From Vulcanisaeta distributa DSM 14429 (lineage in GTDB: Archaea > Thermoproteota > Thermoprotei > Thermoproteales > Thermocladiaceae), in NCBI RefSeq assembly GCF_000148385.1, contig NC_014537.1, positions 2,342,138-2,374,137 of the forward strand: a DNA stretch of 32,000 nucleotides. The letters are read 5' to 3'. A program made the position numbers and the translations under genes. The notes beneath the pieces are model-generated. The model had not been told where the DNA came from and made no database searches. It worked only from the letters and a program-made list of their open reading frames with translations. The stretch's first letter is position 1; every line of letters starts with the position of its first letter. This document shows, piece after piece, positions 1 to 32,000 of this stretch.

Positions 1-149
1 CTGTGCTGATTAGGATAATTCAGGAACTTAGGGCCATCAGGCAGAGTTATGGGTTATGATCACTCAGTTTTATTAATAATCAATTCCCACTGATTATTAA
101 TAAATATTAAATTAGTAATACCTTTAAGTACGTACTTTAGGTATACCTC

Positions 150-749
150 ATGGTTTGGCTACTAGTAAGTATTTCAAGGGATAGGCCAGGTCTACTTAAC
201 GACATTACCGGTGTGATTAGGTCTCGGAATTTAAACATAAGAAATATCGTAGGTAATAACTATGCGATTCTCATTGAGGTTGATGGTGAGGTAAATAATG
301 AGTTATTGAATAATGTTAGTAATGTTGATGGGGTTAACACGGTAAATATGGTAAATTTACCGTTTACAATACTTGGATTTATACAGGAGAATTTCATGAG
401 GGCATTGGTTTTCTACGTAATGGAGAGGGAGCCTGAGTTGATCGAGCGTCTTGGTTATGAGTATGGTAAGGAATTAATGAGGTACATATTGAATTCAATG
501 AGGGACTTTAGGGACGCTCTTTACTCCTCATTAAGAATACTCACGGCGCTTGGAGTCATAGCCCTAGTTAACGTGCAATTCATGCCGAATAAGACCGTGA
601 TCTCTATAGCGAAGTCCTTCGATGAGGATATTGGGATGCCTATGACAAAGGGAATAATAAGGGGATTATTCGAGGCCGTGGATAATATTAAACGCAGAAT
701 TAGTGTTAGTAAGGTGAATCAGGGCACTTATAATTTCATCATAACATGA
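150..749 (+). CDS. ACT-domain protein (N-terminal ACT fold; C-terminal half uncharacterised, possibly V4R-like)
   Basis: The N-terminus LLVSISRDRPGLLNDITGVIRSRNLNIRNIVG matches the ACT pattern (DrpGll..it..l...g.nI). No competing ORF. An AT-rich TATA-like stretch lies upstream. Confidence 0.55.
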   Translation: MVWLLVSISRDRPGLLNDITGVIRSRNLNIRNIVGNNYAILIEVDGEVNNELLNNVSNVDGVNTVNMVNLPFTILGFIQENFMRALVFYVMEREPELIERLGYEYGKELMRYILNSMRDFRDALYSSLRILTALGVIALVNVQFMPNKTVISIAKSFDEDIGMPMTKGIIRGLFEAVDNIKRRISVSKVNQGTYNFIIT

Positions 750-765
750 TATAAGGCATGAAATG

Positions 766-773
766 CTTATAAA
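766..773 (+). promoter_or_regulatory. TATA box (CTTATAAA) for the L14e gene
   Basis: The motif aaatGCTTATAAAg ends 22 nt before the ATG at 795. The same motif and spacing recur upstream of many genes in the window. Confidence 0.6.
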
Positions 774-794
774 GCCTTACATTATCCGTGCTTG

Positions 795-1100
795 ATGCCT
801 AGGGTTTTCGATATTGGTAGGGTGTGCGTGAAGGTTGCAGGTAGGGAGGCTGGTAGGAAGTGCGTTATTGTGGATATTAAGGATGAGAACTTCGTAATAA
901 TAACGGGGCCTAAGTCCCTAACGGGCGTTAAGAGAAGGGCCGTTAATGTCAAGCACATTGAACCAACGGAGTATAAGATAAACATTAAGAGGGGTGCCAG
1001 TGATGAGGAGGTTCTCAAGGCGCTTGAGGAGGCTAACCTGATTGATTATATGAAGCAGGTTATTAAGCCTAAATTGGGCATGGTACCAACGCAGCAGTAA
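795..1100 (+). CDS. rpl14e: 50S ribosomal protein L14e
   Basis: [28 protein letters not shown]...FVIITGP is the typical L14e KOW-like N-terminus. I chose the ATG at 795 over the TTG at 792 because of the TATA spacing. Confidence 0.9.
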
Positions 1101-1103
1101 TAA

Positions 1104-1154
1104 TCAGCCGGTTCAATTTCTTCATCAATTCAATGCTCGAGGCTCACTCATCAC
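1104..1154 (-). ncRNA. Candidate C/D-box sRNA (51 nt)
   Basis: The minus strand reads GTGATGA-14 nt-TTGA-AT-TGATGA-14 nt-CTGA, so the C box and D box are perfect. It lies 35 nt downstream of the stop of the same-strand dehydratase gene. Weaknesses: 14-nt spacers rather than 12, a very short D'/C' linker, and no terminal stem. Confidence 0.3.
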
Positions 1155-1189
1155 CTAGAACTTAGATACGATTTACTTTTCTCTCATTT

Positions 1190-2380
1190 TTAAAGGAATT
1201 CCTTAACCTCACTCGGGTCCTTTGCATGCTCCACAGCAACCCTCTCGTTTAGTTCCACCCCAAGGCCTGGTCTCCTGGGTGGTGTTATATAGCCCTCCTT
1301 TATGATCATGCCCTCCTTAACCATGTCGGGCCACCAGGGCAGGTCAATGGCGTGCCACTCAATGGCTATGAAGTCCCCTATTGTGGCTGCCACGTGGGCA
1401 TTGGCCATCGTCCCTATTGGGCTTGAGATGTTATGTATAGCCACCGGCACGTAATACTCCTCGGCTAGGTAGGCTATCTTCTTCATTTCAAGTAAACCAC
1501 CGAGTCTTTGCACATCCGGGTGTATTATGTCCGTAGCCTCCTTCTCAATCAACTCCCTAAACTGCGACAACCTATATAGCTTCTCACCAGTGGCTATGGG
1601 CACCGGTGACTTAAGCCTGACCTCCCTCATGGCATCAATATTCTCAGGCGGTACCGGATCCTCAAACCAGAACACATCGTACTTAGCCAGCTCCCTGGCT
1701 ATGGCTATGGCTGTGGGTACGCTGAATGCCCAATGCCCATCAATCATTATATCAACGTCGTACTTAACGGCATCTCTAACGCCACCTATGAATGACGTAA
1801 CGAACTTAACAATCCTCATGCCGAAGGTCCTATCGAACTCGGTCTCCATCATTTTCTCCGGCACATCAACATCGAACTTAATGTACCTAAACCCCATGTT
1901 CATGGCCTCCCTAGCCCTCCTTATGTAATTCTCGACGTTATAGGCAACCTCGGTACTGGCAAGTTCAACCCACCTCTTACCACCAGTCTCAATAATGCCA
2001 GCGCCAGCGTGTAGATCCGCATACACAGCAACCCTATCCCTAACCTTACCACCGAGTAATTCATAAACCGGCAACCCCGTTAACTTACCCTTCAAGTCCC
2101 AAAGGGCTGTCTCCAAACCACTAATTGCATTATTAACAATACCCCACTCTGAGTTTGGTATGTGCCTCCTAATGAGCCTAAGCAAGTACTCAATATTAAC
2201 CTCCTTACCCCGAATTAACTCCTCAGCCCTCCTCAAAACCTCCTTAATGCCTGGACCCCTATGACACTCACCATAACCAACAAGCCCATTACTAAGCTCA
2301 ACCTTAACAATAGGCCACTCAAAATTCCCCATGACAGTCAAAACCCTAACAGACTTAATAGTTGGCTCGCTCATACCCAA
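1190..2380 (-). CDS. Enolase-superfamily (mandelate racemase/muconate lactonizing) sugar-acid dehydratase, gluconate/galactonate dehydratase-like
   Basis: At 396 aa it has MR-family hallmarks: KFDVD, IDGHW, FEDP, IATGE and IHPD metal and acid/base positions. Size and layout resemble archaeal gluconate dehydratases. Substrate is not determinable from sequence. Confidence 0.85.
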   Translation of the reverse strand: MGMSEPTIKSVRVLTVMGNFEWPIVKVELSNGLVGYGECHRGPGIKEVLRRAEELIRGKEVNIEYLLRLIRRHIPNSEWGIVNNAISGLETALWDLKGKLTGLPVYELLGGKVRDRVAVYADLHAGAGIIETGGKRWVELASTEVAYNVENYIRRAREAMNMGFRYIKFDVDVPEKMMETEFDRTFGMRIVKFVTSFIGGVRDAVKYDVDIMIDGHWAFSVPTAIAIARELAKYDVFWFEDPVPPENIDAMREVRLKSPVPIATGEKLYRLSQFRELIEKEATDIIHPDVQRLGGLLEMKKIAYLAEEYYVPVAIHNISSPIGTMANAHVAATIGDFIAIEWHAIDLPWWPDMVKEGMIIKEGYITPPRRPGLGVELNERVAVEHAKDPSEVKEFL

Positions 2381-2457
2381 CTGTTCATGAATAAATCATT
2401 AATAAACATTTCATCAACTGGTAAAGCATTAATAAGTCACTGCGTCTTTAATTAAGT

Positions 2458-3189
2458 ATGGAGGTAAACATCATAGGCTTAATAGATAACACGTACTTAA
2501 GGCCGTACGGTTCAACTAGGGAAATAGAGGCCCTAATAGAGGATACGGCTAGATACGGTGCCTACTCAATAACAATAAACCCAGTATTCCTCAGGTACGC
2601 CAGGGAGTACATGGCGCGTAAGGGCTATACCTTCAAGGTGGTTGCCGTGGTCGACTTCCCATTTGGCGCTGGCACGACGGGGGCCAGGGTAGACGCAATT
2701 AAACGTTACTCGCAGTATGCGGACGAACTTGATATCGTAGCCCCAATAGGCCTTGTTAAGTCTGGGCTTTGGGGTGAGGTTGAGCATGATATAAATACGG
2801 TGGTTGAGGCCGCCCATAGGGAGGGTAAGATCATTAAGATAATCGTTGAGGATGCCTACACGACGAGGGAGGAGAAGCTCGAGCTTTACAGGATTGTGAT
2901 GCAGTCTGGGGCGGACTTCATAAAGACGAGTACGGGCTTCGAAGAAAGGGACTATGCGGAGAAGCTTGGTAATAAGACAGGGGCCCAAATAGAGAATGTG
3001 AGGCTCATGGCTGAGCTATCTAGGAAGTATAACCCGAGAATTGGGATTAAGGTCGCGGGTGGCGTTAGGACTTATCAGCAGGTTCTTGAATTAATGAGGG
3101 CGGCGGAGAGGGAGCCTGACCCAATGAGGTTTAGGGTCGGTACTAGCCACATGATGAGTATTATCGAGAGCATGAAGGGTATTCACTAG
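2458..3189 (+). CDS. deoC: Deoxyribose-phosphate aldolase (class I, DeoC family)
   Basis: VDFPFGAGT, the Schiff-base lysine context FIKTSTGF, and the C-terminal IKVAGGVRT are typical DERA motifs. Confidence 0.85.
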   Translation: MEVNIIGLIDNTYLRPYGSTREIEALIEDTARYGAYSITINPVFLRYAREYMARKGYTFKVVAVVDFPFGAGTTGARVDAIKRYSQYADELDIVAPIGLVKSGLWGEVEHDINTVVEAAHREGKIIKIIVEDAYTTREEKLELYRIVMQSGADFIKTSTGFEERDYAEKLGNKTGAQIENVRLMAELSRKYNPRIGIKVAGGVRTYQQVLELMRAAEREPDPMRFRVGTSHMMSIIESMKGIH

Positions 3190-3204
3190 TCAATAGCGAG
3201 AAAG

Positions 3205-3212
3205 CTTATAAA
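3205..3212 (+). promoter_or_regulatory. TATA box (CTTATAAA) for the S11 gene
   Basis: The motif aaaGCTTATAAAa ends 24 nt before the ATG at 3236. Confidence 0.6.
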
Positions 3213-3235
3213 ATGAGTAAAAATGCCAACACCGA

Positions 3236-3745
3236 ATGTCAGAGGAAAATATGGAAAAGACCACTGGGGAGGTTCAGGGAGAGACACAACAGGCGCAGCC
3301 TACATCACCGCAATCAATGCAGTTGCCTGAGATAAAACCAACACAGGTGAGCGGGGCTAGGAAGCTTAGGTGGGGTGTTGCCTACGTGTACTCCAGCTAT
3401 AATAATACGATAATAATAATCACGGACCTAACGGGTGCGGAAACCGTTGCGAGGGTTAGTGGTGGGCAGGTTGTTAAGGCTGATAGGGATAAGCCCAGCC
3501 CATACGCGGCAATGATGGCTGCGTACAAGGCCGCTCAAATAGCCATGAGTAGGGGCATTAATGCAGTGCACATAAAGGTTAAGGCACCTGGTGGTTACGG
3601 CCCAAAGACGCCAGGTCCTGGCGCCGCGGCTGCCATTAGGGCTTTGGCCAGGGCTGGTTTGATAATTGGTCGTATTGAGGATGTGACGCCAATACCTACG
3701 GATACCATTAGGCCACCTGGAGGTAGGCGTGGTAGGAGGGTATAA
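3236..3745 (+). CDS. rps11: 30S ribosomal protein S11 (uS11) with an N-terminal extension of about 40 aa
   Basis: The core [25 protein letters not shown]...[13 protein letters not shown]...[43 protein letters not shown] is unmistakably S11. Confidence 0.95.
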
Positions 3746-3784
3746 ATCTGTCATTACCTACTTCCTCCTCTTATCAATTCGGGT

Positions 3785-4429
3785 TTGCGCATCATACGGT
3801 ATTGGGTGGTTTTTGTGAATTGTGATGGTCCAATCACAGTCCTCATAGGCAGTAGGGAGTTAATGGATTACGCAGAGCCCATACTGAGGGATTTCTTCGG
3901 TTCAGCATATAGATATGCGAGGGCCGTTGTTGATTATGGAGTTGGTTCTGTGGCACTGGCTGTTATTAATGAATCGGGCGTTGGCGCTGCCGTTTATTAC
4001 AGCGTTAACGTTGGTGCAGTTAGATTATGCGTTATTTATTACATAGCCGTTGTTGATGAATGCAGGGGTTTAGGTATTGGTAAGGTCCTAATGAGTACTA
4101 TTGAGGAGGTTTGCACGGACTCTGATATCTACATCGCCACTACCTGGTTCGGTAATGAGCCTGCCGATAGGCTCTATAGGTCGCTGGGTTACGTTGGTTA
4201 TACATGGGATGAGTTAAGGAGGTTAATTGGTAGGAGGGCCGTTGATAGGCTGCTCAAGGCTACCTGTGGTTATGATGACGACATGGCCTACGTAAAGCCT
4301 GTTATTGCAGGTAATGATGCATTGGATATTCTTAGACATATCATTGAGGGTGGGGATAACGATGTTAATAGGCTTTGGCGCGAAACATGCTTAGGTGTTT
4401 GGCTTAGGATTAGGGCTGGTCTTCGGTGA
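3785..4429 (+). CDS. GNAT-family N-acetyltransferase (start uncertain: TTG at 3785 or ATG at 3863)
   Basis: [22 protein letters not shown] carries the acetyl-CoA binding motif A (R-x-x-G-x-G). YRSLGY follows downstream. Confidence 0.6.
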
Positions 4430-4490
4430 ACTCCTTGCCTCACCCCTACTTAGTTTTTTAAGTAATAACCATTTATTTTTAGTGGAGAAT

Positions 4491-5561
4491 ATGCCAAAGG
4501 GGAGGAAGAAGGTGCAGGAGCAGGAAGTTGAGGAAGAGAAGGAAGAACCTGTTGAGGAGATCGAGGATACGGGCGAGGAAGGCGGTGAGAAGGGTACTGT
4601 TGTTACGGCAACAGTTAGTGGTTATCCTGTAATTGATGTTGAGGAAATTGAGGGCGTCGGTAGAGTCACTGCTCAGAAGCTTAGGGAGGCTGGTTATAAC
4701 ACGGCTAGGGACGTGGCCTTCGCGAGTGTCAAGGAGCTTGCCGAGATACTTGGTAGTGAGGACAGGGCTAAGCAAATAATTGCCGCTGCCCAGAAGCTCA
4801 TTGGCTTAACGCCATTCATAACGGCCTACGAGCTTTACGAGAAGAGGAGAGGTATTAGGAGGATTAGCACTGGCGTTAAGTCACTTGATGAGCTACTTGG
4901 TGGTGGTATTGAGACTAAGGCCATCACGGAGCTCGTTGGTGAGTTCGGTAGTGGTAAGACGCAGCTTTGTCATCAACTGAGTGTTATGGTTCAATTGCCC
5001 GAGGATAAGGGTGGCTTGAAGGCCAAGGCCTTATATGTCGATACCGAGAACACCTTCAGGCCCGAGAGGATAATGCAGATGGCTAAGTACAGGGGTTTAG
5101 ATCCGCAGGAGGCCCTTAAGAATATTTTATATGCCAGGGCTTACAACAGTGATCATCAAATGATGATTATTGAGGAGAGTAAGAAGATTATTGAGAAGGA
5201 GAACATCGGCCTAATAGTCATTGACTCATTGGTAGCCCACTTCAGGAGTGAGTACCCGGGCAGGGAGAATCTTGCCGAGAGACAGCAGAAGCTTAACCAC
5301 CACATTGCCCAGCTGCTTAGGATTGCGGATATATACAACGTGGCCGTCGTCGTCACCAACCAAGTGGTTGCGCAGCCGGATGTCTTCTTCGGGAACCCAC
5401 TAAAGCCCGCTGGCGGTAATGTAATTGCTCATGGGGCCACGTATAGGGTTTGGCTGAGGAAGGGTAAGGAGAATGTCAGGATCGCCAAGATTTTTGACTC
5501 GCCATACCACCCTGAGAGGGAGGTTACGTTTAGGATCACCGAGGAGGGTGTTGTTGACTAA
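4491..5561 (+). CDS. radA: DNA repair and recombination protein RadA
   Basis: Contains the HhH segment [17 protein letters not shown], Walker [10 protein letters not shown], Walker B LIVIDS, and the characteristic C-terminus. The ATG at 4491 follows T/A-rich promoter-like sequence. The track ORF start at 4395 lies inside the upstream gene. Confidence 0.95.
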
Positions 5562-5636
5562 AATTAATCGCCATAAAACACTTGCTTAGGTGCATATGTC
5601 ATACTTCATGATTAAAACTATTTAATTAAGGTAATT

Positions 5637-6005
5637 ATGAGGGTTTTGATGGGCTTTGTTAAGGTTAGGGCTGGCATATTCAATCCAGCGGCGCCGGAGA
5701 GGACTGTGGAGGTTGACGGTATTGTAGATACTGGCGCGATCTATACCGTTATACGTAGAGACATACTTGAGGGACTTGGGATAAAACCAAGTAGGAGAAG
5801 AAGGTTTAAGGCGTTTGGTGGTTATGTGGAGCGTGATGTTGGTGATGCAGGCCTTATACTCATGGGTGAAAGGAGGGTTGTACCCGTAATATTCGGTGAG
5901 ACTGAGGATACGATGGTGATCGGCGTAACCGCACTCGAGATTTTCGGGCTTGAGGTGGACCCAGTCAGGGGAACGCTTAAGGAGGCCGAATTACTCCTGC
6001 TTTAA
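5637..6005 (+). CDS. Retropepsin-like (clan AA) aspartic protease, archaeal small type
   Basis: Has the DTGA catalytic motif (VDGIVDTGAIYTVI) and is about 120 aa, typical of the archaeal single-lobe aspartyl protease family. The second ATG at 5649 fits the TATA spacing better. Confidence 0.7.
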   Translation: MRVLMGFVKVRAGIFNPAAPERTVEVDGIVDTGAIYTVIRRDILEGLGIKPSRRRRFKAFGGYVERDVGDAGLILMGERRVVPVIFGETEDTMVIGVTALEIFGLEVDPVRGTLKEAELLLL

Positions 6006-6029
6006 TTCCTCCTCCACAATCAATCTTCA

Positions 6030-6473
6030 TTAGAAGATATCGAGTCTCTCAATCAGCGAATCCTCATCACCCAAGTACTTAATGTCAATCCTCTTCTCAA
6101 AACTAATCAACTCAAAGTTAAGCCCTAAATCTCTGGCATACCTATAAACCTCCATCAACTCCTCCCTACTCGGTCTCCTAGCCAACTCCCTGAATTCTGG
6201 GTTGAACCTCGGTGAGTTTGGGTCTGTCTCGTTCTCCGGCCTGTACTGATCCATTATGTTAACCAAGACCCCAGGCATGTTATCGGCGATCCACTTAAGC
6301 ACGGGCTTTGAATCATCCTCGACGTGGCCAGGCATTACCAAGTGCCTAATTATCATGTCCTCACCCCAATCATAGACAAGCTTATGATTCCTCGAGACAA
6401 CCTCGAAGTACCTCGGCACCCTGGATATTCTAAAGGCGCATTTGTCATTGCCGTACTTGAAATCAGGGAGCCA
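6030..6473 (-). pseudogene. C-terminal fragment of an interrupted PflX-type radical-SAM enzyme
   Basis: Reads ...WLPDFKYGNDKCAFRIS...HLVMPGH..., which continues the N-fragment at 8325..9193. The first 9 codons of the track ORF (MFMIHQSLR) come from the insertion. Confidence 0.8.
6469..6473. repeat. Left copy of a 5-bp direct repeat (AGCCA), a putative target-site duplication
   Basis: The same pentamer occurs at 8325..8329. Joining across it restores the frame ...MDIWLPDFKYG. Confidence 0.7.
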
Positions 6474-6530
6474 ACGTAAACTTTGGTGAATCATGAACAT
6501 AAAGCGTACGTGACGTATTTATAAGTTCTA

Positions 6531-7136
6531 ATGAGAATTAGAAGCCGATATTTAGTGATGAGAATGGGGAATGCATTTGTAGGACATAATAATGTGGAAG
6601 ACATCGTATTAATAATAAAGGATAGGTTGAAAAAGGCTATTGGCTCTACACAGTTTAATGACGTCGAATTTAATGAAAGTAGGTACTTCCTTAAGCAGAA
6701 GCTACCTAACAAGACATATGAAATCAGCTTAAACGATCTCGAAAATTTGCGCTTCGTAATGTCAATTCATAATCACAGTGTCGCTTACATGAATAACTTA
6801 GCCCACTTATTGTTAGACGCGCTTGAAGTGGAGCAATATGATGTTGAAGTGACGAGCAGTGACGTTAAAATAATACCTAAGGTAAATGATAATGACCTTA
6901 AAGATGCATACATAATTGCTTCCTCGATTAACACAGTGATGATATTAATTAGGAATATCTATACGGACGTAAAAATAATCAATAGTTCGGGCTTATCAAT
7001 ATTTGATGTAATTCAATCAGTGGCTGGTCTGTTACTCGATGGTTCAGTAGTTAGGGGAAAATTACATATACGTCCACAAGTCCAGAGCTGGTTGCCTCTG
7101 CCATGCCAATACTTTCTGACTTCGTGTACGCAATAG
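6531..7136 (+). CDS. Orphan ORF1 of the insertion (201 aa, no recognisable domain)
   Basis: A long ORF in a low-GC segment, overlapped by ORF2 in the -1 frame. Confidence 0.5.
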   Translation: MRIRSRYLVMRMGNAFVGHNNVEDIVLIIKDRLKKAIGSTQFNDVEFNESRYFLKQKLPNKTYEISLNDLENLRFVMSIHNHSVAYMNNLAHLLLDALEVEQYDVEVTSSDVKIIPKVNDNDLKDAYIIASSINTVMILIRNIYTDVKIINSSGLSIFDVIQSVAGLLLDGSVVRGKLHIRPQVQSWLPLPCQYFLTSCTQ

Positions 7137-8080
7137 GTGGTGCATCACGCCGCATCAATTTCCAAATCCACGGCGCCACGCTGACGGTAGATGGGGAATT
7201 ACATCCAAATTATGCATTGATGACACCACTAATCAAGGGCTTAGGCTCTCATAGAAAGGACACCTTCATGAGATTAATAGCCACAGATACAAGTCTGCTC
7301 TTTGCATATGCCGCAGATGGAACGGGAAGCTACAATGGAGGGCAACATGTTGGCTATGCAGTATCGAACGCCTATAAAATCAATGATGTGCCGGCCCCCG
7401 TCTGGCTTGCGAATAGAATTAATGAAATAACTGGGCTATCCATTAAATACGTTTACAGTTTCGTAATACGCTTTGATGAAGAGGACGGACGCATATTTGC
7501 CTGGCTAATCCTACGCAGCCTCTCAAATATTAATAATACGGCAATTAGGTTACCACTTACGTTATTCTATAGAATTAGCGACTTAATTAAGCACGCAGTG
7601 CTATCGCATCACGGCAAAGCGCTATCGCAAATCATTATACGAATGCCCTTAGCAAATAATGCGTTTAAAGAAGCTAAGTTGCACGTCGAGTATTACGCTA
7701 CGTATAGATTTAACGTTGGTTCGTCATTCGCTGAAGAGGCGAGGCAATTCGTAGAACTAGTAAACTCCATCCTTAAGGAGTTCGGAATAAATGAGCATTT
7801 GAAATACTACTTCTATACTGGTAAGGGTCTATCGATTACCGTTTCTAAGAACGTGATCCCCGCGTTACTAGGCATTGCGGACTTCGCAATCGTGCCTCAG
7901 TCCAGCGACCTCATAAACGCAATTAATAATGCGGACAAAGCCAGGCGCAAGGCATATGAAGTATTCCAGTACTTCGAAAGGAAGGGCGATTTATTGGAAT
8001 ACCTAAATTACGTCAAGTATTACGGAAACCCGTACAGCCATCCGTACAGCTTCTCCTCAGAAAGCACCAATTTAACATAA
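7103..8080 (+). CDS. Orphan ORF2 of the insertion (325 aa, no recognisable domain); possibly expressed as an ORF1-ORF2 fusion
   Basis: A long ORF whose frame opens at 7055, directly on the G GGA AAA heptamer. Confidence 0.55.
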   Translation: MPILSDFVYAIGGASRRINFQIHGATLTVDGELHPNYALMTPLIKGLGSHRKDTFMRLIATDTSLLFAYAADGTGSYNGGQHVGYAVSNAYKINDVPAPVWLANRINEITGLSIKYVYSFVIRFDEEDGRIFAWLILRSLSNINNTAIRLPLTLFYRISDLIKHAVLSHHGKALSQIIIRMPLANNAFKEAKLHVEYYATYRFNVGSSFAEEARQFVELVNSILKEFGINEHLKYYFYTGKGLSITVSKNVIPALLGIADFAIVPQSSDLINAINNADKARRKAYEVFQYFERKGDLLEYLNYVKYYGNPYSHPYSFSSESTNLT

Positions 8081-8324
8081 CCCTTTCCTCGATATGCATT
8101 CGAGCATTTTATACCTTAGCTTAACAACGTAAGTATTAAGAGATGATGCTTGCTCTGGCAAAGCAATTAGTAAGTCTATCAAGGTAACCAAAAACGATGA
8201 ATAATGTTCTCCTAAGCCTAGGCGCAGCGATGTAATAGCCAAAGAGAATAGGTAAGAGATTCTATTATTTTTATTAATTTCGTCTAATCAATTAGTAAGT
8301 TTTGCTCGCTGGAGCAATAAGCCC

Positions 8325-8329
8325 AGCCA
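8325..8329. repeat. Right copy of the 5-bp direct repeat (AGCCA)
   Basis: See 6469..6473. Confidence 0.7.
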
Positions 8330-9193
8330 GATATCCATCAATACCCTGAGTAATTTTGTGGCATTTACCGTCATGTAGAAATTGCTATTCCATAGCATTG
8401 GCACGTTTAGGTCATTCCCGTAAAACGCCCAGTTCCTGGAGAAGTTGTAGGGTATGAAGTCTGCCTTAACAGAAAGTACGGCATCGTACTCCTCATCACT
8501 CAACTCATCAAGGACCTTAATGCCATCACGTGCGATCAACCTTATAGCCTCCGCAACGTTGTGAAGGTGTGGTGTGGGTTCACCACCGACCCAGTTAATG
8601 TTGTGGACTCCCTCAAGCCTGAGGATGATTGCGGTCGAGGCTATTTGTCTTGGGTTCATAACGACTCCATTAAACCTATCCCTGCTTATGTCAGCGTTTT
8701 GGCAGAAGGCGCATCGGAGATTGCAGGATGTGAAGAATATGGTCCCGGAACCCATCACGCCGCGCAGTGGTAATTCCTCACCAAGGTGGTGAAAGTACGT
8801 GGATACTCGACTCGTGGAATCAAGCATGCATACGCCAAGCCTCCTGCCGCTCGTCCTATCAACCCTACAACGCCACTCACAGAATTCACAATGCTTAATC
8901 ATTCTTTTCGTGATCTCGGCAATTAGGTCTAGTAGTGATGGTGATGCCTTAGGCATGCCCTTAATATCCACCTCATTGTTCCTGACCCTGCGCCATAACT
9001 CGAGGAAGTCGTTTAAGGTCCTATCGAACTCTCTCCACAACTCGCTTTCGCTTAACTCAGTCAGTTTCTCATTAACGGGTATTCTAGCCGCTATGAGGTA
9101 CTTAGCCGGCTTCCTATTAATGGCTACCTCGTAGTACCAGGGCAGTTTGTCTCTGATGTACTTCCAAATCCATAGTCTTGAGAAATTAATCAC
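8325..9193 (-). pseudogene. N-terminal fragment of the interrupted PflX-type radical-SAM enzyme (pyruvate formate-lyase-activase-like)
   Basis: Contains the CNLRCAFCQN CxxxCxxC cluster motif, GGEPT, and ...NSNFYMTVNATKLLRVLMDIWL. After this, 11 foreign codons (8288..8324) precede the stop. GTG start at 9193, with a TATA-like CATTTTAAAGG upstream on the minus strand. Confidence 0.85.
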
Positions 9194-9280
9194 TAAAAAT
9201 TAATGCATGTTGGGCCTTTAAAATGCTTATTAACGGTGGTAGGGTTTATAACTTCATAGGTATGTAGTTACTACATAGGT

Positions 9281-10372
9281 ATGGCGTTTCTCGATAGACC
9301 AGCCGAGGACCCGAGTGAGTTGTATGATAGGGAGGCTGAGGTTAGGCAATTGAGATTTTCGGCATTAAATAGGGCGGTCACCCTGGTGGTTGGCTTTAGG
9401 CGTGTTGGTAAGACATCACTTATTAAGGCTGCCACGAAGGACATGACCAGGATATACATTGATGCGAGAAGGTTTGAGGGTATGAATTACATAACAATAA
9501 GGGACTTCCTAAATGAGCTTGCTAAATCCCTAAGTCAATTATTACCGCTCAGCCGGAGATTAATTGATTTCCTAAGTAGGGTTAGGGGCTTGTCAATAAT
9601 GGGTTTTACCATCGAGTTCAGTGAGTCCACTAGGGATGTGTCAATCCCATCAATCTTCGATGCCCTCAATGATTGGGCGTCATCGGAGGGAAAACACCTA
9701 GTCATGATAATTGATGAGGTGCAGGAATTGAGTAAGATGAGGGGGTTTAACCTATTGCCAATATTTGCCTACGCGTACGACAACCTGAGGAATTTATCCT
9801 TCATATTTGCTGGGTCGAAGATTGGCATGCTCTATAATTATTTAAGGCTCAATGACCCCAATTCGCCATTGTATGGTAGGTACATGGAACTGATAGAACT
9901 AAAACCCTTCACGCGTGAGCAGTCACTGGATTTCTTGAGACGTGGGTTCAGTAAAGCGGGTATTACAATTAGTGAGGACATCATTAATAAGGCTGTGGAT
10001 GAGCTTGATGGCATTGTTGGTTGGTTATCGTTATTTGGCCTCACGTACATCAGTAATCCAGGGCCTGGGGCTCTCGATAAAGCTGTGGGTGTTGCCTCGG
10101 GGATAGTTGAGGAGGAATTTTGTAACTTTGTCAGGGCCATGGGTTCAAGGAGGTATGTGCTTATAATAAATGCCCTCAAGCATGGCGCCACCTGGTCTGA
10201 AGTTAAGAGGTATCTCGAGTTGAGGGAGGGTAGGCCGATAAGTGATAGTGAGGTTACGAAACTTCTTAGGAAGCTCGTGGATAATGGGTTCGTAATGAAG
10301 GTTAATAATGAGTATGTGATCGTCGACCCAATACTAAGGAGAATTAGTGATAGGGTTAAGTGTCGGGATTAA
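9281..10372 (+). CDS. Archaeal ATPase family protein (AAA+-like P-loop with a C-terminal winged-helix/DUF234-type domain)
   Basis: F.DRE.E...L followed by Walker [13 protein letters not shown] and Walker B MIIDEVQ, with a C-terminal region typical of the multi-paralog Arch_ATPase family. Confidence 0.8.
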
Positions 10373-10404
10373 GCTTTAATTTAGATTTGCCTCAGCCATG
10401 GTGT

Positions 10405-10866
10405 ATGGCGGATAGGGTTAGGCTTGCGATTGTGGTTGCGGAGTTTAATTACGACGTAACATACCTAATGCTTCAGAAGGCCCTTGAGCACGCCAGGTTT
10501 CTTGGTGCTGAGGTTACCTACGTGGCTAAGGTGCCGGGTACATACGACATGCCCGTAATAGTTGATGAACTGCTTAGGAGGGATGATGTTGATGCTGTGG
10601 CGGCAATAGGCGCTGTTATTCAGGGTGAGACTAAGCATGATGAGGTTGTGGCTCATCAGGCGGCTAGGAAGTTGATGGACCTGTCTGTGGAGCATAGGAA
10701 GCCCGTTGGTATGGGTATAATTGGGCCTGGGGCAAATAGGGTGCAGGCTTTGGAGAGGGCTGAGGAGTATGCCAGGAGGGCTGTGGAGGCGGCGGTTAAA
10801 TTAGCAAGGAGGCTGGAGTTGCTCAGGGGTAGTAAGTATACGGGCACCACGGTATTCATAGAATAG
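10405..10866 (+). CDS. ribH: 6,7-dimethyl-8-ribityllumazine synthase
   Basis: [15 protein letters not shown]...VPGTYDMPV...[20 protein letters not shown] is the lumazine synthase signature. The ATG at 10405 lies 22 nt after aagCTTTAATTTag. Confidence 0.9.
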
Positions 10867-10936
10867 TACAGCGCCTCACTGCGGTGAGGTTAGGAACATG
10901 ATTACCCCTGAATGATCCTGCCTATGAAGGTAATTA

Positions 10937-10987
10937 TCAGCATTGGAGTCACTCTTCATCCCTCGGTAGGCGACTAAGCATCATCAC
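10937..10987 (-). ncRNA. Candidate C/D-box sRNA (51 nt)
   Basis: The minus strand reads GTGATGA-TGCTTAGTCGCC-TACC-GAGGG-ATGAAGA-GTGACTCCAATG-CTGA. The C and D boxes are perfect, both spacers are 12 nt, C' has one mismatch and D' is degenerate. Located in the intergenic spacer between ribH and the NTPase gene. Confidence 0.4.
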
Positions 10988-11027
10988 GAGTTAGAACCTT
11001 ATAACCCCTAGATTTATTTTATTCGTC

Positions 11028-11570
11028 GTGATAACCGTAGCCGTTGGTTCGAAGAACCCGAATAAGGTCAGGGGCACGGAGCTTGCGTTTAGGTTAGCTG
11101 GCTTTAGGGTTAGGGTAATCTCCACTGAACCACCCAATGACTTATCTCCAGAGCCGATAGGCCTCAGCGAGATCATAAATGGTGCAATTAAGAGGGCTAG
11201 GTATGCGATAAACGTGGTCTCCAATGCTGAGTTCGGCGTTGGTATTGAGGCTGGAATTATAAAGATTGAGGGTTTTAATGAGGGTGTTGACGTGACCATA
11301 GCCACAGTAATTGATAAAGATGGTAAGGTAACCCTCGGTATGAGCCCTGGTTTCATGGTACCCAGAAGATTCATGAAAGAGGTGTTACAGGGAGTTGAAT
11401 TGAACGAGGTCGTAAGTAGGTATTACGGTGAACCCAACGTAGGCAGGAAATACGGTTTAATCGGTGCGTTGACTAGGAGGTTCATAGACAGGGTTGTGCT
11501 TAATACGGAAGCCGTCTACATGGCTTTAATACCCAGGATGCCGTGGAACGCGGAATTATTTAAGGATTGA
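11028..11570 (+). CDS. Non-canonical purine NTP phosphatase (inosine/xanthosine triphosphatase, YjjX/DUF84 family)
   Basis: The N-terminus ITVAVGSKNPNKVRGTELAF and the overall size fit the family. GTG start lies 23 nt after aaCCTTATAAcc. Confidence 0.8.
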   Translation: MITVAVGSKNPNKVRGTELAFRLAGFRVRVISTEPPNDLSPEPIGLSEIINGAIKRARYAINVVSNAEFGVGIEAGIIKIEGFNEGVDVTIATVIDKDGKVTLGMSPGFMVPRRFMKEVLQGVELNEVVSRYYGEPNVGRKYGLIGALTRRFIDRVVLNTEAVYMALIPRMPWNAELFKD

Positions 11571-11571
11571 T

Positions 11572-11626
11572 GGTTGGGCAGGCAGAGTGGAGGTAAGAAT
11601 AATCTTACCTCCACTCTCCCGGTCCA
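11572..11626. repeat. Hairpin repeat, copy 1 (37-bp identical core at 11581..11617; perfect 15-bp stem at 11584..11598 / 11603..11617, loop ATAA)
   Basis: The sequence ggcAGAGTGGAGGTAAGAataaTCTTACCTCCACTCT is identical to 12091..12127. Flanks are about 70% similar for roughly 9 nt on each side. Confidence 0.9.
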
Positions 11627-11636
11627 AAACATTCAA

Positions 11637-12026
11637 TTACTCAACACCCTGCTCGCCCTCACTCAATTCCTTAATCTCCTCACCACCCTCCCTCTCACTC
11701 AACTCCAGGTATATTAACGCCTCAACCTCATCCTTATTACTAAGGCCCAGGCCCTCTATCACCGTCGTTGGTAGGCTCGCTCCATACTGCGACTTATGTA
11801 TCCTCCTAATGTTACCCTCATAGACCATGTACCTATTATCCTTAAACAACCAAATCCTCACCGGAGCCCCATTCCTAAAGCCGAAGTACCTAACGGTGGT
11901 CGGCAACGGTATGTAGGCATTAATGACCTTATACTCCCTATCACCAACCCTCCTACTACTCTCATAAATCCTAACCCTAGCCCTAACCCAAACCGCATTA
12001 CCAAAGCCAATATCAAGCACGGTCAT
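11637..12026 (-). CDS. Tandem AbrB/SpoVT-like (swapped-hairpin) DNA-binding protein with an acidic tail
   Basis: Internal duplication: YIPLPTTVRYFGFRNGAPVRIW versus ASLPTTVIEGLGLSNKDEVEALIY, both resembling the AbrB pattern (v.iP..v...lgl..gd.v.i). The ATG at 12026 lies 22 nt after ATTTAAGG on the minus strand. Confidence 0.55.
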   Translation of the reverse strand: MTVLDIGFGNAVWVRARVRIYESSRRVGDREYKVINAYIPLPTTVRYFGFRNGAPVRIWLFKDNRYMVYEGNIRRIHKSQYGASLPTTVIEGLGLSNKDEVEALIYLELSEREGGEEIKELSEGEQGVE

Positions 12027-12081
12027 ACATAAGGACACTAAATGCCCACCTTAAATCCCTGACTATCGTGAGAATGCCGAG

Positions 12082-12136
12082 GCTTGGATAGGCAGAGTGG
12101 AGGTAAGAATAATCTTACCTCCACTCTTCCAGTCCA
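12082..12136. repeat. Hairpin repeat, copy 2 (identical core at 12091..12127)
   Basis: Direct repeat of 11572..11626, offset by 510 bp. Confidence 0.9.
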
Positions 12137-12212
12137 GACTTTGACACAGCATTAATAAATAGAGACCTCACCAATACTTTCAGCAATGTTTCTATTTTTT
12201 ATTAGAGTAAAG

Positions 12213-12220
12213 CTTATAAA
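12213..12220 (+). promoter_or_regulatory. TATA box (CTTATAAA) for the 12243 gene
   Basis: The motif taaaGCTTATAAAc ends 23 nt before the ATG at 12243. Confidence 0.55.
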
Positions 12221-12242
12221 CCCCTCAAACCACTTAGCCCTG

Positions 12243-12863
12243 ATGTACATAGTCACCGGTTACACACGTGGAAAGTCCTCAAGGAGTTTTGAGGGTATGT
12301 ATAAGGACGTTGATGACGTGAGGGATGTCCATGAGACTCTCACCCTAAAGGTTAGGAGGGACCTACAATACTTCGTTGTTACGAATAACGAGGAGGACCT
12401 GGTCCTGTGGTCCTTCGACATACCTGGTTATGAAACCCACATTTACTCCCTCATAAAGGAGACCGCCACCCTAATGCTGTGCCCAAGAATCGACAACTCC
12501 ACGTACCTAATACCTGACATATCAATGCTAGGCAGCCTATCGGGTGTTTTGTCACGTTATGAGTATAGGGACGTCATATACTTTGTCAGGCCGTTAAATA
12601 GGGAGTTCGTTATGGAGGCGTTGAGGGAGGTCCATGGTTCAGCCATGGCGGTCATCATGAGGATGCTCATGAGTGCTGGTAGGGCGAGGGGCGCCGCGCT
12701 TGCGAGGCTCAGGGACAAGGTTGAGTATGCCGAGGAATTAATCAATAGGGCATTGGACATGTGGAGGATTAAGGGCTATGAAATAGACGCCTCAGGCATT
12801 AAGGACGCAATAATCAGGGTGAAGGCAGTGGTGAGCGGGAGACTCGGTAAAACTAACCGATAA
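12243..12863 (+). CDS. Hypothetical protein (206 aa from the ATG at 12243)
   Basis: A long ORF with host-like codon usage and a well-spaced TATA box. No motif recognised. Confidence 0.5.
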   Translation: MYIVTGYTRGKSSRSFEGMYKDVDDVRDVHETLTLKVRRDLQYFVVTNNEEDLVLWSFDIPGYETHIYSLIKETATLMLCPRIDNSTYLIPDISMLGSLSGVLSRYEYRDVIYFVRPLNREFVMEALREVHGSAMAVIMRMLMSAGRARGAALARLRDKVEYAEELINRALDMWRIKGYEIDASGIKDAIIRVKAVVSGRLGKTNR

Positions 12864-12928
12864 GGTCATTAACTTGATTAGTTGAGTTAGGTAATGCGCA
12901 TGGAATAGATAGGCAAGTCGTTAGGGCG

Positions 12929-13465
12929 GTGATTAAGGAGTTGAGGAGTAGGTACCCGGGTAAGTCAAGGTCCTGGGTAAGGAGGTCACTCAGGAGGTTC
13001 CTAAGCAATGACGTTAGGACATTGGGTAGTAATGCGTGGGTTGTGAGGGGTGAGCCATCAATGGGTGATAGACTTCCCCAATACATTGTTAGGTTCATTA
13101 ACGGTAAGTACGTCTGCGACTGCCAAATGACAGCCTGGAGCTCAAGCAGGGAAATATGTACTCACATTGGTGCTGTACTCATTAGTCAATTATATGAGGA
13201 GTTTATGAAAACCACGTATGCCGCGATAGTCGAGGCTGATTGCGTTGATAACGAATTGATCATACTGGGTAATAATGAGGTGGTGGTGGATAGGGTGGCC
13301 CAGGGTGGCGCAACCATATATGTGGTGAGGACAAGGCAGGAGGCGACGATAAAGGCACTACTCGCTTGTAATGACGAAATCAGGGAGTTAATAATAGGCA
13401 CGAAGCCCATGAAAGGCTGGGAGGTCATGAAAGTGATGAGGAGCAATACCGCGCACCCACAATAA
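12929..13465 (+). CDS. SWIM zinc-finger protein
   Basis: YVCDCQMTAWSSSREICTHIG fits the SWIM signature CxCx(n)CxH. The GTG start at 12929 is the only in-frame start upstream of the conserved-looking beta region. Confidence 0.65.
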   Translation: MIKELRSRYPGKSRSWVRRSLRRFLSNDVRTLGSNAWVVRGEPSMGDRLPQYIVRFINGKYVCDCQMTAWSSSREICTHIGAVLISQLYEEFMKTTYAAIVEADCVDNELIILGNNEVVVDRVAQGGATIYVVRTRQEATIKALLACNDEIRELIIGTKPMKGWEVMKVMRSNTAHPQ

Positions 13466-13497
13466 CTCTTATTAGGTGGATAATACGAAATTACTCA

Positions 13498-14259
13498 ATG
13501 CATAGTTCACGCGATAACATAGGCCAACCTCATGAATACATTAAGAGACTTAGGGTTGGCTATGCAGGAGCCTCCGTGGCCATCCTAATAATCATTGCCT
13601 GGCTGGCCGCATACTCATTCATGCCCAACCCACTCTACATCCTGAATCACCCAAATACCTTATTCGCACCAATGCTGGCCGGCGCCATTGGTGTGGCATC
13701 ATCATGCTACCAAGCACCAGGCTACTTCAAACTAGCCAATATCAATGGGAGGTATGGCCACGGTAGGTTGGGCGTTGTATTCCTTGTAATTACCTGGGCA
13801 CTAGCCACTACATCACCAATTGCCTATTACCTATCCGTCACTTTATTCGTAACCAAGGAACTCTCCTTCTTGGGGCCCATACCCAACCCAGTACTGGCAG
13901 ATCTATCGGTGGCCTCAATGATATCGAGTTTAATAATGGCCTTCCCAGCCACGTTATTAATCTCAACAACATTAATTAGATTAGGTAATGATTTGGGAAG
14001 ACCCATGATTAAGGCAGGCACGATACTCCTATTAATAGGTGCGGTCGAATTAATACTAATGGCAATATTATCAATGCCACCAATGCGCTTAATAATCATC
14101 AACCTTGAATCAAGCATACCCGTAAGAATAGAGATTCCCATACAACTACTCAGCATCCTATTCATAGTGCTACCACCCACACTAGGGCTGATTGGGACAT
14201 TACTACTAACGACAGGGCTCAACACATCACAGACAAGGCTAATTATAAAGGGCAATTGA
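13498..14259 (+). CDS. Polytopic membrane protein (about 7 predicted TM segments), function unknown
   Basis: Has repeated 20-aa hydrophobic stretches. TATA-like TCTTATTAGG lies about 20 nt upstream. It shares an MPNPLY(I/V)L motif with the membrane domain of the AAA protein at 25197. Confidence 0.65.
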   Translation: MHSSRDNIGQPHEYIKRLRVGYAGASVAILIIIAWLAAYSFMPNPLYILNHPNTLFAPMLAGAIGVASSCYQAPGYFKLANINGRYGHGRLGVVFLVITWALATTSPIAYYLSVTLFVTKELSFLGPIPNPVLADLSVASMISSLIMAFPATLLISTTLIRLGNDLGRPMIKAGTILLLIGAVELILMAILSMPPMRLIIINLESSIPVRIEIPIQLLSILFIVLPPTLGLIGTLLLTTGLNTSQTRLIIKGN

Positions 14260-14409
14260 AATTCACCATAATGCACACCCAATACGTACTAAGGACGGAC
14301 CAAGCAATAACTCATCAATTACCCCACCCCACTAAAAACAGTCCACCGTAATGACGCCACTAAACCATTAGGCTAGCAATAAACGACTAACACAGACATA
14401 AACAATGCG

Positions 14410-14487
14410 TGGCGGCCCCGCCGGGATTTGAACCCGGGTCCTACGGCTCCGCAGGCCGCCGCTCTGTCCATGCTGAGCTACGGGGCC
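14410..14487 (-). tRNA. tRNA-Arg (anticodon GCG), with genomically encoded CCA
   Basis: The reverse complement folds as GGCCCCG-TA-GCTC-AGCATGGACA-GAGC-G-GCGGC-CTGCGGA-GCCGT-AGGAC-CCGGG-TTCAAAT-CCCGG-CGGGGCC-G-CCA. This is a full cloverleaf of 78 nt with no intron. Confidence 0.95.
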
Positions 14488-14507
14488 ACCTTGATTGTCT
14501 TCATGCA

Positions 14508-14516
14508 GATTTAAAG
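14508..14516 (-). promoter_or_regulatory. TATA box for tRNA-Arg (CTTTAAATC on the minus strand)
   Basis: Centred about 25 nt upstream of the mature tRNA 5' end at 14487. Confidence 0.55.
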
Positions 14517-14566
14517 TCTTTGCTTTGTGGTAATCCTTATAATGGTTCTCGGCGCATTATCGATAT

Positions 14567-15448
14567 ATGAGGTTTGGGGGTGCCGTGGCTGAGGTCTTCA
14601 TACCGCTTAATGCCAGTGGTGATGTTGATGAGGGTAGGGTTGGTGCAATGCTTGATTTCCTGCTAAGGCGCGGTGTTGAGGGTTTCTACGTTGGTGGGTT
14701 TGGCGCCGAGGCATTCGCCTTCACCACCGAGGAGAGGCTTGGTTTTCTGAGGATGGTTGTTGATTACGTGCGTGATAAGGTTCCCGTGTCATTCCTCGTC
14801 TCTGAAATGAGTATTAAGAGGGCTGTTGAGGTCGTTAGGGAGGTTAGTAAGGTTGGTGTTGATGTCCTGACAATACCGCAACCATACCCACAGCAATTCG
14901 GTGAGAGGGGTATCCTGGACTACGTGTGTACGTTGTCCAGGGAGTTCAGTGGCGACGTCATGCTTTACAACGAGCCTGCCGTTGGAAATCCACTGAGCCC
15001 GTCAATGGTCATTAAGATCCTCGATAAGTGCTCAAACATTAAGTATCTTAAGGATAGCTCCCACGACATGATTGGCCTACACACAATACTATCGGCACAC
15101 CCCGAGTTGAGGGTTATGGCTGGCAGTGATGGTTTGATCTATGACATCATGCTTGCCGGGGGCGTGGGCATCGTGTCCCTAGTGATAAATCCATTCCCTG
15201 AGTTAATTGTTAGGATCGTCAATGAGTTGAGGAATGGTAATTACGCAGAGGCTAGGAGACTGCAGGAATTCATAGTGAGGGTTAGGGGGGTGCTTAAGGC
15301 CGGTGGCTTGAGTGGTGGTTATAGATATGCAATGTCCCTTGTTGGTATGGACATTGGTAAGCCGAGGCCTCCCTACGAGGACCCAGACGAGAGGACTAAG
15401 GAATTCATTAGAAGTTCATTAATTTCACTCGGCCTCATTAAGCAATAA
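14567..15448 (+). CDS. DapA/N-acetylneuraminate-lyase family class I aldolase (KD(P)G-aldolase-like or dihydrodipicolinate-synthase-like)
   Basis: Contains MLYNEP (the YN.P motif) and the Schiff-base lysine context YLKDSS. The N-terminal GFGAE sits at the GTTGE position. Confidence 0.8.
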   Translation: MRFGGAVAEVFIPLNASGDVDEGRVGAMLDFLLRRGVEGFYVGGFGAEAFAFTTEERLGFLRMVVDYVRDKVPVSFLVSEMSIKRAVEVVREVSKVGVDVLTIPQPYPQQFGERGILDYVCTLSREFSGDVMLYNEPAVGNPLSPSMVIKILDKCSNIKYLKDSSHDMIGLHTILSAHPELRVMAGSDGLIYDIMLAGGVGIVSLVINPFPELIVRIVNELRNGNYAEARRLQEFIVRVRGVLKAGGLSGGYRYAMSLVGMDIGKPRPPYEDPDERTKEFIRSSLISLGLIKQ

Positions 15449-15449
15449 A

Positions 15450-17333
15450 TTAGTGGGTTAGTCCAAGGCCCGCGTCAAGCGTTTCCTTAAACCTCCTCCA
15501 CCAATTAATGTAGTCCTCGTAATCCTCAAACCTCCACTCCCTAGAACCAACCTCCCTAGCCATTGTTGAGACCACGTCCCTAGCCCTCTCACCCTCCCAC
15601 GGTTTGGGCTCTGCGTTAGCCTTCCTGGAGTACTCAACGATCTCCCTATAGATGTCCTTATTGGGCGGCATACCCGTTACCTCAAGGTATAGCTTATCAA
15701 GGACGGGCTCGGCCCACCCCCTATGGAATCTACAAAGCCCTGCATCATCAATTAATGCCTCGGCAATGGCCCTACTAAGCGATGACTTTGCGAAGTCCTC
15801 GGGACCCATGAATGTTGGTGTGTAATTTGTCCAGTACCTGCCGAGTACGTACATTGGGGCAACCATGCCGGGGGCCCAGTATAGGTTTGGCGTCATGTAG
15901 CCATCATTCCCATAGACTACGTAAACCACCAAGTCCTTAAAGGACTTACCAACCCTTAAGACCCTGTCATGAAACATCTCATCAAGCTTCCTCGCGGCGA
16001 CCCTAATCCCATTCTCAGCAATTATCCTAAGCACCTCACTGGACTTCTCAACGAAGCCCTTAATAACCTCCCTAGCCAGCCTCGCATTCCTCCCTGAGTC
16101 AACCTCTGGGTTAAACCTCATTGGATCAAACACGGGCTTATCACTAAGTCCAGCCTCCTCAGGCCTCAGCAATCCATGTTCAATTGAATCAAAGACCCAG
16201 GCAACCACATGCCCCATCTCGATTGCGTCAAGGCCGTACTGATCAATTAAATCAACGAGTGGCACAGCCTCCTCAAATACGTAATTACCGATGAATGGGC
16301 CCATGGCGTGGAACGGCTCATAATCCACCTTCTTACCGCGCCAAACCTTCTTACAAACAACTGAGCAACCGAAGTCACCACAGTTATACCAGCTCTTACT
16401 CTTAACAAAGACCTCGTCATTAAAGGGCTTCCAGAAAAGCCTCAGTATTGCCTCCACGTGTTGAATCCTCACCTCCCTGGGCAGGTATATGGATTTATAG
16501 CCAAAGAGCGGCAGCAACTCGCGGTAATGCGGGTAGTTAACGCCGAAGGTACCTCCAGTACCCATGCTCGGGTCAAACCTATACTTAATGGTCTTCTCAT
16601 CCATAACCTGCCTAAAGGGCTTCTTGAAGGACTCAATCATTACCTTATTAATGAACTCCATGTCATTGACCCTGGCGTACCTCGCCTTATACGTACCGCC
16701 AGCCACGATACCAACCACGTTGTGGCCCATGGCAAGGGCTGTGCCAGGACCACCCCTGGCGGCGAAGTCCTCAGCGCCAGGCCTAAACTCACCCTTCACC
16801 GGGTTAACATCGATAGACACCAACGCGCCATTATACGTGCTCAGTGCGGCAGGCCCCACAACCACGGCCCTGGCATTATACTTAACGAAGAAGTCCCTAT
16901 ATGTGTCTAGTAGGTACTTCGTGAAGGCGTAGGCGCCGTGGTAATTACTGTAATCAAAGACTGGGTCGATAGTCTTCAATTCAACACCATCACTCGACAG
17001 GAAGATCACCGTCGGTCTTCTCGCCCTGCCCGTTATCACCACCGCGTCTATGCCCGCCCCCATGAACTTATACGCTGCGCCGCCCAGGGCAGCCACGTGA
17101 AGTGTCCTCGTCATTGGGCTCTTAAATACCGCTATTAATCTGTGGAAGCCCGGCATTCTACCGCCAACGAATGGGCCCATACCAATTACAAACGGCACGC
17201 TTGGGTCAAGTGGGTCCAGGCTCCAGGTCCTTGCCTCATTATGTATCCTAACGCCCAGCGTCACTGGTCCTTGCGCAGCTACATCCTCAACCCTCCAGGA
17301 ATTCGCATTAAGGTCCACTTTAAGTATCTTCAC
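15450..17333 (-). CDS. Aldehyde:ferredoxin oxidoreductase family tungstopterin enzyme
   Basis: At 627 aa it has the AOR N-domain (MKILKVDLN..., GAGIDAVVITG), the Cys cluster region NCGDFGCSVVC, and the distal Cys in DAGLCRFH. Confidence 0.9.
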   Translation of the reverse strand: MKILKVDLNANSWRVEDVAAQGPVTLGVRIHNEARTWSLDPLDPSVPFVIGMGPFVGGRMPGFHRLIAVFKSPMTRTLHVAALGGAAYKFMGAGIDAVVITGRARRPTVIFLSSDGVELKTIDPVFDYSNYHGAYAFTKYLLDTYRDFFVKYNARAVVVGPAALSTYNGALVSIDVNPVKGEFRPGAEDFAARGGPGTALAMGHNVVGIVAGGTYKARYARVNDMEFINKVMIESFKKPFRQVMDEKTIKYRFDPSMGTGGTFGVNYPHYRELLPLFGYKSIYLPREVRIQHVEAILRLFWKPFNDEVFVKSKSWYNCGDFGCSVVCKKVWRGKKVDYEPFHAMGPFIGNYVFEEAVPLVDLIDQYGLDAIEMGHVVAWVFDSIEHGLLRPEEAGLSDKPVFDPMRFNPEVDSGRNARLAREVIKGFVEKSSEVLRIIAENGIRVAARKLDEMFHDRVLRVGKSFKDLVVYVVYGNDGYMTPNLYWAPGMVAPMYVLGRYWTNYTPTFMGPEDFAKSSLSRAIAEALIDDAGLCRFHRGWAEPVLDKLYLEVTGMPPNKDIYREIVEYSRKANAEPKPWEGERARDVVSTMAREVGSREWRFEDYEDYINWWRRFKETLDAGLGLTH

Positions 17334-17464
17334 GCGTATTTCGTCTCCAAACCCAATAATAGGCTTTCTTGAGTAATCTGTGAATAGGTAATACCTACTT
17401 AGTATGGGTATTCAGAGAAATACTTATTAACCCATTACACCCAGTTATACTCAGTAGACCTAGC

Positions 17465-17851
17465 ATGAGGATCAAGGAATTGATTAGGGACGGTGTCATA
17501 TCCTGCAGATCCACCGACCCAATAACCTGTGCTGTCGCGAAAATGTACATGCATAATGTTGGTAGTGTCCTCGTAATTGATGAGGATGAGAAGCCCGTTG
17601 GAATATTTACCGAGAGGGACTTGGTCAGGATTGTGGCTGAGGGTATTAGTCTTGACACGCCATTAATGAAGGTTATGAGCAGGAAACTAATAACTGCGAA
17701 CACCTCTGAATCTGTGATTTCAGCTGCAATGAAGATGATTGAGAACAACATAAGGCATTTACCGGTTGTTGAGGAGGGTAGGGCAGTCGGTATGGTGAGC
17801 ATTAGGGACTTAGTAAGGGCATTAATGGCACAGGAACTATCCTATCCATGA
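17465..17851 (+). CDS. CBS-domain pair protein
   Basis: Has two CBS repeats (VGSVLVIDEDEKPVGIFTERDL and IRHLPVVEEGRAVGMVSIRDL). Confidence 0.85.
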   Translation: MRIKELIRDGVISCRSTDPITCAVAKMYMHNVGSVLVIDEDEKPVGIFTERDLVRIVAEGISLDTPLMKVMSRKLITANTSESVISAAMKMIENNIRHLPVVEEGRAVGMVSIRDLVRALMAQELSYP

Positions 17852-17982
17852 ATTAAATCCTAAACCGAATAATAAAATAACTCCATTGAGGTTAACAATG
17901 ATTCATCACATTCAGGATGGGGTTAATGTTAAGGAAAAGGCATGATAATTTTAAGGAAGGGAGTTAAACGCAACGCACTGCA

Positions 17983-18168
17983 TTACGCAGCCTTATACTT
18001 CCCATCAGTCTTTACTACCTTACCATCCTTTATCAGTCTCGTGAGCTGAGCCTTAACCACGTTAATCCTCTCCTCACCAACTGCCTTGGCGATCTCCTCA
18101 GCGGTGAATTCCTTACCCTTGTTGCTCGTGAGGTAATCAAGTATCTTCTTCTTTATTCCCTCGACCAT
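17983..18168 (-). CDS. Small (61 aa) winged-helix-like DNA-binding protein
   Basis: KKILDYLTSNKGKEFTAEEIAKAVGEERINVVKAQLTRLIKDGKVV fits a helix-turn-helix plus wing pattern. TATA CTTTATAACC lies about 26 nt upstream on the minus strand. Confidence 0.5.
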   Translation of the reverse strand: MVEGIKKKILDYLTSNKGKEFTAEEIAKAVGEERINVVKAQLTRLIKDGKVVKTDGKYKAA

Positions 18169-18454
18169 ACAATGTAAATACTACTTCTTTAGGTTATAAA
18201 GGTATTGCCTTTATGTTTGTGAAGTATCAACCGTAATTTGCCAGGGCAATTAATGATATAATTAAATACACGAGCATTACTAATTCCTGACTTATTCCCT
18301 GAGCAGCATCCTTAGTTCTCCATAATTTCAGCACCTAATTTATTGCCAATTTTAAGAAAATTAACATTATTACTCACCTGTAGAAAGAGTTTCCAATTCT
18401 TAAATTACCATAGGCAACAACCTATTATATTAGTTCCCACATTACCCCTTAGTA

Positions 18455-19471
18455 ATGAGTAGGTTTAGGGCATATTATGATGATGGAATTGTGATTGAAT
18501 ATGAAAATAACCGTTTCATAATCGACCCATTAAGGAAGCCCAGCAGGCCCTTCAGCGCCGTATTAATAACCCATGGGCATAGGGATCACGTAAACCCAAG
18601 GGCTCTTCGTAACGTCTCACCCATAATAATGAGTGGTGAGACCGTCGCCATAATTAGGGCGCGTGATGGTGATTATCTTAGGCATATCGCGGTTAGTCCA
18701 GGGTCTAGGCTCATTATTAATGATGTATTGATTGAATCCTTTAACGCCGGTCATGTTGTTGGTAGTCTATCCTACGTACTTGACTTTGGTGATCTGAGGG
18801 TTGGTGTTACGGGGGACTTTAATGTGGAATCATCAATACTGCTTGATGGCGCCAAGGGGCTTAATGTTGATGTGTTGATAATGGAGGCAACGTATGGTGA
18901 CCCAGACTACGTATTTCCAAGTAGGCATGAGATTTATAATGAGTTAATGGCTATCGCTGAGGATGGCATTAGGGATGGCATTACAGTATTCATGGGTCAA
19001 CCGCTTGGTCGTGGCCAAGAACTCACGGCATTGCTTAAGGATTACCCAATCTATGTGGAGCCCAGTATTAAGGTGATTAACAATGCCCTGGGCCTGAGAC
19101 ATGGTGCCGTGGCTAGTGGCCTACCGCCTGCTGGTTCCGTACTTATCACGGGTGTTCCTAGGGATATTACGCAATTCATTAAGATCCTAAGGAGTAAGTA
19201 TGGGAGTGTTAGGATTACCGCATTAAGTGGTATGTATGCTAAGCAGTCAAGGGTCGCCCGATTAAAGCAGCTTGGCGTGGATGCGATACCACTTAGTAGT
19301 CATGCGGACTTCCCAGGGCTAGTGGACTTCGTACTTAGTAGCGGGGCTGAGTTCGTGTATACTGTTTATGGAAATGCCGCAAAGTTCGCGAAGTACCTGA
19401 GGAATGAGTTAAATATCATGGCTAGACCACTGCCTAGTCATAGCCAGTTAACCATGGATTACTTCCTATGA
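18455..19471 (+). CDS. Metallo-beta-lactamase-fold hydrolase (beta-CASP-like)
   Basis: Has the HxHxDH motif (ITHGHRDHV), later GH and D ligands, and the C-terminal SSHADF histidine motif. Confidence 0.8.
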   Translation: MSRFRAYYDDGIVIEYENNRFIIDPLRKPSRPFSAVLITHGHRDHVNPRALRNVSPIIMSGETVAIIRARDGDYLRHIAVSPGSRLIINDVLIESFNAGHVVGSLSYVLDFGDLRVGVTGDFNVESSILLDGAKGLNVDVLIMEATYGDPDYVFPSRHEIYNELMAIAEDGIRDGITVFMGQPLGRGQELTALLKDYPIYVEPSIKVINNALGLRHGAVASGLPPAGSVLITGVPRDITQFIKILRSKYGSVRITALSGMYAKQSRVARLKQLGVDAIPLSSHADFPGLVDFVLSSGAEFVYTVYGNAAKFAKYLRNELNIMARPLPSHSQLTMDYFL

Positions 19472-19511
19472 CATTATAATGCTTAAATTAATGAATAGTA
19501 CATACACATTA

Positions 19512-20318
19512 ATGAGGTCCATAATAACGTTACTCACGGATTTCGGCTATGAATCCTACTTCGTACCATCAATGAAGGGCGTAATACTCAGCCTAAACCC
19601 CAATGCCGTAATAATCGACATAACCCACGCAATACCTCAATTCAATGTGTATAAGGCGGCCTTCACGCTGTGGGCTTCATATAAGTACTTCCCCAGGGGC
19701 ACGATTCATGTGGTTGTTGTTGATCCGGGGGTTGGTACGTTAAGGAGGGCCATAGCCGTTAAAACGAGGAATTACTACTTCGTCGGGCCTGACAATGGCG
19801 TGTTAATGATGGCTGCGGAGGATGACGGTATAGTCGAGATCAGGGCAATCGAGAATAGGGAGTTCATGAGACCTGTGGTATCGAGTACGTTCCACGGTCG
19901 CGACGTGTTCGCTCCCGTAGCCGCGTATTTAAGCCTTGGACTTGACATATCACTACTGGGGCCTAGGGTTACGGACCCCGTCAGGCTTCAGGGCATTACG
20001 AGTAGGGTTTCCAGGGGCTTTGCTAATTCAGCCATTGTTTACATTGATCACTTCGGTAATGCGTACACGGGCATTAGGGAGGGTGAGCTTAAGATTCTTG
20101 GTCTTGAGTATGGAGATGAGCTGCGCGTTGTGATACCGAGGAGGAATGTTGACCTGAGGGTTAGGTTCCTAAGGAGTTATGGTTATGCCAATGAGGGTGA
20201 GGCATTGGCGCTCATTAATAGTGAGGGCTTCCTCGAACTATCAATAAATAGGGGCAGTTTTGCGCAGAGGTTTGGTGTTGAGGAGGGCGATGAGGTCGAG
20301 ATCTCCGTCATTAAATGA
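19512..20318 (+). CDS. S-adenosyl-L-methionine hydroxide adenosyltransferase (DUF62, fluorinase/chlorinase-like SAM hydrolase)
   Basis: ITLLTDFG...MKGVI...IIDITH...FP.GTIHVVVVDPGVGT.RR.IAV...YFVGPDNGVL is the family signature. The ATG at 19512 fits the upstream TATA. Confidence 0.85.
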   Translation: MRSIITLLTDFGYESYFVPSMKGVILSLNPNAVIIDITHAIPQFNVYKAAFTLWASYKYFPRGTIHVVVVDPGVGTLRRAIAVKTRNYYFVGPDNGVLMMAAEDDGIVEIRAIENREFMRPVVSSTFHGRDVFAPVAAYLSLGLDISLLGPRVTDPVRLQGITSRVSRGFANSAIVYIDHFGNAYTGIREGELKILGLEYGDELRVVIPRRNVDLRVRFLRSYGYANEGEALALINSEGFLELSINRGSFAQRFGVEEGDEVEISVIK

Positions 20319-20862
20319 GCATATTACTTGATGCGTAATTAAGGAGTTCCCTGAAGTTCTTTGTTAGTGTCGCATCATCAACTATGTATTGCCTAGGCAC
20401 CTTACCATTAACTACCTTAACGCCCTCCATCTCCAATAACTTGAATTTAACATTAACATCACCTGCCGAGTAGCCGCCCAATGAACCATCGCTCTTAATA
20501 ACTCTATGGCATGGGACGATCACGGGAAGCCTATTGGCGCTGGCTAGTTTACCAACGGCCCTGGGGCTGGTATTCAGTAACTTGGCTAATTGGGCGTAGG
20601 TGGCGACTCTACCCCTTGGTATTGAGAGCATGGCCACCTGAGCCAATCCAAGGAGGCCTGGGCTCAGTTCTAAGTACTTAATTATCTCCCGTGGCTCCAC
20701 CAACCCCATTATGTACTTGAGTAATACCTCGCTAACATGGCCTACGGTGCTTTCCCGAATTCCATCAACCCCAACCCTAACCTTAACCTCCCGAATCTTA
20801 TCACCATAAATACACACCTCCAGGGCGCCAACATCCTTAAGAAGCAATGTTATGCAACGCAT
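20311..20862 (-). CDS. ogt: O6-alkylguanine-DNA alkyltransferase
   Basis: Has the active-site PCHRV motif (VIVPCHRVIKSDGSLGGYS) and the HTH segment TYAQLAKLL. Confidence 0.9.
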   Translation of the reverse strand: MRCITLLLKDVGALEVCIYGDKIREVKVRVGVDGIRESTVGHVSEVLLKYIMGLVEPREIIKYLELSPGLLGLAQVAMLSIPRGRVATYAQLAKLLNTSPRAVGKLASANRLPVIVPCHRVIKSDGSLGGYSAGDVNVKFKLLEMEGVKVVNGKVPRQYIVDDATLTKNFRELLNYASSNMLI

Positions 20863-20914
20863 TTTAATTTCAATTATTTAGGAGACCTTAAAAACCCTGT
20901 TCTGAGATGCGGCT

Positions 20915-21196
20915 GTGGTTGTTAAGGTTAAGTTGGTTGGTGTTTTGAGGGCATTATCCCTAGGTAAGGAATACATAGAGCTTAATGGCGTTACTACGGT
21001 GAGGGAGGTCATTAATGGGCTTAGGTCAGTAAATGAGAAGTTATTTAAGAGGGTTTTTGACTCATCGAGAGGTGAGTTGGCGCCTGATATCTATGTAGCC
21101 GTTAATGATGTTGACATAAGATTGCTCAAGGGGCTCGATACACCAGTTAGGGACGGCGATGAAGTTTTAATATTGGCCTACATCCACGGTGGTTAG
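20915..21196 (+). CDS. MoaD/ThiS-family beta-grasp (ubiquitin-like) protein ending in Gly-Gly
   Basis: At 93 aa it has the pattern ...VAVNDV...DGDEVLILAYIHGG-stop. GTG start lies about 20 nt after CCTTAAAAACC. Confidence 0.75.
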   Translation: MVVKVKLVGVLRALSLGKEYIELNGVTTVREVINGLRSVNEKLFKRVFDSSRGELAPDIYVAVNDVDIRLLKGLDTPVRDGDEVLILAYIHGG

Positions 21197-21201
21197 CGGT
21201 A

Positions 21202-21723
21202 ATGAGTTACTTAATTAGGTTGAGTAGTGATATTGGTGAATTGAGGATTTGGGTTGCCACGGTAATACTAACGAGACCCATTAACGATGAGATAGTAAGT
21301 AGGATTAAATCGATGGTGAGTGAATGCCCCAATTCGTTGATAACGATCGTGCCAGCCAATAAGGTGTTAAGTCCATGGCACATGATATATCCCGCATACC
21401 TAAGCCTCAGGGATTCCCTAAGGGGCTTTTCGAGGTTTAGGGATCCTGGTCTTGGGGCATTAACCTACATGGTCGGCACAACACAGTTAAAGAGGGGGTT
21501 AAGCATTATGAATCCTGTTGGTAATGCTCAATTATCAATCATCATAATGGGCGTGAATGACTGCGTGCGTGAGTTAGTGAGTAAGGTGGTTGATGTACTT
21601 AGGGATTCCATTGAGGATTTAGTGATCGGTGTTGGTTGTCATAAGGCTTACGATGGGCTGTTTAAGTCCATTGATGACTTTATGACTGCGTTAATTAGTA
21701 GGTACATTAGTGAGTTCACGTGA
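21202..21723 (+). CDS. Hypothetical protein, weakly Cgi121-like (KEOPS subunit)
   Basis: Size and the segment ALTYMVGTTQLKRGL resemble the Cgi121 L.Y.SG.RQI..A motif. Starts 5 nt after the MoaD-like stop. The assignment is tentative. Confidence 0.35.
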   Translation: MSYLIRLSSDIGELRIWVATVILTRPINDEIVSRIKSMVSECPNSLITIVPANKVLSPWHMIYPAYLSLRDSLRGFSRFRDPGLGALTYMVGTTQLKRGLSIMNPVGNAQLSIIIMGVNDCVRELVSKVVDVLRDSIEDLVIGVGCHKAYDGLFKSIDDFMTALISRYISEFT

Positions 21724-21778
21724 TTGCGGCAATTCTTGCAGTTAATAATTTATAATTCCGGCGGGGTTCAGGGAGTTA

Positions 21779-22984
21779 ATGGATAGGTTATTCTATACCG
21801 CGAGGGATGAGGAGATAATTAATGGTGAGGCCACGGACATTTACTTCATGAGGATCGTTGAGGTTCTTAAGGCGGCGGGCCTTGATAAGGTTAAGGTTAG
21901 GGCTGAGTTTCACGTGGTTAACCTACCGAGGAATTACAAGTGGGCTGTGTTTGCCGGTTTAAAGGAGGTCGTCAATATCGCAGTGACTAAGGAGTTGCCA
22001 ATAACCATATACGCAATGCCTGAGGGCACGTTGTTCAAGGCTAATGAGCCTATAATGGTTGTTGAGGGTAATTACGTGGACTTCGCCGTCTATGAAACAA
22101 CATTCCTGGGGATACTTAGGCATTATAGTTCAGTGGCCAGTAAGGCTGCTAGGATTAAGAAGTTGGCTGGTAATAAGTCATGCATATTCTTCGGCGCCAG
22201 GGTTGTGCACCCAGCAATACAGCCAATGGTTGATAGGGCATCCTACATAGGTGGTTGTGACGGTGTCGCAGGTGTGATAGGGGCTAGGTTAATAGGCATT
22301 AGGCCAAGTGGTACAATGCCCCATGCATTAATGATCGTGTTTAGGCACGCGAGTGGTGACCACACGCTCGCCTGGGCCTGGTTTGATAAGGTAATGCCCA
22401 GTGACGTGCCGAGGATTGTGCTCGTGGATACGTTCTTTGATGAGCGCGAGGAATCTATGATGGCCGCCAAATTACTTGGGGATAGGCTATACGGCGTTAG
22501 GTTAGATACACCAAGCAGTAGGCGTGGCAATATGGAGGCCATTGCCCGTGAGGTTAGGTGGACCCTGGACCTGGCCGGTTATAGGAATGTGAAGATTCTC
22601 ATTAGTGGTGGTGTTGATGAGGATGATGTGGTTAGGCTCAGGGATGTTGCCGACATGTTTGGCGTTGGTACATCGATAGCCTTCCCACCTAGTGTTGACA
22701 TCAGTATGGACATTGTGGAGGCTTATGACGAGAAGAGTGGGCGTTGGGTGCCGATAACGAAGCGCGGCAAGCTACCTGGCTTTAAGCAGGTCTATAGGTG
22801 CAGGGGTACTTTAGATGACCAGGTGGTTCCGTGGGGCGTGGAACCGGCGCCATGCCCAGACGGCTCTAAGCCCGTGCCTTTACTCAGGAAGTTTGTTGAT
22901 AATGGGAGAGCCGTCGAGTCAATACCCAGCGATCAGGAGATTAGGAATTACGTACTTGAGCAGTTAAAGTATGCCGAGATCTAG
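21779..22984 (+). CDS. Nicotinate phosphoribosyltransferase (archaeal type)
   Basis: The N-terminal TDIYF, internal GTMPHA and VRLD(T)PS motifs, and the roughly 400-aa length fit the family. Confidence 0.85.
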   Translation: MDRLFYTARDEEIINGEATDIYFMRIVEVLKAAGLDKVKVRAEFHVVNLPRNYKWAVFAGLKEVVNIAVTKELPITIYAMPEGTLFKANEPIMVVEGNYVDFAVYETTFLGILRHYSSVASKAARIKKLAGNKSCIFFGARVVHPAIQPMVDRASYIGGCDGVAGVIGARLIGIRPSGTMPHALMIVFRHASGDHTLAWAWFDKVMPSDVPRIVLVDTFFDEREESMMAAKLLGDRLYGVRLDTPSSRRGNMEAIAREVRWTLDLAGYRNVKILISGGVDEDDVVRLRDVADMFGVGTSIAFPPSVDISMDIVEAYDEKSGRWVPITKRGKLPGFKQVYRCRGTLDDQVVPWGVEPAPCPDGSKPVPLLRKFVDNGRAVESIPSDQEIRNYVLEQLKYAEI

Positions 22985-23097
22985 TTGTTGGCATGTATTT
23001 AAGAATTGAAAATAAGTAATGATGCGGGGAATAACGAGGTAATTAATGTGTTAAAGAAAGGGTTATTTTCTATTTTTAAGGAAAATCATTATTAAGC

Positions 23098-23190
23098 TTA
23101 CAATTCCTCCTCCCACTCCTCCTCAAATTCCTCCCACTCTTCCTCCTCCTCACCTTCCCACTCCTCCTCTTCCATGACTAGTTTGTTCAT
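23098..23190 (-). CDS. Candidate micro-ORF encoding a poly-Glu/Trp peptide (30 aa, or 25 aa from the ATG at 23175)
   Basis: MNKLVMEEEEWEGEEEEEWEEFEEEWEEEL-stop. TCTTTTAAG lies about 16-24 nt upstream of the ATG at 23190, and a T-run follows the stop. Too short for the supplied ORF track. Confidence 0.3.
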   Translation of the reverse strand: MNKLVMEEEEWEGEEEEEWEEFEEEWEEEL

Positions 23191-23356
23191 GCTCGATCAT
23201 TGATGACTTAAAAGAATTCTTAAAAAGCATTACCTACCTGCTTAACCCATTATTCATTATCCTCACCTATATTGCCATGCCCATAACCAACCCGCCCCAA
23301 TCCCTAGCACTTTTCGTGAGGTAGGTGTGGTTTATAAATGGTTAAGGTAATGAATA

Positions 23357-23908
23357 GTGGGGTTTAATGTGGATTTCAATTTAGTCGTGTCCACAGGAAG
23401 GAGGTTAGAAGGTAGGTGCGCCGATGAGCTTAAATACATAGGCGACCTGGTCGGTATGAGGATTGCCCAGACATCATTCACTGGATTTGACGGGTTAATA
23501 ACGGGTTACGTTGACGGAGACCCTGTGGAATTCACTAGGAGGTTGAGGGAGCTCGTTAGTAGTGGCCGTTATGTACCTCGCTTCGTACTTAAGGTCGTGC
23601 CTATAATGAGGACTGTGAAGACTGACATTGAGGAGATTAGTAAGGCTGCGGTTGAGTTGGCGAGTAGGTATTTGGGCCCTAACGAGACCTATAAGGTTGA
23701 GGTTAGGAAGAGGGGTGTTGACCTGGATAGGAGGGATGTGATTGATTCAATAGCGTCTAGGATAAGTAATAAGGTTAAGCTTGAGAATCCGGATAAGGTT
23801 ATTCAAGTGGAGATATTCCCATCGAGGACTGGGGTAAGTATTATTAGGGAGGATGATGTTTTCTCGCTCATGAAGATCAATGTAAATACTCAACAAGGTA
23901 ATGCGTAA
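23357..23908 (+). CDS. THUMP-domain protein
   Basis: About 180 aa, with a ferredoxin-like N-half and a C-half ...YKVEVRKRG..D...V...IA..I...V.L.NPD..I.VEI... typical of stand-alone THUMP proteins. GTG start follows GTTTATAAAT. Confidence 0.55.
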   Translation: MGFNVDFNLVVSTGRRLEGRCADELKYIGDLVGMRIAQTSFTGFDGLITGYVDGDPVEFTRRLRELVSSGRYVPRFVLKVVPIMRTVKTDIEEISKAAVELASRYLGPNETYKVEVRKRGVDLDRRDVIDSIASRISNKVKLENPDKVIQVEIFPSRTGVSIIREDDVFSLMKINVNTQQGNA

Positions 23909-23961
23909 TTCATTAATCAATTAACCATAATCCTTTAATTACTCCACGGTACCTCAAGTTG

Positions 23962-24789
23962 ATGGAGGTAACAGTCATTGGAACTGGCAGGATGGGTAGT
24001 GCATTAGTTAGGAGGTTGGCTAGTCAGGGCTTTGATGTTTATGCCTGGAATAGAACTAGGGATAAGTTAAAGAACTTACCTGCCAAGGCAATTGACGACA
24101 TTTCACAGGCTAGGGGAGTTACCTTTATATTCGTCTCTGATGATGAGGCGTTGAACGCCGTTAAGGGCGTTGGCGGTGATGTGATTGTGCTATCAGGTAC
24201 CTACAGTGTTGGTGCCGTTACCGCATTTAACATTAGGTTCACGAGTATGGGCAAGGGATTACTCGCAGCGCCTGTGGTTGGTGGTCCAGGGGATGTTGAG
24301 AATGGCACTGCGATATACCTAGTCGGTGGGCCCGAAGCCACGTACCAAAGGGTTAGGGAGGTATTTGATAAGTTGGGTACCGTGATTAGGTTGCCAACGG
24401 TTGAGTCGGCGATGGCGCTCAAACTAGCCTATAACGCGTTCCTAATAGGCACGATGGCGCTACTCGGTGAGTACGTAGTGCTTGGCAGGACGTACGGCGT
24501 CGATGATGATACACTAAAGGCGCTGTTAACTAAGACCGTGTTTAGGGACGTGGCTGAGAAATACCTCGATAGAATGCTCAGGCCTAAATCACCGCCGTCA
24601 TTCACGCTGGCCCTGGCCGCTAAGGACGTGCATTACGCCGTTAAGTCTGCGGGTGATGCTAAGACACCATTGGTTATTTCCTCAGCCGTTAAGTCACTGT
24701 ATGAGTTGCTGGCTACCCTTGGCTTTGGTAATGAGGATTACGTTAGGGCTGGGCTACTCGAGCTTATTGGCGGTTTAAGGGAAAAATAA
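23962..24789 (+). CDS. NAD(P)-dependent beta-hydroxyacid dehydrogenase (3-hydroxyisobutyrate / 6-phosphogluconate dehydrogenase-like)
   Basis: Has the Rossmann motif VIGTGRMGSALVRRL...WNRT, and the conserved lysine region LAAKDVHYA. Confidence 0.85.
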   Translation: MEVTVIGTGRMGSALVRRLASQGFDVYAWNRTRDKLKNLPAKAIDDISQARGVTFIFVSDDEALNAVKGVGGDVIVLSGTYSVGAVTAFNIRFTSMGKGLLAAPVVGGPGDVENGTAIYLVGGPEATYQRVREVFDKLGTVIRLPTVESAMALKLAYNAFLIGTMALLGEYVVLGRTYGVDDDTLKALLTKTVFRDVAEKYLDRMLRPKSPPSFTLALAAKDVHYAVKSAGDAKTPLVISSAVKSLYELLATLGFGNEDYVRAGLLELIGGLREK

Positions 24790-24821
24790 TGCTTATTAAG
24801 TCCACAGTTTAATCGTGCGTG

Positions 24822-25130
24822 ATGAGCGAGAGCGCCAAGGTTGAGGTTGAGAGGGTTTACGTAATTAACCTTAGGAGGACTAGGGAGGTTTCAAGGACAA
24901 AGAGGTCTCCATACGCCGTAAGGTTGATTAGGAAGTTCGTTGCTAGGCACATGAAGGTTGACCCCGAGAAGGTTAAGATTGATAATAGTGTTAATGAGTA
25001 TGTTTGGTCTAGGGGTATTGAGAAGCCTCCGAGGAGGATTGAGGTGAAGGTAACTAAGTATAGTGATGGTACCGTTAAAGTCACGTTAAACGTACCGGAG
25101 AAAGCCGAGGAGAAGGCTGAGTCGAAGTAA
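24822..25130 (+). CDS. rpl31e: 50S ribosomal protein L31e
   Basis: [10 protein letters not shown]...[19 protein letters not shown]...[21 protein letters not shown] matches L31e. Confidence 0.9.
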
Positions 25131-25196
25131 TTAACCTTAACTAGCGATTCCTGAATTAGCCGATTCTTTTTAAAGGGCTTTTTATCCCTCATTAAC

Positions 25197-27845
25197 GTGG
25201 TCAGTAATAGGACGTTGCAGTTAATGTCTAGACTCTTCACAGCAGCGCTTTACCTGGCCATCTCCCTAATAGCATTTGTGATTGACTTCCCATTCTACCC
25301 AGTCCCAGTTGCGCTACTCATTATTGCGGTGACCACGGCACTGGCCTACTCAGGGCATGTTAAGCTTGGCTTTGCAATAATGACCATACTCCTAATACCC
25401 GCATTACTCTATGTTTATAAATACGCAGCCCTCGGCGTCCTACTCCTCATATTAATCCTCCTAATTCTAATCAGGGTCTTTGATTGGCTGGGTGTTGGCG
25501 TTGGTATGCTTGCCTGGGAATTCTCGATAATGCCGAACCCACTCTACGTCCTATCAGTACCCTTAATACTAACATCACCAAGCCTCACGATTGGAGTTAC
25601 GAAGAGGGTTACGCCACTTAAGTCATTGATAACGTTCTTAATACTGTACATACCAACGCTACTACTGCTTAACGCTAATAATGCCGTTACTCCCTGGTTT
25701 GGCTATGTAAGCATGAGCCTATCGCCATTGCAGTCATTAACTGCAGGTTCGATAATGACTGCCCTGGGTAGTATGGATGTGGGGCTTTATGGTTTATCCC
25801 AGGCGATTAGTAGGGTCTTTACCTGGGCTAGCACCTATGTGTTACCGCCGATAATGGCGTTGGCTGCCTATATTGCATATGTCGTATCAAGTAAGTTGAG
25901 GTCGCATGACAATAAGGTGGTTAGATTCCTCGCGCCCGCCGTTGGTACGATGATAGCCTACGCATTGATGACATACCTATTATTCTATATGAATCCATAC
26001 TTTGGGCTTTATCAGGGTATTGACGTTAATACGCTAATGCAGGGGTTACTACCTGCCCTAGTTATCAGCCTCGTCATACTACCATTAATAATGCACTTTA
26101 GGCTCGTTGAGATTAAGTTTGAGCAGGAGGAGAAGCAGTCAATGATCGCCCTTGAGCGTGGTTACCAATTAATCCTCAATAAGGATGAACTGAAGTCACT
26201 TGCCAATGAGTGGGACAGCGTGATTGGGCTCGATGATATTAAGAATGAGATAGAGACCTCGGTCATAACGCCACTTAAGGATGTTAAACTATCCCAGAAG
26301 TACGGACTAATGCCGATACATGGAGTCCTTCTATTCGGCCCTCCAGGTGTTGGTAAGACTATGCTCGCGAGGGCCATAGCGGGCAGGTTAGGTTGGACGA
26401 CAATAATAATGAACCTTGGTGAATTGCTCAGTAAGTACTATGGCGAGAGCGAGAACAGGCTGACCGAGCTCTTCAAGGTCGCTAGGAACTATGCGCCATC
26501 AGTAATAATAATTGATGAGTTTGATGCCATTGGTAAGGCTAGGACTAGGTACGTGAGTGATGACGTCACACCTAGGCTACTGAATATCTTGCTCAGTGAG
26601 ATGGATGGAATAACCAAGAGTAACGAGAATATCCTAGTGATTGGGACAACCAATCAGCCCGACCTTTTAGACCCGGCATTGCTTAGGCCTGGTAGGTTTG
26701 ACAAGGTCATCTACGTGCCACCGCCCAATGAGGAGACCAGGGCTAGGATGTTTGAGGCAATGCTTAAGGATAAGCCCATTCAGGGGCCAATTGATTATGC
26801 GAAGCTTGCTAAGATGACCGATAGGTTCACGGGCGCGGATATAATGAATGTGGTTAGGACGGCCGTGCTTGAGTCATTGAAGGAGGGTAAGCCCATAACC
26901 CAGGGAAAGCTTGAGGAGATAATCAATAGGTATAAGCCGAGCCTCACCTATGACCTGCTTGAGAAGTATGAGGCCTTTAGGCTTCAGTACAGTAGGTTGA
27001 GGACTTATGGTAAGGCCCAGGTTGGTATTCCAGAGGTTACTTGGAATGATGTTGGTGATCTTGAGGAGGTTAAGGAGGTCATTAATAAGTACGTGGTTGC
27101 CACAATGCAGAGGAGGGATATACTCGAGAAGTTGGGTATTGAGCCTATACACGGAATACTCCTCTTTGGCCCTCCGGGTGTTGGTAAGACCCTAGTTGCG
27201 AAGGCGACGGCTAATATGCTTAAGGCAAACTTCATAGAGCTTAATGGCGCCGAGCTAGCTAGGGTAGGCCCTGAGAGGGCTGCTGCCGTTGTTAAGGACG
27301 TATTTAATATGGCCCGTGACAACGCCCCAGCCATAATATTCATTGACGAAATAGACTCGGTGGCACCACCTAGAGATTCACCAACAGGCAGTGTTTGGTC
27401 TAACGTCATTGCCCAACTACTGACTGAGATGGATGGCCTGAGGGGTTTAAATAACGTCATTGTTATAGCAGCTACGAATAGGCCCTGGTTCATTGACCCA
27501 GCGCTGCTTAGGCCTGGTAGGTTTGACAAGGTAATTTATATACCACCACCGAATAGGGATGCCAGGCGTGAGATAATTAAAATACACATTAGAAATGCCG
27601 AGGTTGAGGAGGGCGTGATTGACTGGGTCGCCGAAGTTACTGAGGGCTATAGTGGTGCTGATCTGGCTGCCTTAGTTAGGGAGGCCAAGATGAGGGCTTT
27701 GGACAGGGTGTTGAGTGGTGATAATAAGGTTAGGATAACTAGGGAGGATTTCGAGTACGCACTTAGTAAGGTTCGTCCATCACTGAGTAGGGAGTTGCTT
27801 AGTCAGTATGAGGACTTTGTGAGGAGGGTTAACCTGATGGTTTAA
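25197..27845 (+). CDS. Membrane-anchored tandem AAA+ ATPase (polytopic N-terminal membrane domain plus Cdc48-like D1 and D2)
   Basis: The first 300 aa or so contain about 8-9 hydrophobic helices. Two complete AAA modules follow: Walker A GPPGVGKT twice, Walker B IIIIDEFD and IIFIDEID, and ALLRPGRFDKVIY twice. Confidence 0.9.
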   Translation: MVSNRTLQLMSRLFTAALYLAISLIAFVIDFPFYPVPVALLIIAVTTALAYSGHVKLGFAIMTILLIPALLYVYKYAALGVLLLILILLILIRVFDWLGVGVGMLAWEFSIMPNPLYVLSVPLILTSPSLTIGVTKRVTPLKSLITFLILYIPTLLLLNANNAVTPWFGYVSMSLSPLQSLTAGSIMTALGSMDVGLYGLSQAISRVFTWASTYVLPPIMALAAYIAYVVSSKLRSHDNKVVRFLAPAVGTMIAYALMTYLLFYMNPYFGLYQGIDVNTLMQGLLPALVISLVILPLIMHFRLVEIKFEQEEKQSMIALERGYQLILNKDELKSLANEWDSVIGLDDIKNEIETSVITPLKDVKLSQKYGLMPIHGVLLFGPPGVGKTMLARAIAGRLGWTTIIMNLGELLSKYYGESENRLTELFKVARNYAPSVIIIDEFDAIGKARTRYVSDDVTPRLLNILLSEMDGITKSNENILVIGTTNQPDLLDPALLRPGRFDKVIYVPPPNEETRARMFEAMLKDKPIQGPIDYAKLAKMTDRFTGADIMNVVRTAVLESLKEGKPITQGKLEEIINRYKPSLTYDLLEKYEAFRLQYSRLRTYGKAQVGIPEVTWNDVGDLEEVKEVINKYVVATMQRRDILEKLGIEPIHGILLFGPPGVGKTLVAKATANMLKANFIELNGAELARVGPERAAAVVKDVFNMARDNAPAIIFIDEIDSVAPPRDSPTGSVWSNVIAQLLTEMDGLRGLNNVIVIAATNRPWFIDPALLRPGRFDKVIYIPPPNRDARREIIKIHIRNAEVEEGVIDWVAEVTEGYSGADLAALVREAKMRALDRVLSGDNKVRITREDFEYALSKVRPSLSRELLSQYEDFVRRVNLMV

Positions 27846-27913
27846 TTGGTTTTATCTTCTAAGGAGATTATTGTGGGCTTAGTAATTTAAAGGCGCCTTT
27901 TCACAGTTTTGTC

Positions 27914-28744
27914 ATGAGTCAAAAACCTGAAGCATTGAAGAATGTAATCGAGGAAGTTACGAAATTGGTAAAGGAGGGGTATTCCCTAACCGGCATTGTG
28001 AAGGAGGTTACTGAGGCGATTAATAAGGACGTTGGCTTGAGCAAGGTAATATTCAATGAGATAAAGGAGTCAATGGTTAAGATAAGCCCCGGCAACGTGC
28101 CTGTAGGCCTATTCACGCAATGCGCACTAATACCCAGTTATTACCTGACCGGTAAGACTCCAAGCATTGATTGGGGCGACGTGACAATGCACCTACTGGG
28201 TAAGATGATACACAGCCTAGCCATTGCCGAGATAAAGAACAGGCTTGGTAGCAAATGCATAGAGGGTGTTGAGGTCATGTATACGTACAATGCCTGGACA
28301 ATGAGGGGTAAGCCGGACCTTGACTGTGGTAATTACTATCTTGAGTTTAAGACGATAATGGGTAGGGTTACGAAGGCCAGGTTATTCCACGACATGATAC
28401 AGGCGGGTTTCTACTCGGCGGCGGGTAATAAAAATACATACATACTTTACCTAGTACTTAGCGATGGTGTGTTGCGCAATATAGTGCCTATCGAGATCAT
28501 ACCGGAGGTTGGTTACCCAGTTATTTATGCCTTTAAGCTTTGGGTAAAGGCCGTGGAGGGTGGTGATATCGGGGCATTAACGGTTAAGACGACGTCATGC
28601 AAGGTGTGTAGATTTAGGAACATATGTATAATGAGAACTAGGAATCCGCATGAGGTGTTCCTACCAGGTAAGGAATTGCTTGATAATTATCTCGACTACG
28701 TAAAGCACGAGGTTTCTAAGGCGGGGGTTAAGGTGGTTGGTTGA
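27914..28744 (+). CDS. Cas4-like / RecB-family PD-(D/E)xK nuclease with a 4Fe-4S cluster motif (stand-alone)
   Basis: Motifs appear in canonical order: N-terminal Cys (FTQCAL), GKMIHS, GKPDLD, YLEFK (ExK), QAGFY (QxxxY), and the C-terminal CKVCRFRNIC (Cx2Cx5C). Confidence 0.7.
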   Translation: MSQKPEALKNVIEEVTKLVKEGYSLTGIVKEVTEAINKDVGLSKVIFNEIKESMVKISPGNVPVGLFTQCALIPSYYLTGKTPSIDWGDVTMHLLGKMIHSLAIAEIKNRLGSKCIEGVEVMYTYNAWTMRGKPDLDCGNYYLEFKTIMGRVTKARLFHDMIQAGFYSAAGNKNTYILYLVLSDGVLRNIVPIEIIPEVGYPVIYAFKLWVKAVEGGDIGALTVKTTSCKVCRFRNICIMRTRNPHEVFLPGKELLDNYLDYVKHEVSKAGVKVVG

Positions 28745-29670
28745 TGAGCCTCGAGGAAATAACAGACCTGGCAAATTACCTACTGAATAGGTTGCAGCTT
28801 AGGGATACCCACTTCGTAACGTCGATAGCCAGGTGCTCATTGCTCTCGCTGAGGAGGGACGTTAGTATAATGGACGAGGCTTACAGTGAGTATTTGCCGA
28901 GGGTATTGACAGTATGTGCCACGGAGAAGCATGTAATTAGGGTTGAGGATGTGACTATCGAATTACCAAGGCTCCTTAGGTGTGGTGATTCATTAGTATT
29001 GCCAAAGCTCATGCTCCTTAAGGACAACGTCAGGTCTCACATAGTTGAGGCATTGCTGGTGGCTGCGCTGCTTAATACCGAGATTCAATTGCACTATTTA
29101 TCTAAGAACATAAGTGGTGATATTGAGGAGGGTTTATCAATAACTATAAAGCCCGAGTGGGGTAAGGAGTTGCTCAATGCTGTCATTAATTCATTAAGGA
29201 ACAAGGAGGTTGGCGTTAAGACTATTAGTTGTGCCATATGCCCATTAAGGGATGTGTGTCCATTCAGTAAATTGGGCGATAAGGTGGTACTACCTGATGA
29301 AACCGTGAAGATCGTCGATGAGCTTTACGGCCAGTTAATTACGGAACCAGTAATTATGCAGGAGGAACGTGGTGCGGGGACCTTGACGCCGCCAAGCACG
29401 TTGGATAGGGAGGGTATTAGGAATTACTTGAGGCAGGTGGCCAATTGGGCGCGTTCTCATGGTAGGACGTGGGTTAGCGTGGCTGTTGGTAAGTGCCCAG
29501 TGTGTGGTAGGGAGGGTACACTGGTGATTAGGATAACGAGTGGTGGTGAGAAGGTTGTCTATAGGCATGGTTCCTCAACCTGCACTGTGGGTACCATAGA
29601 TGAGTCAGCGGATAAGATAGGCATTGATAGGTTTTTAGAGATTGAGGGCATTGGGTCAGGAAATAAGTGA
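28744..29670 (+). CDS. Degenerate Cas4-like Fe-S domain protein fused to a C-terminal zinc-ribbon domain
   Basis: Retains the N-terminal Cys (IARCSLLSLRR) and CAICPLRDVC (Cx2Cx5C), but I cannot find the H, ExK or QxxxY catalytic motifs. The C-terminal domain has CPVCG...HGSSTC. Its ATG overlaps the upstream stop (TGATG). Confidence 0.5.
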   Translation: MSLEEITDLANYLLNRLQLRDTHFVTSIARCSLLSLRRDVSIMDEAYSEYLPRVLTVCATEKHVIRVEDVTIELPRLLRCGDSLVLPKLMLLKDNVRSHIVEALLVAALLNTEIQLHYLSKNISGDIEEGLSITIKPEWGKELLNAVINSLRNKEVGVKTISCAICPLRDVCPFSKLGDKVVLPDETVKIVDELYGQLITEPVIMQEERGAGTLTPPSTLDREGIRNYLRQVANWARSHGRTWVSVAVGKCPVCGREGTLVIRITSGGEKVVYRHGSSTCTVGTIDESADKIGIDRFLEIEGIGSGNK

Positions 29671-29725
29671 TTGATCTGTTAGGAGTGTATTAATTGTTAT
29701 AAGGCGGTTATTTAGGTACTTATTA

Positions 29726-30187
29726 ATGACGTTGAGGGTTGGTATTGTAGATACTACCTTTGCTAGGGTTGATATGGCAAGGTACGCAATTGAGGAGTTG
29801 AGGAATAATGACCCATCCGTAGTGATAGAGAGAATAACAGTGCCAGGCTTTAAGAATACTCCCTGGGCCGCCAAGCAACTCATTAATAGGGGTGTTGATG
29901 CGGTCATGGTGTTTGGTTGGATTGGACCGAGCCTAACGGATAAGATAACCTATGCCGTGGCTTCCATGGGCCTCATAATGCTTCAGATTGAGTATGATAA
30001 GCCGATAATTGACGTGACGGTTCACGAGGACGAGGCACGTGATGAGAGGGAATTATTTGATATAGCCGTTGACAGGTCTAGGAAGCACGCTAGAAACCTC
30101 ATACTGATGCTCAGGGGCGAGTTGACGAAGTGGGCTGGCATGGGCCTTAGGCAGGGTCGTCCAGACGTTGGGCCAATCATTAGGTAA
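29726..30187 (+). CDS. ribC: Riboflavin synthase, archaeal type (lumazine-synthase-like fold)
   Basis: LRVGIVDTTFARVDMA...VPGFKNTP.AAK.L...GVDAVMVFGWIG is typical of the archaeal pentameric riboflavin synthase. TATA TGTTATAAGG lies about 22 nt upstream. Confidence 0.85.
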   Translation: MTLRVGIVDTTFARVDMARYAIEELRNNDPSVVIERITVPGFKNTPWAAKQLINRGVDAVMVFGWIGPSLTDKITYAVASMGLIMLQIEYDKPIIDVTVHEDEARDERELFDIAVDRSRKHARNLILMLRGELTKWAGMGLRQGRPDVGPIIR

Positions 30188-30199
30188 AAGCTTTATTAA

Positions 30200-30766
30200 A
30201 TGCCGTGTGAATGTCTCGTTGTGAGTTCATCGATTGAGCTTGTAGGGAAGGTATTCAATGAGTTGATGAGCGTTAATTTACTTATTAGCGTTAAGGATAG
30301 GAAGAACCCATTGGTTTCTGAGTACGTAATTAAGTATGGCAATAAATGCCCCAACATTACCAGCATTGATGAGGACATAAACATGGATAGGGAATTGACC
30401 TGGTACCAAGTATTGACTAACGGCATTGGCCTAAAGCTTAGTATAAATAGGATAGGCGTAAGTTTGGGTTCCAGTGATGGGTCCATAAGAATTACATTAA
30501 GGCTTATGAACGGTGATAGGTTAAAGTCATCTGAGGAATTCATAATGACCTGCGGTGAGGTTAAGGACTCCATTTACGGCAAATCAATCGTGGATTTATT
30601 CATCAACCTTGATGTCATCTCAAGGGTTTTAAATACCGTGAAAGAAAGGAGAAAGCTAAGTGATAATTACATCGATGAGTTATTGAAATTCTTAAGTAAT
30701 GCTAAGTCTAGGGTTGAGCAGGACATAAGGAGGTTGGTTAGTGCCTATCAGTGGTTTGAGGAGTGA
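30200..30766 (+). CDS. Hypothetical protein (start uncertain; the GTG at 30221 fits the TATA spacing better)
   Basis: A long ORF ending 6 nt upstream of the GH57 gene. No motif recognised. Confidence 0.4.
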   Translation: MPCECLVVSSSIELVGKVFNELMSVNLLISVKDRKNPLVSEYVIKYGNKCPNITSIDEDINMDRELTWYQVLTNGIGLKLSINRIGVSLGSSDGSIRITLRLMNGDRLKSSEEFIMTCGEVKDSIYGKSIVDLFINLDVISRVLNTVKERRKLSDNYIDELLKFLSNAKSRVEQDIRRLVSAYQWFEE

Positions 30767-30772
30767 TAGGTT

Positions 30773-31993
30773 ATGGTTAGGAAAATGATATTATTCCTCG
30801 AGATGCATCAACCAAGGAGGTTGAGGTATGGTGTTCTTGATAAGTTGTGTGATTTAAGGGGTGATGAGGTTAATGAGTCGACGATAACCTCAATAATTTT
30901 TAATGACGAGGTGAATAGGGAAATATTGAATAGGGTTGCGGATAGATCGTACATTCCAACCCTCGAGTTGATGAAGGATTTGGGCAATGATGGTTTTAGA
31001 GCAGCCATATCAATATCTGGCTCGTTAATTGATCAGCTATTGATGTGGAGACCTGAGGTTATTGACCTGTTGAAGGAGTTGGTGAAGAGGGATGTTATTG
31101 AGTTGGTTACTGAGCCTTATCATCATTCTCTGGCGTCATTCGTTAGTGGGGATTTATTTCTTGAGGAGTTGAGGGATCATGTGGAGATGAATAAGTCATT
31201 ATTTGGTCAGACGCCCATTGTCTTTGAGAATACGGAATTCCTTTATAGGAATGATTGGGGCATCCTGATGGAGAAGGCCGGCGCTTCGGTGGTCCTCACG
31301 GAAGGGGTTGATTGGGTACTTGGTTGGAGAAGCCCAACTTATCTCTATGGCGCACCTAATTCGAGGATAAAGCTATTACTTAGGCATTACAGGTTGTCCG
31401 ACGATATAGGCTTTAGATTTAGTAATAGGTCCTGGGACCAATGGCCATTAACTGCCGATAAATACATGGCCTGGGTTAGGGCGACACCTGGAGACTTCGT
31501 ACTGGTGGGCTTGGACTTCGAAACGTTTGGCGAACATCACTGGCGTGAGAGCGGGATCTTCGAGTTCCTCGCATGGCTCCCTAAGGAGGCGCGTAGGGCG
31601 GATGTCGAGTTCGTGCATCCATCATCACTGGCAAATGAGGAGCCCATTGATTATTTGGACATACCATCGGTGATATCCTGGGCTGACGTCGAGAAAGATG
31701 GCAGCGCATGGCAGGGAAATGATCTCCAGAGGATTGCACTTAATCACGTGGTTTCCATAGGCAATTTAATGAGGTCCCATGGCCTTGAAAAGACGTGGAA
31801 GTACTTATTAACGAGTGATCATTATTACTACATGTCCATGAAGCATGGACCAAGTGGTGAGGTTCATAGCTATTTCAATCCCTATAACTCGGCACTTGCT
31901 GCATTCAGGGCTATTGAGGATGTCGTAGTAGGCATTACCTGCGCCCTTGCTAATGTGGGAATGAAGAGGGTTAAGTCTCGTGCAGTTAAGTAA
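30773..31993 (+). CDS. Glycoside hydrolase family 57 protein (alpha-amylase / amylopullulanase-like catalytic domain)
   Basis: The N-terminal LEMHQPRRL (hHQP motif), EPYHH, and the catalytic-region DFETFGEHHW are typical of GH57. Confidence 0.8.
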   Translation: MVRKMILFLEMHQPRRLRYGVLDKLCDLRGDEVNESTITSIIFNDEVNREILNRVADRSYIPTLELMKDLGNDGFRAAISISGSLIDQLLMWRPEVIDLLKELVKRDVIELVTEPYHHSLASFVSGDLFLEELRDHVEMNKSLFGQTPIVFENTEFLYRNDWGILMEKAGASVVLTEGVDWVLGWRSPTYLYGAPNSRIKLLLRHYRLSDDIGFRFSNRSWDQWPLTADKYMAWVRATPGDFVLVGLDFETFGEHHWRESGIFEFLAWLPKEARRADVEFVHPSSLANEEPIDYLDIPSVISWADVEKDGSAWQGNDLQRIALNHVVSIGNLMRSHGLEKTWKYLLTSDHYYYMSMKHGPSGEVHSYFNPYNSALAAFRAIEDVVVGITCALANVGMKRVKSRAVK

Positions 31994-32000
31994 GCCATGT

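Follow-up and report, generated by a model that had tools for sequence, protein, structure and literature searches.

In archaea, members of the Cas4 family (COG1468/DUF83) whose genes do not lie in cas loci are known as solo-Cas4 (Hudaiberdiev et al. 2017, PMC5704561). Vulcanisaeta possesses one of them, which evolves fast and joins none of the other groups on clustering (PMC5704561). Just one solo-Cas4 is known to have been characterised biochemically, in recent work (PMC12501428). In type I-A CRISPR-Cas, two Cas4-family paralogues, Cas4 and Csa1, are encoded together within the cas operon with cas1 and cas2, and both are essential in S. islandicus (PMC5704561). Cas4-2 of P. furiosus lies in an isolated locus, and still spacers do not get their correct length and orientation without it (PMC7293040). 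Inactivated members of the family are also known: TP1 of TTV1, a Thermoproteales-infecting virus, is a Cas4 derivative that was exapted to bind DNA in the nucleocapsid (PMC4625639). Finally, rudiviruses encode Cas4-like nucleases of ~200 aa (SIRV2 ORF207/gp19, SRV ORF199, MRV1 ORF211), coupled to an upstream ATPase/helicase gene. In the large helicase-nuclease machines RecBCD and AddAB, the dead-nuclease domain of RecC partners the active nuclease of RecB, and AddB has a Cx2Cx5C iron staple.

The hot-spring archaeon Vulcanisaeta distributa DSM 14429 carries a pair of genes, named here P1 and P2 by their order, in which a solo Cas4-family nuclease of the PD-(D/E)xK type with Fe-S "iron staple" cysteines is followed by a degenerate paralogue with a zinc ribbon. 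The preliminary description of the locus had presented the pair as uncharacterised. This holds for the partner, since no description of a P2-type partner of solo-Cas4 was found in the literature, but P1 is a candidate for the fast-evolving Vulcanisaeta solo-Cas4 that is already on record. An inactivated, coupled solo-Cas4 partner with a zinc ribbon thus appears to be undescribed, yet a variant of a known theme. The reading put forward here, to which slightly better than an even chance is given, is that P1-P2 is a lineage-specific, vertically inherited solo-Cas4 with a non-catalytic partner that arose by duplication, the two acting together on DNA ends.

Both genes lie on the forward strand where they had been placed, P1 at 27914..28744 (an ORF of 276 aa) and P2 at 28744..29670 (308 aa from the ATG at 28744), with P2 starting on the stop of P1. 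The ORF list opens P2 at a TTG at 28741; comparison across loci identifies the ATG at 28744 as the conserved start, and P2 residue numbers refer to the 309-aa translation counted from 28741. The gene junction (28731..28746, forward strand) comprises an SD-like AGGTGGT at 28731-28737, the P1 stop TGA at 28742-28744 and the P2 ATG at 28744-28746, stop and start having the A at 28744 in common (TGATG, a one-base overlap). This T(G/A)ATG is kept in all 15 of the other Vulcanisaeta loci whose pair is intact; there, an SD-like AGGTGAT or AGGTGGT is found 6 nt upstream of it. Such a junction points to translational coupling, by which P1 and P2 would be made in roughly equal amounts. Upstream of P1, a conserved, predicted TATA/BRE-like promoter element (TAATTTAAAGG) occupies 27883..27893 of the same strand. 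The sequence TTAGTAATTTAAAGG is kept at a fixed distance in 11/12 other Vulcanisaeta loci amid diverging intergenic surroundings, with the variants ATTATTTAAAGG in locus L001 and TTAGTTATAAAAAG in locus L014. Known crenarchaeal promoter architecture suggests that the element acts as a promoter, and within the pair a conserved TATA box is found upstream of P1 only. The P1 ATG follows 20 nt downstream of the 3' end of the element, a spacing from which a leaderless mRNA covering both genes is expected. In the favoured reading the locus is an autonomous operon of two genes, leaderless and part of the core chromosome of Vulcanisaeta.

P1 consists of an N-terminal helical extension of ~58 aa, a nuclease core spanning residues ~59-245 and a C-terminal helix. 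Its catalytic and cluster residues fall between 28121 and 28627 (28121..28627, forward strand). They comprise the N-terminal cluster cysteine C70 (FTQC-AL, 28121-23), the motif I histidine H100 (GKMIHS, 28211-13), the motif II aspartate D135 (GKPDLD, 28316-18), E144 (28343-45) and K146 (28349-51) of the motif III ExK (YLEFK), Q163 (28400-02) and Y167 (28412-14) of the QhxxY motif (QAGFY), and C229/C232/C238 of the Cx2Cx5C motif (C-KV-C-RFRNI-C, 28598-28627). An additional conserved cysteine pair is formed by C115/C138. The motif residues align with those of SIRV2 gp19, SRV ORF199, MRV1 ORF211 and SSO0001, and every motif previously quoted for P1, and also for P2, is present in the translations.

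The profile evidence agrees with the motifs. P1 matched near full length the Cas4 profile of PADLOC (E 1.4e-5) and PHROG 1706 (E 1.9e-6), and hhalign related it to the rudiviral Cas4-like nucleases including SIRV2 ORF207 (95.7% probability, E 8.4e-9). The latter were the nearest sequence relatives found, at 26-31% identity by tblastn. SSO0001 was reached by one profile only, built jointly from P1, P2 and the rudiviral proteins, which matched residues 13-204 of its 206 at E 4.1e-4. The Pfam search with P1 gave no match, PF01930 included, and searching the PDB directly by sequence with P1, P2 and the family profiles gave nothing meaningful. The AF2 models are of low-to-moderate confidence because the alignments are shallow (pLDDT 49 for P1 and 65 for P2), and their Foldseek TM-scores are only 0.3-0.47. 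The best match of the P1 model was 4ic1, the structure of SSO0001 (E 4.6e-6), followed by RecE, MGME1, Exo5 and RecB nuclease domains. Motifs, profile-profile searches and predicted fold thus bear out the original view of P1 as a complete Cas4/RecB-family Fe-S nuclease. P1 is predicted to be a metal-dependent DNA nuclease with a bound [4Fe-4S] cluster, whose four cysteines would staple together the N- and C-terminal parts of the protein.

Like the solo-Cas4 proteins of archaea, P1 combines RecB motifs, the C...Cx2Cx5C cysteines and a Cas4-like fold with a location outside cas loci, and it has in common with them vertical inheritance and an ordinary-gene pace of evolution (PMC5704561). It differs from them by the N-terminal helical extension and the two additional conserved cysteines, and by scores far under the curated Cas4 thresholds (for TIGR00372 (cas4), E 0.012 and 15.5 bits, far below the cutoff of 65). 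Moreover, the gene next downstream of P1 is always that of a coupled, inactivated paralogue, of which the published account of solo-Cas4 makes no mention (PMC5704561).

This paralogue, P2, begins with a Cas4-fold domain (28744..29295, forward strand) that was recognized by hhalign, AF2 and Foldseek and has a degenerate active site. hhalign related this domain to P1 at E 1.5e-5 to 3.4e-5. The core of its model reaches pLDDT 66-86 and has the same order of strands and helices as P1. The top Foldseek match of P2 was again Cas4 SSO0001 (4ic1_B, E 2.7e-3), with 4r5q also matched, and among archaeal-virus Cas4-like proteins SRV DUF83 (6.3e-4) and AFV1 ORF223 (7e-4) were found. The structural side of the first interpretation of the pair is thus supported.

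The domain keeps the cysteines C32 (IARCS), C59, C81 and C164-x2-C167-x5-C173 (C-AI-C-PLRDV-C). The cluster cysteines C32 and C164/167/173 are invariant, also in P0028, a divergent orthologue with 43% identity. On the contrary, the catalytic residues are replaced, since D135, E144, Q163, Y167 and H100 of P1 correspond to L78, L87, E103, V107 and D45 of P2. The lysine K146 is retained as K89. These states (D45, L78, L87-P-K89, E103, V107) are themselves conserved across P2 orthologues, with K89 being R in P0028. This agrees with the earlier observation that P2 keeps the four cluster cysteines without the His, D/ExK and QxxxY residues; Leu, Leu, Glu and Val stand at the Asp, Glu, Gln and Tyr sites. 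P2 thus does not show the catalytic motifs of the Cas4 family, and it is classed as a derivative with the Cas4 fold rather than as a canonical enzyme of the family. It had no match to the curated Cas4 models TIGR00372 and Pfam PF01930, and the non-curated Cas4 profiles of PADLOC and PHROG gave significant E-values for P1 only. P2 is thus presumed inactive, although loss of the canonical motifs is no proof of inactivity: D45/E46, H100, E103 and K/R89 of P2 are still invariant, and the solo-Cas4 of M. mazei cleaves DNA while reportedly having no RecB motif (PMC12501428).

The Cas4-fold domain is followed by a linker (29296..29406, forward strand) made of a helix and a low-confidence segment (pLDDT < 50 for residues 202-213) that evolves fast and differs between orthologues both in length and in sequence. 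The C-terminal domain (29407..29670, forward strand; pLDDT 74-87) consists of a helix and a probable type-2 zinc ribbon with the ligands C252, C255, H276 and C281 (C252-PV-C255-G...H276-GSST-C281). These ligands are invariant in P2 orthologues, P0024/P0028 included, and also in P0027. The closest known protein is PSV ORF131 (PDB 2X5C), which was classified as a type-2 zinc ribbon (PMC5906684). It resembles the P2 C-terminus in profile, fold and CPxCG knuckle, the profile match to Pfam PF22415 (E 1.7e-4, 21.9 bits) being under the gathering cutoff of 27, and the Foldseek match to BFVD Q6ZYH1 (PSV ORF131) having E 0.01, probability 0.97 and 26% identity. By sequence, P2 matched PDB 2x5c at E 0.35. 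Unlike P2, PSV ORF131 is a stand-alone viral protein, and the ligand set of P2 is Cys2-His-Cys. The invariant ligands and the fold match favour the C-terminal zinc-ribbon domain that had been proposed for P2. Type-2 zinc ribbons of this kind typically bind nucleic acid.

The likeness to viral proteins raises the question of whether P1-P2 is a domesticated viral or mobile-element module, captured from a crenarchaeal virus, or a stand-alone defence nuclease that degrades invading DNA with the zinc ribbon as targeting device. The best matches of P1 are archaeal-virus Cas4-like nucleases (PHROG 1706; SRV, SIRV2, MRV1), which have the same catalytic motifs and four cluster cysteines as well as the additional pair corresponding to C115/C138 of P1; this pair is not found in SSO0001. 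The PSV ORF131-like C-terminus of P2 points in the same direction, and defence roles were suggested for solo-Cas4 in the literature (PMC5704561) and for this pair when it was first described. However, the rudiviral nucleases, besides being viral, are accompanied neither by an inactivated partner nor by a protein with a zinc ribbon, and the surroundings of P1-P2 are not those of a mobile element. In the window, which is the whole 32-kb stretch of DNA analysed, Pfam annotation of most of the plausible ORFs of >= 100 aa found housekeeping genes only. The pair stands between a membrane-anchored double-AAA (Cdc48-like) ATPase, which forms its own transcription unit, and riboflavin synthase (RibC). 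PADLOC returned for the window generic AAA+ cross-matches only; those of the AAA ATPase to IetA/TRIP13 reflect generic AAA+ similarity, and this assignment was rejected.

The order AAA-P1-P2-RibC was held in all 15 informative Vulcanisaeta loci, and the longer order QRPTase-THUMP-dehydrogenase-L31e-AAA-P1-P2-RibC-GH57 extends from this window to V. thermophila, in which the orthologues of P1 and P2 are 68% and 50% identical. The GC content at the locus is unremarkable, and no integrase, att site or tRNA was found by it. An origin as integrated element or defence island was therefore rejected on synteny, composition and PADLOC, and the suggested defence island gives way to a fixed housekeeping neighbourhood without defence neighbours. 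No relatives came up when IMG/VR was scanned with P1 and P0028, or when plasmids were searched with P2. In phage records, P2 gave chance Hoc matches only and P1 weak rudiviral Cas4-like matches only. Low dN/dS is in addition not what is expected of an arms race. A viral or defence module is consequently judged quite improbable, and capture, if any, would be ancient.

Both genes are under purifying selection. The selection values are approximate because dS is near saturation, and dN/dS amounts to 0.059 for P1, 0.125 for P2, 0.084 for the dead-nuclease domain of P2 and 0.35 for its variable linker segment, as compared with 0.066 for the neighbouring AAA gene and 0.036 for RibC on the other side. 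These values rule out P2 as a pseudogene. Nor are the motifs due to chance: their residues show no variation across 10 orthologues of P1 and 11-14 of P2 (43-98% identity), and dN/dS is well below 1 for both genes.

As for CRISPR, Pfam, PADLOC and an array search confirmed that the window contains neither cas1 or cas2 nor effector genes or repeats, and no cas genes or CRISPR arrays were found in the flanks of 15 related loci with examined neighbours. P1 is called "solo" because no cas1/cas2 or CRISPR array adjoins it. A role in trans is still allowed, since a type I-A CRISPR-Cas system with its own Cas4 genes is encoded elsewhere in Vulcanisaeta genomes, as listed in the solo-Cas4 survey (PMC5704561). 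P1-P2 could accordingly be a displaced part of the adaptation machinery, with P2 in the role of Csa1, that trims and orients prespacers for the distant type I-A Cas1-Cas2. The isolated Cas4-2 of P. furiosus offers a precedent, and the two essential paralogues of type I-A offer another, being like P1-P2 encoded together. Unlike P1-P2, however, Cas4 and Csa1 are part of the cas operon and have no zinc-ribbon fusion, and neither P1 nor P2 had a Pfam match to Csa1 (COG4343/PF06023) at E <= 1. The survey gives 2-3 CRISPR-associated Cas4 genes per Vulcanisaeta genome already, and its analysis of co-occurrence saw no evidence of a functional connection between solo- and CRISPR-associated Cas4 (PMC5704561). 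P1-P2 is, moreover, syntenic with housekeeping genes and evolves similarly to them. A dedicated adaptation accessory is hence regarded as unlikely.

The favoured reading, a solo-Cas4 with a duplicated non-catalytic partner, would work as follows. P1 would be the fast-evolving Vulcanisaeta form of archaeal solo-Cas4. P2 would be a duplicate of the same kind of gene that retained the fold, the cluster ligands and the additional cysteine pair common to P1 and the rudiviral nucleases, gave up both metal-binding residues (Asp and Glu) together with QhxxY, and acquired the type-2 zinc ribbon. The two proteins would most likely form a hetero-oligomer in which P1 cuts, while P2 binds or positions the DNA without taking part in catalysis. 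They would probably act on DNA ends or on overhangs of single-stranded DNA when the chromosome is repaired or recombines, and the trimming of prespacers for the type I-A system encoded elsewhere may possibly be a further task. Two Cas4 paralogues that work together have a precedent in type I-A Cas4 with Csa1, and an isolated cas4 with a part in adaptation has one in Cas4-2 of P. furiosus. The comparison with AddA/AddB that had been drawn for the pair is sound in that an active PD-(D/E)xK nuclease is joined with a structurally related inactive module. Unlike P1-P2, however, RecBCD and AddAB are made of domains of large machines whose SF1 helicase has no counterpart here, and no sequence relationship of P1/P2 with them was detectable beyond the superfamily. 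The analogy is thus a loose one of "active plus inactive paralogue", because no helicase motor is found in or beside the operon.

A stronger version, considered improbable, is that P1 and P2 together make up an obligate heteromeric Fe-S nuclease of a kind not recognised before. P2 would then be a DNA-recognition or gating subunit that selects DNA ends, structures or sequences through the zinc ribbon and a [4Fe-4S] cluster of its own, by analogy with the dead domain of RecC or the sequestering of overhangs by Cas4. If this were true, it would provide a defined two-subunit mechanism for the long-enigmatic archaeal solo-Cas4 in chromosome maintenance. A solo-Cas4 with a dedicated inactivated zinc-ribbon paralogue is a practical handle for finding the targets of solo-Cas4 enzymes. 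P2 would, in addition, be a case from a cellular organism of a Cas4 that was inactivated and exapted with the Fe-S cluster kept, and this bears on whether the cluster is structural or functional.

P2 may also be less tied to P1 than this implies. An exhaustive HMM search of 1.84 billion representatives with the P2 profile gave six matches, of which P0024/P0028 (the divergent orthologue) and P0027 (zinc ribbon only) were informative and P0026 was discarded as a repetitive false positive. By this search, P2 is distributed in Vulcanisaeta and one divergent lineage only. Word-indexed homologue searches found Vulcanisaeta proteins only, one seeded with P0028 added nothing and did not return P0028 itself, and scans of metagenomes and genomes by Vulcanisaeta-specific peptide patterns found Vulcanisaeta loci only. 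Because P2 does not extend beyond Vulcanisaeta and a single related lineage, P1-P2 is a lineage-specific elaboration and not a widespread new system. In the only divergent lineage recovered (L019, JGI 3300034696, Ga0370516_008710, encoding P0028), P2 follows a UbiE-type methyltransferase and not P1. The proposed conserved two-gene cassette therefore stands across Vulcanisaeta (15 loci) and not in L019. A lack of linkage had been named as evidence against the pairing, and L019 bears this out in part.

P1 and P2 might accordingly be co-transcribed and yet functionally independent, or P2 might restrain P1, a potentially toxic nuclease, as a decoy or inhibitor, or serve as a dead-scaffold DNA-binding or regulatory protein like TTV1 TP1. 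TP1 offers the precedent, being like P2 derived from Cas4 with the catalytic residues lost and the motif III Glu replaced, and restraint would fit with the lower growth reported on overexpression of M. mazei solo-Cas4 (PMC12501428). On the contrary, TP1 is a structural virion protein made from a split N-terminal half that lost the Fe-S cluster, whereas P2 is chromosomal, has the zinc ribbon added, and retains the complete fold together with every cluster ligand; a protein that only binds DNA would have no need of these ligands. The one-base overlap and the gene order are strictly kept in the 15/15 Vulcanisaeta loci, and since the contig of L019 spans just 4 kb, P1 could be elsewhere in that genome. 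Independence or restraint is, on balance, thought improbable.

One Vulcanisaeta lineage (L010 type) bears on this reading as well. It has a second P2 copy without the zinc ribbon that persists as an intact ORF beside P1 remnants, and for this reason P2 may act independently of P1. Loss of the pair was rejected as an explanation, the truncated copy being an extra, inverted one beside an intact pair. An Rfam search of the odd GC-rich stretch of L010 found nothing. Finally, frameshifts in JCM draft genomes (L012, L016, L018) hit the neighbouring AAA gene too and are therefore read as sequencing errors.

P1, the 276-aa open reading frame of a Cas4-family nuclease (27914..28744, forward strand), and P2, its partner on the 3' side (28744..29670, forward strand; 308 aa from ATG 28744), form a bicistronic operon with overlapping genes. 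As the preliminary description had stated, P2 starts on the stop codon of P1, the TGA (28742-28744) and the ATG (28744-28746) having one base in common. In each Vulcanisaeta locus with an intact pair, the junction sequence is TGATG or TAATG. The positions of both ORFs and all motifs quoted in that description were also recovered in the translations. A mechanical ORF list begins P2 at TTG 28741. Nevertheless, the corresponding codon elsewhere in Vulcanisaeta is GTA, TTA or CTG and is always followed by ATG, and since the ATG is invariant across loci while the TTG codon varies, ATG 28744 is taken as the true start. P2 residue numbers refer to the 309-aa translation beginning at 28741. The motif AGGTGAT/AGGTGGT lies 6 nt upstream of the junction. 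Within divergent intergenic DNA, TTAGTAATTTAAAGG is found at a constant distance 5' of the P1 ATG with its TATA core about 25 nt upstream, an arrangement that corresponds to a crenarchaeal TATA box with leaderless mRNA and represents a predicted promoter. The riboflavin synthase gene downstream of P2 (RibC) appears to have a TATA-like element of its own.

P1 has no match in Pfam, and the TIGR00372 cas4 model scored it at E 0.012 and 15.5 bits for a cutoff of 65. The PADLOC Cas4 profile aligned residues 71-238 with its positions 13-167 of 168 (E 1.4e-5), and PHROG 1706 ('CRISPR/Cas system associated') was matched over nearly its whole length (E 1.9e-6). Among phage and archaeal-virus genomes, tblastn retrieved rudiviral Cas4-like nucleases only, namely SRV ORF199 (E 2e-4, 31% identity), SIRV2 ORF207 and MRV1 ORF211, and in this search the nearest pairwise relatives of P1 are viral. 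Profile-profile comparison aligned P1 with the SRV, SIRV2 and MRV1 nucleases over 143 columns (95.7% probability, E 8.4e-9). When P1, P2 and the rudiviral sequences were combined in one profile, it matched residues 13-204 of 206 of the solved Cas4 SSO0001 (PDB 4ic1; E 4.1e-4), with coincidence of the first Cys, the His of motif I, the Asp of motif II and CxxCx5C. The AF2 model of P1 has a pLDDT of 49 overall and about 55-79 in core residues 100-215, a low confidence due to the presence of just 10 close orthologues in the alignment. Its top Foldseek match in the PDB was SSO0001 (E 4.6e-6), followed by RecE, MGME1, Exo5 and RecB nuclease domains. Finally, H100, D135, E144, K146, Q163, Y167 and C70/C229/C232/C238 are invariant in orthologues down to 68% identity, and the full Cas4/RecB motif set first read in P1 is borne out. 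Because the non-curated profiles, the viral relatives, the fold and the invariant residues agree, P1 is a complete Cas4-family nuclease on all sequence criteria bar curated score thresholds.

Searches with P2 led to the same fold. Its AF2 model (pLDDT 65; 66-86 in core 58-200 and 74-87 in residues 222-300) has the strand and helix order of the P1 model, and Foldseek placed SSO0001 first in the PDB (E 2.7e-3, probability 1.0), with further matches to a DinG-associated nuclease, MGME1, RecB and the Cas4 Pcal_0546. Viral models matched as well, including SRV DUF83 (6.3e-4), AFV1 ORF223 (7e-4) and phage Cas4-like proteins. The two families were linked by hhalign at E 1.5e-5 to 3.4e-5, the confident part joining P1 184-241 (IEIIPEVGY...VKTTSCKVCRFRNIC) to P2 125-176 (ITIKPEWGK...VKTISCAICPLRDVC); the remaining pairing is that on which the extended hhalign alignment and a separate MAFFT alignment with rudiviral nucleases concur. 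The first cluster Cys of P1, C70, corresponds to P2 C32, and C229/232/238 of Cx2Cx5C to C164/167/173. In P2, motif I H100 becomes D45, motif II D135 becomes L78, motif III E144 becomes L87, and Q163 and Y167 of QhxxY become E103 and V107; motif III K146 aligns with K89 (R in P0028, a divergent P2 orthologue) and H159, the conserved His before QhxxY, with H100. The N-domain of P2 thus combines a Cas4 fold and a full set of cluster ligands with the loss of the canonical metal-binding acids, in line with the early observation of four retained cysteines without the His, D/ExK and QxxxY. P2 is on this basis presumed inactive; against this, D45/E46, H100 and E103 are invariant in P2, and a solo-Cas4 of M. 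mazei is reported to cut DNA although it lacks the RecB motif (PMC12501428).

Separate from the four cluster ligands, a further invariant Cys pair was observed in P1 (C115, 28256-28258; C138, followed by G139, 28325-28327) and at the aligned positions of P2 (C59, 28915-28917; C81, followed by G82, 28981-28983). It is common to the SIRV2, SRV and MRV1 nucleases and absent in SSO0001. The pair marks a Cas4 subgroup; a disulfide is one possible role for it, a second metal site another. Since this pair is common to P1 and P2, and since P2 is linked most strongly to P1 (E 0.044 with the rudiviral proteins in profile-profile comparison), the sequences fit a duplication of a P1-type gene followed by fast divergence of the copy into P2.

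The C-terminal zinc ribbon initially noticed in P2 also held up. Its ligands C252, C255, H276 and C281 are invariant in P2 orthologues, the model of PSV ORF131 matches the domain (E 0.01, 26% identity), and Pfam PF22415 (PSV ORF131-like) covers residues 249-289 at E 1.7e-4 and 21.9 bits, below its threshold of 27, with no other family match to P2. PSV ORF131 is classed with the type-2 zinc ribbons, which commonly bind nucleic acids through a three-stranded sheet (PMC5906684). The same CPxCG...RHG...C ribbon is N-terminal in P0027, a 171-aa metagenome protein with a transmembrane segment. As this small protein is unrelated to P2, the ribbon is a mobile module of crenarchaeal proteins.

When 1.84 billion representative proteins were searched exhaustively with a P2 HMM, six matches resulted: proteins and fragments from Vulcanisaeta, a single divergent lineage (P0024, with its full-length cluster mate P0028 of 277 aa, 43% identity), P0027, and a repetitive sequence discarded as a false positive. 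P0027 was rejected as a relative, the ribbon alone being common to both. In these searches and the loci compared, P2 of this type is restricted to one genus and one related lineage. Each of the 15 related Vulcanisaeta loci that offer sufficient sequence has the order AAA ATPase-P1-P2-riboflavin synthase; they come from V. distributa, V. thermophila, several JCM isolates, MAGs and metagenome contigs. Pairwise median dN/dS was 0.059 for P1 and 0.125 for P2 (N-domain 0.084, linker 0.35, zinc ribbon domain 0.157), compared with 0.066 for AAA and 0.036 for RibC, rough figures given the high dS of 1.3-1.8. Both proteins are clearly constrained, the 'dead' domain of P2 included. In the JCM drafts L012, L016 and L018, apparent frameshifts occur around 7170-8910; as they affect P1, P2 and AAA alike, they look like sequencing errors and pseudogenes are disfavoured.

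The pair is conserved and vertically inherited in housekeeping surroundings. The window is ordinary Vulcanisaeta chromosome of uniform GC content, annotated with ribosomal proteins S11, L14e and L31e, RadA, lumazine and riboflavin synthases, QRPTase, a THUMP protein, AOR, DHDPS, a GH57 enzyme and O6-methylguanine methyltransferase, and the V. thermophila neighbourhood is identical in content over 12 kb. Gene annotation and array search found no cas genes, CRISPR array or specific defence matches within the 32 kb; the lack of cas genes and repeats reported earlier was thus reproduced, and a defence-island setting, which the preliminary description had proposed to look for, was not seen. The upstream AAA gene (25197-27845, forward strand) is a separate transcription unit encoding an 882-aa double-AAA (Cdc48-like) ATPase, whose residues 1-~300 resemble a polytopic membrane domain, unusual among Cdc48-type proteins. 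Its reading as an IetA/TRIP13 defence gene was rejected, the PADLOC matches being generic AAA+ similarity. RadA (Rad51 family; 4395-5561, forward) is 22 kb and O6-methylguanine-DNA methyltransferase (20311-20862, reverse) 7 kb away from the pair; both sit amid unrelated housekeeping genes, and their presence does not imply linkage. In the intergenic region 5' of the THUMP-domain gene there is a short, imperfect repeat (23102-23173), TCC-rich and of low complexity. The V. thermophila locus has a Cdc6/Orc1 gene (L001:11058-12263) on the downstream side of the pair, at a distance of about 3.3 kb and just past the window-equivalent part, and the locus may for this reason be near a replication origin.

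V. distributa and V. moutnovskia are listed in the supplement of PMC5704561 with one solo-Cas4 and two to three type I-A-associated Cas4 genes. The Vulcanisaeta solo-Cas4 is fast-evolving and groups with nothing else (PMC5704561); P1 is plausibly this protein, and P2 was evidently left out of that count. Solo-Cas4 genes, the paired paralogues Cas4 and Csa1 (PMC5704561) and an inactivated derivative, TTV1 TP1 (PMC4625639), were already known. In rudiviruses (L020:1-1065, L021:1-1023, L022:1-1015), there is an overlap between the Cas4-like nuclease gene and the end of the gene upstream, which encodes a ~435-aa ATPase/'Holliday junction helicase', a coupled partner that differs from P2. The literature searched yielded no description of a chromosomal solo-Cas4 in translational coupling with a paralogue that is inactivated, retains the cluster and is fused to a PSV-ORF131-like zinc ribbon, and to that extent the combination of known ingredients appears to be new.

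P1 and P2 would associate in a hetero-oligomer in which P2 may bind or position DNA through its ribbon and dead nuclease groove while P1 would cleave DNA ends or overhangs. Such an activity could serve repair or recombination of the chromosome, the processing of prespacers in trans, for which P. furiosus Cas4-2 is a precedent (PMC7293040), or both. The AddA/AddB-like logic proposed at the outset stands for the pairing of an active with an inactive paralogue, judged by motif state; since there is no helicase here, the likeness to AddAB/RecBCD goes no further.

Occurrence as a two-gene cassette, anticipated in the preliminary description, holds in 15/15 informative Vulcanisaeta loci and is not universal, because P0028, the sole divergent orthologue found, is encoded without an adjoining P1 (L019:2126-3700; L019 is a 4.2-kb hot-spring contig of JGI metagenome 3300034696). 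Upstream of it are a UbiE-type methyltransferase and a large (519-aa) secreted-type protein; P1 is absent from this contig and might be encoded in another part of that genome. In some Vulcanisaeta populations from several samples, an additional copy of the region, in inverted orientation, lies beside the intact pair (L010:5685-7691; L007:8875-12011 reversed; also L009 and L011). Of P1, this copy keeps two short remnants (aa ~118-129 and 250-276), of which the first is fused in-frame to the end of a 448-aa ORF with a LAGLIDADG-type motif (LAGALDGDGT), and the junction TGATG has become CGATG. The P2 of this copy is a 200-aa ORF without the ribbon domain that keeps six of six cysteines, with 75% identity to the intact copy and a dN/dS of ~0.08.
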